Assembly: GCF_011745625.1 (NCBI RefSeq)
Contig: NW_027191472.1
Coordinates: 310,001-374,000, forward strand
Length of the DNA: 64,000 nucleotides
Source: Cladosporium halotolerans
Taxonomy: Eukaryota
Direction: 5' to 3'
A program made the position numbers and the translations under genes. Below are positions 1 to 64,000 of the stretch, one piece after another. How positions within the stretch are numbered: the stretch's first letter is position 1; every line of letters begins with the position of its first letter. The notes under the pieces are model-generated. The model was not told the origin of the DNA and made no database searches. It worked only from the letters and a program-made list of their open reading frames with translations.

Positions 1-1651
1 CCGGGACGTCACGACGCCGCTTTGATCGGGCATGCCGTCGCAGGGGCAATCTATTCCGCGTGGAGCGCATGACACGAGCGAGGGTGCGAGTGGCCCTTGT
101 GCCGCGCTCGCGCTACGGCGGCGCTGGCTGCCGACGGCCGCCGAAACGGTCTTGCATGCCGAATGATGGCGGGACATCTGCGATTCGATGGAGGATTTTT
201 GCGGACCAGCAGTCGATTGCGGCAGTCTGGCCGCGCTGCCTGCTGCGTGTTTGCGGGTCGCTTGTGAGGATGCAGGTGTGCTTTGAGCACATTTTTGTCT
301 GCGAGAGTGCACGCCGGCGTGGTTCGCCTGTGAGCGAAGGATGTAGTGTGCAGTTCTACATACATGTACTTACACATTAGGAGCGCTGCCCGTCGGCCTG
401 CCGTGAGCCCTGGCTCGCGTGGGCTAGTCTGTCAGGCGAGACGAGGTGCGGACCCCGCGCCTGTTTCACTTGTCGACTCGATCCGCCTGCGACGACTCGC
501 CGGCGCGTGCTGTTCCGGCGCCTGCGAGCTGCCCTTTTGCGCCGCCGCGCGTGATGTCGTCCCCGCCGGCATGCTGTCCCTTCTGCCGTCAGACGCCAGA
601 CGCAGCAGCACGTATATGTACGGTATGCATTGCCCGCGCAGGTGTGGCCCTGCAGGCTGCGGGTGATGGATGGCAGTGCGATGGCGCGCCCTCCCCGGAC
701 CGCCAGTGGGCCGCCGATCCACGCCTGAGCTGCTCACGCCCGAGCTTGCCCACACCACCACGCCCCGTGTGCGATGTGCGCATTTCGCTGCCCACAGCCT
801 CGCCGGCCTGCATCCAGCTGTGCTTTGTAGGAGCGTATGTTGCGATCGGTGACGGGGCAATAACAGCAATATAACACACCTTCTCAGGCTGGCCTCCAAA
901 TTGTTCCGTGCGGTGCCGCCGCCGCCTGGCGCACAGCATCATCGCACCAACCCAGGCCAGACCAGGTCAGCGCCGAGCAGCCCACGCAGCCCACGCAGCC
1001 CTCCCTCGAATCTCGGTTGCGGGCAGATTCACGCGAGAGGTCATCGCCAGATTCGTCACCGCGCGCCCTCCCCCAACAAGCTTCACCTCGTCCCAGCACG
1101 GGGTGACCGTAAGTGCGACGAACTCCACGCCCGCACCTCCTGCTCTGCCTTATTATAACATTAAGCAATCGCCCGCGGCTCCTTGTCGCAGCGCCGGAGC
1201 GCCCACGCGGCTTCTTCCGGGGGGGAAACAGGCCGTCCGTCCCATGCAGTGTTGGCGCAGCCCGTCATTCTGCCTGCATCCTTGACACAGACTCTCCCGT
1301 TGGGCGACTGGCTCGCAAACAGCTGCGAGCGCGTGAACCATACCGCTGGGTCGCCGCCGTCGCAACAAGTAATCGCCGTGCTGCTGCCCACAATGCTTCC
1401 ACGCCGCTCCGCTCCACCCGCTCCATCTCTCTCGCGCCTTTTCGCCCGCGACGACCGCGCGTTGTCTGCTCGTGCTGGGCTGTGCGTGTGTGAAGAGTAT
1501 TTCGGAAGGCTGAAGGTTTTCTGAATAAGTGTCGTGACTTACTGAAGGGTCGGTATCCGCGGGACCATACAGACGCAGCGTTGAGACCTCGACTAAGCGT
1601 TCTCGTAGGTGAACGCTTGACACCGCTCGAAAATCCCCAAGCTTTGACACG

Positions 1652-3901
1652 ATGTCGACGTTGGCAGCTCTGTTGTCGCAACACCAGACCCCGAATCTAC
1701 CCACCAGAAAAGGACTCATCCTGACCGGCCTGCAACACGACTTCCTGTCACCCGACGGCAAGCTTCCCGTCAGCAATCTTAACTCAGGCTTCCTCGACCG
1801 CACCAAATCGCTCATCCAACAGTTTCGAGGGCACGGTGACATTATCTGGATCCGTACAGAGACAGAAGCCTCGAAGAGCCCGACTGACCTGGATGAGGAC
1901 TCTTGCAGTATCATCACGTCTCTGACACAGCACGACCGCGCGGGTTCTGGGGAGAGCTCGGACGATCATGCCTCTGCATCGGACTCAAGCCCTCCTTCAA
2001 GGAAACGTAAGCCAGGTAATGGCCGGTCTTCTCGCAGCGGTGGTTCAGACGCGTCGAAACGAAAGCAACACAAAGCTTCGCACGACGAGGCGTCGTCGGC
2101 CGCGGCTTCTTCAACACAAATCGACGAAGAGCAATTCTTGACGCGTACCGCCATTCGAGATGCATGTTTCATCAGAGGCACCGTCGGTGCAGACTTTGCT
2201 GCAGAAGTGAAAGCTTCTGTCCAGCCGACCGATCTGCAGGTCATCAAGAGCTACTACTCGGCTTTCAGCTCCACGTCACTACTTCTCACGTTAAGGACAA
2301 AGCTTATCACCGAGCTTTACGTCTGTGGCGCTATGACTAACTTGAACGTCTATGCAACGTCGATGGATGCTGCGCGATACGGTATCAAGATCACGATTGT
2401 CGAGGATTGTCTGGGTTACCGGATCAAAGAGCGGCACGACCTTGCCATCAAACGTCTCGTCGACATCATGGATGCCAGCGTTGCGACGAGCGACGAAGTC
2501 GTTGCAGACATCGGAGGAAGTAGGAGGCCAGCGGGGCTCAGCAGTAAGCAACCATCAGCCAGCTTCAAAATCCCAGAAACAGACGACGACGTCGCTGCCG
2601 GAATGCTCGAGGCCGCAAGCAGCGAAGAGGAAGAAGATGACGACCTGTTCTCCGTAGGTGCTTCTCCTTACAAGTCTCTCAATCACAAGCCGTTGGAGAT
2701 TCGGGGAGGCAGACCCAAGGGCAAGCACTTACAAGCCGGTGACACAGGATCCGAGGGCGGGCCTGCCCCTCAACATCCGCAACTTCAGCGCCATGCACTT
2801 GCAACACCGGTCGCAAGGCATGACAGGTCCCGCCAACAGAGCCAGGACCTTGTCCAACGTGCAGAGGAGGGCCAGGGCAAAGCCGTCAAGCCCTCGAGAG
2901 GACAAGCCTCAAGTCAGCCGCGCATAGTCCCAGAAAGTCAGCCAGATGAGCTCGCCTCGCGACCTTCTCATCAACCGACCCCTTCAAATAACCGCACAAA
3001 ACGGCCCCGCCAACCACCAATCCCGCCCATCATCTCTCGTCCCTCTAGCCAACCCCTCTTCGGCCCCGGCACCGAACTCGAAAGCCAAACATCTAGCCTC
3101 AACTACGACCTCCTCCCACCCGACCGCCTCGACAACCTCTTCCACAACCTCAAAGCCGAAGTCAACTGGCAACACATGTACCACCAAACCGGCGAAGTCC
3201 CCCGCCTCGTCTGCTGCCAAGGCACCATCGACCCCGTCGACGGCTCCAAGCCCGTCTACCGCCACCCAGCAGACTCCACTCTCCCCTTACTCCCTTGGTC
3301 TCCCGCCGTCGACGAAATCCGCCGCGCCGCCGAGCGCCTCGCAGGCCACGAGCTCAACCACGCCCTGATCCAACTCTACCGCGCCCCCGCCACGGATTTC
3401 ATCACAGAACACTCCGACAAGACCCTCGACATCCACCCCGACAGCTTCATCGTCAACGCCTCCTTCGGCGCCGAGCGCGTCATGCGCCTGCGCTCCAAGC
3501 GCTCCTCCCCACAATCCGAGACCAAAGACCGCTCGACCCACCGCCTCCGCCTCCCCCACAACTCCGCCCTGCTCATGTCCCTCCCCACCAACGCCCGCTT
3601 CTTACACGGCATCCAGCCCGACAAGCGCGCGGAGGCCGAGCGCAGCGCGGCTGAGAGGGCCTATGAGGGCCAGAGGATCAGTCTTACCTTCCGCCGCATC
3701 GCGACGTTCTTGGACGCTGGGGAGGGGTGGATTTGGGGGCAGGGGGCGCGGGGGAAGGGGAGGGAGGAGAGGGGAAGGGTTTGTGGGGAGGAAGGGGAGA
3801 GGGAGAGGTTGTTGAGGGGGTTTGGGATGGAGAATGCGAGTGCGGTGAGGGAGTGGGGGGTTTGGTATGGAGATGGGAGTGATGTTTTGCATTTGAAGTG
3901 A
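1652..3901 (+). CDS. Isochorismatase (cysteine hydrolase)-family / AlkB-like 2OG-Fe(II) dioxygenase fusion protein, 749 aa
   Basis: N-terminal LILTGLQHDF...IKSYYSAF...LYVCGAMTNLNVYATSMDAARYG is isochorismatase-like. C-terminal NHALIQLY, EHSDKTLD (HxD), LHGI and RISLTFR form the AlkB-type 2OG-Fe(II) signature. Single long ORF. Confidence 0.88.
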   Translation: MSTLAALLSQHQTPNLPTRKGLILTGLQHDFLSPDGKLPVSNLNSGFLDRTKSLIQQFRGHGDIIWIRTETEASKSPTDLDEDSCSIITSLTQHDRAGSGESSDDHASASDSSPPSRKRKPGNGRSSRSGGSDASKRKQHKASHDEASSAAASSTQIDEEQFLTRTAIRDACFIRGTVGADFAAEVKASVQPTDLQVIKSYYSAFSSTSLLLTLRTKLITELYVCGAMTNLNVYATSMDAARYGIKITIVEDCLGYRIKERHDLAIKRLVDIMDASVATSDEVVADIGGSRRPAGLSSKQPSASFKIPETDDDVAAGMLEAASSEEEEDDDLFSVGASPYKSLNHKPLEIRGGRPKGKHLQAGDTGSEGGPAPQHPQLQRHALATPVARHDRSRQQSQDLVQRAEEGQGKAVKPSRGQASSQPRIVPESQPDELASRPSHQPTPSNNRTKRPRQPPIPPIISRPSSQPLFGPGTELESQTSSLNYDLLPPDRLDNLFHNLKAEVNWQHMYHQTGEVPRLVCCQGTIDPVDGSKPVYRHPADSTLPLLPWSPAVDEIRRAAERLAGHELNHALIQLYRAPATDFITEHSDKTLDIHPDSFIVNASFGAERVMRLRSKRSSPQSETKDRSTHRLRLPHNSALLMSLPTNARFLHGIQPDKRAEAERSAAERAYEGQRISLTFRRIATFLDAGEGWIWGQGARGKGREERGRVCGEEGERERLLRGFGMENASAVREWGVWYGDGSDVLHLK

Positions 3902-4617
3902 GGGTGGATGGTTTCGGATTGGTTGGATTTGTGGCGTGCGGGAGATTGGGATGGGTGGATTACTGTTCAGAAGTCTGAAGTTGGAAATGATAGGTAATGA
4001 TCTGAGAGGGCGTTCTCGGTAATGGTCTTGGTGCATGGGAGGATGTATGTTGGAAGGTTGAGTTGGAAATAACATGATCTGAGCAAAAGTTCTCAAAAAT
4101 ACTGCTTGTGCACGGGTGGATATGATTCTGTGAGATCTATCACATTGATTCCAGAGGTTTTCATGTCATTGCCATGGCCCATAAGCCTCTTTGGTAGTAC
4201 GAAGAGGACCCCGTGGAATCACACACCGGTAGACTGCAGGTGATGGCGCGCTGGTGCATGCATCGTGACGAGCTGCTGTGCTACTGACGGCGACATGGAT
4301 CTGACCTTGACCTACATAACGATGGCTTGGCCACCTTGATACGTGCATGAGAATGCATGATCATCTTCACTCGCCCATTCTACGTGGACTAAGGAGTTCA
4401 CATTTCGTGGTTGTCCAGCTCCGATTCGGCGAAGCTTCCCCAGATGTCCGCTTGCGGTCTCGCCGAAGTTCAGGTCAACTGAACCCAGTGCGACATCACT
4501 GGCACCAAAGCGAGCATTGGTACACTGCTACCTACATCTTCTCTCTTAATCACTCTTTCCTTCCATCTTGCGACTAGTCGCATCTTTCAACAGTCGACCG
4601 CTTCGACAACCAGCGAC

Positions 4618-6092
4618 ATGGATCGCAGCCTGGACGAAATCATATCTGAGCGCCCGGTACGACAAACAGAGAGAGACGCAGGCCAACGTCGATTGCCATA
4701 GCATTGTCGCTGACACCCACACAGCAGCGCGGCGGCGGTCGCAGATCAGACAGACGCGCTCCTCCCCCTCGAGGCCCGCGCAGAGACGAAGGCCCGCGCG
4801 ACGGCGTAAGAAAGGTACGACAGCCCGCAAGCCATTGGACCGCACCTGCTCACCCGCCGCCGAAGGTGCCGCTTCCCTTTACTCCTCTTTAAAACGATCC
4901 GATCCGATCCTCGCTCGTGCGCGCGCGACACACCCATGCGCTCCCGACCAGCGGCGGCGGCGGCGGACTCGAGAGACGACCAAACCAGCAAACGAATGCG
5001 AAACTGACCACGACCTCCGGGCTTGCAGAACCGACGCGATGACAGAGCCGATGTTGATGGGTGGGTTACTCTTGAGGCTTACTGGGAGGAGAGACGGAAG
5101 GCTGATGGGTGAACAGCGACTGGGTACACGATCGCTACGACGAAGACCGCTCTGGCCGACGCCGCGGCGGGTATGAAGATGACTACGAGTACGACAGGCG
5201 GGCACCCGCCAGGCGCGCGCCTGACGAGTAAGTTGGGATCGCGGACAATATGTTGGCAACAAGCTGACAGGATCCAGCGACACGGGCAAGATCCGCGTAG
5301 ACAACCTGCACTACGAGCTCACAGAAGACGACATCAGCGTGAGGACCACAAATACCCAAACACGACAACCCCATCTGACACGTACAATAGGAACTCTTCA
5401 ACCGCATCGGCCCCGTCCTCTCCGCCCGCCTCCTCTACGACCGCTCCGACCGCTCGCAAGGCACCGCCTTCGTAACCTACGAAGACCCGCGCGACGCCCG
5501 CGTCGCCGTGCGCGAATTCGACGGCGCCAACGCCAACGGCCAGCCCATCCGCCTGACACAACTGCACGGCAACAGCCGCCGCGGCGGCGCCGAGGGCGGC
5601 TCGCTCTTCGACCGCATCGAGAAGCCCAGCAGGAGCATGTTCGAGCGCATCGATAGCAGCGACGACGTCGGCGCGCCGAGGAGAAGGGGCGGAGGAGGCC
5701 GCCGCGACGACCGCAGTTTCAGCCCGAGGAAGGGCCTGCGCGCCGACGATGCTGGAGACCGCTACGCGCGCGATTCGAGGTCGCCTTTGCCTGGGCGTCG
5801 TGCGCCGCGGGAGCGTGGTGGTCGCAGACCTGGTGTGAGGAGGGAGGAGAATGCGCGTGGTGGTGGCAGGGGAGGCAAGAAGGGCGAGGGCAGACCGGGT
5901 GCTAGGCCTAAGAAGACGGCTGAGGAGCTGGATGCTGAGATGGAGGATTACTTTGGCGGCGGTGGTGGCGGAAATGGCGCTGAGCACAACGAGTCCGCGC
6001 AGCAGCAGCAGTCAAATGGCGGCGGAGCTGCTGCTCCTGCTGCGGCGGCTCCTGCGGCTGTGGGCGACGACGACATCGATATGATCGAGTAA
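4618..6092 (+). CDS. Yra1/ALYREF-family RRM mRNA export adaptor-like protein (6 exons)
   Basis: Manually spliced in frame: 4618-4656, 4725(or 4728)-4814, 5029-5060, 5117-5227, 5278-5338, 5391-6092, all GT-AG. N-terminal MDRSLDEII box, WVHDRY, RRM (KIRVDNLHYELTEDDI...SQGTAFVTY...EFDGANANGQPIRL), RGG-rich tail and C-terminal KKTAEELDAEMEDYF box. Confidence 0.88.
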
Positions 6093-6310
6093 AGAAGTTT
6101 ACCCTCGCAAGAGAGGAAAGAGGGGAAAAAACCGGTCTGTAAGAATATGTCTTTGCGTCGTTGAGAAATTGCATTATAAACCTAGGGTATCCGAAAATGC
6201 CACTCGAGACGCCACGCTAGATCAACATGTGTGCCAGAACCAACTCCATGCCATGCAATGCAGAAATCCAGCCAAATATTACGAAAAGCCGAAATGCCAA
6301 GTGTGTCTGC

Positions 6311-8422
6311 TCAAACAGCTTTTCTGCTCCTCCGCTTGCTCTTCGCCTCACTCGAATCCTGTTTCACTTCGTCCTGAGGACCTTCTTGCTGCAGCGCGAG
6401 CCCCTCAAACTTTCCCACCAACTCATCACCTTCCTCCTCAAACACCTCAAACTCCCCCTCCTCCCCAACAACATCCCCAACCGCCAACCACCCCTCCTCA
6501 ACCGCCCACGCAACCAACTCCCCCGCCCGCCCCAAACTCCCCTCAGACCCCAGCACCCCCGGATCCAACGCCTCCTGCACCGCCAGCAGCGCATCTTCCA
6601 GCTCCCGCGCCCTCTTCCACCGCGCGTGCGCCTCAGGCTTCGATTTCTTCGACGGGCACCGAGAACTCGACGGCCACGCCATCTGCTCCAGCAGCATGTA
6701 GAGCACGTAGTGCAGCCAGCAGAGGTTCGTGAGCGGGTGGAACTGCGCCCAGGTGCGGGCTGTGCTGCGCTCGAGGGCCGCCATTTGCTCTGCGCTGGGC
6801 GGGTCGGGGTCGCCGGGGAAGGTGGCGTAGGGCGTCGAGTGGTAGATGCTGCCGCGCATGTAGCGGTAGATTTCGTATTGGTATTCTTCGGTGCTGTCGC
6901 CGTAGAAGAGGTGTGGGTCGTTGGCGAGGTCGATGTAGGCTACTTGGGAGTTGGTGGGGTTGTTGGATGGTGAAGGGGAGGTTGGGTCGGAGGAGGAGGC
7001 GACCATGGAGGCGCGCGAGATGGTGTAGTCGATCAGGGTCGATTCGAAGCCGGTGAAGCCGAGGGTTTTGGAGGGGTCGATGGTGGAGTCCTCGAGGGGC
7101 TTGCCGTCGGCGATCGGCGTGCGCACGCAAATATTTCCCAGGTGTAGGTCGCGGTGCTCGAACTCTGCTTCCCCTTCGCCCTTGGCCAGCGCCAGCACGA
7201 CTTGCCAGAAGACATCCCAGACAACCCAGATGCTGCTGCTGACGCCCTGTGTCACGAGCTTCTCGAGATCTGTGCCGGCGTCTTGCATTTCGATCACGGC
7301 CCACAGCTGGTCGGGCGAGTAGCTCGCTTTCTTGGCCGGGTCTGGGAAGATGCTAAGTTCCTTCTTCGCGGCTTTCTGTGCAGCGTTGAAAGCTTTGAAT
7401 GCGGATGCGAAAGGTGGAGGGGGGCTGCCTTTGAGCACTCTGAGGTCGCGGAAATTTGTGAACCCAGGGATATCTGAGAGGCGCTGAAGGAGCTTCAGCT
7501 CGCTCGCGACGTCGGCGGGCTTGGACATGTTCTCTGCCTTTTCGAGGGCTCGCTCACGATCACGCTTGCCTTTTGGTAAGGTCTCGGCGGGTGGTGTCAG
7601 AGCGATGACTTTCAGGACTGATTCGTCGTTTCGCGAAAGAGGGAGGTCGGCGTCTGCTGCGGCTTCCGGTTGGAGAGATAGGCGGTAGACTTCTCCAAAG
7701 GAGGCTTCTGCGATCTTGACCAGAGAGAAGTCCTCTTGAAGTCCGTCGGCCCAGTCCGAGAAGGATGAGACAGGATAGGCGGTTAGTTCCAGTAGCGATT
7801 CACAATGCATGCTGTAGCAGTCAGGAGCCTCAAGAGTTGTGTAGTCAGCCGTGGTCTGACCCGTCGTCGTGAGGGCAGCGAATGCAGATGTGAGATCGTC
7901 GGTCGTTTGGCTCGAAGCCTTGGTTTCGTATCTCTCAGCTTCTTCACTGTGGCTAGTCGATTTTGCAGAGTCGTTTCGAATTGATGGTGGTTGACCTAGC
8001 TCTTGAGCGTCCTCAAGCTCCTGCTCATCGCTAGGTTTCTGGCTTTCTGGCAAAGGAATTCCCTCATGGTCCTGCCCCGACCTTTGCGATATCACCGATG
8101 TGCCCGTTTTCTTCTTATCTTTGCTCCCGTCGCTGCGCTTAGTCTTGCTCTTACTGGGCTTCTTGGCCTTCTTCTCCTTTGGCAGCTCAGCCTGCACCGC
8201 CGCATTGCCATTGATTTCGCCCAGAGCCTTCCTGTGCCGCATCGGAGAAATAGCATCTAGCTCTTGTGCTGTATTTGGTTCCTGTCGCGATTCTCCGTCA
8301 TCCTGCAATATGGGTATTGTTTCCAACTGCTTTCGCTTGCTGTTGTCCGGGCTGGCGAAAATGTTCGTGGTGGTGCATGCCGCGCGCGACTTTTTGCCGT
8401 AGACAGCCTGCTTCCGAGGCAT
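6311..8422 (-). CDS. Haspin-family Ser/Thr protein kinase
   Basis: KIAEASFGEVY, VLKVIAL, FEHRDLHLGNI, IDYTISRA (DYT in place of DFG), YQYEIYRYM and WAQFHPLTNLCWLHY are haspin hallmarks. Long low-complexity N-terminus. Confidence 0.92.
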   Translation of the reverse strand: MPRKQAVYGKKSRAACTTTNIFASPDNSKRKQLETIPILQDDGESRQEPNTAQELDAISPMRHRKALGEINGNAAVQAELPKEKKAKKPSKSKTKRSDGSKDKKKTGTSVISQRSGQDHEGIPLPESQKPSDEQELEDAQELGQPPSIRNDSAKSTSHSEEAERYETKASSQTTDDLTSAFAALTTTGQTTADYTTLEAPDCYSMHCESLLELTAYPVSSFSDWADGLQEDFSLVKIAEASFGEVYRLSLQPEAAADADLPLSRNDESVLKVIALTPPAETLPKGKRDRERALEKAENMSKPADVASELKLLQRLSDIPGFTNFRDLRVLKGSPPPPFASAFKAFNAAQKAAKKELSIFPDPAKKASYSPDQLWAVIEMQDAGTDLEKLVTQGVSSSIWVVWDVFWQVVLALAKGEGEAEFEHRDLHLGNICVRTPIADGKPLEDSTIDPSKTLGFTGFESTLIDYTISRASMVASSSDPTSPSPSNNPTNSQVAYIDLANDPHLFYGDSTEEYQYEIYRYMRGSIYHSTPYATFPGDPDPPSAEQMAALERSTARTWAQFHPLTNLCWLHYVLYMLLEQMAWPSSSRCPSKKSKPEAHARWKRARELEDALLAVQEALDPGVLGSEGSLGRAGELVAWAVEEGWLAVGDVVGEEGEFEVFEEEGDELVGKFEGLALQQEGPQDEVKQDSSEAKSKRRSRKAV

Positions 8423-8994
8423 TTTCTAAATAGTAGATCCTGAGGTTGCCGGCTTTGCTATCAAGACCGGATTGGTCGTAATGTCAAGAAAATAGCATTT
8501 TTGCATGCCTTTGGCGCACTGATTCCAAGCATGAGGTCACATTGTTGACCGCTGATCGCGCACAGCAACAGCCGGCGAGGGCCCGAGCTTCGAGCCCATG
8601 TTCGCAGGCAAGCCGAGAGACATCGCGTGTAAGGCAGATCATCGTTTCTCTGTCTACCTGATCAGCCGTATTTCAGACAATCTTGCGAGATGAACATCTG
8701 TTGAGTCTAGATTTCCAAATCGTGTTGTAGTGCTTCACAGTCTGAACGACCTTGGTCCAGCCAGTATCTTGCGTCCCTTATCAACTTGAAACCGACGAGC
8801 TAGCCGAATGCCAAGGGCAGACTCACTTCACACCTGTCCGTTTCTGGAATCCTGGCACCAATGCCATTGTTTTATATATTCTAAAAAAGTAAAAGCGGTA
8901 GTCTTAACACCTTATCATCCGTCCACCTCTTGAGGTCTCTTACATCTGGATCTGTGGTATCCGCGGCAGACTTCGACACGAGCAAACCAGCAAC

Positions 8995-10788
8995 ATGGCC
9001 CCGAAAGAGGCTAAGCCTCCCAAGGACTCTGGAAACACAGTCTCGACACCTCAGCAGGATGATAGTTTGTCATGGATGCCCCAAGGTCTTCGTGACATGG
9101 GCTTGTCAACATTTCTGATCGTGATGGCTGCCATTACTTCTCGCATCTCACAATTGTCACTTGCGCCGGTCTATGGAAGCATCCCTTCAAGTGTCAACCA
9201 CCAGGCAGCGATTGCGGCCTCTGCGCTCATCGGCTGGACCACGCAATGGTATTGGCGTCCCAGTGGAGGAGCGCCAGTGCAGTACCTCCCGATTTGGGCA
9301 GCATGCGCACCAGCGCTCACCTGTCTATCTTTCCAGTTCAGCGATAGCCTAGGACTCGTTTGGGGCCCCGTCGTAGGAGAATTTCTGAGCTGTCACTCTC
9401 TTGTCATTCCTCTGGTTTACGCGGCTGCCGCCAGCTATGATGGCCCGGATGTCAAGCAGACTTCATCTGGTCCGCTGGCACACCTCTTCTCCAGTGTCCC
9501 TTCGCTTGGCCTCTTTCTCGCCCTTGACTGGATGATGCCGGAGGTCGTGTCAAAGTTTATCGCGACCTGGTCTTTCCTCAACCCCTTCAATGCACACTTA
9601 ATTGTCGCGTTATATCTCGCACTCATGCTCACCGAACGCCGCGCAATCGCGGTCGCGACCATCTCGATCGCCACAGTCCTCGCCCTTGCCAGCCCCTACG
9701 GCAACAGCCCAATCTCAACCACGATCCTTAATAATACACTAAACTCTCAAGACTGGACTCTCCTCGCCCGCCAATGGAGCAACACCGGCTATCTGAGTGT
9801 GCTCGAGAACACCAACGCCAACTACCGCGTCATGCGATGCGATCACAGTCTCCTCGGTGGCGAGTGGCAACTCACTGCTCAACGCCGCAATCAGGGCTGG
9901 AAGATCTCAGAATCCATTTATGCAGCCTTCCACATGCTCGAAGCTGTGCGTTTGATGGATGTCGAGCCTCAAATTCCCGACTCCGAAGCGCAAGCCCTTA
10001 TCATCGGCCTGGGCATCGGCACCGCGCCCAAAGCCTTCATCGAGCACGGCATCAACACCACCATCGTCGAGCTCGACCCCGTCGTCCACCAGCTTGCGAC
10101 CGACTACTTCTCCCTACCAAACAAACACACGCCCGTCCTCACCGACGCCATCGCCTGGGTCCACTCGCAAGCCCACCCCAGCCTCCCAGAAGAAGATTCC
10201 GACGGATCCAACGCCACACCAGACCCCATCCAGGTCCCCGAAATCAAACAATACGACTACATAATCCACGACGTCTTCACCGGCGGCGCCGAGCCCCTCC
10301 CGCTCTTCACAGCCTCCTTCCTCGCCTCCCTGCGCTCCCTGCTCAAACCTAACGGCGTCGCAGCCCTCAACTACGCCGGCGATCTTACCCTGCCGCTGAC
10401 CGCCAAAGTCCTCAATACCATCGACCGCGCGTTCGACGGCCACTGCGCGCTCTACCGCGACAGCGCGCCACCCAAATCGTCTTCCCCCTCAGAGCCGGTC
10501 GACACTTTCGCGAACTACATCGTTTTCTGCCGAAATGCCCTCGGGCCCGTGACTTTCAGGCAGCCGACGGCGGCGGATTTCTTGGACAGTATTAGCAGGC
10601 GGCAGCACCTTTATCCTCGCCCGGAGTTTGCGGTGGAGTTCCCGCTGAGGGGTAAGGAGGGCGCGGAGAAGGAGGTGCTGCGCGATGAGGAGGTGGGCGA
10701 GTGGAAGCGGGAGCAGGAGGAGAGCGCCAAGAGGCATTGGGGGATTATGAGGGTTGTTATGCCGGGGAGGATTTGGGGAATGTATTAA
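8995..10788 (+). CDS. Membrane-anchored spermidine-synthase-like SAM-dependent methyltransferase
   Basis: Multiple N-terminal TM segments followed by YRVMRCDHSLLGGEW, ALIIGLGIGT (SAM motif I), IVELDPVV and YDYIIHDVFTGG. Confidence 0.85.
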   Translation: MAPKEAKPPKDSGNTVSTPQQDDSLSWMPQGLRDMGLSTFLIVMAAITSRISQLSLAPVYGSIPSSVNHQAAIAASALIGWTTQWYWRPSGGAPVQYLPIWAACAPALTCLSFQFSDSLGLVWGPVVGEFLSCHSLVIPLVYAAAASYDGPDVKQTSSGPLAHLFSSVPSLGLFLALDWMMPEVVSKFIATWSFLNPFNAHLIVALYLALMLTERRAIAVATISIATVLALASPYGNSPISTTILNNTLNSQDWTLLARQWSNTGYLSVLENTNANYRVMRCDHSLLGGEWQLTAQRRNQGWKISESIYAAFHMLEAVRLMDVEPQIPDSEAQALIIGLGIGTAPKAFIEHGINTTIVELDPVVHQLATDYFSLPNKHTPVLTDAIAWVHSQAHPSLPEEDSDGSNATPDPIQVPEIKQYDYIIHDVFTGGAEPLPLFTASFLASLRSLLKPNGVAALNYAGDLTLPLTAKVLNTIDRAFDGHCALYRDSAPPKSSSPSEPVDTFANYIVFCRNALGPVTFRQPTAADFLDSISRRQHLYPRPEFAVEFPLRGKEGAEKEVLRDEEVGEWKREQEESAKRHWGIMRVVMPGRIWGMY

Positions 10789-11242
10789 GGGGGAGCAAAA
10801 TTTAATTTCGATTCCTTTGATTGGGGGAAGAGGTGGATGAAAAGGTCAGATTCGCTTGCTTCGTGCACATCTGTGAGGCAGCTTGGGAGCTGCGGCTTCA
10901 TGGACTACAACGGGTTAGCTATCCCTTAGAAGCCTGGCTGCAGGCCTCTTCTGGATTATGTTTCCTTCCGCTTAGCAGCACTTCGATTGTCATTTCATTC
11001 CTGACATTCGCGCAAATCGCAGAATTTGGGCTGAAACCCGCCTGGAAGATGTGTCTCAAGCTGCTGCCCTGGATCGCAGGATACCCCACGAGAACGCCTC
11101 GCCCCTGTATTAGTCCGCAGTCAAACTTCATGCGGTGAGGCCCTCGCCATCAAGGCCTTAGAACTCGCAGAATCGATCACCCCGAGCGCCATGAAACCAT
11201 TCTATCAGCAGAAAAGAGAAGGTCCCCCAACAACCAACCCTC

Positions 11243-12666
11243 TCAATCCTCAAAAGCAATCTGCTCGCTCTTGAAAAAGTAATCATCCGGCGGGTTGGGC
11301 TTCCCGTCCAAATGCGGCCCCGGCCGCCAACTGAACCGCTCCCAGCTCACGCCCCGCATGCGCTTCATCTCCTTGTCCTTGTACAGCTTCGGCTCCCACG
11401 CCTGCACCTTCGCCCACTCGTAGATCATCCGCCGGATGTAGCATGCTTCCGCCGCTGGAGTCATGTACCGGTCGCGGAACGTCCGCCGGCTCTGCTCGGC
11501 GATGCGCTCTGCTTCGTCGGGGTGCGCGAGGTAGTGGTCCATTTGCGCGGGGAGGTCGGACCAGTCGTTTTTCACGGCGATATAGTTCTGCGCAGGGCCG
11601 GAGGCGTTGAGGAGCGGGTAGAAGTGTGCGACCCATTGCAGCGGGTTGTGGATTACGATCGCGCTGTTGCAGTTGACGAGGTTGCGCAGCCGGCCTGACC
11701 ACGAGTTGCCTTCGGTGTGCGCGAGGAACTGCCAGCTGCAGTGCGCTTCCATGTCGACGGGCGTGCCTTTGCCGCCCCAGCGGATGTCCTCGACGTCGGA
11801 CCAGGGTTTGTCTTTGCTGGCGGCGAGGAGCGCGGTGCGGATGGTTGAGACGACTTTGCCGACGTCCAGTTGGCCGCGCCAGAGGAGCTTGGGTTTCTTC
11901 TTGTGAAACGGCGTGAGGAACTGCTTGCTCTTCTCGCGGAAGGCGCGGTAGCCGCCCACGCGGTCCCAGTCGGACGAGGCCCAGCCGTTGAAGTCCGGCA
12001 TGACCCAGGTGTGCTCGTCGGCCAGGTTGCGCGTCCAGGCCCAGACGGTGCGGCCGGGGCGGACGGGCGATGGGTTTGGGTGGTCCATGCGGTCGATGGT
12101 GAACTCGACGTTGGGCAGCACGCGCGGGTCCGGGATGGCGGTCATGGCGCGGTAGATCATGGCGGCGCCGTGCAGGTAGCGGTTGCGGTCGACCACGCCG
12201 GCCTTCTCGCCCGTCACGTACAGGTCGCCATCGTAGATGAGGAGCTTGAGCTGGCCGTGGGCTTTGTCGGGCTCGTGGGTCCAGAACTTGATCTGATCTG
12301 CTTTGATGCCGCCTTGTCTTTCGTGGAATTTCCGGGCTCGTTCGACTTCGGCATATTGTTCGGGGAAGGCAATCTGAGTGTTGTCAGTAGAATCAGGGTA
12401 TTGTCGATAGAAGCTAGACATACTTGACACTGCTCTTCTGTGAGCCCGAGGTTGCGTTCATCGCGCTCCGAAACGAAGTCCCATGCGGTCCCGTTCACAG
12501 GCTGCTCATAAGCGTAATGATCCGTAGGCTGTGGCCGAGGTTTGCGTAATGACGACAACGAGGGCACGTATGGGTTATCAGCAGGCACAGCAAGGTAAAA
12601 CAAGAGGAGGGTCGCGAGAGCAGCGACGGCAATGATCCATAGTTTTCCCTTCACAACGCCCACCAT
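11243..12666 (-). CDS. Glycosyltransferase family 90 (CAP10/DUF821-like), type II membrane protein
   Basis: ATG at 12666 with N-terminal TM. Intron 12374-12423 (GTATGT...CTGAC...CAG) joins the two ORFs. Motifs PNVEFT, WVMPDF, KLLWRG, HTEGNSWSGRL and AEACY. Confidence 0.87.
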
Positions 12667-14496
12667 TTTGCACGGCAGAAGTGACCGCGAGCGGCGGGAA
12701 TGGTGACGGGTGAAGACATGAGCAGCTTCAAAGAAAGGTAGGGACCAAGCGGCTACAAAAGCCATGCGTGGCTTGCGTCAAAGTGCTCGCAAGCTCCAGC
12801 GGCGAGACATGCCCTACCAATGGCGACTGCACAGCCCCAAAGGATACCATCTACTTCCCTCGAATGCCACGAACCTACCTAGGGCGAGGGCGGCATGGCT
12901 AGCCTCGCTTGGCAGGATGTAAGCTAGAGGGCGCTAGGACTTGAGCCCGGCGGATTGCTTGTGCAAGCATAAAGTTTCCAATGGCTACACATTGACATTT
13001 GTTTGGCGGAGGTGGGAAGCAAGGCGCCGCGTGGAACGGCTGGACAGCTGATGAGAAGGACGAGTGAGGTGCCAAAGTGCCGGCTCGGCCGGTGGCGCTC
13101 GAAGGCGCACCGAGAGGAGACGCCACCCCCAATGTGCGCGGGATAACTCTGGCCCTCGCGGACGATCTTGCGAGGAGTCCTGCGGAGAGATCCTTCGAGA
13201 GTAGGATGGATCAGCTTCGGAGTTCGAGTTGTCGATTCCTTGCCGACACAGGTATGGCGTGATCCGGCTTGTTCCAGATCGCGTCACCTTGCTGAAGGTT
13301 CCTTGCTTGATACAACGCTTCAGAAGTAATTCCGTCATGGATAGCAGCTTCTACGCCAGCTACCCGTCATCAACATGATGGCAAGGCTATCAGGCGAGCA
13401 TCATGAAATGAAAGTGGTAGCAAACAACACAGTTCCATCGATGCCAGGGTGCCCCACAAGGTGGCGCCTCGCGCGGAGTTCGTCGCGATTATCAGAGCCC
13501 GATGGTGGGAGCGCCAAGCCGCTTTCCGGGAGCTTGAGGACCCTGTTTCAGCCACGAACACGTGCAATGGCCCCACTGGAGCCATTTAATGTACCTTATC
13601 AGCGTGCCATACGCGGCACGATGTGAGATGCCGCTTGTTTATGTTTGCACTGTTCCGGTGATATCACTGCGCTTCCTGAACTGTCGAAGTCGGCCGTTCA
13701 GTGAAGTTTGGGGAGATGGCTGAAGGAAGACCAGCTGGGTGCAACACCACAGGCTGTGATTGGCTCGGGTACATCCGGCGCTAGCTCCTGGCGCTGTCAG
13801 TGAATTGTTCAGATTCACGTGACGTCCTGCTTTGCGCAAAGTGATCGCGACTGAACGCACCTCCCATCAGCTTTGGAGCGTGCTATTCGCAGCACCGCTG
13901 GGAGCCATGTTCCACCTGCTAATAAGAGCGCTCATGCCCCCACCTACCGCAAGCGCTATCTACGGGCTGGTCTTTGAGGTGGTACACCCGCCTCTTGCCG
14001 GCTTCATAAGTCTGGAACATTTGTGCTCTGCGGAGTTCTTTCTGCTTTTTAATATGAAAGATGACCGTAATGATTAGCCAGGCTCAATTCTTTCCTTTCG
14101 TGGAACCGTAGGGCAGCTCTTTCGTGATTCTAGCTTGGACGTATCCCCACACAACAGAAGCCATGACAACGCGTTCTCTTTGAAACTTGCAACTTTGTTC
14201 TCCATGACTTGCATGAAAGAGCACAGGTTGAATTCGTTGGAGCATTGTCTAATTTGGGCGAGGTTTCAGGGCTTTGGATGGCACGCAGTCAACGAAAGAC
14301 CGATGACCATAGGGGAGAGGGACAGCATTGTAAAGACTCGACTCGAAGTGGTGCGTCCTCTTTCAGAGGAAGATAACACTTGCCTACAACTCCAGCGCAG
14401 AGCGATCATCAACCATCTTAACCACTGCGCTACTGTGGACACCTTTCTGACATGAATTCTCCATCCTAACAACCGCCTGCAATACTGACACTCATC

Positions 14497-15565
14497 TCAC
14501 CCTGGAATGGCATAAATCAATGTACCTACAGCATGAGTGATGTTGCCAGGAGCCGTAGCAATACCATCAAGTCCACTTCCAGGTTTTGCTTGCCTCTTTG
14601 CAAAGGAAACAGCTTCTCCGAGGCCTTGCTCGTACATCCACAAGACTGCTTCCGAAGGCTGCAACTTGACCATCTCTTGATACTTCGTCTCCGTATTGTT
14701 TTCGAACCAGGGCTAATCAGAAGCTTTTTGGTCAACAATCGAATTCGCAAAGCTGATGGCCCCATCGTGACAATTGTTGAAGGCTCGCCAGTACGTCCCG
14801 AAGCCATCCATGGTGGTCTTCGCCGCTTGAAGTATCTCCTCATCACTATGTCTAGTCCACCAAATCAGACAAACGTAGTACTCTTTGCCCCCGGAAGAGG
14901 CGACGGTGGGAGTAAAATAATTGACGCGATTGGCTTCTCTTCTTGCCATGTCGAGCTTCCATTCGCCGACACGGTAATTGTACTTGGCGAACATACCACT
15001 CGAGTGTTCTGGAATGTCGGAATTCTCGTCAAGCTGATTGAAGGCGGCAAGTTGCTGATGGTTTTTGGATTCTGACTTGTGCTTGTTTCCATCCAACCGT
15101 GTTCCCTCCTCGTCCCTTCGTAGCTCGTACTTCCGCAGCTCGTAAGCAGTCTTGCCGATAAAGCGACCAATGCCTCAAGTTCCCGTGCTCGACGAAACGG
15201 GAGAACCAGATCTGCTTGTACCCCTCGCGCACTTGCGATTCTTCAGACTGCCTTTTCTTGACTTCCAGCTCAATCGGAGGCATCTCGCGCCGATCGATCG
15301 TGTCGTGTGCTGCCACATCATGAAGATGTCTACGGGAAGGATAGTGGACTCGACATTGTGTGCAGATGAACACGATGGCGATAGGAATGACAACGAGGGC
15401 GATGAGACCGAAGAATTTTGTGGTAGATCTGCTTGGTCCGTTACGTTCGTAATTGTCGTCGTCGTCTCGATGGCAGATGATCGACTTGCCGCTACCGCTC
15501 GGAAGAGATTCGGCGAAGGAGACCAGGAACCATGCGAGGATCAACAAACGTGAAGATTGTGCCAT
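14497..15565 (-). pseudogene. Disrupted gene for a signal-peptide/TM protein with a permuted papain-like (PPPDE/LRAT-type) domain
   Basis: MAQSSRLLILAWFLVSFAES (signal-like), then a TM, then RHWSL. A frameshift near 15160 continues as IGKTAYEL...YWRAFNNCHD...FA. An in-frame TAG at 14713-14715 is followed by about 70 further open codons to TGA at 14497. Confidence 0.6.
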
Positions 15566-16758
15566 TGTGGGAGGCAAGTCAAGGGTTTGAAGGCCTATGC
15601 CGTCAAACCTACGGGCGCTCCGCTTACTGTCATATGTATATGGCATCTCGTGGTCAAAACAGTTCTTTGCAAGCACTCTCCCGATCTTCTGCACACGTGT
15701 AGCACACAGCTGAGAGAAAGAGTGTCTTCTCCGCGGCATGAGCTGCTGATAAAAGGTCCGACCTGTTATTTGAGACTTCGAAGTTGCGATGCATGCACCT
15801 ATCCACCGGCTTCACCGACTGGTGTTTGTAAATCTGGATGGAAGCCGGCACATTTCGCCCGCGAGGACCTGATTGGTGAATGTGTCTTGTCAGCCTCAAT
15901 CTTGCACGTTACTTGGCTGTCGATATTTCACGCCATCAGGCGTGTAGGCGCGTTTCCTACGCATCATGCATATGCATCCCGCGGCCACCTGGATGTAAGC
16001 GGACTGCGGTCCGGTACTGTATATACCCGAGTCCCTTGCTTGTGTAGCCGTGCGTTCGGTGATCGACCAGTCCTGTTGACGGTTACAAGGATGGTGAAAA
16101 TGGCCGCTGCATCTGACATAAGCCACATGGAATGATATCGGTGACAAGGAGAGGAAGTGTTATGTGCCTACCTTATCATGCCCGATGAACACCGGATTGA
16201 TCTTCCTTTGCTTGATTTTAATGTCCGGTGACACTGTGTAGTATTCCGTAATTGGTATGTTTCCGTGCAGCGTCGCACAAGCTGGGCTGTAGGTCAACAC
16301 CCATGTGGCCTACAAGCTGGTAAGGCACGGCTGGAGCTGAGATTGGTCGAACACAAGCAACAGCTGCGGCTGAGGATCTTTTGACATGGCATGATGGAGG
16401 GAGTTCTGAGCATGAGAAGCGGCGAATACATTGCAGCTCTGATAACGCCCAGCACGAGACACGGGCCCTGAGATGCGACACGAGGTTGCGCTGTTGGTAG
16501 AGGCGAAGGCTCGCAAAGTGAAAGCGCGTGTCACGGAAATTCGTCCAGAAGGTGGTTGAGAGCAGTGAGATCAACCGCATGACCTTTATGTCGTGAGAAT
16601 ACCGAGTATGCATCACTTAAGCGTTCGGAAATTCTCGCTGTGCAATGAATCGTAAAGTCGTCGAGCATAGAATACAATGTCTCCTCTTCATCCACAGCGG
16701 TGCATGGGTGGCATATCTTACAAACACCGACATGAAATCCTTCGCAGCAAATCAGCAC

Positions 16759-18069
16759 CTATGCCTTCGCCTTCAACTCCTTCAGTCTCGCCTCCCCGTT
16801 TTCTACTCCCTCAGCGAAACCTAACGCCTTCGCCAGACTGACCGCCTCGCCATATTTCCGCCTTGCCTCCGCTACATCGCCCCTCATCTCCGCAAACTCG
16901 CCCAGATTATGCAGCGCAACAGCACATCCCATATCGCACTCCTCGTCACGTGCCGGCGGCTTGATGCCAGCGGCAACATCAATTGCCTTCTGCGCCCACG
17001 TCTGCGCATTCTCCAGCATCGTCTCGCGCGTTACGGGCGGGCGCGGTGGCGCGTCTTCCGGAGCGGAGAGAGTCTGGCTCTGAGCATATTCTTGTGCAGC
17101 TTTGGCAGCACGTGGCGATTGCTGAGCCAGGCTGGTCGCGAGGTTGTTCATTAGAATCACGCTGTGGCAGGTGCTTGCACCGTGCAGGCTGAGTGCCTGC
17201 AGGAACAAAGGTGTCGCCAAGTGGTGCTGGTCGCGCGACTCGTAAGTGTGCGCGAGCGTTTCCATCGCGGCGCCGATTTCGCTGTCCGATAGCCACGCGC
17301 CTTCCTCTTCTTCGTTCACCTTCAATGTGTCGCGGCGCTGTCGCTCGCGCAGGATCGTCTCCACTGCCCATGCCAAGCGAGCCTCGGCCACGTCCCGGTT
17401 GTAAATAACGGGCTGAGAGTACAGTTCGCCAAGCTTGATGGAGATGGCGACGCACTTCTGCAGCACGCGCGTGCGCTTATGCTTGTTTTGCTCGAGCCCG
17501 CCCAGCTGCTCAATCCACTGCAGGCTGTCGCGGCGCAGGATTTCCAACACCTGAATGGCTTTTGTGAACTGCTGGATGTTCTCCAGCATAGCTGCGACCT
17601 GAATCTTGACTCCCATGATCTCGTCGCTGAACGGGTCCATGCCGATCTCCTCCGCCACCTGCAGCGCTTGCCGGTAGTATTTGAGCGCCTCCTTGGGCTG
17701 TAAGTCCTGGTTGGTGTAATAGAGGGCGCGCCGGAGCTTGACCGCGACAGGTTCGGGGTATTTGTGGAAGGCGGCGATGATATAGTTCTGGTAGACGTAA
17801 TTGGCGTAGACAACGGTGAAGGCGCCGAAGATGATCGCAATGCTCGCTAGCGAGACAGAGACGGGGTACTCCCAAAACAGCGCTTTGGCTTTGCCGCCGA
17901 AGGAAGAGGCGTTACGGCGGTACTGGTTGGCGCCTTGAAATCGCGATCCACGGATGTTTTGGCGGAATGGTGAGGGTCGTGTGCGGAAGGTGTGGAGGCA
18001 TCTTGATTGTGTCGATCGTGAAGATGCCTGCTGTAAAAGGCGTGCGAAGGGTGTCCTGAATGCAGACAT
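16759..18069 (-). CDS. TPR-repeat mitochondrial inner-membrane protein (Mgr3-like)
   Basis: Arg/Ser-rich presequence-like N-terminus, one TM (VSLASIAIIFGAFTVVYANY), YPEPVAVKLRRALYY and several TPR-like helices. First ATG at 18069; the ORF-track start at 18129 is TTG. Confidence 0.75.
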   Translation of the reverse strand: MSAFRTPFARLLQQASSRSTQSRCLHTFRTRPSPFRQNIRGSRFQGANQYRRNASSFGGKAKALFWEYPVSVSLASIAIIFGAFTVVYANYVYQNYIIAAFHKYPEPVAVKLRRALYYTNQDLQPKEALKYYRQALQVAEEIGMDPFSDEIMGVKIQVAAMLENIQQFTKAIQVLEILRRDSLQWIEQLGGLEQNKHKRTRVLQKCVAISIKLGELYSQPVIYNRDVAEARLAWAVETILRERQRRDTLKVNEEEEGAWLSDSEIGAAMETLAHTYESRDQHHLATPLFLQALSLHGASTCHSVILMNNLATSLAQQSPRAAKAAQEYAQSQTLSAPEDAPPRPPVTRETMLENAQTWAQKAIDVAAGIKPPARDEECDMGCAVALHNLGEFAEMRGDVAEARRKYGEAVSLAKALGFAEGVENGEARLKELKAKA

Positions 18070-18147
18070 TTTGCCGAATGGTGGTATAACTGAAGGAGCG
18101 GCGTTGGAGAATTGATGGAGCTTCGTCAATGCCGTTGGAGTCCATGC

Positions 18148-18167
18148 ATCTTATCTAGAGATAAGAT
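18148..18167. promoter_or_regulatory. Palindromic pair of GATA sites in the short divergent promoter between the TPR and SRAP genes
   Basis: ATCTTATCT-AG-AGATAAGAT is a perfect 9-bp inverted repeat with AGATAA on each strand. Confidence 0.45.
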
Positions 18168-18272
18168 CGAAGTCGACGCATGACATCACGCCACCCTCTA
18201 GCTCAATGCTGCCTTGAGCTCTGAGTCGCGATTGTGGTCCTCCATATGTGAGCTTGACAATTTGCTGTAAAG

Positions 18273-19685
18273 ATGTGCGGTCGGTATGCTCTTTCTCTGC
18301 GACCGTCGCAGGTTCGTCAGCGGCTCAACGATCAGCACATGCCGGCGGACGAGGCTCCAGACGACGACAACGACCGCATCCGGCAGAGCTACAACTTCGC
18401 ACCTGGTTATCATGGACTGATATACCGTGCTGCGACATCCGATTCTGGAGCCAGCTCGCACAATGATGAAGGCCGAAATGATGCCGATGACTCTGGAGAG
18501 CCTTCTCCAAAGCGAGCAAAGACATCTCACACAGCTTCTCAATCTGTCGACGGCCACGCCACAGCGGAGACAAAGTACAAGATCCAGGCCGCAAAATGGG
18601 GACTTGTGCCCTTCTGGACCAAGCGCCCACCCGATTACGGCAGTCAAATGCGCACGATCAACTGCCGTGACGACAGCCTGATTGAAAATCGTGGCATGTG
18701 GAACACGATGAAACAGCGCAAGCGTTGCATCGTCGTCGCCGAAGGTTTCTACGAATGGCTCAAGAAGAACAATGGCAAGGAGAAGCTGCCACATTTCGTC
18801 AAGCGGAAAGACGGCGAGTTGATGTGTTTCGCGGGCCTCTGGGACTGCGTACAGTACGAGGGAAGCGATGAGAAGCTGTACTCGTATACGGTCATCACGA
18901 CAGATTCGAACAAGCAGCTCAAATTCTTGCACGATCGTATGCCTGTCATTCTGGAATCTGGAAGCGACGCGATGAAGAAGTGGCTCGATCCAGGCAATGT
19001 CGGCTGGTCAAAGGAGCTGCAGAGCCTGCTAAAGCCCTTCGACGGCGAGCTCGATTGCTACGCTGTCGACAAAGCAGTCGGCAAAGTGGGCAACAACAGT
19101 CCTCAGTTCACAGTCCCTCTCGTCAGCAAAGAGAACAAAAACAACATCGCCAACTTCTTCGGCTCCCAATCGTCCTCACAGAAACCAAAGGCCGAGCAAA
19201 AATCCCCCGCCAAACCACCACCCTCATCACCCAGCATCAAACAAGATCCTCCCGACCCACGTGCGACCTCCATCAAAGCAGAAGATCCAGAGTCCAACGC
19301 CCCTCTCCCAGTCCCCCCTCCACAAGCACCGACAGACTCCCCAACACCCTCGACGACCCAACAAATCAAACGCGAAACCTCCGCCATCTCTGACTCTTCC
19401 CTCGCCAACGCCGCCTCCGAGCTGACGGACAAGAACATCGAGCGCGAGAGCTCCGCCGTCGACGACGAGACTCTACTGCAAGCGGCGAAGGACGCCAGTC
19501 TGCAAGAGACGCAGCAAATCAAGCAGGAGCAGTCTCCCAGTCAGAATAGTAGTCCGGTGCAGAAGAAGAGCGGTGGGGTCGGTGCGGGTAGCAAGCGCAT
19601 GCGCAGTGCTACTAGTAACGGTACGGTGGCGAAGAGTCCGGTCAAGGAAGGGAATGCTAAGATCACGAGTTTCTTTGGGAAGTAG
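18273..19685 (+). CDS. SRAP-domain abasic-site protection protein (HMCES/YedK, DUF159)
   Basis: Catalytic N-terminal MCGRY, plus SYNFAPG, KWGLVPFW, RCIVVAEGFYEW and HDRMPVIL. C-terminal PIP-like KITSFF. Confidence 0.93.
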   Translation: MCGRYALSLRPSQVRQRLNDQHMPADEAPDDDNDRIRQSYNFAPGYHGLIYRAATSDSGASSHNDEGRNDADDSGEPSPKRAKTSHTASQSVDGHATAETKYKIQAAKWGLVPFWTKRPPDYGSQMRTINCRDDSLIENRGMWNTMKQRKRCIVVAEGFYEWLKKNNGKEKLPHFVKRKDGELMCFAGLWDCVQYEGSDEKLYSYTVITTDSNKQLKFLHDRMPVILESGSDAMKKWLDPGNVGWSKELQSLLKPFDGELDCYAVDKAVGKVGNNSPQFTVPLVSKENKNNIANFFGSQSSSQKPKAEQKSPAKPPPSSPSIKQDPPDPRATSIKAEDPESNAPLPVPPPQAPTDSPTPSTTQQIKRETSAISDSSLANAASELTDKNIERESSAVDDETLLQAAKDASLQETQQIKQEQSPSQNSSPVQKKSGGVGAGSKRMRSATSNGTVAKSPVKEGNAKITSFFGK

Positions 19686-20383
19686 GGCGCTTGGGCTTTT
19701 ACGAGTACAGCACATGGGTTTGCAGATCACGCGAGTTTCGGAGGAAACGCTTGCGAGCACGTATCGGGCGTAGGAGAGAAAGGGGAAGACGGAACCCCAA
19801 CTCAGCCCCGTCTGCCTCGGATGTTCGCTCTCAAGGATATGGTTAATTGCCACGGAAATGTGAGACGTTGTAAGATTGTATGAGATATCGATTCGCTCTC
19901 TCTTGATTCTACGTACTTCTCTTCCTTCCCCTCCTCTAGCCTGCCCTCCTATGCTTCCTTCACTCTTCCAACGTCGTATCAGTCGTGCAAATCCAGGTAT
20001 ATGCTAAATGAAGAAAGTGCGGTGAAAAAGATGATATCCCCCTCTTCCCCCTCTTCCTCATTTCGTCAGAACGCAACGCCTCGCCGCGTGGGGTTCGGCG
20101 TCATTTGATGAAGAGGTAAGGGTAAAAACAATCGAGCGGTCGTGAGTGCGGTGACAAAGTGAAATGCGATGGGAATGAGACAACCCCTCCTTCTTTTGCG
20201 GACCCGAAAGGGCGCCGAGCAATTCTTCCTCCTCCTCCGTGCCGTGTTTTTCTATGGGTGGCGTAAACCAGCGGTGAAGATGGCGATGCGGGACTTTTAT
20301 TCGCGGACTTCTCCTCCCTCCTCTTCCTTTCCTTACTTCCTCTGCTCTAACAGTGAAGGGGACAATCTCCTCTTGTCCCTCAA

Positions 20384-23300
20384 TCAAGCACCCTCTCCCC
20401 TCTGGCTATCTCGGTCCTTCTTCTTCCTCAAAGCAGGCATGAGCGTCTTCGTGCGCCGCTCCTTCTTGATCTTCGCCGACGCATCCTGCTGCTGTAGCTG
20501 ATGCGCGACGTGCTCGGCCTGCTCGCGGCGCACCTCGCGCTGGTACGACGGCAGAGCGGTCGTATGCTCCGTGTCGCTGCTGACGGTGCTTGAGACGTTG
20601 CTCGGACTTCCGCTGGCGGTGCCGGTGGGCGACTCGATTGACAGGCGTGCGGGGCGACTCGGACGCTGGAGCGTGAGCGGGCGGCGCGTGCTTTTAGGTC
20701 GGATCGGGGGCGGAGGCATGTCGAAAGCGGATGTGGAGTTGGATCCCGAGTGCGCGGGTGTGGGTTCGTAGTTGCGCGAGGAAACTTCGTCTTCGTCGGA
20801 TTGCTCTTGTAGGTCGGCGGCGGGGTTGTGGAGGGAGTTGGAGAGGGCTTCGATGTGAGGCGGGGATGTGATGGCTGGGTCCGGGGCGAGTCGGCCTGCC
20901 ATGTCGGCTGATGCAGGCCGCTCGAGCTGGTCTATTAGCTCGTCCCACCGAAAACTGAGAGCGCTGTTGGGGCGCTCTGCTCGTTCTGCGCGGCTGAGGC
21001 ATTCTTGTGTTCGAGCGTGCAGGGTGCTGCAAACGTCGTGGAATGTTTTGAGATCGCCCTCGGAGCTGTGAATGGCCTGCATCAGAGTGATTTGCGGCTT
21101 CCCGGTCGCGGTGGTATCATGGTCGCTAGTCTGGGATGTGGTCTCGAGCCAGAGCTGAATGAGCTCGGCGAAGCAGCGAGCTTGATCAATGAGATACGGT
21201 AAGCTTGGAAAACCTTCGCGACTCGTAGGTGGCAGGCGGTGCATAATCGTCATAGGCGTCGTGTAGCTAAGATGTGTCTCGGCGCTCGTGACGCCGCCGA
21301 TGCTGGTGGGAGACGAGCTGTCGGAATGCGAGAACGAGGATGAGAGGAGCGGCGTAGGCACGTAGCAGACGTCGTCGATGAAGCCCTTGAAGCTCTCGCG
21401 GTGCTGTGTAAGGAACTGGTTCATCGGCTCCATCCAGTGTTCTTTGGTCCCGAATGAGGCCATGTTGGCCAGCGTTTGAAGGGACTTGGCGATCAAGGTG
21501 CAAGTTCGGCGAGCCCTAGGCTTCATGTCGTCTGTCACGCAAAATCAATACACATACTCAGTAAAAGCTTGAGGGTGACATACCTTTCATGAGACCGAAG
21601 AGCTTCGGGTTGAGAACAGCCGGACAGAAGAATCGCAGAAACAGGAATCCCGACACACTGCTGAAGCTCACGCTCCGCAAGAAATCGCCGTACCGATCCT
21701 CAGCACACGCTCGCACGTGCCTGAAGATGCGCCTCAATTCGATCGGGCACTTTGCCTTTGCAGTCACGATTGACTTCCACACTTCCTGTGTCAAGCCGAG
21801 TAGACGCCGCCAGTTGCGATCCAGATCACCTGGCACTGCGACCCTGTTGGGATCGACCTCGCAATCCATGTCCTTTTCATTGATGTCCCTGACCTGAGCA
21901 CCAAGAGCCTCTTCCAGATATTCTCTGCCGACCCGGCGCATGTGACTGTCCAGACTCTTCGTCAACAGTGTGTTGCCTCTGAAGAGTAAATTGGCCTCGA
22001 GGGTAGCATTCTTGTTCATGTCGCGGACGATGAGCTCCCGATCTTGGTTCGCGACCCCAGGATGGCTCTCGCTACTATCGTTTGAGCCCATCCTGCGACT
22101 GTACCGTAACCTGTTGACGGAGCTCTCCTTGTGCACGCTGTCAATCTCGTCTTCAACGAGTGCCATGATCCAATCACTAGCCCGGCCAGACACTTGGAAG
22201 ATGTTGAGGAGACAGTCGCTGAGTCGTTTCAGTTCGCCCGGGATAATCTGCGCAACCTGAAGGGTGAGTCCGTTCGAAAAGCGATGGAGCAAGTCACTGA
22301 GTGGTTGGTAGTCCTTCGACATGAGGACGACGCCTTCCTCAGCTCTAGCTTTGATGAGGATCTCGCCAACGCGCTGGTTGTACATGTTGACAACAGGCCA
22401 CCATTTCTCGATCTCGTTCGCAGCGGCAAGCTCTTCAAGGTAGATTTCGACTTTGCCACAAGTCACGTCGAATGTGATCCCGCTGTATCCTCCCTCAGCA
22501 TTACCGTTGCCGGTAAATCCGTAAGCTTCGTTCACAAGCTTGCTCTGTTGCGACTCTTGTGCGCGTGCGGACTCCGGAGGTCGTCGCTTGATCACGACGC
22601 TCGCACTGTTGAGCACAGGAGGAAGGTCGGTAAACTCGAAAGTCTCGCCCCATAGTGGGTTCAGTCCTTCGTACTTGGCCACGGTCTTGCCTCGGGTCTC
22701 ATTGTCCAGTAGAACCTCCACGTGGTATCCGTATTGCTCTGGACGGATTTGGGGCGCTTTGCCATGCCCACCGCTGAATCCGACGTCTGGAGCGTTCGCA
22801 CCGGTTGGTGGGTACATCTTTGCCTCGACAACACGCACGTGTAGTGAGCGCTCCATGCGGAACATGTCTGCCGTAGAAGTCGCCAGCGTCTCGTGATTCT
22901 CCGTCTCGTCGCTGTCTGGTCGCGGGCCGTACAGTGCTGGTATGGTGAAGGCTCGAAGGAGTACGAACCAAACTTCAAAGAGGACCCTGCTCTCGAGACT
23001 CAGGAAGATCGGTCTGAGCAGTGGGCTAGCGCCGCTTTGGCTGCTTGTGTATTGTGGATAGATCGCGATGCAGTGTTCGTTTCCCAAGACACTGGGGTCC
23101 AATCTCTGAATGGCGCATCTGCTCAGCTGACTGAGCTGCACGACCGAGATCAATGTGTTGTCCGAATCTGAATGTAACTTCAACTCTCCGTTCTCTCTGA
23201 GCTGACCACTGATTCTCCTCCATCGCCTCCCGCCAATGCTTTGAACACGGTAAACTTGCGGCCTTCCAATCGCAGCCTGCCCGAGCGATGACGCTGGTGT

Positions 23301-24719
23301 ATTGTTGTAAGTTACGTTGGTGTCCCAAAAGATCATTTTTCCAATTTTGATGACGGGTGCCTCCCTCGGCGTACCAGGCACCACTGATCTGCGCCTATTA
23401 CTTCGATTGCTGTCCGCGCGGACGCGGGCATCCGGGTCTTGAATTGAGGTGGATCGTGAGATCGCAGGACGAGGAGGCAGTTGAGGCGTTGCTTCGGCGT
23501 CGGATGATGTGGCGCTTGTCTGTGGCTGTGACCTTCTGCTCGCATGGCCTCGAGGAGGGATGGGTTGCCAGCAAAGCAATGCTGCGAACCATGAATCCAG
23601 GTCCGTTTGGTTGAACAGTTTCAGGTGAATATCCGACGACGACTGCGGCGAGCTCACGCTGATGTACGGTGCGTCGCCATCCTCCTCGAGATCTATCTGA
23701 CATCCTCTGAGATCCGGAATCAGAGTCTTGTGGCTGCCTTCACTGCCTCTTGGCTCGAAGAGTAAGCTACCCGTGTCTTCCTTGATGTAACAATACGATT
23801 GCGACCACAGAGAATCCGGCCCACGGCGGAAGAGAAGACTGCCGCTCATCCGACCGTCGAGAGTCTTCATGAGATGCAATATCCGCCGTGCATTGGCCGT
23901 GGGCAAGGATCCGGTGACTGACTCGGCGGTGTTTGTAGACACGGGTGATGCGCTTCGTCTGCTCATCATCTCCGCCGGGGTATGCACGGGCGAGCCAAGC
24001 GAGGATATTGAAGGTGCGGACGGCGGCGAGGTCGCTGCAGGGACGGAAGCCAGATAGTCGGCGCCGCCAGCTTGCAGAGGCAGGCCGGTGGTGTTGACGC
24101 TGGCGATGCGGTGTCGGTGCCTCAGGGACGTCGGCGAACGGTCCCGCGTGCGGCGCTCGTCCAGCGTCCGTGTACGTGGCCGGTTGCTGTTGGAGGCCTC
24201 GCGGCCGCTCTGGATCGTGTGTGCGTGTTCTCCATTGCCCTGGGCGGTGGTGGTGCTGCTGCGGCCCAGCATTCCTCGGCCGTTGGCCGCGCTCGTGCGG
24301 CTGCCGGGGCTCCTGTTGCTCAGGTCCCACTCGCGGTCCCTCCGCAGACGCGTGCTGAGGCTGCTCGTCGGGCTCGTCCGGGTCGCGGCGCGGCCGCCGG
24401 TGATGGTGGTGGTGGTGACGGAGGGGTAGATGGGGTGCTCCAGGCTGGTGGTGCCGCGGCCGGCGTGCTCGGGGTCGCTGTCGTCGGGTGTGACGGTCCT
24501 GATGGTCGCGCTGGCGTGCGCAGGCGCGGCGGTGTCACCCATCCCAAGCGACGCCTGCACATGGGCGTGCTGCACCTGCGCCTGTGCCTGAGCCAGCGCC
24601 AGCGCCTCGTGCTGCGCGGCCTTGTTCGCCTTCTCCTCCGCCAGCCACTCATCGTACAGACTCGGCTCCTTCCTCCGCCGCGGCTCCGTCCAGTGCTGTC
24701 TGCCGCGCCCGCTCGCCAT
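20384..24719 (-). CDS. Ras GTPase-activating protein with PH/C2 domains (Bud2/Cla2-like)
   Basis: ANLLFRGNTLLTK (arginine finger), FLFLRFFCPAVLNPKLFG, RTCTLIAKSLQTLAN and C2 motif NPLWGETFEF. Intron 21532-21583 (GTATGT...CAG) joins the two ORFs. Likely ATG at 24719. Confidence 0.92.
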
Positions 24720-27239
24720 GGCGCCGGGTGTGCGTGTGGTCGGCGAGGGCGAGGGCGAGGGCGGCGCGGTGTTGGTGGTGGTGCTGCTGCTGCTGCTGCT
24801 CTTCAGCCGCCCAGGCTGGCAGCCCAATGGCTCGGGGGCGGTAGTGGCAGGAGAGTGCAGACGACCGGCGCATCGCGCAGCGCTCCCAAAACCGCAGGCC
24901 GCTTCTTGACGCACGCCGGGCCCGCCGAATGCCTGCCGCAGGGCCTGCCCAAGGTGCCGATGCCAGTGCTACAGTGCAGGTGGTCCCGCGCGCACGGAAA
25001 CAAACGCCCGCCCGATCGCACGTGTCCTCCGTCCAGAATGCAGCCAGAAGCGCGGCGCACGCAACAGCCTCCAAAGTCTAAGCGACGGCAATAGGGTGGC
25101 ACTGGTGGGAACGAGGCCTGCAGCAGAGCAGACGGCTGAGGGGAGCAAAAGGCGTAGCACCGCAGCCGTGCGGTGAATGTGGGGAGCAGCGCGTTCGAGC
25201 GATCCGCCGCTGCTGACAGGCGAGTAAGGCGGCTTAGGGTACAGCACGCGAGGGGGGGCGGGAGGGAGGGGAACAACAGGCGACGAGGCAGCTGAGGGCT
25301 GACTGACGGTGCAATAGATATCTCAGACGGCGCACAATCGCGCTCTCGTGCTGCTGTTTCGCATGCGAGCGTCCGCATTGCAGGCAAAGACCGCAGCCCG
25401 GCATGCCCCAGCAGCCCTTCCATCTTCGAGGACAGCTTTGGGCCTCCCGGCAGCCATCCACGCTATCCTGGACCTTCACGCACGTCTGGCCAGTCCGGCA
25501 TGCCCTCACGCCTCTCGGACCCGCTCAAACGGCGCACCGCTTTCTCCTAGCCTGGCAGCCCGACCCTTCGACGAGTATTCTCTGCGCCCGCCCACGCGCT
25601 TTCCGGCAAAATCCCCGTCTCCATCCTGCGGGCCTGCTGTTTTGCCACATCTGCAGCCAGCCGACACACGACCTCCGTCCGAGCCATCGCCGCGCCTATA
25701 CAGCTAGCTACGTGGGGGCGAGCGACGGTGCGTGCGGCCGGGCCAGCCGGTGCGCAAGACGCCTGCTCGCCGGAAGGATGGGCGCTACCGAGGTCGCTTA
25801 GGCTCTGCTGCCACGGCCGGCCACGCTCGCCTTGTCGATGACTTGCGCAGGGCGAACCGCTGTTTGGGCGGAGCTACGAAAGGTAGAGTTTGCGGACCCT
25901 GGCCAACGCATGTGGTTTCAGCATTTCTTTGCGTGTTTCAGCTGGGAGAAAATGTTGCCCCGGTCTTTCTGCTAAGACCGTCAGGGTGCGTGACGGGCAC
26001 GAATGTGCCGTGCGTGGGATGAAGATGCCCTGTCCCCGGAAAATGGTAGATTGCCATGCGTCCTCTCAAATCTAAAATGGCGGCACTCGCTGGTCAGCTG
26101 CAGCCTGTAGTAGGCTTTGGCTTCGGGCCCCGGCGGAGAGAGCCGCCCGACCTCACCTCGTAAATCTCAAACTGAGGTAGTCCCTTTGCAACGTATTTGA
26201 TCTGAGCGACGGCTTTGGAGAATCGTAGGTTGTTTTCGATATATTACTGTAAGCTTTTCTTCACATCTGGATGAATGCGCGGGCCTCAAGCACGACCGCC
26301 GTTGCTGTACTGTACTTCACGTTTGTGTCGTGTCACTGCCTCCCCAACGCTTCTAGACCACGTTTGTCCTACCATACGCCTCTTTACTTACTCAAAGCGA
26401 GACAGATGAGTCTCGAACATTGCTCACTATCAAGATCAGTCTAAAGACCGCAATCGCCCGTGAAGCAAGTGCCAAAAGGAAGCTCGCGACTGTGGGACAT
26501 TCATCGACCTCGCATGTCCCGCCCTGTGGCGATCGTATGCTCTCAAGAAAGCCAGAGATGTGCCGAAATGCCGTTTTGCCTCTCGGGTTCTACAAGCTGT
26601 GCATCTCCCTCAAGGGCCAAGACGGACGCGCTGCCGGTTGGAGTGTTGTCATCAGCACCTCCTTACCAGTGCCTGAGCCCATGGGAAAGCTTATGGCGGG
26701 ACCATTTCAGTCTTAGCGATGAGTCTCTTTGTTCCAAGGGTAGGGAATTGCTGTGGCTCTTACATACGTTGCACTAATGGCCCTGGGGGGCAATCATCAC
26801 CGTGCGCACGGATATCTGTCCATTAATGCACCCACGAGGTGTGATCAGCCCGTGGATTTTCTGGTGGCCATCCTCATCCTTGGAAAGAGACTTTCGACTC
26901 AACGGCTGTCGTCTTTTTGCATTGTTCTCTTTGTCTCAGGAGATGAACCATGGCGTTTGGTCCGCCTGTGGTGCTGACCTTGGTGAGAGGTTAAAGTTGA
27001 GTGCCACTTTTGGAGAATTGACAGGATTATCTATTAGCGTAGGGCGTGCTCCCATTATTGCCGACTAGGCAAAACACCATTGCTCCTTTGAGCAGAAGTA
27101 TTCGGGGCACGATGGAATCCCTTTCCGGCGTCGAGTTCTTTGTCTTCCCGGAAGATGCACTGGGCGCTTCTTTGATGCACGACGCAGGACCTGCGGAGCA
27201 AGTTCCCTCATATCGACACGATCTGTTCAATCTGTTTAC

Positions 27240-30200
27240 AGTACTGGAGCTATTGACTGATTTTCCGACCCCATTTCGGCCTTGCCGAAAGATTGAAGAG
27301 AGCTAAGCAGACGTCTTCACTCGTGCGGCGTGCCATCACGAATCCCGGGGCATCTTTTCGTCCGCGCTATCAAGGCTACTCAAGGAATCGCGCAGGCACA
27401 TTCGCTCGCAGTACCGCAGTTCCTAATCGTCGACGGGATACAAGGCGCCATCTTCACACCCGATGTCATAGACCAGTAACAAGGAGCTGTGGAAGTTCTC
27501 CGTCACGTACCTCTAGAGCATTGCGGGTCACACGGTGGGCCTCTGCCTCTGTCAACGCTTCCTCCGCTACCCGTCGTCCTCGCCTTGGAGCTTGTACCTG
27601 ACTTGCTAGAAGCTTACCAGCTCGACCCTTGCCATCGAGAGGAACAATCGGGGTTCTTCATTCACACGCCCGCGCGCTCTTGACTTGTGAGTGTGTCTCC
27701 TACGACACCTTGGTCAAGATCACTTGCAGCACCACGCGCTACCAACTCTCCGACCGTGTCTTCCCTTCCAGAGCTGTTGTCCGTCTTGTCAGTCCCACAG
27801 TGGTCTGTTCAGGTCATTGAGAAGAAACAAGGAGCCGCGACCCGCTCTGCTGATACAAGATCTTACGGCTTTGGAGGTGCTGCATATCTCATCGTTTATT
27901 GTCAAGCCATCTTGCGCCGTCGAGAGCAATAATCGAAAGGTTCAACTCAGCTAGCACGCGTCCCAGGATTACTCAGCAACTGTCAAGCCATCGAGCCGCT
28001 ACCTTGCGCACCGTTCTCATCATCACTTCAGAGCCTGTCTGAGCACTTGAAGAAAGAAGCAAGTACGTCGGTGGACATTGGCACATACACAGATCAACGA
28101 AGCATCCATCAGTCATTGGAGCCGCTACCTGACTTGCCTTTCTCGACCAGAATCTTCCGACCATTGAAAGAGTTTGAAGCCTATTGCCGCTGCTGCAGTC
28201 ACATACCTTGGATCCAGTGACGACTACTGTGTCATTTTGGCTGCTACCTGCTTCACCGCACTCACATCTCGCCAACACGGGCCATCGAGAGCTCTCCATC
28301 ACGATCGATAGCCTCGAGTCTCAAGCCATAGATACAGATCGTCTCGGAAAGATCAGAGCTGCTATCAATCGCTTCGTTTTCTTCACGAACCTTTGGGCCA
28401 TTGCGGGATTCGAACGCGACCACCAATTCGAATCACAAGCTCGCGATCTACTCAGCATTCCCCTACCATTGGAGCTGCTGCCCGCCTCGCGGATTTCATC
28501 CCAGAGCTCCGGACCACCTAGGATAATCATTGATCCCCACTGTCATAGATCTCAGGCTTGAGTGTCTCTGAGTCCTTGGAGCTACAACTAGGCCATTCTT
28601 ACCCGGAGAACTTCAACCAGAGGATCATTGGAACAACAGTAGCTCGTGCTACCACTCACCGTCGGTATTCGGTCATTGAGCGTCATCATCACTTTACGCT
28701 GGACTTATCATCACTCTACGCTGTCACCTATCCCAGGACTATCAAGCATCTCCGAGTGTTTGGAGCTACTGCTAGCGTTACTACTCACCCGGAGATCTCG
28801 ACCAAACAATCATTCGGACATTAGCAGCTTGCGCTGTCACGTACCTAGGATTGAGCAGGCATCTCCATATCCTTGAGGCTCCTTTGCTATCAGTCTCCTA
28901 GGATCGCGAACCGCTGAGAAGAATGGTGGGGACACTATCATTTGACGGTGGTAACCTCGTTACTTTACGCTGGGACATCATTGGTTCGCGCTGTCGCGTT
29001 TCCCAGAGTTGTTGAGTACACTGCGTCCTTGCAGCTACTGCTACCTAGGGTTACCGAATATACCGGGAGCTCTCGAACCATTGAGAAGAGTCACTGGTAC
29101 AGTGGTTCGGGCTATCATATCTCCCAGACCAATCGACTACTTCCCGCGTCCTTGGAACTATTACTACCTAGGGTTACCAAACATACCGAGACCCCTGGCA
29201 CCATCGAGAAGAGTCGCTGGAACAGTGAATCGCGCCATCATATCTTCCAAACCAATCGATCATTTCCCGCGCCCTTAGAGCTACTGCCAGCGTCAACATC
29301 CTCACCGAGGGGGACCCGAACTATTGAGAAGACTCGCTGGGGTATCAGTTCGCGCTATCACATGCCCAGGGTTGAGTGGGCATCTCGCTCTTACTAAGAG
29401 AGCCTCGAAACATTGAGAAGACTCACTGGGATATAAGTCCGCGCGATCAAAGTCCTATGATCTTGTGGACATCTCCGCGTCTTTGGAGATACTACCAGAG
29501 TTCCCGCTCTCACTGAGGAAGCCTCGGAGTGCTGAGAAGACGATAAGCCCGCGCGATCACATACCTGGGGTCTCGTGGACATTTTCACGTCCTTGGAGCG
29601 ACTGCCAAAGTTCTCGCTCTATTGAGAAGACTCCCTGGGATATCAGTTCACGCCATCACATACGTAGGGTTTAGTGGATATTCCCGTATCCCTCAAGCTA
29701 CTACCGACGCTGCTGTTCCAATCCGAGGGCGCTCGAACCATTAGGAAGACCCGGTGACATATCAGTTTGGACTGTCATATTCCCAGAACTTTTTAGGCCT
29801 CTCTATATCCTTGAAGCTACCGACGTTGCCATTACTATCCGAAGGGGCTCGAACCATTAAGGAGACTCGGTGAAAGATCAGCCTGGGCTGTTACATACCT
29901 AGATTTTTACAGGCCTCTCTATATCCTTGGAGCTACTAACCCTGTCATTCCTATCCGAGGGCGCTCGAACCATTGAGAAGACTCGGTGAAAGATCATTTC
30001 GGACTGTCATATTCCCAGACTTTTGTAGGCCTCTCTATATCCTCGAAGCTACCGACGTTACTGTTACTATCCGAAAGGGCTCGAACTATTGAGAAGACTC
30101 GGGAAAATATCAGTTCGAGCTGTTGTGCCTGGAGGTTTCTAGTCCTTTCTATATCCTTGGAGCTACTACCGACGTTGCCGTGTTACTATCTGAGGGGGCT

Positions 30201-31355
30201 CGAACGATTGAGAAGACTCAGTTGGGGAGTCTGGGATGTGAGGCTGACTGGGTTGTAGTATGTTCTGCGCCGATTGAGAGGCGTTTTCGATCAGTACCTT
30301 CGGGGCCGATGAGCTTTCTCAAGGGATTGGGTGCGGTTGAGATTTGAATAGTGATCGATTGGCTAACTCGTTTTGCCCAGACGATCGTCAGCCGCGAGGT
30401 CGACCCGTCAGTCGAGCCTTCTCCCCATCCGATATCGGAATATCAGTTCAGACTGTTCTATATGTCCGTCTTCCATAGGTCTCTCTACATCCTTGGAGCT
30501 ACTACCGACGTTACCGTTCTCACTAGGGATTCTGCGACTATTGAGAGACCCTTAAGAAGAATCGCTGGAATATCCATTCGCACTGTCATATGCCTAGGCT
30601 TTAGTAGGCATTTCTGTATCCTTGGAGCTACTACCGACGTTGTCGTTCTCACTCGGGGGTCTATAACCATTGAGAGACTATTGAGAAGACTCTGGGAAAT
30701 ATCAGTCCGAACTGTCATATGCCAAGAGGTCTATAGGCCTCTCTCTATTCTTGGAGCTATCACCGACGTTACCGTTCTCACTCGGGGGTCTATAACCATT
30801 GAGAGACTATTGAGAAGACTCTGGGAAATATCAGTCCGAACTGTCATATGCCAAGAGGTCTATAGGCCTCTCTCTATCCTTGGAGCTATCACCGACGTTG
30901 CCGTTCTCACTCGGGGGTCTATTACCATTGAGAGACTATTAAGAGGGCTCGCTGAGATATTAATTCGCACTGTCACATGCCTAGGGTGTAGTAGGCATCT
31001 CCATATCCTTGGAGCTACTACCGACGTTGCCATTCTTACCGGGGGTTCTAGGGCCACTAAGAGACGGCTGAGTGGATTATCACTCTCCACTGTCACATGT
31101 CCCTAGAATAATCGATCCCCGCGTCACCTTGGAGCTGCTACCGACGTTGCCATTCTCACCGGGGGGTCTGGGACCACTGAGAGACCACTGAGAAGAACCG
31201 CTGCGGACCACCACTTTACGCCGTCACATGCTCTAGGAAAATCGAGTATCCCCACGTTCTTGGAGCTGCTACCAGCGCTGGTATTCTCACCAGGGGGTCT
31301 GGGACCACTGAGAGGAATCGCTGCGACATCATCAGTTCGCACAATCACATGCTCG
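27240..31355 (+). repeat. Head-to-tail tandem array of ~115-130 bp units (21 clear units from 28469, more degenerate copies to the left)
   Basis: Recurring core CCTTGGAGCTACTACCGACGTT...ACCATTGAGAAGACTC...ATATCAGTTCG..CTGTCACAT. Anchors at about 28469, 28576, 28760, 28873, 29029, 29152, 29275, 29483, 29593, 29693, 29811, 29927, 30043, 30157, 30493, 30622, 30751, 30880, 31009, 31129 and 31260, with degenerate matches near 27245, 27585, 27870 and 28115. Left edge is approximate. Confidence 0.93.
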
Positions 31356-31410
31356 ATCGCTCCTTCCTTGTGACCACGCACCTTCCCACAACGGGACCGG
31401 GAGCTCCCAC

Positions 31411-31546
31411 GCGTAGCGCGCGCGCGCACATATAAATATTTTTCTCCCGCCGCGTCCTCCCAAAAATTTTCCTTCCCACGACCACACCGCTGCACCACCA
31501 CCAGCACCACCACCACACCACACCACACCACAACAACACCGACACA
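31411..31546 (+). promoter_or_regulatory. Core promoter and 5' leader of the coiled-coil gene
   Basis: (GC)n run at 31416-31427, TATAAATA at 31431-31438, pyrimidine-rich tract, then a (CAC)n/(CAA)n leader ending ACACA-ATG at 31547. Confidence 0.7.
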
Positions 31547-32980
31547 ATGACGAAGAGCCTGTCCAACCGCGACAGAAAGAACAGGCAGAAGGAGAAGAAG
31601 CGCAATGCGCTGGAGAGAGAGAGACAGGAGGCGGATGCGCAACTAGCGCAGGAGTGGTATGAAGAGGAGGACCCCGCAGGCGGGCGCCAGCCCACCCCGC
31701 CCAGCGACGCCGAGGGCACGGAGACCGGGGCGCTAGACCCCGGCTCCTCCTCCACAACACCAAGCGCCGCCACCACCGCCGCCGCCGCCGCGACAGAAGA
31801 TACCGGCAACATGCAGCCAGAGACGCCCGCCGAGGGCGCAAACATCGAGGAGGCCGACGCCGCCAGCAAACTCCGCTACCTCACGGAGAGATACGAGGAG
31901 GAGAAGGCCCAATGGTACGAGGACCTGCGCAACCTCCAAGAAAAACTAGCGGACGCACAAGAGGAAGTGCGCCTGGCCGACGAGGAACGCGACCGCACCA
32001 AGGAGATTTGTTTCGAGCTCCGCGACGAGGTACTTTCGGCCCTTGACCAGATTTCAGCAAAGGAAGCTGAAGTTCACAAGCTCGAGGACGTGGTCGATCA
32101 GGAGAAACACAATGTCATCGCCGCACAACGAGAGATCAACAGGCTGAAGGCAGAGAGGGACTCCTCCATCAAGGCTGCCGAAGACAGCAACTCCGAGCTC
32201 ACCGACGCAATCAATCGCAGGAATGCCGCCGAGAGCCACAACGACAGCTACCGAGTCAACGTCGAAGGGCTCCAAAACGAGGTCGCGCACCTCACCTGCG
32301 CGTACAGGGAGTCGGAGGAGGACCTGCGCGAGGTCCACGCTGCAATGGACAGGGCCTTTGTCGGGATGGCATCGGACCTGTCCCGTTCCCAGCAGCTGGA
32401 CCTCCTCCGAGAGCAGCACGATGCTGCGGTCCAGGCTCTCGCCGTTTCCGGCTCGTCGGCGGAAGACGAGTCGGAGGACAACTCGGAGGCAGAGGGTGGG
32501 CACAAGGCGCAACGTCCAGCGCCGCTCACCCTCTCCGCGCTCTCCGTCGTGGAGACTGCCCCCGTCACTACGGGCAGAGGTGTCTCCTCCACCGGCACGC
32601 AGACCGCCGGTGCTGTCGTCGCGGCCGTCGTCGCCGCCCCCCCTTCTCTGGTGTCCTGTGGTGTGCAGACCACTGCGCCACCCACAAAATCCGCCGGCAC
32701 GCAGACGGCCCCACTTGCTGGCGAGCAAGTGGCAGTGCCCGTCGCGGTCACGCCGCGCTGGATGTGGGTGGTCTTCCTGGCCATCGCCGCCGCTTGCCTC
32801 GCCGCCTTTGCCGCTCTCTCGCGGGAGCGGCAACTCTGGGTCGTTGCCAACGACCTGACCTACCTCCGGTTCGCAGGGACCGAGACGGAAGGTTGGGTCG
32901 ATTGGTTCGGCCTGGGGTTGGCTGTCCTGGCAGTTGGCACGGCCGGGAGCAGTGGTCTGGGCTCTGGCTTGCTCGGCTAG
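31547..32980 (+). CDS. Intronless coiled-coil protein with TQT motifs and C-terminal membrane anchor, function unknown (477 aa)
   Basis: Strong GC3 codon bias. Basic N-terminus (RDRKNRQKEKKR), ~190 aa heptad-rich region, STGTQT / SCGVQT / SAGTQT motifs, TM WMWVVFLAIAAACLAAFAAL, then ERQLWVVANDLT and a second hydrophobic tail. Confidence 0.85.
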   Translation: MTKSLSNRDRKNRQKEKKRNALERERQEADAQLAQEWYEEEDPAGGRQPTPPSDAEGTETGALDPGSSSTTPSAATTAAAAATEDTGNMQPETPAEGANIEEADAASKLRYLTERYEEEKAQWYEDLRNLQEKLADAQEEVRLADEERDRTKEICFELRDEVLSALDQISAKEAEVHKLEDVVDQEKHNVIAAQREINRLKAERDSSIKAAEDSNSELTDAINRRNAAESHNDSYRVNVEGLQNEVAHLTCAYRESEEDLREVHAAMDRAFVGMASDLSRSQQLDLLREQHDAAVQALAVSGSSAEDESEDNSEAEGGHKAQRPAPLTLSALSVVETAPVTTGRGVSSTGTQTAGAVVAAVVAAPPSLVSCGVQTTAPPTKSAGTQTAPLAGEQVAVPVAVTPRWMWVVFLAIAAACLAAFAALSRERQLWVVANDLTYLRFAGTETEGWVDWFGLGLAVLAVGTAGSSGLGSGLLG

Positions 32981-33127
32981 CGTGTTGTCGAGGTAGCTCC
33001 TGGACAGTGATCGCGGTGACACCGGCGTTCGCGCTGGTATCCGCTGAAGATCCTGCCAGGGCCCGAGTAGGGACGATACCCAGGGCGCGTCAATGCCCTC
33101 GGTGTTCCCGAAACGGACCTCACACGC
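32980..33127 (+). ncRNA. Structured RNA element, copy 1 (three-way junction, UUCG-capped arm, loop-E arm)
   Basis: P1 GAGGT(32990-94)/ACCTC(33117-21), extended by CGTGT/ACACG. Arm A CCTGG/CCAGG...ACCGGCG-TTCG-CGCTGGT. Arm B CCG-AGTA-GGGA...TCCC-GAAA-CGG. Confidence 0.65.
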
Positions 33128-33158
33128 CGCCTTGCAGCACCACAGGCAAGACCGGAGG

Positions 33159-33327
33159 AGGGGACTTATCTGGGGCAGCTCCTGGACGGTGGAGTAGCGG
33201 TGATGCCGGCGTTCGCGCTGGTTGCCGTGAAACTCCCGACAGGGCCTTAGTAGGATGAGACCGTGAAGGCCTTCGGGCCTTCGGTAGTCCGAACGGGGCC
33301 CCATTTCTTTTTTGTTGAGATACCCCT
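33159..33327 (+). ncRNA. Structured RNA element, copy 2, with a T-rich tract at its 3' side
   Basis: P1 TGGGGC(33171-76)/GCCCCA(33298-303). Arm A CCTG/CAGG...GCCGGCG-TTCG-CGCTGGT. Arm B CCT-TAGTA-GGAT...GAAGGCC-TTCG-GGCCTTC...GTCC-GAAC-GGG. TTTCTTTTTT at 33304-33313. Confidence 0.68.
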
Positions 33328-33412
33328 GGGTCTGGGTTTGGTTTGGGTTTGGGTTTGGGTTGGCGTTCTGGGTTTTGCTTGGGTTTTGGTTTTGCTTGGG
33401 CTGTTTGGTTTT
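33328..33412 (+). repeat. GT-rich telomere-variant tract ((TTTGGG)n-like) with G-quadruplex potential
   Basis: GGGTCTGGGTTTGGTTTGGGTTTGGGTTTGGGTTGG...GGGTTTTGCTTGGGTTTTGGTTTTGCTTGGG, with essentially no A over about 85 nt. Confidence 0.8.
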
Positions 33413-33420
33413 TATAGTGA

Positions 33421-33452
33421 GTCACGACGGGAGTCGTGCACCTAATGATGAT
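33421..33452 (+). other. Terminal GNRA hairpin plus short (ATG)n tail
   Basis: CACGAC-GGGA-GTCGTG (33423-33438) followed by CACCTAATGATGAT. Confidence 0.5.
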
Positions 33453-34181
33453 ACCCCCGCCGCCACCAGTTGTGGTCGAGCCTCCCGCTGATCTTGTTTT
33501 CCATTCTCCATCTCTCCATCGTGACTTCACTGTTTCTTCGTGCTCTGGTGAGGTTCTACTCTCCGCTAATGGTCTTCCGCACGAGCTGCTACCGTCAGCT
33601 TTGGCCTGTTATATAGATCCGTCACCGCTGAGATGCGTTGTAGCCGGGTTGTCTCAGTCACAACATGACCGAGCGTGACTTGGTCGTTTTTCTTCCCGAT
33701 ACCTGCCGCGATCATCCCAGCTCGTGACCCCTGGTACTGCACCAAGAAATCGCAACACGAGCTGTTGTCATCCGCTCTGTTCTAATGTAACGAATTTTTG
33801 CCATTGAGATCCCCTGCACGTGGTTGCGCGCGAAGGTGCAGGCTTGGTGGTGCTGCCGTACTACTTTGATGGATTCGCGTGGTCTGCTATCGACCTTCGC
33901 TCTCCACTATGTACTTCCTATGTGAGTCGCTACCATCAGTGGCAGTTTGAAGACGAGATCAAGGGTATGAAATGCTTTGCGAAGAATCGCGCATGCTGCA
34001 TGACATCTGCGGGTGCGACCATCGTCTCCGGCATCGTGAAGGAGGGTGTTGTCCAGGAGGCACTTCTGAATGAATCCAAACTACAAGCTCGCCTCGTGCA
34101 CTCGCACGAAAGGACAATCGTACATAATGTCTCGAGAACAAGAACTTCATTGCCATGATCATTACATCCCTAAACCCTCAC

Positions 34182-35065
34182 TTACGCACTCTTACAACCC
34201 CTGACCGCCTCCCTCGCCTTTCCCACCAACCCATCGCCCTCGCAAGCTTCCAACCTCTCCTCCCAAACCCCCCACCTCTCCTCGTTGAAACCCCTCCACT
34301 CCTTCCCCTCCATCGCCTGCCCCTGCTTCGCCATCTTGCCCTCAAACTCCTTGCCCTGCCGCGACATCCCCCACAGCGCCGGCGCCGCGTACGCAAGCCA
34401 GGCCGCCGCCGCCGCTTGCGAGGTCTTGTCCGACGCCGGCGAGGGCGCGCTGTCCTCGAGCGCCATGCGGATTGTCCAGATGGCGTAGAGCGAGAAGTCG
34501 CTCGAGGCGGGAGCAGGGGTCGCGGAATGCTGCGTCGAGACTAGCGTTGCCGCGAAGGCGTTGAGGTTAATCCAGGCACTGCGCGCGTGGTGGTGCGAGT
34601 GGTCGGTTGCGGCTGTGAGGAGTGTTTGTTAGTGGATGCTGTGGAATGAGGGCGGTTTCCATGAGGATGGTAGGGCTTGCCAGCATTCCAGGCTTCTCTC
34701 ATCGCCGCCCCAAACACAGGCAGCTCTTTCCAGACTGTGGCGTCCCAGACTTTGCAGACCTTGCCGTTGCGCTCGAGGACGGGTCTGTCGCGCAGCGCGA
34801 GCACGAAGTCTGCGAGTTTCTGCCTGCCGGCGCTGTCGTGTGGTGTTTGCGTTGCTGCGGCGATGATGGCTTTCCAGGCGTGCCAGAGCTGGGCTTCGAT
34901 TTCGGATGTCGCTTTGGATTGCATGAAGAGGTCTTCGGTTGGGCCGCAGAAGGAGTCGAGCGCTGTGCCGAGGGATTGCGGTTTGTTGGAGAGATGCGTT
35001 GTTAGGCACTTGTATTCGGCGGAGTGTTTGATCGTGTGGTCGGGTTCAATGCTTGGGCCGCCCAT
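34182..35065 (-). CDS. DUF3632 family protein (one GC-AG intron)
   Basis: Motifs WKELPVFGAAMREAWN, WINLNAFAATL, YAIWTIRMALED, AAAAWLAYA and ERWGVW. Intron 34613-34680 (GCAAGC...CTAAC...CAG) restores the frame. Confidence 0.85.
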
Positions 35066-36193
35066 TGTGGTGGTGTTGGCGGGCTGTTTGGTGGCGGGTT
35101 GACGTGGTCGAGATCCTTGAGTGGAGTTGATGGTCTTTAGAGCGGGAGTCTTCTGGTGAGAAACAATCGAAGTATTCTTGCAAGAAAAGGTAAGCTCCAA
35201 TGCCAGCTGGTACTTCTTCCAAGAATCCAGAACGCGATGACGATGCAGGTACCTGAATGCCCTGACGTTACGTGGTGGCGCCCACTGCGACCACGGGCTC
35301 GCCGAGCTCCATTGCCACTCCACCCCTGCTCTCAACTGTCTGCCTTAGCAGCCTTAGCGGAAACCTCGCACTCCGCGACGTGACTACGCTCCACAAGCCA
35401 GCCGCGAGAGACGCTGCCACCGACCACGGATATTCCAGGATGACAACCACATGCCCTCGCCAGTGGGCCGCCCGCCAGGGAACAACAAGGCACCTGCCCG
35501 AGCCGGCTAGCCGCGTAGATCACTCCTGGGGCGGGCCAAGTGAAACTTGACGAGCCGACTGCACTCTACTTTGCCTGCCGCCGTTCACTGGACGGTCGCT
35601 ATAATTGAGTTGGCTTGGGATGGCCAGGACCCGCTCTGCATCTTGCATACTCGATAAGACATGTGCCTGCAGCGACGTCTCCGAATGGCTTGCTCGGGCC
35701 CGCGTTATGCTGCTTTCCCGGTGCAACATCGACCTGCACAGCCTTTTACACTCGAGAGTAGGACGGCCTGGCCGAGGAGATGGTTATTGGACGGCGTACC
35801 GGACTTGTTACCCTTTTAGTGAGTTGCCAATACATCGTGGCGGGCTTCTTTGGTTGTAAGCCCTCCTCGCCCCGGCTCTTGTAGGCAGGAGATGGAAAAG
35901 AGATCGGCACTGCGCATGAGCGACGGACCAAGGGCTTTCGAAGACTGCCCTCGGTTGCAGCCAAGAGCTGTATCTAATCCACGCCGTCGATGAGCGCCGA
36001 TGAGCTGCTCAAACCATGTGCAGATAGCATGGCGAGCCTCAAAGAACATAAGTATTGAGCGTTGTGCCGCATTGGAACTGGGTTTCTGTTCAGCAGCAGC
36101 ACCGCGAGTCTCACCGCCCTTCGTTCCAGATCTTGATACACGAGCTCATACAAACCAATCTACATTCGCTTTCTCCCATTCAAATCATTCACA

Positions 36194-36724
36194 ATGTACA
36201 CCTCCATCATCGCCACCTTCGCACTCGCGGCCTCCGTCCTCGGTGCTCCTGCGCCTGTCGAGAAGCGCCAGGGCGCTGTCACTTGCGGCAGCACTGTACG
36301 TCCCCTACAGACACCTTTTCTCAATCTGTGCAAAGGAGGAAACTCACATTCATACCTACTCGACAGTATTACTCCTCCTCCCAAGTCGCTCAGGCCGTCA
36401 ACCAGGGCTGCGACTACTACCAGTCCGGCCAGCAGGTCGGCAGCAACGACTACCCCCACCGTTACAACAACTACGAGGGCTTCGACTTCCGCGCCTCCGG
36501 CCCCTGGCAGGAGTTCCCGCTCCTCAGGAGCGGCCCTTACACTGGTGGTAAGCCTTGGAAATCGGAAAAGGTGCTTTTCTGTTGTGCTTTGGCTAATGAT
36601 GATTGTTTCAGGCTCCCCTGGCGCCGACCGTGTCGTCTTCAACACCAACTGCCAGTACGCGGGCTCTATCACCCACACTGGCGCCAGCGGCAACGCCTTC
36701 GTTGGCTGCTCCGACACCAACTAG
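36194..36724 (+). CDS. Secreted guanyl-specific ribonuclease (RNase T1/N1 family)
   Basis: Signal peptide and KR propeptide. Introns 36296-36366 and 36548-36611. Catalytic motifs [23 protein letters not shown] and ITHTGA. Confidence 0.95.
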
Positions 36725-36997
36725 ACGTAGAACGTCGGGTGTTAGCTATGAGTGGATGAATGAAAATCTTTTGAATCAAAAGTACAACCAAAGAAGTCTC
36801 TGCTTTGGTTGGTGGGAATGCCGCGATGTCTCTATGACTTGCCGTGTCTCGTACATGTCTGTGAATTATTGCTGGGTATCTATTTCATGGGTGAGCACCT
36901 CTCCCCGTCCTCAATCATGCCTCGCAAGGTTAGTCTCCGCTTTAGACTACCGTGTCAATGCTATGCTCCATGGAACTCCCAATCGCCCAAAACGCTA

Positions 36998-39037
36998 TCA
37001 TGAAAATTGCAGCCTCTTCTGTCCTTTCTCTGGCGCACTGGCAGCAACAGCAGGCCTGCCTCTGCCTTTACCTCTTGTGCTCCCGCCGCCTCTCGCCGTG
37101 CTAGGTTTCAAAGCCGGAGGGACGGGTCGTGGAGGCGTCGGTTGCTCGTTTTGTAAGTCCTGTGCGAAGTGGAAGTCTTCGTGTTCAGCTTGCTCGTCGA
37201 ATGGCATACGGGCAGCGCAACGAGGGCAGACGTAAGCGTCTGAGGGGTCTTGATCGTCCTGGGCGGTGACGGAGGTCGGTGCAGTATCTGCCACCTGGGC
37301 GGAGGGAGGCGGGAGCAAGGGATCTGGCTCGTGGGTTCTCTCTTCCTGAATGATATCGGTATCTTTGACGTTCTCGTCTGCTTGCTCCGCTAGATGAGGC
37401 ATCGTATGCCTATGTTCGGAGTCGCCCATGCTGCTTTCCCTACTCTGCTCTCGCGAACCAAAGAACCGCGCAATTCCTCCATCATCCACTCGCCTCCTCT
37501 TCGCGGCCGGCGGCGGCGTCGCCTCATCTTTCGGCTGCGCGTTCTGCAGTGCCTTCGCATCGTCGCCACGCACGAGAAAGCCGCCGATGCCTTTGTTGCC
37601 CTGTACGCCTTCTTCGAAACCACCGACGCTCAGACTAAGATTCGCACATGGCCACGCTCGCCCGTCGACGATGACCTGCGCCAGGAGGGCCTTCGCCAGC
37701 TCGAATAGCCCTTCCTCAGTGATCGCGCGGCCCATGGGTATGGGGGCTGATTTGCTCCGCGTCTGCGCGCCCTGCCGGTGGTGCAGGTTCATTGTCTTCG
37801 GCCGTCGCTTATTTTCCAGCACGCCTTCCTCCACCAGCCGGCTGTGGATGTCCGCGACGAAGATCCGCAGCCACTTGCTCGCCACGTCGAGGCTGTTGAT
37901 CGATGGCCTGAAAGATTTCGCGCTCAGCATCGACTTGATCTGCGTTCGCGGGTTGACTTCGCTGCTGTCTTCGCCGCGGATGATGCTGTAGAGCCATGAG
38001 CCGGTGTCGTCGCCGAGGGTTTTCTTAAGTTGCTCGATCGGTATGGGGAGCAGATCGGAGACGGTGTCTGTGTTGAACGCAGCGACGACCTCGTCACCCA
38101 GCTTGCCGCCCAAATTGCGAATCTTCGTGAACTTGAACCCACTCATAAACTGTTTCACCGCGCGATTCCGGATCACGGTCTGATTATTCGGCTTCTTATG
38201 CGCACTCCCCAATTTGGCCAGCATCTTGTTCCGCCCAATTCCCGCCGAGCAAGTAAAATGCAGCTTCTCAAACACCTCCCTCCTCACATCCCTCACGATC
38301 TCCGACGCAACCAACATAGCCACATCATCCCAGTCCGGATCCTCCTCCTCCGCCCGCCCCTCGTCCAAATCCACCAGCGCGTCCGCCGCCCAGTCCAGCG
38401 CCGTGCTCGGCGGCCGTGCCAACGGCTCGCTCGGGTCCCCGTACGGAGGCGGGCCTCGCAGCTCAGCGTACCGCTCCAGCATGATCCCGTGCACCTGCGC
38501 GGACAAATCCAGAAACACTTCGTCGATGCTCGCTTTCTCCACGCGCTGCGTCTCCGCCGGCAGGAACTCTTTGATCAGCGCCAGGATCCGCCGGCTCTGC
38601 AGCCTGTACGGGTCGAGACTGACTTTCCGCGACGCGATCTCTTTGAACGCTTCGTCTCCGTCTCCGTAACTCCATTTGGTGTCCCCCTCTTTCCACGTCG
38701 CGACGTGCTGGCATATCAGTTCAGGGCACTTCTCTTTCGCCTCAGCGACGGTGACATGTCTGTTCAGCCCATACTCGCGCGCAGGGTAGTTGATGGCTAT
38801 GAGGCCCTGCCACTGCTGCACCGCGAGGGGTTTGGTGGGCGAGAGGCCGAGGCGGACTGTTTCGCATTGCGCGTAGAAGGCGTCGAGGTCTATGTGTGCG
38901 ATTACGCGCAGCGGGCTGGCGGGCGAGGAGTGCGAAAGGAGCGAGAGGTGTTTGTAGGTGTAGGCGCTGCGGCGTGGGAGCCGGGTTGTCGGCGAGGGGA
39001 TGTTGGGGGAGGAGGCGAAGGGGGGTGGGGAGGACAT
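36998..39037 (-). CDS. RAD30: Y-family DNA polymerase eta
   Basis: HIDLDAFYAQCE, LAVQQWQGLIAINYPAR, EKASIDEVFLD, KLGSAHKKPNNQT, IRNLGGKLG and a C-terminal UBZ (CPRC...EHEDFHFAQDL). Confidence 0.95.
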   Translation of the reverse strand: MSSPPPFASSPNIPSPTTRLPRRSAYTYKHLSLLSHSSPASPLRVIAHIDLDAFYAQCETVRLGLSPTKPLAVQQWQGLIAINYPAREYGLNRHVTVAEAKEKCPELICQHVATWKEGDTKWSYGDGDEAFKEIASRKVSLDPYRLQSRRILALIKEFLPAETQRVEKASIDEVFLDLSAQVHGIMLERYAELRGPPPYGDPSEPLARPPSTALDWAADALVDLDEGRAEEEDPDWDDVAMLVASEIVRDVRREVFEKLHFTCSAGIGRNKMLAKLGSAHKKPNNQTVIRNRAVKQFMSGFKFTKIRNLGGKLGDEVVAAFNTDTVSDLLPIPIEQLKKTLGDDTGSWLYSIIRGEDSSEVNPRTQIKSMLSAKSFRPSINSLDVASKWLRIFVADIHSRLVEEGVLENKRRPKTMNLHHRQGAQTRSKSAPIPMGRAITEEGLFELAKALLAQVIVDGRAWPCANLSLSVGGFEEGVQGNKGIGGFLVRGDDAKALQNAQPKDEATPPPAAKRRRVDDGGIARFFGSREQSRESSMGDSEHRHTMPHLAEQADENVKDTDIIQEERTHEPDPLLPPPSAQVADTAPTSVTAQDDQDPSDAYVCPRCAARMPFDEQAEHEDFHFAQDLQNEQPTPPRPVPPALKPSTARGGGSTRGKGRGRPAVAASAPEKGQKRLQFS

Positions 39038-39347
39038 GGCCTGGCCGGGTGGTGGGTGGGCTTAAGGATGCATGCCAGCTGGAAGGATGTTTTCCCAGGT
39101 GCAAGAAGCGGGTTTGTCTCGTTTTGCGTGGTATGGATGCGAGCGGTTGCCGATCTCTATGAGGCTTTCGCGAAGCGCGTGGGAGTGAGACGCGTAGGGT
39201 GGCAGTCGATGATGGCATCAGGCTTGGCAGATCGTTCGCCTCGACCGTCGATATCGTCAATGATATGAATTGTCTGAAGGGCTATTCGTTCCTTAAAAGA
39301 TCAATTGTAAATTTACTCGTCATTTCATTCATACGACTTCGACAAAA

Positions 39348-39670
39348 ATGGCTTCACTCCGCTCACCGACCGCCATCATGCAAGCCCTCACCTTGGCTTC
39401 GCTCGGCGGCATGACGATGTACTTCAAATCCCACCACGACTACAACCTGCAGGAACACGAAGCTCGCATGGATGAATTGGAGGGTACGCTGCGTGGTCAC
39501 ATTGGCTTGATCGAGGAGTCGTTGGAGCGTATCGAAGGTCAGAAGTCAGGCGGAAAAGGCGAAAAGGCGTGAGTTCTTTCTGGTTGAACTCGAGTGCTTC
39601 AATGTCATGGCTGACGCGGGTATCTAGCGAGAATCTCTACACGGAGAGAGGAAGAGATAGCAAGAAATGA
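39348..39670 (+). CDS. Small (~87 aa) protein with N-terminal hydrophobic segment and short coiled coil, unknown function
   Basis: AAAATGG start context. Intron 39569-39627 (GTGAGT...GCTGAC...TAG) gives C-terminus ENLYTERGRDSKK*. Divergent from pol eta. Confidence 0.65.
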
Positions 39671-40238
39671 TAAAATTCCATTCACCTAATATGCCCACGT
39701 CGCAGCATCCACCAGTGCGACACATTACCGCGAGGCACATTCATTGTACTCTCCAGGATTGCTGGTGTTTCTGGTTGCTCCAAGCGTGTGAAATTCAATG
39801 CGAACCGATCAATCCTACCAACATTCCAGATGACCAGCTCCGCTAAGATTTCCACGCCGTAATTTCGTGGAAGAACGATGTGATTGTCGAAGAAAGAGTG
39901 TAATAAGATACTGGACGTCGGGGTCTCCGATGGCCACCGGTACGGAGGCCGAGTGTACCGGCTCCCGAGAATTGAGCACCAGTTCAACACCACCACATTC
40001 GGGACCCGCAGAATCCGACGACCGAGAAATCATTGCGGTGACCCCGAACAATCATTTTCTGATCGATTCAGCCACCGATTGCACTTCGGTGTGCTCGACG
40101 AGATGAGACCTGCAAATCTAAACTGCAAAGCAGTGGTGGGCCCGGCCCCCCAGGGCCATTCATAAATACCCTCCTTCGCCACCCATCGTATTCCCCTGTA
40201 CACTCACCATTCCTCTTTCGTCCAACAGAAGAACATCA

Positions 40239-41646
40239 ATGAGTGAGAAGCTCGTCGTCAACACTACTGCGGGTAGCGAGACTGCTGCTGCTGCTGCTGC
40301 CGTCGCTACCCCAGAGGCTCTCGATGGGAAACATGGTCCTAAGCCCCTGTCTGCGATGCAGGCATACCTGGTGAGCCGTCGACATTTACGATACAATACT
40401 GGGACGAGTATTATTGACAATGGCGACCAGCGTGTCTTCTCTTACAGCACCCCGACCATATTATGGCTTCAGACAGTCGCTGTGGCCGCTGCGTGTGGAT
40501 CTGGAGTCGCCCTTGCGCTGGGCAATTTTGTTACGCTGTTCAGCGAGTTCAGTTCGGGACAGGACATACCGGACAATTTCATGTCCTTAGTGACAAAGCA
40601 ATCGTACGGGCTATTGTCTACCAGTCATGTTGGGACCCCGCTATGCTGATGAAACGTAGGCTCTACTTTGTCTACATAGGCGTCGCTCGCTTCGGTTGCA
40701 TCTACCTCTATTCGACCATTATGACGCACACCGGCCTCAGGCTAGGTCGTGATCTGCGCCATAACTACCTACGTTCCGCACTGCGCCAGGACATCAATTT
40801 CTTTGATCACGGCTCGGCAGGATCCATCTCCATGCAGGCGACGTCGAACGGCCGGCTGATTCAGTCCGGCACTTCTGACAAGTTGGGTCAGATGCTCCAG
40901 GCTGCTTCGACCTTCGTTGCTGCATTCGTCATTGCGTTTGTAAGCCAGTGGAAGCTGACCCTCATAGCGATCTGCATTGTGCCTGCTTTGATCCTGATGG
41001 TCGGCACTGCAGGATGAACTGATGCAGGCATTGAGACACAGATTCTCAAAGTCTACGCCAAAGCAGGTGCCTTTGCTGAATCGTCGTTGGGCAACGTTCG
41101 AGCCATCCATGCCTTCAGCCTCGTCAAGAATCGTCAATCGATACGCCACGTACTTGGAAGAAGCCCAGCTTCTGGGAAGGAGAAATAACGTGCTATATGG
41201 GCTTCTTTTCGCCGGAGAATACTTTGTCATGTTTGCCGGGATGGGTCTTGCCTTTTGGCAAGGGATCGCAATGATCGCCCGCGGAGAAGTTGATGGCATT
41301 GGCGTCGTCTTCACGTGAGTTTCCGAAAAAGAACTCTCGACCCCGTAATTGTGCTCACATTGCCTAGTGTTCTCTTCTCTATCGTCATTGCGGGAGCTAT
41401 GCTGAATTCTGTTGCTCCTAACATGGTCACTTTTACCAGAGCAGCGACCGCTGCCTCTGAACTGTTCGCTCTTATTGACCGAGTCTCCGAGATCGATCCT
41501 TTCGACCCTACTGGTGAAAAGCCGGCAAACTTCAACGGATCCATCAAAATTCGCGGACTGACATTCAGCTACCCGACTCGACCAGACGCCACTGTCTTGG
41601 ATGACTTTAGCTTCATGTCCCTGCTGGCAAAGTAACAGCCTTAGTG
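40239..41646 (+). pseudogene. 5' fragment of an ABCB/MDR-type ABC transporter
   Basis: TMD1 motifs LYFVYIGVARF, YLRSALRQDINFFD, FVIAFVSQWKLTL, FWQG, ELFALIDR, FSYPTRPD and VPAGKVTALV. In-frame TGA at 41015-17, frameshifts near 41125 and 41610. Similarity stops just before Walker A. Confidence 0.88.
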
Positions 41647-42138
41647 GTGGTTACTTCCGATGAAAATGATTTCGAGTAGTGCAAATGTCTCACAAGACTT
41701 ACAGGGAGGTTGCGGGCAGTTGGCGGCACCACAGAAAAGGGACAAGCACACCTTGCGGGTTCGGCAGGCTTCACACTATTGCTTCCGAGTCAGCATGACA
41801 GAGAAAGGAATGAGATACCGACAGTGTTGCTGCCGCATTGAGAGAAAGAGAAGGATCGAAAGGATACTGACCGCAACGCGGCCAGAGGCGAGAGAGTCCG
41901 GGACCTGAGAAGACGGAGCGCCTAGCGAGTCGGGCCCGTCGTCTCCATCGCTTGCAGTCATTTGCATGTCATCCATGAGTTTGGCAACACCATTGAGAGA
42001 TTGTAAACCGGCTGCAAGCCGTTGTGCCCGCTCAATAACAATGCATTCATTATGTATCACCTGCCTTGCATCAAAGCGATCTGAAGGCGCGGAATTCGTC
42101 CGCGCTACTACACTTCCACGAACTGAGGGAGACCAATG

Positions 42139-42178
42139 TTAGGGTTAGGGTATCGATCATGGGGTTAAGTTAGGGTTA
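42139..42178 (+). repeat. Short interstitial telomere-like repeats (TTAGGG)
   Basis: TTAGGGTTAGGG (42139-42150), GGGGTTAAG and TTAGGGTTA (42170-42178). Confidence 0.55.
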
Positions 42179-42767
42179 CGCTTTTTCGTCCTTACGGATT
42201 GTAATCGTCTAAGATACACGATGTATCCATTTGAGAAGCTTCGGATTCAAATCTAGGACCTCGCGAAGAAGGAGTCAAGATTCTATTCGTGGTTTGATAT
42301 CAGAATCTGAAAAGCCGAGGGCGTGAAGGTTGAAGATTAGCGGAGGCCTACGTTTCGTGGAAGAGTAGTACACATCTCATTAGGCCCGTTCACTTCTCGG
42401 TTGGGTCTTATTTGGAGTCGCAGGTGTTACTACTCATGAAGCATGCGTAGTTTCACAGGGACATGTAATTTGCTATTCATGATAGGGTATACACAAGCAA
42501 GCGAGACGATGTAGTTCCAGGCTCATTTCGCGTTATCACATTACTATACATCTCTAGTCGGGGTATCTTTCATCATGGAAATCAGCTCGATTAAAAACTC
42601 CCTGGTGCTTGAGGGAAGTTCGAGGAGCTGAAGTGCTGTGGTTGTGTCGGTTATCGTCAGGGACCCCGGGCGGCCGGGAGCACATCGTGTACTCGTATCA
42701 ATGCTGAATGGCGGTTATTCTGTCATGGAGCGCTCTCGAAGACGTTGGATCAATGGAAGCCATTCGC

Positions 42768-43319
42768 TCAACTCCCATGACAAAGCGCCTGTTGTGTCTG
42801 TTCGATTTCCGCTCCCTCCCCGGACTCCAGAACAGCATTTTCTGGCACTGCTGGTGGCGAGCGAGACTGGTCCGAACTAGAGCCCCTGGACAAAGAGCTG
42901 AAATTACTGCTGTGTCGCCGGCTGCTACGACTGCGATTCGACGGAGACGACGATCCGGAGTCTGACCGTGAAGATGGGTTTGAGCTGATGTTGGGGAACA
43001 GGGTAAAGTAGTCGTTCGAGCCGACGGCGCTGCTGAACGCAGCTGCGACGGATTGCCGGTTCGAGGCACGGCGCTTGTCGCGGATGGCTTTAGGGGTGAG
43101 ACCCGGTCGGATCGGATCGGGGTGTTCCTTGATTGGCGACAAGGCGGCTTGCTGAGGCTGTTTTGCTCCCGAATGCTTCGATCGGTGGCATTTACTGCAG
43201 CGGCCGTGGTCCTTCTGGCAGGTGCATGTTGCTGGTGACGAGTCGGATGGCTTCGATGTGACCTCGAAATGAGGCTCTCCTGGGCTCGGAAATGGTTTAA
43301 AGTGGTACGTCACAGGCAT
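42768..43319 (-). CDS. Hypothetical Ser/Arg-rich protein, 183 aa
   Basis: ATG-initiated ORF with a small CxCxxxHxxCxxC cluster and low-complexity tail. No recognised family. Confidence 0.4.
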   Translation of the reverse strand: MPVTYHFKPFPSPGEPHFEVTSKPSDSSPATCTCQKDHGRCSKCHRSKHSGAKQPQQAALSPIKEHPDPIRPGLTPKAIRDKRRASNRQSVAAAFSSAVGSNDYFTLFPNISSNPSSRSDSGSSSPSNRSRSSRRHSSNFSSLSRGSSSDQSRSPPAVPENAVLESGEGAEIEQTQQALCHGS

Positions 43320-44619
43320 GACGAATGTGCTAGGTAGCGGGCTTCCAGGTCGTATGAGTTTTGACTGGTAGGGGAAGAGATGTCCGCGGCATCGTAATCA
43401 AGAGAGAGTACCAGAACGGTGTGTAGTGCAAAATGCTGGCGCTGCGTGGCAATGAAAGCTTGTCAAAGTCCTGAACGTCGATGGGAAGAAGAGCAAGAGG
43501 GCGGTAGGCGTGAAAGATCCAATGTTTAGAATGAGGAACTACGAATATGGTAGTGACAGGGCGAGGCCCGGTACTTGAGTGGATCGATCGAAGCTACTAA
43601 GCGCTGGCATCAGGGTGATGCGCAACAACGCGGCAACCTTAGCGGGTTAGACAAGACGCACTGCTAGGCAGGGACCATTCTATAGCCCTGCCAGAGTTCC
43701 GCCGGGATCCCGTAGTGAGCCAAATCAGAGGCCTGGAGGGGCCTACAACGGAGTCGACTGCGTGCGGATGTGTGCATGGAGCCTAGCATCTACAATAAGC
43801 TTTCTGGCAGGCGAATCGCTCCGGCTCACTCCCCGTGGTATTTCTGCCTAGAGCGATCTCTTTCCGCCGTCTCATCGAAAGCAGCTTACCTTTGAGACCG
43901 AGTCCAGGGCTGTCATGTCATGCACATACGGTGCGTTGGATGAAACCAACCTCGCGGAAGAAAAGTCGCATGACGTTGAGGGTTGCGCAATCTCGCAGTG
44001 TCTGTCAGAAAGTGAGCCACAGCCACGTGGTGCAAGGTTGAGCCGTCTCAAGATCTCGACAGAGATTCGCACGGGCGACCAAACAGCATCACGCGATGCC
44101 CAATTGCTTGAGACGCGTTGAGCCCGGCAGGTTAGTGCGATGCGGCGAAGTTTGATCGATCGTGAAGTTCGTCGATGTGGCGCGGCGAAGTCGATGCCAC
44201 TGCGCGCCCAGCCCGCTGCCGCATCAAGTCAAAGCCATCGCCCCGATCTTGCTCTCGATTGACCTCTCGACATTCTCACAACCTACGTGCCGCGGACGGA
44301 ACTCGGCTCTGGTCGTGCGATGTCTTTCGATGACTATGATCCGTCTTGACAAAAAACGTGCTCCCCAGATCGAGTACGCTACGCACGATGTCATACTTGT
44401 ATGCTTGTGGCGATCAGGCTTTCTCTTGTCGGCTTTTAGCACTCCAACTGACCCCAGATCCACGGACCCAGATCTGGCGCCCAAACCCCCGGGTACTCTC
44501 ACCGTGTTTCACCAATCAGAGGCTTTCAGCAACACATATGCATCATCGGGAGTTTTTGAGCCTCAAGGCTAGGTTGCCTGGGCCGCGCACCTACGATCTG
44601 TGGCATCCAAAGGCCAGAT

Positions 44620-45780
44620 TCAACTATGGACAGCCCCTGGTTTTTGCAGTCCCCAAACCGACAAGCTACTATTTTGCTGGTAATGTTGAAGAAGCGCTTC
44701 CTGGGCTCGCATGCTGGCCTTGTGCGCGGCAATGTATTCTTTCAAGGCGTGCGCGACAACGTGTTGATCTGCGGCGTGCGCCGCAATTATCGGACCAAGC
44801 TCGATATTGTCCTGGGGAGTAACCGTGTAAGTGCCAGCGTTTGGATGAATCGTTGCCGTTCCCCCGGACCCGGAAAGCCCATCGCCAACAGTCACTGGCA
44901 GGTGCGGCTCAGAGTGTAGTCTCCGGTGATACTGGATTTTTGCTTGCAACGATTCCTTGGCACCCTTGGTGTTTGACAGCGCGTAGAGGACGGATGGGAA
45001 AGCAAACATCATCAATCCTCCCGCGGTGAAGACGATATAAACGAGCAGTATTGCAAGACTTGCGTGCTCTCCGCGTAGTGTGCTCAATTTCTGGGTGAAC
45101 ATCTGCCCATAGTAGATCCCGATTCCTATCAAGAGCGAGGCCAAAGACCAATCCAGCAGTTGGAGCGGAGTCACCAGCAAGAGGGCCGAGCTGTAGCACG
45201 GCACTTCACGTACTACGGTCACAGACCAAAAGAGAACAATCCCGCCCCTCACAATCCCTGTCGTCGACAACCATTGTCTGACATCCCTTGCGCTGTGCAT
45301 GCCGCCGAGCTGGACTTGAATCATGCACGCAAAATATACGGACAGAAGCCCTGTGACCAAACTCATCAGAAAGGCGGCTTCCGCTGTCCAGTGGATACGA
45401 TTGAGTTCGGAGAGAGACAAGGCTGTGATGGCGATTTGCGCAACGATGGCGCCCTGGAGCTTGGCCTTAGTAGTGCTTGATGGAGGACGGTGTGGGACGT
45501 TTCAACTCACTGCTACAGCGATCATGTTCAGATTCGCGGTGTACGAAGCCTTGATCACCAGCGCTTCCTCTGACCAGTCTCTGCCGCTCGGCTCTGCGTC
45601 GCCTCTCCCAGGCAAGACGTGCTTTCTGATCCGTCTAACAATGGAATGTGCCTACAGATAGACGGTATACAGCAGGAGAGTCCTGACGAGTCCGAATTCC
45701 TGCAGATTGATGTTGAGCTCGCTGGCGGTGCCTTTCAAGATTTCGCTGGTGCTTTGAGCCCACCCGAGGCTCATTCCCAT
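44620..45780 (-). pseudogene. Fungal multi-pass membrane protein gene, probably with a premature stop in the 5' exon
   Basis: Intron 45454-45510 (GTGAGT...CTAAG...CAG) links NLNMIAVA to GAIVAQIAITALSL...HWTAEAAFLMSLVTGLLSVYFA, with 4-5 TM. In-frame TAG at 45652-54 between ATG 45780 and the intron; it could instead be a splice acceptor. Confidence 0.55.
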
Positions 45781-46333
45781 GCAGCTGATTCCTATGCCTA
45801 CAACTTCGGCCTACGGTACGTTCCTGGGAAGAGACATATATTTCGCCTGTATGCTGGCGCGTTTGAGGTGTGGTGTTTGTGATGAGTAGGGGACGAGTCC
45901 TCGGTGGTATTCGAAGGGTTCCTACGACACAATGATACTATTCATTGAGGAGCCGATTTGAGAGTAGAGGGAGAGCCGTCTAATGAGGCTGAGTCCAGCT
46001 GAATGAGGGCGGCCTGAGGTCTATCGTTCTGCGACCTTCCCGCAGCGGCGTGGCTTGACTGGTGCAGCACAGCTGCAGCCTACCTTACAACATGTCTGAT
46101 CGCAGGGTTTCTGACGTCGCAAATACAGCAGCCTGGCTCCTCCCTCAACATACGGCTGTCGGCTTGTGTTCTAAAAGAAAGGAACTAGGTGCTTCTATAT
46201 AAAGGTGATCTCTGATCTGACAATGTTGTGCTCAGCCGGAGGCTTCAATGCCAGTATATATCCGAGAGCGATAATCATACACTTTCCCATATGACGCATA
46301 GCATGTGCAAGAACAACACATTCATCGCTGATT

Positions 46334-48367
46334 TCAAGCAGCACCCTCGCCTGCATCTTCCTCCTCATCCTCGTCCTCGTCCTCGCCCTCCTCAACCTCC
46401 ACAGCACCCGCAAAATCAAACCTATCCCCCTTCGCCTTGCCCGAAACATACTTGACGAACTTCAACACGCCACGATCCCTAAGCACCAGACTTAGGGTGT
46501 TCCAGCTCGCCGGGTTGGAGAACAAAATACCGTCGTCCTCCTCGTCCTCCTGCGCGGCCTTGTAAATCGCCGGGTCGGCTTTGGGCCGCGAGGACGCTTT
46601 CTTCGCTGAGCGGCGGTCGCCTGCGCCTGTAGCCGATTGCAGTTTCGCGGGAATCGAGACGCCGTGGTCGGAGCCTGCGTCGGAGCCGTCTTCGTCGTCA
46701 GACTCGTCGTCATCGCCCGCCATGTACAGCTCGTAGCCGCCGACGTTGTCTTCCTCTTCCTCGGATGTCGGTTGAGGTTCGGGCGCGGGCTCGGGTGCCT
46801 TCGCCTTGCCTTTGCCCTTATCTTTGGGCGCGGCAGTGCCGTTTGCCTCCCCGGATTCTTCGTCCTCGTCGCCCTCCTCGTCGTCTTCGGCTTCAGCCTC
46901 GGGCTCGTCCGCGCCCCAGCCGGGCGTCGGCGTGATATTGAGGCAGTACTCCAGCTGCGGCTGCTCGCCGCGATAGCCCTGCGCAAGCTGGTAGTCGAGG
47001 CCGCGGCGGAACTTGCGTGCGAGGACTGCGCAGCGCTTGAGCGACAGGCCTGTGGTCAAGGCCAGCCACTTGCGGAAAGCCAGGCTGGGCAGGAAGTTGT
47101 ACATGATGTCGCCGTGCGGGTCGTCCTCGCTGCCGACGGGAGGTGGGCGCACGAGTGTCGAGGCCGCGAGGTATTGGTAGCGGTGCTTGTGGGGCGGGCG
47201 CGAGGTTTCAAATTCGCGCTTGAAGGAGGTGTTTTCGAGTTGCTTTTGGAGGCGGGGCGCGAGCTTTTTGTTCAGGAAGTTGGCCATTTGCGCTGTGGAT
47301 TCTTCGGTGAACATCTCGTTAAGCTCTTCGACGGTGTCCGGGGTGAGGTAGTTGGGTGTCATGTAGTTGAGCAGGAACTGGAGGTCCTCCTCTGAGAGCT
47401 CGGCTTCTTCCTCGTCTTCGCCGGCAGCAGGCTGCTTGGTGTTGGCCTCCGGATCAATCCATTGCGGTTTGGGGTCATCAAACTGATCGCCCTTGCCCTG
47501 GAGTTGCTGAAGAGAGCTCTTCTCAGCAAGCTTCTCTTCGAGTCCAGGCTCGAAGCCGTCCTCGCCTTCTTGAGGAATGTGGAACCAGCCACTGATGGCC
47601 ATGCGGACGCGGCCGCCATCGTCCTCCTCGACACCCTCAGCGCGGTGGTAGACCTCCTCCACATCGTGGAAACTCTCTCCCGGCTGGACTGCGAAGAATG
47701 AAAGCTGGTTCCACGCGGGAGGAATGACTTTGCTGAACTCAGCTCTCGGCACCTTGTAGAGCTTGCCGTCATCTGCCTTCTCATCATCCGTAGGGTAGAG
47801 TCTGAGGGCGCCACCCCACTCGGCCTTCCAAGGCTTGTCGGGGTCGGTAAGGTAGAGAATGTAGCTGACTCGCCTGCTTCCAATGACATCGTCATGGCAC
47901 AGCAGGTGGCAACCGGGGACGTAGACGTTGACGGCCATGTCAGTCTTCTTTCCAGACAAAGGCCCGGACCCAGCGACCGTGGAGATCCATTGGCGGAACT
48001 CCTGACCGTAGAGAGCGTCACGCAGCTTTAGCAGGCTGGGAAGCTTCTCCAGTGCAGACTCCGGCAGTCCTGAGAGGTTGGCCAGATCGCCGGACTGGTG
48101 GATCTTGTAGATGTCGGTTTCCTTGGGCGTGAAATGGATATTGTCGATGATCTCCTTCCTGACCGAGCGCAGGAGGTTGTCGTTCATCAATCCGTGGACG
48201 ACGGCATGCTTGTAAGGTGCCGAAGCAGCGTATTCGTCGGTGTAGCCTTTGAGGGTCTTCTCAGCGAAGAGGTTCTCCCCAAACTGGGCCTCGACGGCGT
48301 TGGAGTCGGTGGCCTGCTTCTTGCCGTTCGCGGCGGGCGCAGTCTGTGTCTCCGCCTTACGCTTCAT
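46334..48367 (-). CDS. TPA1: uS12 prolyl 3,4-dihydroxylase Tpa1/Ofd1 (OGFOD1)
   Basis: FTPKETDIYKIHQSGDLANL, HLLCHDDVIGSRRVSYILYL, SFHDVEEV, RMAISGWFH and WNTLSLVLRDRGVLKFVKYVS. Confidence 0.95.
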   Translation of the reverse strand: MKRKAETQTAPAANGKKQATDSNAVEAQFGENLFAEKTLKGYTDEYAASAPYKHAVVHGLMNDNLLRSVRKEIIDNIHFTPKETDIYKIHQSGDLANLSGLPESALEKLPSLLKLRDALYGQEFRQWISTVAGSGPLSGKKTDMAVNVYVPGCHLLCHDDVIGSRRVSYILYLTDPDKPWKAEWGGALRLYPTDDEKADDGKLYKVPRAEFSKVIPPAWNQLSFFAVQPGESFHDVEEVYHRAEGVEEDDGGRVRMAISGWFHIPQEGEDGFEPGLEEKLAEKSSLQQLQGKGDQFDDPKPQWIDPEANTKQPAAGEDEEEAELSEEDLQFLLNYMTPNYLTPDTVEELNEMFTEESTAQMANFLNKKLAPRLQKQLENTSFKREFETSRPPHKHRYQYLAASTLVRPPPVGSEDDPHGDIMYNFLPSLAFRKWLALTTGLSLKRCAVLARKFRRGLDYQLAQGYRGEQPQLEYCLNITPTPGWGADEPEAEAEDDEEGDEDEESGEANGTAAPKDKGKGKAKAPEPAPEPQPTSEEEEDNVGGYELYMAGDDDESDDEDGSDAGSDHGVSIPAKLQSATGAGDRRSAKKASSRPKADPAIYKAAQEDEEDDGILFSNPASWNTLSLVLRDRGVLKFVKYVSGKAKGDRFDFAGAVEVEEGEDEDEDEEEDAGEGAA

Positions 48368-49102
48368 GCTGGAACGGATTCACGAGTGGTAACAATATCT
48401 TTTGGACGGCGATGGCGTCTACTTCGACATGAGGTCAAGCTACAAAATTTCTCCAGCCAACACGGCTCAGCCAATCAAGGGCGGTCGCGCGCGTGAAGCG
48501 AGACGAGAGTTCGGCCAGGACCGAAAGGGTCCAGCGGCGCGACGGGGCGCCAGCGCCTGGCGCAGCCATTGACGTATGAGCGTGGGCGACAGCAGCAAGA
48601 AACGCCGGTTGTGAAACCCAGTTTGCGACCAGCCCGAACCCTGTCTCCTATAATTTGCTGTCAACACGCCTGTTGTCCACGCGCTGGCTTGTTTGAGGTT
48701 TCGCTGAAGAACGAGTTTCGCGAGACAGTGGAGTGCATTGTGAGTCGCCGCATACAATACAAGTACAAGTACATCAGCAGGTACGCCGCATCCCGCTGTC
48801 AACATTCCTCAAGCCGATTGCCAGCAGTCACGAGCCCACCTATTTACCCGCATTGTCGCTGCTTTTTATTGTTCGCACGCACCGCCCCAAAAGCCATTCT
48901 TTTCCTTCGCGCCTGTCTATTGTCACTGTGCTGGACCACAGAAGCTTCTAACAAACAACCCTGACCATTAATCGGTAATTAAGCAGATCGCGGCAACAAT
49001 CATCCCTTGCTTTACGCCTTATCACTTCACGCCGGTTACTGCGAAGAACCAGCAAGCACAAAACTCCCGCGGCGACATTTGACAACATACTCCACTCTCA
49101 AC

Positions 49103-49651
49103 ATGGGTGCTCTCGACTTTCTCGGTGATCGCTCCAGCAGCGGCGGCGTCTTCGGCGCACTGATCCGACTCATTCTTCGATTTTTCCAGTTTGTGCTGGC
49201 CATCACCGTCGCCGGTCTGTATGGCGTCGACCTCCACAACGCTAAGAACGCTGGCGTCTACACCGACGGCAAGTGGGTGTATGCTGAAGTCGTCGCCGGT
49301 CTGTCTGCCGTCACGGTGCTCATCTATGGCATCCCCTTCTTCAAGTCCTACTGGGCGTTCTTCTGGGACCGGGTGCTTTTGTAAGTGCTCCTCAAATCGC
49401 GAATATTCTTGAACCGCCACTGACAGACCTGTGCCAGCGTCCTCTGGATCGCGCTCTTCGGCATTTTTGGCAAGATCTACATCAAAGCCGACCCCACCCC
49501 CAAGCAGGACGGCATCAGGCGCATGAAGCACGCCGTCTGGATTGATCTGGTCAACGCGCTGCTCTGGCTTTTTACTGCGCTCTATGCGACTGCCATTTTC
49601 TGGCGTGCGCGCAAGGGTAGGACGACGCACACCGGTCGCGCCACCGTTTAG
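49103..49651 (+). CDS. MARVEL-domain four-TM membrane protein
   Basis: LRFFQFVLAITVAGLYG, KWVYAEVVAGLS and RMKHAVWIDLVNALLW. Intron 49381-49437. Confidence 0.85.
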
Positions 49652-50255
49652 GAGAAGAGCAGCGTGGCTGCGATGGGTGCGCGGGAGGGGATGAGGCCTG
49701 CTGTTGGCGGAGCAAATTGGACGTGGGCAACGGCGGGAAGAGGACAGGAGGTCGGTCTGATGTCCACTCGATGATTGGGGCTTTAGCGGAGGAGGCTGTT
49801 AATGCTTGATGCGATACGATACCCTTTTATTAATGTTCTATGCGCTGGTAGTTCAATGCAAAGCACGGGAAAGATGTCGTCAAGAAACATATTCAGACAC
49901 GTTGTCATCAACTCAAAGTCCGCACAATAGGGTGAATGGAGCGTGAATGTGAAACAGCGCATTAATAATGGAGAGCTGATATTCTCGCCGGCGATCGTCA
50001 CTCCTCCCTCTCCACAGTCAGCTTCGCGCCAAGCGCGGTGCTTCACGTTGCGCATGAACCCGCAGGAGGATCACGATCGCCCCAAGTCAACCTCACCCAA
50101 ATCCACCAAACGAGTTACACTCTGCACCTCCGTAGAATAGAGATCGCCCCCTTTCGACCGCTTCAGCAGCTGCACAGCGATCAGGCCATGCCCGCACTAT
50201 AGGCGCCCTTCCAAACCCGCGATGAGAGCCTGTCCTCCGGCCCTCAAAGCCCGAC

Positions 50256-53200
50256 ATGTTCCTCCAAAATCTCGTCCAGAAGGCCCAGCAGCTCATTGAT
50301 CCCTCGGTGCTGCCAGGTCCCCTCGGGAACGCCTCTGCAAACCGCCCGTCCAAAAGCCAACTCTTTCGACATCAGTTCCGCCTACCCGAGTCGCAAAACC
50401 CGCTGCACGAGATCACAGCGGAGCTGACACTACCGAAGTCAAAGAACCCAGGAAGCAAGAGTCCGGGAAAGCAGGGTAGCTGGGACAAGAACAACTGGGA
50501 CCGCGAGCGGGGCACGCATTATGTCGGTCAGCTGCACCTGAGCGAGCAGTTCCTGTGCTTCTCCACCGTCAACACTTCTTTCGTCAGCACGGCGAGCACG
50601 AGCGCGAGCTCAGCCTTCACTGGCCGTACTCATGGTACTGGACCTGCGGGCAATGGCTTCACGCTGCCCTTATGTGCGGTCAGGAGGGTCGAGAGACTAC
50701 ACACTCAGAGCTACATGTTTGCTCTTTCGATAACGACGTGGAATGGCTTCGAGCCCGCGAGCGGCGACACTTCTGGAGCTCCTGCACCTCCCAAATTGAC
50801 GATTCAGCTGGAGGGTAGTAGGCAACAATGCGAGCGATTCTGCGACGGCCTCAAGAAAGGCCTGAAGCAAGGCGTGAAAGAGGTGGAGAACATGCGGACG
50901 GTAGCACAGGACTGCTACTCAGAATACTTTCTCTACAACGAGTTTGATCAGACACCTACGGCTACCAAGCCAGATGGCACTCCCAGGACACCGCCGGATA
51001 CGGGTCTGGGCAGTATCTTCAAGTACCCTGGCAACTCGCGCAAGCTGCGCGACAGGAGCAAGATGAGGCTTTGGCATGAGTATTTGAAGGAGAACGGACG
51101 CAACACCACTCTTGTTCGACAACCTGATTTCCATCGGCTCATCCGTGTTGGTCTACCGAATTTGCTGAGAGGTGAGATCTGGGAGCTTACCTCAGGCGCT
51201 TTCTATCTTCGCCTCCAGAAGCCGAAGCTCTACCAAGAGACGCTGGCAAAGCACGAGGGTCAGCATTCGGTCGCTATTGACGAGATCGAGAAAGATCTCA
51301 ATCGCTCATTACCTGAGTATGCCGGCTTCCAGAGCGAAGAAGGCATAGGGCGCCTCAGGCGCGTGTTAACGGCGTACAGCTGGACGAATACTGAGGTCGG
51401 CTACTGTCAGGCGATGAACATCGTCGTAGCCGCTCTTCTGATGTGAGTAATCTTCCTCGGCATTATCAACTTTCTTGTCATGCTAAATGCTCCTCCAGAT
51501 ATCTCTCCGAAGACCAAGCCTTCTATACACTTTCAGTTCTCTGCGACCGCCTCTTACCCGGATACTACAGCATTACAATGTACGGAACGCTTCTCGATCA
51601 ACGCGTGTTCGAATCACTGGTTGAAAAGACGATGCCTATCATTTGGGAGCACCTCGTTAAGAACGACGTGCAGCTTTCCGTTGTTTCCCTGCCTTGGTTC
51701 TTATCACTGTACATCAACAGCATGCCTCTCATCTTCGCTTTCCGCGTCCTGGACGTTTTCTTTTTGGAAGGCCCCCGCGTTCTTTTCCAAGTTGGTCTCG
51801 CTATCCTCCGAATCAACGGCGAGGAACTGCTGGATGCAACCGATGACGGAACCTTCATCTCTGTTCTCAAATCCTACTTCGCTAGGCTGGGCGAGAGCGC
51901 ACACCCTAAATCTGAGAACCCGAAGTACCGCGCGATCACGAATTTCCAGGCACTCATGGTCGTCGCTTTCAAGGAGTTCGACGGCATCACGCAGCACACC
52001 ATCTCCGCCGAGCGCACCAAGCACAAGACCGCCGTGTTGGACAACATCGAGTCTTTTGCGAAGAGAACGTCGATCAGAAATCTCGGCCCGGAAAGCAAGA
52101 AGCTCAGCACGAATGATCTGGGTTTCTTGTACGACCGCTTCTACGCCGTGCTGTACGAGCGGCAACAGCGCGCCAAGGTTCTGCAGGCAGAACAGGACAG
52201 GCGCCAGAAGGCCGCGCGCAGCAAAGCCACCGAGATCGTCACTGGCATTCCCGGCAACGCTCCTGAGATGGGCAGAGTGGGTCTGGGCCCAAGCCCGACG
52301 CAGATGGACTACGACGCTTTCCGGGAGTTCCTCGCCGGTGTTGCAAAGTGGGCTGTTACGGACTCGCCCACGGCGCAGTCGCCGATGAGGGAGGAGAAGA
52401 CAAACGGCTACTTTGGCGGTACGACTCGAAGCCGGTCAACGTCGACCTGGGGCAGCGGCCCAGAGCCTGCGGAGCACGAGTTTATGCAGCGGTTGTTCTC
52501 CCGGTGGGACGTTGATGGCGCCGGTGCGCTGAGCCTCCAGAACGTCGTCGGCGGACTGGCGCCCATCAAGGGTGATCGCGATATCATGTCTTCGATTTCG
52601 TATTTCTTCGAGCTCTACGACGACGATCAGGATGGCAAGGTGGATCGAGAAGGCATCTTGCGCATTTCAGAGGCTTTGCTGTTCTTGTCTCGCCGTGGTT
52701 TGAGCTCGCCCGCTTCTTCCGCTGTCGAGGTTGAAGTCGGCCCAGATGGACAGCCGAGAAACAAGGACGAGCAGTTCCTGGGTGCTGTCTCGGCTTTCAT
52801 CAGAAGGTGCTTCGAGTACGCGGATCCGGACCATCCTTCGCATCAGACGGAGAAGGAGGCCACTGAGGACTTGGACAAGTTCGCTCTCGGTGACGACGAC
52901 GAGGATGCAGGCGACGATCTAATGGATCTCAAAGAGGAGTCAGAAGAAAAGACCGAAGATACGCCAGCAGACGACTCCAAACCATCAGAAGTCACCTCCC
53001 CCTCTGCCGCAGACGACAGTATGCTCGCACGGCCTTCGGAAAACACTTTCGGCCAAACCGCCAAACCTCATCAGGCCGCAACCGCCAACGCCGCCCTCGA
53101 CCCCTCCAGCCCAGTCCACATCACCCTGCCTACTTTCAGGATGCTCGTCCTCGCCGACGAAACTCTCGAGTACTTCTTCGACTCCGGCTTCGCCAACTCC

Positions 53201-53722
53201 TTCCACCTCGCTGACGCCCCGCTGCCTTCCTCCACAGTCACTTCCCAGTCCCTCCTTGGCCAGCAATCACAGGCTCTCGGCGCGCCGAAGGACGCCATGC
53301 CGGCTCTCAGCCCCGGCGGAGCTGGCGCTGGCGTCGTGCCTCCCGGCAAAGGACTGCGCGGCATGCTCGACAACATCGTCACGGACGGCATGCGCGTCGC
53401 GAGTGAGGTCCGTAGGCGCATGGACGAGGCGCAGAAGGAGATTGACAAGGGCGCTAGCACGCGCGGGACGGAGGATGATTCGGACGACGATGAGGATGAG
53501 GCGGGTAGGGATCTGCTGGAGGGTGCTGAGGCGGATGCTGGTATCGCGGGTAGGAAAGAAAGTGGAGCGGGCGATCGGGGCGAGAGTGTGCTTGAGTCGC
53601 CGGTGTCGCTTGATAAGGGGAAGGGAAAGGCGAAGGAGGCGGTTGGTGAGGAGAAGGAGGGTGGTGAGAAGGAGCTGCCGATGCCGCCTATTGAGAGCAA
53701 GGATACGATGTTTGAGCGGTAG
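50256..53722 (+). CDS. Rab GTPase-activating protein Gyp2/Mdr1-like (GRAM, TBC, EF-hand)
   Basis: RVGLPNLLRGEIWE, EIEKDLNRSLP, LRRVLTAYS, GYCQAMN and EF-hand YDDDQDGKVDRE. Intron 51443-51498. Confidence 0.93.
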
Positions 53723-54398
53723 GGTTGGGTTCGGAGTAAGGAAAGGAAGGAAAGGGTGGTGGAATGGGGCATGTCTCGTGGATGGGCTTACGAATGATTT
53801 ACAGGATACCATCCTCCCGCCTGCAATGCGAGTAGAACACGAACGACTTTATATCGAAACGTCACAAGCATATTAGAGCCTTTCTGACCCTTTCTCCTTC
53901 GATAACGTGACGCAGCGCTCTTCGGCGGTCTTTTCTAGATCCCTATGACGAACCTCTCCTGTGCTTTCTCGGGCTCGTTGAGTGAGCGCCTAACAACAAG
54001 CCTACGTTGTGCCCATGTCCCTCGCTCTCCCAGTTGGCCCAACGATGCTGCCTGAAACGGCAATCTCGCGTTTCATTCGCAAGCCTCCTTCCAAGGACTT
54101 CACTTCACACGGCAAAAGGCAGTCACTGGCACCGATGTTTGCTACGAACAAGCGTTCTGGCATGTGATAGATGCTAGGAGGTCGACCGTTTTAGGAAAGA
54201 TGCACGCTTCTTTTGACGGACGATCAGATCAAAAGCTTTCACATGTCAAATTGTGAGGGCATCAAAGCGACAGCGACGCGCCTGCGCATTTTTCTCTTAT
54301 CAGCCCTTTCACACAACTACTTACGCCCCTGCCATCGCACATCGGCTCTGCAAGAACGTCAACACCACCAAAGAACACACACTAGCAACAACGCAACG

Positions 54399-55763
54399 AT
54401 GTGCATCTACTCCCGCTTCCGCTTCTTGTGCATGCACGAGAAGCTCAAGATCTCCGATGCCTGCGAGCAGGCCACCTACGACCAGCACGGCGAGCTCTTC
54501 TGCCGCCATGACCCGTCCGCGAACCCCAACGACGGCCGCCCGCGCACGTACGCCGACCGTACATACGGTGTCGGCATCTGTCCAAGCATCCACTGTGCCT
54601 GGGCTCACTCCCTCCTACCGCTCGGTGATTTCGGCGACGCCACGACCTTTCCCGACGGCGTGAGCTTCGCGGAGGATACAGAGATCGATCCGTCGCGCGC
54701 TGCTCGCCAGGCCCGTATCGATCGCTATTACGAGTTGCTTGACGACAACCAGAAGCTCCAGCACTACAGCAACGAGTACCCGCTCCCGGCTCATTTACGT
54801 AGCGCCGCTGGCCAATCTCTCCTCGAACACCCCTTCGTTGAAGCCATCAATCCCGTTGGCGTGAAGTGGGAGGAGCTCAACCCTCAATGTTTGCACCCGG
54901 CGGCGCTGCAGTGGTGCATCTATTCCCGCTTGCTTCCAGCTTCTATCGTCAACGGCAGCGGCAAGAAAACCGTCTCTCCACTGAAGCCGATCATTGGCCC
55001 GTTCAGCATCCCGGCCGACCATGAGTGCGCCGAAGAGCGCGGCATCTGCGGGAGCTGCGGCAGGAACATCGGCGACCCGGTGGCCCAAGAGGCCACGCTC
55101 ATCTACCGTCAGGATCTCGCGCTCACAGAGTTGATGAGAGAAGACATCACAGAAGAGGACGCGAGGGGTACCGTGTTCGATCCTGCTACCAAGCTCAAGT
55201 GGGACGATGCTGAGAGCAAGTACATCAAGCTGCCGCAGGTCTCTGGATCTGTTCACCCGGCTGGCAATATGCCTGGCAACTCCGGTTTGTATCCCCTTGC
55301 CCATTTTGAGCTCATTGCTGATGACAATGCAGCTGCCATTGCGCCTTACTTTCTTGTCACCCCGACGAACAGGATCGATCTCGCCAACGCTGCTGGTGGC
55401 TCCAAGCTGCTCAGCCCCTTTCAGAGCGCCTCTGAGGAGAAGCCGATGGACTGGGAGATCGAGAGATCGTCCGCGCCTGAAGATGACGATGTCTTCGGCA
55501 TCCCGCCGGCCAGCATTACCATGAATACTGATGTCCCAATGGACGAAGACCAAGAGTTCGACCAAGCAGCGGCGGACAGCAAGCCGCCGTCCCCCCTCGA
55601 CGAGGCGCTATCCGAGGCGAACAGACTCCACAGCCCGACGAATTTGACCCAAGCCCTTCTCAGCGTCGCTACCGACGATGACGGCTCGCTGGGCTTCGAC
55701 GACGATGTGGACACAGCCCTTGGCACTCCGACTCCAGCCTCACGCCACCACAACAGCAGGTAA
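54399..55763 (+). CDS. Hypothetical fungal protein with Cys/His-rich N-terminus and acidic disordered C-terminus
   Basis: ATG at 54399 (MCIYSRFRFLCMHE), coding-like codon usage and a second HEC...CGSC cluster. The 3' end may continue through a GTAAGC donor at 55760. Confidence 0.7.
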   Translation: MCIYSRFRFLCMHEKLKISDACEQATYDQHGELFCRHDPSANPNDGRPRTYADRTYGVGICPSIHCAWAHSLLPLGDFGDATTFPDGVSFAEDTEIDPSRAARQARIDRYYELLDDNQKLQHYSNEYPLPAHLRSAAGQSLLEHPFVEAINPVGVKWEELNPQCLHPAALQWCIYSRLLPASIVNGSGKKTVSPLKPIIGPFSIPADHECAEERGICGSCGRNIGDPVAQEATLIYRQDLALTELMREDITEEDARGTVFDPATKLKWDDAESKYIKLPQVSGSVHPAGNMPGNSGLYPLAHFELIADDNAAAIAPYFLVTPTNRIDLANAAGGSKLLSPFQSASEEKPMDWEIERSSAPEDDDVFGIPPASITMNTDVPMDEDQEFDQAAADSKPPSPLDEALSEANRLHSPTNLTQALLSVATDDDGSLGFDDDVDTALGTPTPASRHHNSR

Positions 55764-56537
55764 GCGTTTATTTTTTTCTGGTTCTTGAGCGTGAGAAGGT
55801 GGGATTGATAGATTCCCGGGCAGCGCGTCATGGACAGGTTGGGCTGGAAATGAGGCGTTTTGGGAGACTGGATTGTGCACGTGACACAACGGTAGCAGCA
55901 GACTGACGATGAACGAATGGGTGAAGTCGGCAATTTTCTTCCACAACTGTTCACGTGCTCTCTCCGTGCTAAAGTTCAGTTTCAGTGGTCTAGAGGGGAT
56001 GGAAGCACCGTATGGTCCTTGATTGTTGCAGAGATCCCGATGCGGGAACTCCGCGCCGTAGAACGACCGACACGCGATTGAGTTCCATTCTTGTACCGCT
56101 CTCTTCGAGCTAAAACAACATGTGAATACTTTGAAAGTGCATGGTAGCACCATGTGCTCTCCTGAATTTCCTACATAAATCAATTCGGATGCCTGACGAC
56201 CAATGGTTGCAGCGTGCTCCTCAATTGCATCCTTCCTGCTTGAAATACAGTTCATACAGGATGGCTTGCTGTGCCCGGAGCATGCGATACTTTTAAGAAG
56301 TTACTATTTCGCTGTGTCAACCTCCGGACTCTCTTGGCGAAAGTTCCTTCTCAAAGTTCGCAGTTCATGGTAGCACTGCAAGAGTCCATAGAAGTGCTGA
56401 AAGCCTCGTAACTCATATGCCAGCAAAGATACCTCAGTGAGAAACGTTTTAATGATCTGTATTTCGATATTCTAGTTCATATAAGCATGTTTCATTAGTA
56501 TGTAACTGTATTTAACACGGAAAAGCTTTAGCGAGCA

Positions 56538-59500
56538 TTACAGTATCAACATCAACAGCATTGCCGAGCCCGCGACCGAACCCGCGAGCGACGCACCGCT
56601 TGGCAACTGCCCAGCCGCGCTGTCAGAAGATGCCGCGTCTGTTTCCGAGCTAGAACTTGTCTCTGTAGGGTCAAGGCCAGTGCTTGACGTTCCGGTGGCG
56701 CTTTCTGAAGAAGAGTCTTCAGTGGTTTGCACTGGCACTGTCGAGGTTGCATCGTCCTCAGCCACGACCATAGCGCTGCCGCTTGCTTGAGCAATGAAGG
56801 TCTTACCACCCACGACAGTCGTCTGTCCTGGCGTCAGCGTCAGCGTCCGATTGCCGTCCTTGACGATGATCGAGCTCCCGTCCGCAGAAGCTACGACCTC
56901 GTCGTCGCTAGTTGCCTGTTTCGAAAGTGTTGACGTTCTGCCACCGTCCACCATCACGACGGCTCCTCCAGTGGATGCCGCGCTCAAGGTCTTGCCGTCT
57001 ATGACCGTTGCTTGCCCTGCGCTCATTGTGAGAGTCCTGCTGCCTTCTTGAATGACAACTGAGTCTCCGTCAGCAGAGACCACGTGCGCCTCATCGTTTG
57101 ACGCTCCATTTGTGTCGGCAGATTTGAAAGAAGCAGTCTGCCCGCCGTGCACAAGGATTCCACCTGCAGAGGCAACGCTGATCTGCTCGCCAGCGAAGGT
57201 GGCCACGGTCCCGGGCGACATTGTGATTGTTGCGTCGGGAGCCTCTAGGATAATGGACGATCCTTGGGAAATAGCGGTGAAAGTTGACCCGTCCTTGGTC
57301 CAGACTGCGGTGCTCTCAGCGGCACTCTGCATGGCTTTGTTGGGAATGGCGAAGGTTGCTGTGCCTATCGCGAGTTCCGCGCCCTCGGAATTGATTTGGA
57401 CGGTTTGCGAGCCAAAAATCTGAAGACTGCCAGGCTGAGCAGTTATAGTTTGTGTCGCGTCTGCTAGAATGACGCCATTACCTTGCCTCGAGGCTGTTAT
57501 GACTTGGCCATTGACAGTCAGAGAAGTTGCTTCAGCCACTGGACCCGCTTGTGCTCCTATGAAGTGAGTCGCAGAGCTGTCGACTACCACAGCACCACCG
57601 CCTGGTGCAGCACTGTACACGTGGGTGCCGATGGTAGCCGCTCCGCCTTGTGTAACAGCTGCGGAAAGCCCATCTTGTGCGATGATGATCGACTCTCCTG
57701 CCTGTTTGATGGTTGCAGAGCCTCCGCCTTGCAGAGACGCCACCATGGCAGTGGGACTCCCTTGAGAAGGTCCGGACTGGCCCGTGAAAGGTTCCGGATC
57801 CGAGGGGTCATTTACTGCCTGCGTTTGGTGGGCGGGAGAGTTGCCAGGTGAAGGTTCAGCTTCCGGTGATTGGCCATCGCTGCTCGAATCAGAATCGGCA
57901 GGGTTGGCGCCGTTTGCCGGAGGATATTGCTCTCCTTTGGCTGAAGCCTCTGCAGATGCGAGTACGGACAGAGCATTCGTCGTAGCTGGTTTGTTATCTG
58001 GGCTATCCAATATAGGTGCAGGGCCACTGTCGGCTGGTTGTGTCGGATGGTCATCGGTGCTACTTTGCCCGTTGCTAGCGGGAGGGTCATTGCCGGCCTG
58101 CTGCTTTGGTCCATCATCTGTATTGCCTTGATCATTTGCAGCCGGATCATCACTTGTGTCAGATCCCGGCGCTGCATCTGGACTCGAAGTCGGCTTTGGC
58201 TGCTGCAAGGTCCCCCCGGAAAGTTCACCATCTGCAGGCTTGCCGGCCGTCGTTGCCGGCTTATCACTAGAGTCTACTGTCTGTGAATCTCCTGTACTTG
58301 GCTCGGGGTCTTGGTTCTCTGGTAGTGATGTATCGGAAGGCTTGGCCGGCTCAGGCTTTGAGGTGACCGGTGGATCAGTAGGTTTCGGGGTCGATGCGGG
58401 TGCAGCATCTGTCGTAGTGTCTGGGTTCCCGGCTGGGACGGTTGGTTTTGCTATAGAGTCCGCTGGTGTGAGAGCGATAGGAGGATCGTAGACGCCGTTA
58501 ATGCCACCGATGCAGTTTGCCCAGTCGGGGTCGAGGTCACGCACTTCCATCGGGATGGACAGAATCGGGTCTGTCATCAGAGAGTCAGCGAGGTGGGATT
58601 TATGTTGAGCCTTAATTGGAGTTGATTGGTCTGATGGAAGTGTATAATCCACCTAGGGTACGTAATCATCCCATATTTGATGAAGAGGTTGGTAAAGAAA
58701 AGAAGACTACTCACCGTAAGGTGCTGTGCGTGGGCAAGTCCAGTTGGCAGGCATCGTCAATTGGTTCCCTCTCCGAGGATCAAACATGGCGTACGAAGAA
58801 GCACATCTAGGCTGACTCTGATAGATGTAGTCGGGAACCGGCGTGACGTATAAGTCAGTGAAATTGAACGATGCAGGTGATCCTAGACCATTGTAACGAC
58901 CCCAGCCATAGAGGGAACTCAGATTCGCCGTGTTCGTGATGGCGACGATTTGATCGTAATGAGTCTTGCCGAACAGGCTGCAGCTGTCGCGAGCATAGAG
59001 GGAGTCGAACGAAACGTACACAGTTGGGCTAGTCAGAGTGGTACCGAGAGTGACGATGGTAGCTTTCTCGCTGCTGTTGCGAGTGATCGCAGAGTAGTTG
59101 CCATTTATCCAGGTGCTAGAAGCGGGAGGCCAGTAGATGAGCTGGACAGTTCCACCGTTGATCTGACATGACTGGCAACCACAGGAGCGAAGGCGTAAGA
59201 TGGATCCCAGAAGAAGTTGTTGGTTGTTATCGTGGCGGTCTCCTGTTCCGTGCCTTTTGTCGTGGTCGTTGTGATGGTCGTCCAGTTCATCCCGCCGCCC
59301 ACAACTCCATCCGACTGATGTCCATAGTATTGCTCATTTCGGAGAAACGCATCAACGAGCGTGGAGCATACAGATCCGGTGACGGCGGCTTGAGTGCAGG
59401 ATGGAGACGGTCTGATGGCAAGCGAAATCAGTCGGTCGTCCTCAGATTGCCAAGATGCCACCGGTCCTGAGCATGATGGTGCTTGTGAGCTGGCGTAGAC

Positions 59501-60325
59501 GTTGCTGGTGCAGCCTTCCGGCTTCGTGAGTGTGCGAGAGGCGTATTTATAGTAGACCCAATCTTCCCAACTTGATTGACATTGTGGCACGTAACTCGGA
59601 AGGGTGCATGATGGTTCGATCAAAGTGCCATTGCCAAAGAAATCAATGGATTTCCACTGGCTCCAGGTTTGAGACGTTAGACGAGTGGTAATTGGTGAGC
59701 TCCAATCTGAAAAAGAGGTGGACACTCCCGCTACGGTCGTATATGTTGCCTGAGGATGCACGCCATTGTACACTGTTACGGTCGTCGTTCCGGAAATGAC
59801 TGAGGATGTGAAGTCGTAGCTATAGTCGGTAAAGAGCTTGGTGGTGGTCATGCCCACCTGGATATTCGTCCATGCTCGAGACGCCGATGAGTTTGCGGAC
59901 CAATATGCGCTCCATTGCTGCCAGCAGTCACCCGTGAAGGACAGTGTGTAGTTCCCCGAAATAGGTGGGGTCGTTATTAATGCACTGGCGCTCGAAGAGG
60001 ATGTTGTGGCAGTCGCCTGGGCCGTCGTGTTCGTACGTAAGGACTCAGCCAGTGACGATGTTTCTGTGGTCTTGCTGGCCGAGCGACTCATTCCCATCCC
60101 AGCTGCTACGAAAGCACCCAAGCCATCGGAGGAGGTCTTGGTGCTCGTAGTCAAAAGTTTCGAAGAGAAGTCAGAAACATCGGCCTTCCCTGATGTCCCT
60201 GCGCTCAAATTCGTGGTCGTGTTGCTCCATAGCGTGCCGTTTAACTCAGCATTACCGATAGAGCTGCAGAATATCAGTGCAAACACCAGCAAGACTGCTC
60301 GTATACTCGACCCGCTGTATGCCAT
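56538..60325 (-). CDS. Large secreted Ser/Thr-rich, probably GPI-anchored cell-surface protein with one apparent frameshift
   Basis: Signal peptide, Cys-rich core (GCQSCQINGGTVQLIYWPP, TLTSPTVYVSF, LDPDWANC...YDPPIAL), beta-rich T/G repeats and hydrophobic C-terminus. Intron 58571-58714. Frame break at 59181-59182. Confidence 0.8.
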
Positions 60326-61315
60326 GTTGCGGCACGGAGCGAAAGGCGCGGTGTCAAGCGAAGTACATGAAGTGGGAAGAGGACACTATGGGAAGAGAAC
60401 ACAAGCCTCACCTTTGACGCCCATGTGTGCGAATGCGCTGAGAATAGCGCATCCTGCAGGCACACGCCAGCCACGATGGCCGTCCTCGTCCGAGTGTGGC
60501 ACTGTGGGTCGCTCATCTTTCAGCCGAAGGATTTTGGCTCCGTTTCAGTTACAGAGCCGCCAGCTCGAATTAGCAAGCCGGTGGCACGCCTTAGATCCGG
60601 GCCGACAAACGATAATGGGTGACAAAGACGCTTCACCAGGGTTAGATAGTCTCGACAAGCTGGTCTGGCAGGGGTTGTCGCTCACCTTATACGGTAAAGC
60701 TCGTGAATACTAGCAAGGAGGTCAGGCAGAAACGCAGCTGGGGAGATTGCCGGCTGGAAGGTGTCCACCTGAATTTGCCGCTTTCGGTGCCTGATTGTAA
60801 ACCATACCTTATATCATCCATGCCCTCGCTGGAGCTGATCCTTCTATCATGATCTTGGCGCATTGCTTGGTCACCGACCGTCCGCTTGTATACCTATGTT
60901 TCTGTTGGCCGGCTGACAAAATCGACGATCCCTCGTATTTCGCGAGGCCAATAGACAAATTTCCCGCAGACGCCCCTTCGATCAAACAATTTGAGGGAGA
61001 GCCACAGGCACTGATTCGGCTTGGTAAATGAGCGAGTCTGTCCGTTTTGGTTGCAAACTTGTCGGCGAGGGCCTATAAGCCATGTGTTTCGACATTAAAG
61101 AGGGCCCGGCAGTCCAGGGTTTGTAAGTCAGACATTAAACTCAAAATCTTGCAAGAAGGACACGCTCTTGAATAGCTACGCAGTCAAATCCCTCCATCAC
61201 ATGATGACCATGGGCTTCAGATGCATTGCGACTATGCCGACACCGGAATTCTCGCGGCATAACTGAGCCATTCTCATAGTTGGATCCCCTTAGGCTAGCC
61301 CATAAACATCATCTC

Positions 61316-62668
61316 CTACTCTCGCTCCCTCAATAATCCCTCGCCTTCCTCTTCCCTCCTCTCCAACCTGACCCTTCTCCTGCCCTCCACCCACCCTTTC
61401 AACACAAGCCCATAATGCCACCCCAACCCCGCCACAAACCCCACAGCATCGTTCTTGAACGCCAGACACCCCGCCGCCGTAACAAGCATAACCATCCACC
61501 TCTCCCTACCCTCCCTCTCTACTCTCGCCCTTTTCTCCTCCCTGCCCTCCCTATCCTCCCCATTCCCAAACTCCCGCTCCGCCCGCGCCCACAAATCCTC
61601 CGCCGGCACGCTCACCTCCCGTCCCACCTTCGCCAACTCGACTCCCGCCGCCAGCACCATCACGCCCAGCAGGCTCTTCGGGAATCGCTGCAGAACCGGC
61701 ACGACAGCTTCGCCCGCAAAGAGGCCCAGGAGCAATTTGACGCTCCCGAGCACGATTATGCTCGCGCCGCTGCGCGCGCCGAAAGCGTACTGGCCCGCGA
61801 GTCCGCCGCTGCCGTGGCACACGGACATGGCGCCGAACCAGCAGCCGAGGATGTTGGAGAGCGCGACGGAGAGGCCGAGGGAGGTTGTGCTGGGTGGTGG
61901 GGGGAAGGTGGGGAAGAGAGAAGCCGAGAGGGAGGTTACGGCTAGGATGCTGTTGAGAGTTGTTAGGGGGAGTTGGGGGAGGGAGGCAGAGAGGGCTGCT
62001 GGGAGCCAGGTGGATTTGGAGGGGACAAAGGGGTGTGGGTGCCAGAGGGCGGAGTGGTGGCCGGTGGTGGTTTTGGAGGGTTGGGTGGCGGCTAGGAGGA
62101 GGCCAAGTAGGAAGATGCTCAGGGCGTAGGGAACTCTGGGGAAGAGGGTGGTGAGGATGAGGAGTATGAAGGCGGCGATAGCGAGGAGCCTGTTGTCCAG
62201 AGCAGGTGTGTGCCATCCTAGGGGTTGGATTAGGGAGGTTCCGGCGCTGATTGCCAGGCTGAGTCCGGCGCCGACTTGGATGCCTTTGACGACAGGGACA
62301 GGCACCACCCTGTGTAGCCAGTGTAGTAGACCAGTCACACTGAGTAGTAAGACAGCGAAGGAGACTATCAAGCCAGCGGCGGCGGTCTCTTCTTTGCTGA
62401 ACTTTTGGCTGATTGCTACGGCGGCGATGGCTTTCATTGGCTGCACCGGCAGAGGTACTCCGAAGAAGGCGCCAGTGAGGATGTTGGCGAGGCCGGAGAA
62501 AACCAGTGTGCTGGCCAGATCGATTGAACCGCCTATGCTCAGAGCGATCATCAACGGCAGAAGGGTGCCAAGATCACCCAAGGAGCCGGACAGCTCCGCC
62601 AAAGGTGCATCGCGCAGGGTTCTGAGGTTGTGCTTCGCTACCGCCTGCAGACGCGAGCGGAGTTCCAT
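61316..62668 (-). CDS. Molybdate transporter (MOT1 family, often annotated as sulfate transporter)
   Basis: ELSGSLGDLGTLLPL, PLPVQPMKAIAAVA, PVVKGIQ, PQLPLTTLNS and CHGSGGLAGQYAFGARSG. Confidence 0.92.
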   Translation of the reverse strand: MELRSRLQAVAKHNLRTLRDAPLAELSGSLGDLGTLLPLMIALSIGGSIDLASTLVFSGLANILTGAFFGVPLPVQPMKAIAAVAISQKFSKEETAAAGLIVSFAVLLLSVTGLLHWLHRVVPVPVVKGIQVGAGLSLAISAGTSLIQPLGWHTPALDNRLLAIAAFILLILTTLFPRVPYALSIFLLGLLLAATQPSKTTTGHHSALWHPHPFVPSKSTWLPAALSASLPQLPLTTLNSILAVTSLSASLFPTFPPPPSTTSLGLSVALSNILGCWFGAMSVCHGSGGLAGQYAFGARSGASIIVLGSVKLLLGLFAGEAVVPVLQRFPKSLLGVMVLAAGVELAKVGREVSVPAEDLWARAEREFGNGEDREGREEKRARVEREGRERWMVMLVTAAGCLAFKNDAVGFVAGLGWHYGLVLKGWVEGRRRVRLERREEEGEGLLRERE

Positions 62669-63128
62669 GGTTGCTGCAGGAGCTGAGCAGCGCTGCGAGA
62701 CACCGTTATGATTTCAGGAAAATAGTTGTTATAGGAAATACCGCCTTATCTCCATCTCCCGGAGAAAGCAATTGAGGTTACGGAAGTGACTAAAGATAAG
62801 ATGCGAGAGTCAGACTGATGAATCGAGCCCGGCGTCACGCGGCATTTGACGTGGTGTCTCCACCTGCAAGCTGCATGTGCCATGGGTGCTGACCGCACCT
62901 GTGCTTTCCCACCATGACTTTGTGCAACACCGAGCGGTACACAATGCGAGACGTCGCGATCGTTACCAGAGCCACTGAAGTTGTTCATTCATTGCCTTTT
63001 GACCCATGTTTTAGCCTAGCAGCGAATGCAGATGCGGAGGGCTACTTCCGCCAGCTACGTCCACCAGCGACTGTGCCCACACTCCGACCCAGCACTCATC
63101 CACGTGACAACCTCCCAACAGTCCTGCA

Positions 63129-63932
63129 TTAGGGTAACGAATCGTCGCCCTCTCCACCCTCGCCTCCATTCTCATCCTCACTCTCGCTGCTACCCTCCTC
63201 CCTCTCCTCTTCCAACCCCATCAACTTTCCAGTCACCCCCAGCACGCCCTCGCCCTGCTCCTTCCCAAGCACTCCCTCCTCGACTGCGAGTTTGATACAG
63301 TCGCGCGCTTCTGTCATGTGCTCGTAGCAGTCCTCGCGCTCGCTGCACGCCAGCACCAAGCTGGCGTGCGCACGCATCATGAGCGGTAGGTCGGCGTGCT
63401 TGCCGTGCGCGGTGAGGAGCGTGCTGGCGATGTGCGCGGCGTCGGTGGAGGGTGTGGTGGTCTTGGAGTCGTTGTTTCCGGAGGTGGTGGCGGACTGGGA
63501 TTGGGCGAGCATCATCTAGCGATGGTGGTTAGTATGATGGTTGGGGTGGGAGGGGGGAAGGGAGAGGCAGGGACGTACGGAGTTGTGCAGATCGATGTAG
63601 GTCTTTAGGCGGGGGCTGGTCTCATCTTCGGAGGTTGAGGCCTTTGATTCATCCTTGCTGTGCGTTGCTGTCTCGATCTTGACAGGAGTGATGGTAACGG
63701 TGGGCTGCTGGTTTTCGTCCGTCGGAGGCATATCATTGGTAGAGTGGTCAGATAGGCTGGTGCCTTTCGCGTTGCTGTTCGCGATTTGCTCGTTCTGTTG
63801 CTGGACCTTATTACTGGCGTGAGGTTCCTTCGTGGTTGACGGTTCGTGGGCGATGGCAGTTGCGTCTGTGGCAGGTTGAAGGCAACGCTCCTTCCCTTTG
63901 TCAGCCGGAGCTTGGTCGTTGGAGGTGTTCAT
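63129..63932 (-). CDS. Hypothetical protein (2 exons)
   Basis: Intron 63516-63578 (GTACGT...CTAAC...TAG) joins two ORFs in frame. Helical C-terminal part DLPLMMRAHASLVLACS. Confidence 0.7.
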
Positions 63933-64000
63933 GTCGGCGGCGGGTCTTGATACTGCAAAGAGTGAGAGAAACAGACTGAGAGCTCGTTTGCTGAATTCCG

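Follow-up and report, generated by a model that had tools for sequence, protein, structure and literature searches.

Within the 64-kb stretch of DNA analysed here (the window), a minisatellite array, an intronless open reading frame (ORF) and a duplicated folded element follow one another, and together they probably represent a syntenic, fast-evolving gene whose 3'UTR holds a conserved regulatory module that is absent from Rfam. The original prediction described an array of ~120 bp repeats before a TATA box, an intronless ORF of 477 amino acids, two copies of a structured RNA past its stop codon and a TTTGGG tract, and each of these was recovered (Table 1). It also took the parts to be one module, and they do appear to belong together as one unit, a view supported by sequence comparison: orthologous loci of distant relatives also have the folded element 3' of the gene, the G/T tract and arrays close by. 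At six such metagenome loci (L001 to L006) the encoded relatives are 26-42% identical and the gene neighbourhood (RasGAP, DUF3632, Pol eta) is the same.

Table 1. Position of the features of the block, in window coordinates
Feature	Position	Strand	Basis or remark
Degenerate tandem minisatellite, ~26-30 units of 116-131 bp	27583..31352	+	TRF, repeat families, anchor matches, nhmmer
Non-repeat insert, MITE-like	30222..30445	.	Interrupts array; imperfect inverted ends GGGGAG..GGCT.GACTG..GGG
Promoter-proximal motif TCGCTCCTTCC	31357..31367	+	Single occurrence in 64 kb
TATA box TATAAATA	31431..31438	+	Read directly; 108 nt 5' of ATG
C+A-rich leader, presumed 5'UTR	31474..31546	+	C+A composition scan
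Intronless ORF, 477 aa, no stop	31547-32980	+	Translation
Dimorphic coiled-coil segment, aa 129-217	31931..32197	+	Comparison with P0001 and run X14
3' element copy A	32984..33128	+	Fold z -4.3; best window match of model R1
3' element copy B, tandem paralogue of A, offset 180 nt	33164..33308	+	Fold z -2.4
TGAGATACCC motif containing AUACCC	33316..33325	+	Motif search
G/U-rich tract	33324..33419	+	Sole window stretch with >=90% G+T
Hairpin CACGAC GGGA GUCGUG	33423..33440	+	Dismissed as part of anything
Lone CCATTGAGATCCC, one mismatch from relatives' array core	33801..33813	+	Core search

The encoded protein begins with a basic helix, followed by a long coiled coil (residues 98-276) and a disordered linker rich in Ser/Thr/Ala, in which there is one S..SVETAPV repeat. 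The only transmembrane helix spans residues 406-424, and a conserved tail of ~50 residues comes after it. Its family comprises 15 library proteins at E<=1e-3 (matches from E 2.4e-34 to 4.9e-4), the sole named member being a "hypothetical protein" of Cladosporium sp. The C-terminal module PWWMW..C..FAGL.RE.QIW.DAN..Y.RL has 13 columns that are invariant among 14 sequences, and in all 14 hydrophobicity peaks at a segment 60-75 residues before the C-terminus; the window protein has both the module and a transmembrane helix at this distance from its end. Residues 129-217 are ~44% identical to P0001, compared with ~98% for the remainder of the protein, and run X14 carries the other, diverged coiled-coil form of equal length (31993>32170).

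None of the Pfam families reaches its cut-off for this protein or for 13 relatives, and the only matches of the window protein at E<=1 are LIP-1 (16 bits vs a cut-off of 34.1) and DUF7917. A profile search of the PDB returned generic coiled coils only, including a NudE-like protein at E 0.22 among many such matches. The proposal that the protein is dynein-adaptor-like is therefore not supported, and neither Hook nor BICD is among its Pfam matches at E<=1. A KASH protein was also considered, and the layout is similar, though no Pfam KASH match was found in the protein or the 13 relatives. The protein is fast-evolving and lineage-restricted, and its family has no name.

The two copies of the 3' element are each ~145 nt long, with a mean column identity of 77% (nhmmer E 1e-9 to 2e-10), and share a common fold in the form of a two-hairpin junction. 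Copy A has a closing helix P1 (GAGGU/ACCUC), hairpin P2 with a UUCG cap, a helix of 3 bp (CCG/CGG) and hairpin P3; in copy B both hairpins have UUCG caps; between the copies 5/38 pairs are compensatory. A search of Rfam 15 at E<=1 gave no matches in positions 26000-35000 of the window, nor in L001, L002, L004, L005 or L006.

An element of this kind is recognisable in 6/6 relatives, where it starts 0-45 nt past the stop codon as a two-hairpin, three-helix-junction RNA with UUCG or GNRA loop caps. Across an alignment of the L002, L004, L005 and L006 elements 92.4% of cells pair, vs 43-58% with the partners slid, and 12/47 pairs are changed on both sides, a count reached by 0/500 shuffles; this covariation is based on 4-5 independent sequences in an alignment fitted to the model. 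A covariance model (R1) for which L001, L002 and L004 supplied the sequences detects the elements of L005 and L006 with E ~3e-5. Its best match in the whole window is copy A, found at full length and directly past the stop codon with 11.9 bits, which corresponds to E 0.28 over 91 kb and E 0.0016 over the 3'UTR alone. After trimming, 6/6 elements fold with an identical helix order (MFE or centroid).

These results have to be weighed against coincidence, that is, a neutral minisatellite and a neutral duplication in the 3'UTR, with the likeness to the flanks of the relatives arising from chance or composition and the ORF alone being functional. Such a history is favoured by the failure of sequence-only searches between window and relatives: nhmmer with single elements gave no match linking the window element to those of the relatives, and a profile HMM of the four-sequence alignment had no match in the window, even in the 3'UTR alone. 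It is also favoured by the weakness of the reverse search, in which a model (R2) of copies A and B reaches the L004 element at E 0.26 and those of L001/L003 at E 3.2, misses those of L002, L005 and L006, and has a false top match within the L002 coding region. Against it stand the covariation between two clades of relatives, the detection of the elements in L005 and L006 at the E value given above, and the fact that the best R1 match of 128 kb of window strands lands in the 350-nt 3'UTR.

The sequence past the element bears on the same question, as the most G+T-rich 60 nt of the locus begin 0-60 nt past the element in 7/7 loci and + strand ATACCC lies 210-380 nt past the stop codon in 7/7 loci, equivalent positions that argue against a neutral history. 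In the window ATACCC is found on the + strand at 33076, 33320 and 33451. The hexamer is common across the window (22 copies vs 11.8 expected); the 10-mer TGAGATACCC has 5 occurrences in ~99 kb, confined to the 3' flanks of the loci or to L002 array units, and is common to the L005 and L006 3' flanks as well as these array units. The repeat (TTTGGG)3 occurs once in the window, at 33342 inside the G/U-rich tract, and (TTAGGG)2 once elsewhere. This tract had been read as a telomere-variant tail, an interpretation at odds with its interstitial position between conserved genes, its three TTTGGG units and the different tracts of the relatives, which are GTTTG-, GGTTTG- or TTTTGT-like. The "terminal hairpin" thought to close the block is at chance level because the window contains 77 perfect hairpins of 6 bp, this one included.

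The array upstream of the gene has TRF periods of 116, 123 and 129 bp (29023-31046), and a repeat-family search found 4-13 copies per family at a spacing of 114-131 bp. A 12-nt anchor with <=3 substitutions allowed has 26 matches from 27583 to 31258, and the significant nhmmer signal reaches back to 27987 (E 8.5e-19). The array is real but shorter than originally described, ~3.4-3.8 kb rather than 4 kb from 27240, because anchor matches begin at 27583 and nhmmer significance at 27987. With <=2 mismatches CCATTGAGAAGAC has 15 matches vs 1.53 expected, 14/15 of them within 27814-31197, and the repetition is far above chance. This is the one large tandem array of the 64-kb window, with all 4 TRF rows scoring >=150 falling in 29023-31046. 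Its units have a core that includes CCTTGGAGCTACTACCGACGTTGCC and CCATTGAGA(A)GAC and are best preserved on the gene side. They show no excess of RNA structure (z 0 to +2), a point for neutral history, and ORFs within the array have no Pfam families above cut-off.

The insert that interrupts the array looks like a MITE from its sequence. Runs X3 and X4 lack it and have 38 repeat-like letters in its place (joint 30221>30475), and its flanks differ in other runs (loose ends 30243, 30433); no second copy was found in the window. Between array and gene, the TATA box lies 79 nt past the last array unit (unit end 31352). The promoter-proximal motif TCGCTCCTTCC also occurs 5' of the ATG once in L001 and twice in L006, and no exact copy was found in L002. 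The C+A-rich leader is the sole 60-nt window of the 64 kb with >=90% C+A; a scan at 40 nt finds a second tract at 6454-6503.

Arrays occur near the gene in three lineages and have the core CCATTGAGA(TACC) in common. In the L001-L004 lineage, arrays of a homologous 98-bp unit lie downstream of the gene in L001, L002, L003 and L004 and, inverted, also upstream of it in L001 and L002, and L005 has a 77-bp array; L006 has none in ~5.5 kb upstream, its downstream side being cut off. In the window the lone CCATTGAGATCCC lies in the convergent spacer, the place where the downstream arrays of relatives sit. By nhmmer no significant similarity connects the window array with those of the relatives, and arrays occupy different sides of the gene among lineages, both of which speak for a neutral history. 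Against this, the L005 array and the L002 upstream array have 7 common 11-mers (control mean 0.1) and the window array and the L002 upstream array have 4 (controls 0.3, reached by 0/200), so that the array core is common to lineages beyond all controls. Taken together we consider a purely neutral origin of the block unlikely.

It is also conceivable that the element has no role as part of a UTR, and is either a small RNA gene in its own right or an intron of the 3'UTR, structured so that the closing helix brings the splice sites together. This idea draws on L005 and L006, where GTGAGT stands immediately past the stop codon and the element ends in ..CAACCACAG, on the ACAG that forms the 3' end of the element in 5/7 copies, and on the pairing of the element's two ends by the closing helix. 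It is hard to reconcile with L001, L002, L004 and both window copies, in which the element does not begin with a consensus 5' splice site, while the start of the element 0-45 nt past the stop codon at every locus fits a single transcript and neither form is backed by a match to an Rfam family. We judge it to be very unlikely.

The surroundings of the block indicate how it has been inherited. In a tblastn search of the six loci with window ORFs, a RasGAP orthologue (82% identical) was located upstream in L006; on the downstream side L003, L004 and L005 carry DUF3632, the gene after it and Pol eta (73-78% identical). The families of the neighbouring genes agree by Pfam. In four sequencing runs of close relatives the block is complete and sits at the identical site, with contigs of X3, X4 and X14 spanning the array, the ORF, both 3' copies and the flanks. 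Among the contig pieces listed from these runs there is no empty site and no joint that skips the block, and every contig examined has the locus once and in synteny. No inverted repeat pairing the two ends of the block was found, and ORFs in and around it have no transposase-type Pfam match. We think it likely that the block is an ordinary chromosomal gene locus, vertically inherited and non-mobile. The original prediction had named a single-copy syntenic gene with homologues devoid of array and 3' RNA as the observation that would speak against it; the gene is indeed syntenic in relatives, but its homologues do not lack these parts, because the element, tract and nearby arrays recur in distant relatives.

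The selfish or mobile cassette that had been proposed, in which the array is a cis site for a protein coupling a membrane to dynein and the 3' RNAs serve mobilisation, could appeal to parts that travel together through evolution, a fast-evolving protein with a dimorphic coiled-coil segment and inverted arrays on both sides of the gene in L001 and L002, but it is highly improbable and largely refuted because synteny is conserved (relatives' neighbours are 73-82% identical), and it is further opposed by the lack of an empty site among the contig pieces listed from four runs, of a mobility enzyme or terminal repeats in or around the block and of any dynein-adaptor family match, and by a G/T tract that is interstitial and sequence-variable. 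Dedicated gene regulation is favoured over it because distant relatives keep the folded element, the tract and AUACCC.

For a gene regulated through its 3'UTR, the presumed mRNA would carry, past the stop codon, a closing helix and two hairpins meeting at a junction, duplicated in tandem in the window lineage, and beyond the element a G/U-rich tract and then AUACCC. The module would act in cis on the fate of the mRNA, through its stability, 3'-end formation or localisation, with AUACCC as a putative site for a KH-type protein comparable to Khd4 of Ustilago maydis. The upstream array would be a locus-specific minisatellite that has persisted near the gene in several lineages. Its short conserved core CCATTGAGA(TACC) is related to the UTR motif TGAGATACCC, and the array most likely either serves as a cis-regulatory platform with many sites or arose in passing as a motif-bearing segment was tandemly duplicated again and again.

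A more far-reaching version, which we regard as speculative and rather doubtful, is a self-contained regulatory system that has stayed intact through a long divergence. Here a satellite core of 10-13 nt (CCATTGAGATACC, overlapping UGAGAUACCC) would recur in the 3'UTR beside an undescribed three-helix-junction RNA and the G/U tract, and one factor would read this core as DNA, RNA or both, tuning a fast-evolving, membrane-tethered coiled-coil protein with two diverged allelic forms. If true, the two deeply diverged coiled-coil forms would match what is typical of genes for recognition or conflict, for instance in allorecognition or drive. That a motif-bearing minisatellite has persisted near the gene in three lineages is unusual, as is the dimorphic segment, and both could indicate recognition or conflict biology. 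To our knowledge few conserved UTR RNA structures are known in filamentous fungi, and the element described here is tied to one fast-evolving gene family and is better preserved than much of the protein.

Several known systems resemble parts of the locus. Like a type III hammerhead, the element has three helices at a junction, an open helix in which its two ends pair and, ahead of the closing helix, a purine-rich strand of GAAA type. The core strand of the hammerhead is CUGAUGA (with GAAA), and a ribozyme of this type was rejected, the strand between the hairpins being CUUAGUA, AGUAG or GGAUG and Rfam giving no match. With KASH and tail-anchored tethers and with dynein adaptors (Hook, BICD, KASH5/Kms1) the protein has in common a long cytosolic coiled coil, one transmembrane helix close to the C-terminus and a tail that is short and conserved. 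KASH peptides end in PPPX, whereas the conserved tail of this protein is ~50 aa long with an extreme end of ..LFG. An array beside a gene for a coiled-coil protein and a short TTTGGG run recall the maize Ab10 knob with Kindr and the Magnaporthe MoTeR elements, though here there is no motor domain, extra copies or telomere context. In alpha satellite the CENP-B box is a conserved protein-binding core, and in the arrays described here units likewise drift between lineages while a short core, CCATTGAGA(TACC), survives; by contrast the array is 1-4 kb long, sits beside one gene and is unique in 64 kb, and binding to its core is putative.

The closest comparisons are with post-transcriptional control. 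The element resembles structured cis-regulatory elements of 3'UTRs, such as localisation or stability hairpins, in being a conserved multi-hairpin structure tied to one gene family and marked by compensatory changes and stable tetraloops. Structured-RNA motifs of fungi have been surveyed (PMC5640933, PMC8216456), and in PMC5640933 no mention of Dothideomycetes, Cladosporium, three-stem or coiled was found. In Ustilago maydis, according to the available part of PMC10450656, 3'UTR copies of AUACCC act as an instability element of membrane-trafficking mRNAs that depends on Khd4, and the effect is dose-dependent. The window has three copies of AUACCC in what is presumably a 3'UTR, and the position of the motif is kept in 7/7 loci. 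Khd4 is a basidiomycete protein, whereas the only named relative of the protein studied here is from Cladosporium sp., and binding is putative; the folded element and G/U tract found here are not described for U. maydis in that part of the source (PMC10450656). For AUACCC a reader has been established by experiment in a different fungal phylum, and the locus offers a directly testable case of post-transcriptional control beyond the usual model species.

The block under study lies between the RasGAP and DUF3632 genes, in window DNA that is fungal and nuclear, and is made up of a tandem repeat array, an open reading frame (ORF), a duplicated 3' element and a G/T tract, each of which was confirmed by the repeat, ORF and alignment analyses. 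The original prediction took these parts for a single mobile or selfish cassette. That they form one unit is upheld here, while their selfish nature is not, and a vertically inherited gene takes its place. The comparison is based on six loci (L001-L006) found in one scan of metagenome contigs with the family alignment, which encode relatives that are 26-42% identical, and on a tblastn search of these loci with the window ORFs. On the upstream side L006 carries an 82% identical RasGAP orthologue, together with the next gene; on the downstream side L003, L004 and L005 carry DUF3632, the gene after it and DNA polymerase eta, at 73-78% identity. Because the neighbourhood is kept in this six-locus set, the ORF gene is an orthologue in conserved synteny, and it is evolving much faster than its neighbours. 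The two-gene RasGAP block is inverted in L006 (109-4447) relative to the window (20387-24968), with the breakpoint in the spacer that carries the array in the window.

Four sequencing runs of close relatives (among them X3, X4 and X14; 95-99% alike) were compared through their contigs over 25000-36000. X3, X4 and X14 have the complete set at one site, from the array and the ORF to the two 3' copies and the flanks, and none of the contig junctions listed for this interval skips the block. Run X20 is labelled 'RNA?', and covers the array and spacers as DNA would, so it is uninformative on expression. The conserved synteny and the single site in X3, X4 and X14 leave a mobile or selfish cassette without support, and the block is better described as a gene that is inherited vertically and whose regulatory periphery is unusually conserved, a description that these comparisons support.

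Positions of the features at the locus and of the inverted arrays in two related loci (window coordinates unless a locus is named)
Feature	Position	Strand	Size	Remarks
RasGAP gene	21558-24914	minus		Pfam
Length-variable array sites among close relatives	27650-28118; 30588-30734; 31162-31292			run contigs
Non-repeat insert in array	30222-30445		~220 bp	ends imperfectly inverted
Array end	31352
Promoter-proximal 11-mer TCGCTCCTTCC	31357-31367			single occurrence in window, 5 nt past array
TATAAATA box	31431-31438			sequence read
ORF	31547-32980		477 open codons
Dimorphic coiled-coil segment	31931-32197		aa 129-217	two deeply diverged forms, equal length
Copy A of 3' element	32984-33128		~145 nt	after stop
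Copy B of 3' element	33164-33308		~145 nt	tandem with A
G/T tract	33324-33419			sole window stretch with at least 90% G+T
DUF3632 gene	34541-35335	minus		Pfam
Inverted flanking 98-bp arrays, L001	384-778 and 3644-4006
Inverted flanking 98-bp arrays, L002	37-322 and 2968-3774

The most informative part of this periphery is the 3' flank. In the six relatives a stretch with shared blocks begins 0-45 nt past the stop codon; the blocks read GUUUC(UC)GGGU(C/U)GCC, CAGCUUAGUAC or CAGCUUGGAUGG, GAAAAGGACCCUU and ..ACAGUG, and are followed by a G/T-rich run and then by (G)AUACCC. RNAalifold of L001, L002 and L004 gives, in this order, a helix P1 that closes the element, a small hairpin, the long hairpin P2, a helix of 3 bp and hairpin P3, and a covariance model built from these three elements (R1) recovers those of the second clade (L005 and L006) at full length with E about 3e-5. 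Covariation was assessed in a model-guided alignment of L002, L004, L005 and L006, which leans towards the model and holds four sequences only; in it 92.4% of cells are paired, compared with 43-58% when the partners are slid by 1-3 columns, and 12 of the 47 pairs have double-sided changes. The pairing values of this alignment were reached by none of 500 shuffles. The hairpins are capped by UUCG or GNRA tetraloops that are exchanged between lineages, the stems contain G-U pairs, and R1 scores 184 bits on the sense strand versus 29 bits on the opposite strand. The tetraloop swaps, the G-U pairs and the strand bias fit a real sense-strand RNA.

No Rfam family matches the window region or five loci, on which ground the hammerhead and other ribozyme and riboswitch classes were rejected, and the presumed 3'UTR element is new to Rfam. 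In L005 (872-877) and L006 (7439-7444) the letters GTGAGT stand directly after the stop codon and the element ends in CAACCACAG; to judge from these letters, splicing could remove the element as a 3'UTR intron in this clade. As a general reading the intron was rejected, because consensus splice sites occur in L005 and L006 only. After the G-rich tract of L004 there is a possible second, partial copy of the P2 region (847-900, nhmmer E 0.061), which hints that tandem duplication has taken place in this 3'UTR more than once.

In the window the structured RNA that had been reported as duplicated after the stop codon is indeed present as two foldable copies with a mean column identity of 77% (nhmmer E about 1e-9). 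The folds of copies A and B have a common helix order of P1, P2, 3-bp helix and P3 (z of copy A -4.3), and 5 of 38 pairs are compensatory between them. P1 is formed by GAGGU/ACCUC in copy A, GGGGC/GCCCC in copy B and GGGU(C/U)/GACCC in the relatives, the 3-bp helix is CCG/CGG in copy A versus CUU/AAG in the relatives, and the junction strands AGUAG and GAAAC of the window resemble AGUAC and GGAAA. R1, which holds no window sequences, has its top window match in copy A at full length (32979-33132), with 11.9 bits and an E of 0.28 over 91 kb against 8.6 bits for the runner-up; if the 3'UTR alone is searched the E is 0.0016. Neither nhmmer nor an element profile HMM found a match between the window and the elements of the relatives, and the reciprocal model built from copies A and B is weak, its top match being false. 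Taking position, fold, the one-way model match and what follows the element together, we regard it as probable that the window element is homologous to that of the relatives.

What follows the element is a G/T-rich run. In all seven loci (the window and its six relatives) the locus-wide G+T maximum in a 60-nt window begins 0-60 nt past the element, the tract being of the GGGUUU type in the window, GUUUG or GGUUUG in L001 and L003, and UUUUGU in L005 and L006. What is conserved is composition and not a telomere-like unit, and the proposed telomere-variant tail finds no support, since the sequence of the tract varies between lineages and its composition is kept. The window holds 77 hairpins of equal quality, the supposed terminal hairpin at 33423 among them, and this feature was dropped. 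(TTAGGG)2 occurs as a single, interstitial copy at 42139 of the window.

Sense-strand ATACCC is found 210-380 nt past the stop codon in all seven loci, and three of the eight sense-strand copies in the window lie within 33076-33456. The 10-mer TGAGATACCC occurs five times in ~99 kb, always in the 3' flanks of these loci or in array units of L002. Passages of a study of Ustilago maydis describe AUACCC in the 3'UTR as bound by the KH protein Khd4, and as destabilising the mRNAs of membrane-trafficking regulators in a dose-dependent manner (PMC10450656). By analogy, Khd4 and AUACCC offer a lead for mechanism. Most likely, the mRNA would be controlled in cis via the structured 3'UTR element, the G/U tract and AUACCC.

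On the promoter side, TCGCTCCTTCC recurs in the promoter of L001 (one copy) and in that of L006 (two copies), with none elsewhere in the loci, which makes it a candidate transcription-factor site. Among 60-nt stretches of the window, the leader alone has at least 90% C+A; at 40 nt one further tract, 6454-6503, reaches this value. A duplex between the C+A-rich leader and the G/U tract was considered and rejected, because its energy is no better than that of genomic 100-mers, a share of 0.46-0.92 of which are at least as good in four loci. In three of these four the energy is worse than that of shuffles.

The window array, which has no second large tandem array beside it in the 64 kb, is a degenerate tandem repeat with units of 116-131 bp. 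The periods that TRF finds in 29023-31046 are 116, 123 and 129 bp, and a repeat search gives families of 4-13 copies spaced 114-131 bp apart. A 12-nt anchor has 26 matches with up to 3 substitutions from 27583 to 31258, and by nhmmer the array is significant back to 27987. Of two unit motifs, the first has 15 matches versus 1.53 expected (14 within 27814-31197) and the second 9 versus 0.18 (all within 29692-31276). The units have no excess of RNA structure on either strand (z 0 to +2), most periods are not multiples of 3, and neither of two ORFs within the array has a Pfam family above cut-off; the array was therefore rejected as RNA or coding sequence. Among the close relatives, X3 and X4 have one additional 131-bp unit, X14 has lost 145 bp, a deletion of 469 bp (27650-28118) is shared by X14 and X20, and X3 and X4 have 38 repeat-like letters instead of 30222-30474. 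These differences are ordinary polymorphism. The non-repeat insert is absent in X3 and X4 and has differing flanks in the other runs, and is probably a small dispersed MITE-like element.

Arrays also accompany the gene in the relatives. In the L001-L004 lineage each of the four loci has a 98-bp array on the downstream side of the gene, homologous to those of the other three (E 1e-13 to 1e-41), and L001 and L002 also have an inverted copy upstream; the upstream units of L002 include a palindrome of 13 bp (CCATTGAGATACC..GGTATCTCGATGG) and have strong folds (z -3 to -6). A 77-bp array lies downstream of the gene in L005, and L006 has none in ~5.5 kb upstream, its contig stopping 250 nt past the stop codon. 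By nhmmer the window array has no similarity to those of the relatives (E at least 4). The L005 array and the upstream array of L002 have seven 11-mers in common (GCCATTGAGATACC, ATCTCAATGGCTC) versus a control mean of 0.1, and the window array and L002 have four (TCGAACCATTGAGA) versus 0.3, a number reached by none of 200 controls. With up to 2 mismatches allowed, CCATTGAGATACC has six matches in the whole window, and every one of them belongs to this locus: the array contains five, and the sixth (33801) lies in the spacer that bears arrays in the relatives. The similarity is limited to a short core, CCATTGAGA(TACC). The array is thus a minisatellite specific to this locus, which has persisted beside the gene or formed there anew, with a core related to the UTR motif; conservation of this core may be due to a binding site or to repeated duplication of one segment.

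For the encoded protein a near-length search returned two close proteins and an exhaustive search 15 at E<=1e-3, eight of these at E<=1e-10, the sole source name among the relatives being 'hypothetical protein' from Cladosporium sp. The alignment reveals a family plan that starts with a basic helix at the N-terminus and continues with a long coiled coil, a block like VH..FED.FSDMAKDL, a variable number of SFS.I.SVETAPV repeats and a C-terminal module in which 13 columns are invariant (P403, W405, W407, C417, A422, L424, R426, E427, W431, A434, N435, R441 and G457). Within the coiled coil, P0001 (a related library protein) and X14 have a form of the dimorphic segment that is ~44% identical, the remaining protein being ~98% identical, and X3 and X4 have the form of the window. 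Judged from the sequences, this pattern resembles that of an old balanced polymorphism or of a conversion tract. The predicted protein of one close relative, P0002, passes after residue ~329 into the +1 frame of the same DNA, where it matches window ORF 32223-32858; the cause of this frame switch is a frameshifted allele or an error of assembly.

No Pfam family reaches its cut-off in the ORF protein or 13 relatives, and a profile search of the PDB gives generic coiled coils only. The description 'dynein-adaptor-like' is not borne out: the coiled coil is what speaks for it, and neither search gives such a family. The ESM Atlas returned nothing firm for the whole protein (first match 0.90, low recognition) and no usable match for the C-terminal part. 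In the AlphaFold model (mean pLDDT 64.9) residues 2-40, 98-276 and 404-442 form confident helices separated by disordered stretches, and the whole amounts in essence to a long helix plus a transmembrane helix; a single strongly hydrophobic segment lies 60-75 residues from the C-terminus in 14 of 14 sequences. This layout, with a coil in the cytosol, a single membrane helix and a conserved short tail, resembles that of tail-anchored or KASH-like tethers, a likeness that does not amount to membership.

Follow-up and report, generated by a model that had tools for sequence, protein, structure and literature searches.

What is the tandem pair of similar stretches, each about 130 nt long, that lies directly behind a stop codon of Cladosporium halotolerans? 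An earlier note on this DNA had proposed that both stretches encode the same three-way-junction RNA, kept by selection. We therefore asked whether the two stretches share a fold that is maintained at the RNA level and, if so, what kind of RNA this could be. Throughout the text, the window is the whole analysed stretch of 64,000 nucleotides.

Two diverged copies of one three-way junction

The locus contains two tandem, diverged copies of about 130 nt with the same three-way junction, in which a closing helix carries two arms: A, which is long and ends in a UUCG loop, and B, which contains an AGUA/GAA internal loop (Table 1). All statements of the earlier note on the sequence of both copies were recovered from the letters of the window. 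Copy 1 is bounded by 32990 and 33121, as had been proposed. For copy 2, the best bounds are 33172 and 33302, one nucleotide inside those given before on either side, with one U-A pair possible from 33171 and 33303. Between the copies, the closing helix changes from GAGGT/ACCTC to GGGGC/GCCCC, the arm B helix from GGGA/TCCC to GGAT/GTCC, and the apical stem, capped by UUCG, from AGGGCG/TGCCCT to GAAGGCC/GGCCTTC. The change described for the middle of arm A is present as well and reads GATC/GATC to GAGT/ACTC; the additional G-C pair assigned to it belongs also to the neighbouring helix. The AGCT strand, the CCGGCG-TTCG-CGCTGGT tip and the AGTA facing GAA do not differ between the copies. In both folds, the closing helix comprises 5 bp, and 3 bp separate the bulged-G (loop E type) internal loop from the junction. 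The G+C content of the copies is 64-66%.

Table 1. Features of the locus, in window coordinates.
Feature	Position	Strand or orientation	Details and basis
Upstream ORF, 477 aa	31547..32980	+	ORF list; coiled-coil protein with hydrophobic C-terminal segment; stop TAG 32978-32980
Copy 1 with outer flank helix	32980..33127	+	GCGTGT 32980-85 pairs with ACACGC 33122-27; 4-nt 5' bulge TGTC
Copy 1 core, 132 nt	32990..33121	+	UUCG tip 33028-31; AGUA 33066-69 facing GAAA 33110-13
Spacer between copies	33122..33171	+	Unlike the copy 2 trailer except for TTGTC/TTATC just before the closing helices (alignment)
Copy 2 core, 131 nt	33172..33302	+	UUCG 33212-15 and 33272-75; AGUA 33249-52 facing GAAC 33291-94
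155-nt unit, copy 2 and trailer	33173..33327	+	Head-to-tail closure in run X20
U-rich tract TTTCTTTTTT directly behind copy 2	33304..33313	+	Sequence; contig of oligo-dT library X17 stops fitting at 33309
Imperfect TGGGTT-type microsatellite behind the 155-nt unit	33327..33412	+	Tandem Repeats Finder
Next downstream gene, DUF3632	34541-35335	convergent	

The shared structure is at most 3.5 kcal/mol above the minimum free energy in each copy (-63.2 vs -66.6 kcal/mol in copy 1, -60.0 vs -63.5 kcal/mol in copy 2). Copy 1 reaches a z of -4.44, and none of 200 shuffles folds equally well. If the sequence is extended to 32980-33127, the minimum free energy fold retains the three-way junction and adds an outer flank helix with pair probabilities of 0.95-0.98. 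A flank helix for copy 2, formed by the U tract and a purine tract (33153-63), was rejected at pair probabilities of only 0.08-0.17, and a loop-loop contact between the arms was likewise discarded, as UGAC/GUCA pairs in copy 1 alone and is lost in copy 2. Both copies contain a candidate 4-bp pseudoknot in which the 5' bulge would pair with arm A (TGTC/GACA and TATC/GATG), including one matched change; it is broken by the variant 33169 T>C, which is present in all three runs covering that place (X17, X19 and X4).

Changes between the copies maintain the pairing

In a structural alignment, the copies share 46 pairs with 24 changed paired positions: ten pairs are changed on both sides and still pair, three are changed on one side to a wobble, and one is broken. 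In 200,000 simulations with 24 random substitutions, an average of 1.3 two-sided changes kept pairing (maximum 7) and 16.5 pairs were broken (minimum 6), and not a single simulation reached the observed values for kept and broken pairs. When the copies were aligned with the covariance model, 98.9% of 89 cells paired and two-sided changes were present in 13 pairs; this was matched by none of 500 shuffles, and slid controls gave 0-3 two-sided pairs with 34-51% paired. These numbers derive from two paralogous sequences of one genome, aligned in both cases by fitting to the structure. The helices that depend least on the choice of alignment (closing helix, H3 and H4; 12 pairs) show five two-sided changes and no break. 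Compensated divergence is seen in six separate helices, one of them being the closing helix with its long-range pairing. The similarity of the copies ends at the closing helices and the spacers are unalike, as would be expected if the fold alone is kept.

Since the compensated changes exceed what simulations, shuffles and slid controls produce, these results support the proposed RNA-level structure under selection, and the fold looks selected. The sense orientation assumed in the earlier note is supported, too: two G-U pairs in copy 1 and six in copy 2 can form on the plus strand only. For copy 2, the fold of the minus strand is poor, with a z of -1.28 vs -2.66 on the plus strand.

The copies follow the stop codon of a lineage-restricted gene

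The copy 1 core begins 9 nt after the stop codon of the upstream plus-strand ORF, and the next gene downstream is convergent; the stretch is therefore most simply a 3' UTR. A comparison of the upstream protein with Pfam yielded only a weak coiled-coil match. A search of 5.8 billion proteins brought up just two relatives (88% and 81% identity), of which P0001 shares the C-terminal residues at its end. The ORF is a lineage-restricted, fast-changing host gene, a surprising carrier for a UTR element that is old and conserved. The nearest protein clusters belong to Ascomycota.

Run X4 has an additional G behind 32978, which converts the TAG to TGA and keeps the place of the stop. The same contig shows no substitution in 32981-33164 vs three in 475 nt of the ORF. 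A second allele is also present in this run; it shows 11 differences within 33137-33253, some of them inside arm A.

No known family and no third copy in the window

The earlier note did not recognise the element, in agreement with a scan of the whole window at the gathering thresholds of Rfam 15, which gave no match. A permissive scan (E up to 10) of the 551 nt from 32900 to 33450 returned nothing but an insignificant match to the C/D snoRNA Afu_514 (RF01515; 14.3 bits vs a gathering score of 39, E 3.5), and this identity was rejected, as no CUGA adjoins the closing helix on its 3' strand. We also rejected K-turn, SECIS and H/ACA interpretations of the internal loops, whose motifs are absent by eye.

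A covariance model (R1) built from copy 1 alone, against which copy 1 itself reaches 165.7 bits, finds copy 2 at 77.9 bits (E 7e-15). There is no third copy in the 64-kb window, where the next best match after the two real ones has 17.4 bits, and this argues against a dispersed repeat. An RT-recognition signal or SINE, one of the roles suggested earlier, is thereby weakened, since no reverse transcriptase lies nearby either and ARAGORN finds nothing; no ARAGORN gene and just two R1 copies in the window also count against a tRNA-derived SINE or tRNA-like element. Nor did the suggested ribozyme gain support: hammerhead, twister, hairpin, HDV-like, pistol and hatchet families have no Rfam match in the window, and the hammerhead-like CUGAAGA of copy 1 reads GUGAAAC in copy 2.

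Searches of metagenome, prokaryote and viral collections revealed no homologues of the element. A metagenome pattern composed of AGCTCCTGGAC, a gap of 7-14, GGTGA, 8 free bases and TTCG listed 47 loci; all 47 listed stretches are apparent chance matches in coding DNA rich in G+C, and in no case does the sequence go on as in the element. With a 21-base pattern for the arm A tip, 21 loci were obtained from prokaryote genomes, all in unrelated coding contexts (of the V-M-P-A-F-A-L kind), and viral contigs gave no pattern match. To catch miscalled ORFs over homologous elements, 32981-33304 was translated on the minus strand and compared with known proteins, which returned five candidates, none of them significant. 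The literal sequence strings of the element had no match in the literature searched.

Short contigs from RNA libraries cover copy 2

In all three RNA libraries examined (X17, X19 and X20), one short contig each lies over copy 2. These are Logan contigs from libraries that may hold DNA, uninformative on strand, ends and level, and the runs were retrieved using the element stretch, so that its cover partly reflects selection. The contig of X17, an oligo-dT library, ends its fit to the window within the U-rich tract. The X19 contig (33100-33259) passes through the spacer and includes 22 nt of copy 1 (33100-33121). Both are collinear with the window. In none of the three libraries is there a contig over the ORF, most of copy 1 or the downstream DNA, although a gap in such contigs is no evidence of absence; the stretch 33327..33412 was left out of the mapping as a repeat.

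Run X20 is a marine RNA library. Its contig of 185 nt maps in two pieces, with record positions 1-132 on 33304..33173 and 138-185 on 33322..33275. The first and last 30 letters fall on the same window places, which by arithmetic on the mapping corresponds to a 155-nt cycle plus the k-1 overlap. The junction is located within the short repeat CTGGG (33170-74, 33326-30). This closed cycle means either tandem amplification or a circle.

A folded element of the 3' UTR as tentative explanation

Based on these observations, we tentatively favour a selected, uncatalogued folded RNA in the 3' UTR of the upstream gene, serving in cis as a protein-docking and decay-blocking module. According to this proposal, the domain, about 131 nt long or 148 nt if the flank helix of copy 1 is counted, would be transcribed in the same direction as the upstream gene and would make up nearly all of the start of its 3' UTR. 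Each copy folds independently to a Y with a closing helix, a long bulged arm carrying the invariant UUCG hairpin, and a loop E type arm. Recognition would take place at the loop E platform and the invariant tip, the compact junctions would shield or mark the message at its 3' end, and the presence of two copies would provide redundancy or cooperativity. The data show the fold and its selection, the strand, the position and the presence in RNA libraries; cis action, protein binding and an effect on stability are what we infer for such a module. The closed 155-nt cycle counts against a plain UTR, which does not predict it. A further point against this reading is that all covariation was obtained by comparing two paralogues of the same genome, and no orthologue was seen.

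It is possible, if rather doubtful, that the copies are instead one or more small stable non-coding RNA genes acting in trans, with products released from the transcript or made from their own promoter, possibly by RNA polymerase III with an end in the T run. With contigs on copy 2 and 22 nt of copy 1 and none on the ORF, a separate small RNA fits at least as well as a UTR: the sole contig in three of three RNA libraries covers copy 2 and leaves the ORF and the downstream DNA uncovered. The closing helix holds the two ends of the fold together, a trait of many stable small RNAs, and action in trans is known from 5S rRNA, Y RNAs and further small RNAs with closed ends. The size of about 131 nt, the 5S-like architecture of a three-way junction with a loop E arm, and a T6 run 5 nt behind copy 2 are in line with this, and orphan RNA genes of similar size exist in Pezizomycotina, according to the passages of PMC8216456 used here. 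On the other hand, the X19 contig runs upstream into copy 1 and that of X20 passes the T run to 33322, neither stopping at the ends of the fold, copy 1 lacks a T run, no Rfam family matches, and the cover of copy 2 is in part due to selecting the runs with the same stretch. The likeness to A-box and B-box is poor by eye (only TAGC and GTTCG fit), and ARAGORN reports nothing; a polymerase III gene was rejected, as the T run alone fits.

A second alternative is that the pair has no RNA function and is a VNTR (minisatellite) or a mobile-element relic, in which DNA-level processes such as replication slippage, quasi-palindrome template switching and gene conversion would have produced and maintained the hairpins. 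The head-to-tail junction of the 155-nt unit in X20, at a 5-nt microhomology, points to a change in copy number; Tandem Repeats Finder reports an exact GGCCTTCG x 2.1 slippage repeat in the apical hairpin of copy 2; a 129-nt tandem repeat lies upstream and the microsatellite directly behind the unit; and mosaic haplotype blocks are seen at the locus in X4 and in the protein alignment. We nevertheless consider this origin unlikely. Template switching is local, whereas six helices have changed in concert and the strands of the closing helix are about 125 nt apart. G-U pairs are mismatches in DNA and on the other strand. Moreover, the spacers have diverged beyond recognition while the fold keeps 85% sequence identity, 64 kb contain no further copy, and neither a terminal inverted repeat nor a target duplication was seen there.

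The order of parts (closing helix, 5' arm, 3' arm with an AGUA/GAA loop E) and the similar size could also indicate a derivative or mimic of 5S rRNA, either a decayed pair of 5S genes or an mRNA element binding uL18/L5 or TFIIIA, and P5SM, reported as a 5S mimic within a plant pre-mRNA, provides a precedent. The Rfam 5S model, however, has no match in the 551 nt even at E up to 10, and nothing connects the host gene with ribosome biogenesis. In 5S rRNA, helix I has 9-10 bp and loop E, set off by helix V, lies 7-8 bp from the junction, compared with 5 and 3 bp here, and both arms of the element are longer than those of 5S rRNA. We regard this descent or mimicry as quite improbable.

Least credible, in our view, is a self-processing or circular RNA, a 155-nt unit that would be excised from UTR transcripts or multimeric ones and closed into a circle, as in viroid-like or retrozyme-like elements. 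The closed cycle comes from an RNA library, the closing helix brings the ends together, and a loop E motif is found at the processing and ligation site of pospiviroids. But no family of known self-cleaving ribozymes matches, the hammerhead-like core is lost in copy 2, and the X17 and X19 contigs are collinear with the window. The cycle also includes the trailer and the T run and is joined at a microhomology of DNA type, which is simpler as a genomic tandem duplication. Nothing links the unit to the fungal circular RNA BdcRNA 3.2 of Botryosphaeria, which has 157 nt, about 40% G+C vs 64-66% here, and no genomic copy stated in the part of the report used here (PMC9875651). There is similarly little chance that the copy 2 unit is excised from the 3' UTR transcript and joined into a stable circle by host enzymes, with the closing helix and loop E serving cleavage and ligation.

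To our knowledge, few structured RNA elements of fungal mRNAs have been described, and almost none of them is of the junction type or in tandem. Should the element prove to be a cellular module for decay blocking or protein sensing, or else a small RNA set free from a UTR, it would represent a new class in eukaryotic post-transcriptional control. At about 131 nt it is a compact object, and its two natural variants already form a mutational series. If it is a repeat shaped by DNA-level processes, it would serve as a warning example for inferring structure from covariation of paralogues. If there is a true 155-nt circle, it would be genome-encoded and smaller than any viroid, and the X20 contig would be its trace.

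Comparison with known systems

Tandem riboswitch aptamers and the TPP riboswitch resemble the element in their junction fold with a closing helix and in its repetition along a single transcript. TPP is the only established eukaryotic riboswitch class we know of, and in plants it acts from the 3' UTR. The element differs by lacking an Rfam riboswitch match, an evident ligand pocket and a metabolic gene that would suggest a ligand.

With 5S rRNA (RF00001), the element shares a three-way junction of about 120-130 nt, a closing helix that joins the ends, and an AGUA/GAA loop E in the 3' arm; it deviates in its shorter closing helix, the loop E close to the junction, the longer arms, other internal loops and the UUCG tips. 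P5SM, reportedly a plant 5S rRNA mimic inside a pre-mRNA, has such a shape within a protein-coding transcript as well, whereas the host gene of the element is unrelated to 5S biology.

Flavivirus xrRNAs are modules built on a three-way junction; diverged tandem duplicates of them lie at the very start of the 3' UTR, just behind the stop codon, and this is the arrangement seen here. The element is about twice their size, has no Rfam xrRNA match and belongs to a cellular gene, not a virus. For the ring-forming pseudoknot of xrRNAs, its only candidate is the 4-bp pairing that the common strain variant 33169 T>C breaks. The concept of an exoribonuclease-resistant RNA (xrRNA) in flavivirus 3' UTRs is taken from the passages used of PMC12081666.

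Orphan RNA structures of Pezizomycotina are, by description only, similar in taxon (Ascomycota), in size and, for some, in their location in a 3' UTR (parts of PMC8216456 and PMC5640933). In the passages used, Gao, Jones and Rivas (2021; PMC8216456) present standalone 'intergenic structures' of similar size, among them 'intergenic structure 2' with a mean of 144 nt and 24 covarying pairs, together with several structures in 3' UTRs. These passages and those of Li and Breaker (2017; PMC5640933) contain no mention of 'three-way' or 'tandem', and the structures described there are mostly single copy per genome, compared with a tandem pair here. The element of C. halotolerans combines compensated divergence in every helix, a position directly at a stop codon and the lack of a family match with the shape of a 5S rRNA and the arrangement of an xrRNA pair.

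A tandem element behind the stop codon of a lineage-restricted gene

The window is eukaryotic DNA with a G+C content of 50-68%, its nearest protein clusters are those of Ascomycota, and its long open frames encode, among others, a haspin kinase, a RasGAP, DNA polymerase eta and an Ofd1-type oxygenase. Since the DUF3632 gene is convergent to the 477-aa ORF, the sequence from 32981 onward is most simply the 3′ UTR of this ORF. Among 5.8 billion proteins, the ORF has two relatives (88% and 81% identity). Both share its residues over most of the length and differ strongly in the coiled-coil block of residues 133-215 (window 31943-32191), and the C-terminus of one of the two is frameshifted, indicating that the gene is lineage-restricted and polymorphic. 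Judged from sequence, the diverged block and the frameshifted relative look like mosaic, possibly balanced, allelic classes within one species. A search against Pfam gave a weak coiled-coil match and nothing else for this ORF.

Features of the locus, parts of the shared fold and contigs from RNA libraries
Feature	Position	Length	Strand	Remarks
ORF	31547-32980	477 aa	+	TAG stop at 32978-80
Copy 1	32990-33121		+	starts nine bases past the ORF stop
Spacer between copies		50 nt		separates copy 1 from copy 2
Copy 2	33172-33302		+	3′ of the 50-nt spacer
DUF3632 gene	34541-35335		towards the ORF	next gene downstream
Closing helix		5 bp		shared scheme
Arm A		~68 nt		bulges, UGAY internal loop, (U)GAA bulge, UUCG-capped invariant tip of 7 bp
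Arm B				AGUA facing GAA(A/C) after the first 3 bp; three further helices follow
X17 contig	33166-33309			oligo-dT library, soil
X19 contig	33100-33259			RNA library
X20 contig	33173-33304			marine RNA library; second piece of the same record at 33275-33322

The surroundings contain several repeats. About 350-1,075 nt 5′ of the ATG of the ORF lies a 129-nt (43-codon) tandem repeat (30472-31200; 4-6 copies, 71-83% identity), which shows no likeness to the RNA element. A plus-strand frame of 251 aa (30351-31106) is open across most of it; the repeat may be coding sequence or a minisatellite. An imperfect TGGGTT/TGGTTT microsatellite (33327-33412) adjoins the 3′ end of the 155-nt unit, that is, copy 2 plus its trailer (33173-33327), and both assemblies and read mapping break there. 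Three plus-strand ATACCC hexamers lie within ~380 nt of the 3′ UTR (33076-33081, 33320-33325 and 33451-33456); the whole window contains 22, where 11.8 matches are expected and 1 of 100 shuffles reached 22. AUACCC is the binding motif of Khd4, an mRNA-stability factor of Ustilago; as the genome in the window looks ascomycete, this link is a lead only.

Pairing is retained while the sequence diverges

All pairings and motifs that an earlier note had read from the sequence were found where it had placed them. A plain alignment gives 85% identity between the copies, and their likeness ends at the closing helices, except for TTGTC/TTATC just upstream. Copy 1 alone folds into the three-way junction (MFE -66.6 kcal/mol, z -4.44), and none of 200 shuffles was as stable. 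The lowest-energy fold of copy 2 (-63.5 kcal/mol) differs from the homologous junction (-60.0), which costs 3.5 kcal/mol. The shared scheme comprises 46 pairs in eleven short helices and reaches -63.2 kcal/mol on copy 1. With flanks included, copy 1 gains an outer helix of 6 bp (pair probabilities 0.95-0.98) that begins on the final base of the stop codon, whereas the equivalent pairing of copy 2 is weak (0.08-0.17).

In a segment-wise structural alignment of the 46 pairs, the copies differ at 24 paired positions: ten pairs changed on both sides with pairing kept, three became wobbles through a one-sided change and one is broken. When 24 random substitutions were distributed over copy 1's paired positions in 200,000 rounds, two-sided kept changes averaged 1.3 (maximum 7) and broken pairs 16.5 (minimum 6), so that no simulation reached the observed counts of both. 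A second test used a covariance model with copy 1 as its sole input sequence, which recovers copy 2 with 77.9 bits (E 7e-15). In its alignment, pairing holds in 98.9% of 89 cells and two-sided changes affect 13 pairs, values matched by none of 500 shuffles; when the 3′ partners were shifted by 1-3 columns, 0-3 two-sided changes and 34-51% pairing were left. These counts come from two sequences, which are paralogues, in alignments that are both structure-fitted, and the apical part of arm B can be aligned only with indels. In copy 2, this apical part ends in a UUCG hairpin made of an exact GGCCTTCG repeat of 2.1 units (33268-33284), so part of the stem may owe its origin to a single slippage event on a palindrome instead of stepwise compensation. 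The closing helix and helices H3 and H4 of the shared fold, which are anchored by identical flanking letters, show five two-sided changes in 12 pairs, none broken.

The shared scheme contains two G-U pairs in copy 1 and six in copy 2, which become mismatches on the opposite strand, and copy 2 folds worse on the minus strand (z -1.28) than on the plus strand (z -2.66); this places the RNA in the same sense as the ORF. Both the orientation and the selection that the earlier note had proposed are borne out, the latter by compensated changes beyond simulations, shuffles and slid controls. It is highly probable that the fold is genuine and that selection on plus-strand RNA preserved it while the flanking spacers decayed. 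A single candidate pseudoknot was found, in which the 5′ bulge pairs with the UGAY loop over 4 bp, with one matched change from copy to copy. The variant 33169 T>C, which breaks it, is carried by each of the three runs covering the site.

Copy 2 in public sequencing runs

Parts of 32700-33500 are contained in 20 public runs from 16 studies. We compared Logan contigs from three RNA libraries (X17, X19 and X20) and one run of uncertain kind (X4) with 32300-33700. Each RNA library yielded one short contig over copy 2 and, save for 33100-21 in X19, none over the ORF, copy 1 or downstream DNA. As contigs are silent on strand, ends and level, these libraries may contain DNA and the runs were retrieved using the element stretch itself, this indicates presence in RNA libraries, not transcription. 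That all three pieces fall on the same 155 nt of the 801-nt query is suggestive.

X4 covers the whole interval at even depth and thus looks like DNA. Its 660-nt contig (32505-33164) carries three substitutions, all within the ORF, and leaves copy 1 and the spacer unchanged; a G inserted behind 32978 turns TAG into TGA without moving the stop (32978-32980). Over 33137-33253, X4 has one allele with 3 differences and another with 11. The X4 haplotypes are 6-16% apart in some blocks and identical over 32535-33136.

We tentatively favor a cis-acting 3′ UTR module, a function we infer from the strand, the position at the stop codon, the convergent neighbor and the U tract in which the oligo-dT contig ends, all of which fit. 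A protein would dock on the invariant tip and on the platform formed by loop E, and the element would shield or mark the 3′ end of the message. A small stable RNA, released or independently made, is rather unlikely, yet serves nearly as well and accounts better for the appearance of copy 2 alone in RNA libraries.

The X20 record (185 nt) has its first and last 30 letters on identical window positions and is therefore a closed 155-nt cycle plus the k-1 overlap, with 33327 joined to 33173 inside a short CTGGG repeat. That strain thus carries the copy-2 unit either amplified in tandem or as a circle. This head-to-tail junction, the slippage repeat in the tip of copy 2 and the repeat-rich surroundings speak for a repeat molded by DNA-level processes, an improbable origin that leaves the long-range compensated changes and the G-U pairs unexplained.

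Relation to known RNAs

No Rfam 15 family matched the window at gathering scores; the scan that the earlier note had called for thus leaves its element unrecognized. Permissive scores over 32900-33450 gave a sole match, the C/D snoRNA Afu_514 (14.3 bits, E 3.5; gathering score 39), and ARAGORN found no tRNA-like genes. The CUGAAGA of copy 1, which resembles a hammerhead core, is absent from copy 2; K-turn, SECIS core and H/ACA box motifs were not found by eye, nor were convincing A and B boxes. Searching the 64 kb with the copy 1 model (filters off, E up to 10) gave 17 matches, significant for the two copies alone; the third best (17.4 bits) is the antisense of arm B of copy 1. Scans with G+C-rich patterns of 20-21 specified bases returned exact matches at 47 metagenomic (L001-L047) and 21 prokaryotic loci (L048-L068), all chance matches in G+C-rich coding DNA, and no match in viral contigs. 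Codon runs such as E-L-L-D and V-M-P-A-F-A-L occur in these matches, and G+C-rich patterns of this kind are far commoner in high-G+C genomes than a uniform-composition estimate implies. A protein search with the antisense translation gave no homologue, and the literature searched did not contain the literal sequence strings. As far as these searches and Rfam 15 tell, the element is novel.

Like 5S rRNA, the element has a closing helix and two arms, 5′ and 3′, the latter bearing loop E; it differs in helix lengths, and because the shape is shared it matters that the 5S model gave no score at all over 32900-33450 in the permissive search. A 5S derivative or mimic is very improbable, and a self-processing circular RNA, which would suit the closed cycle of X20, is the least probable reading. 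Orphan fungal RNA structures of similar size exist (PMC8216456; PMC5640933), the likeness being one of size. We did not file the element under 5S/P5SM or xrRNA because it matched the sequence model of neither. With evidence from one species, it is a genuine, uncatalogued structured RNA, arranged in tandem behind a fungal stop codon, closest in shape to 5S rRNA and the plant 5S mimic P5SM and closest in arrangement to the duplicated xrRNAs that open flavivirus 3′ UTRs.
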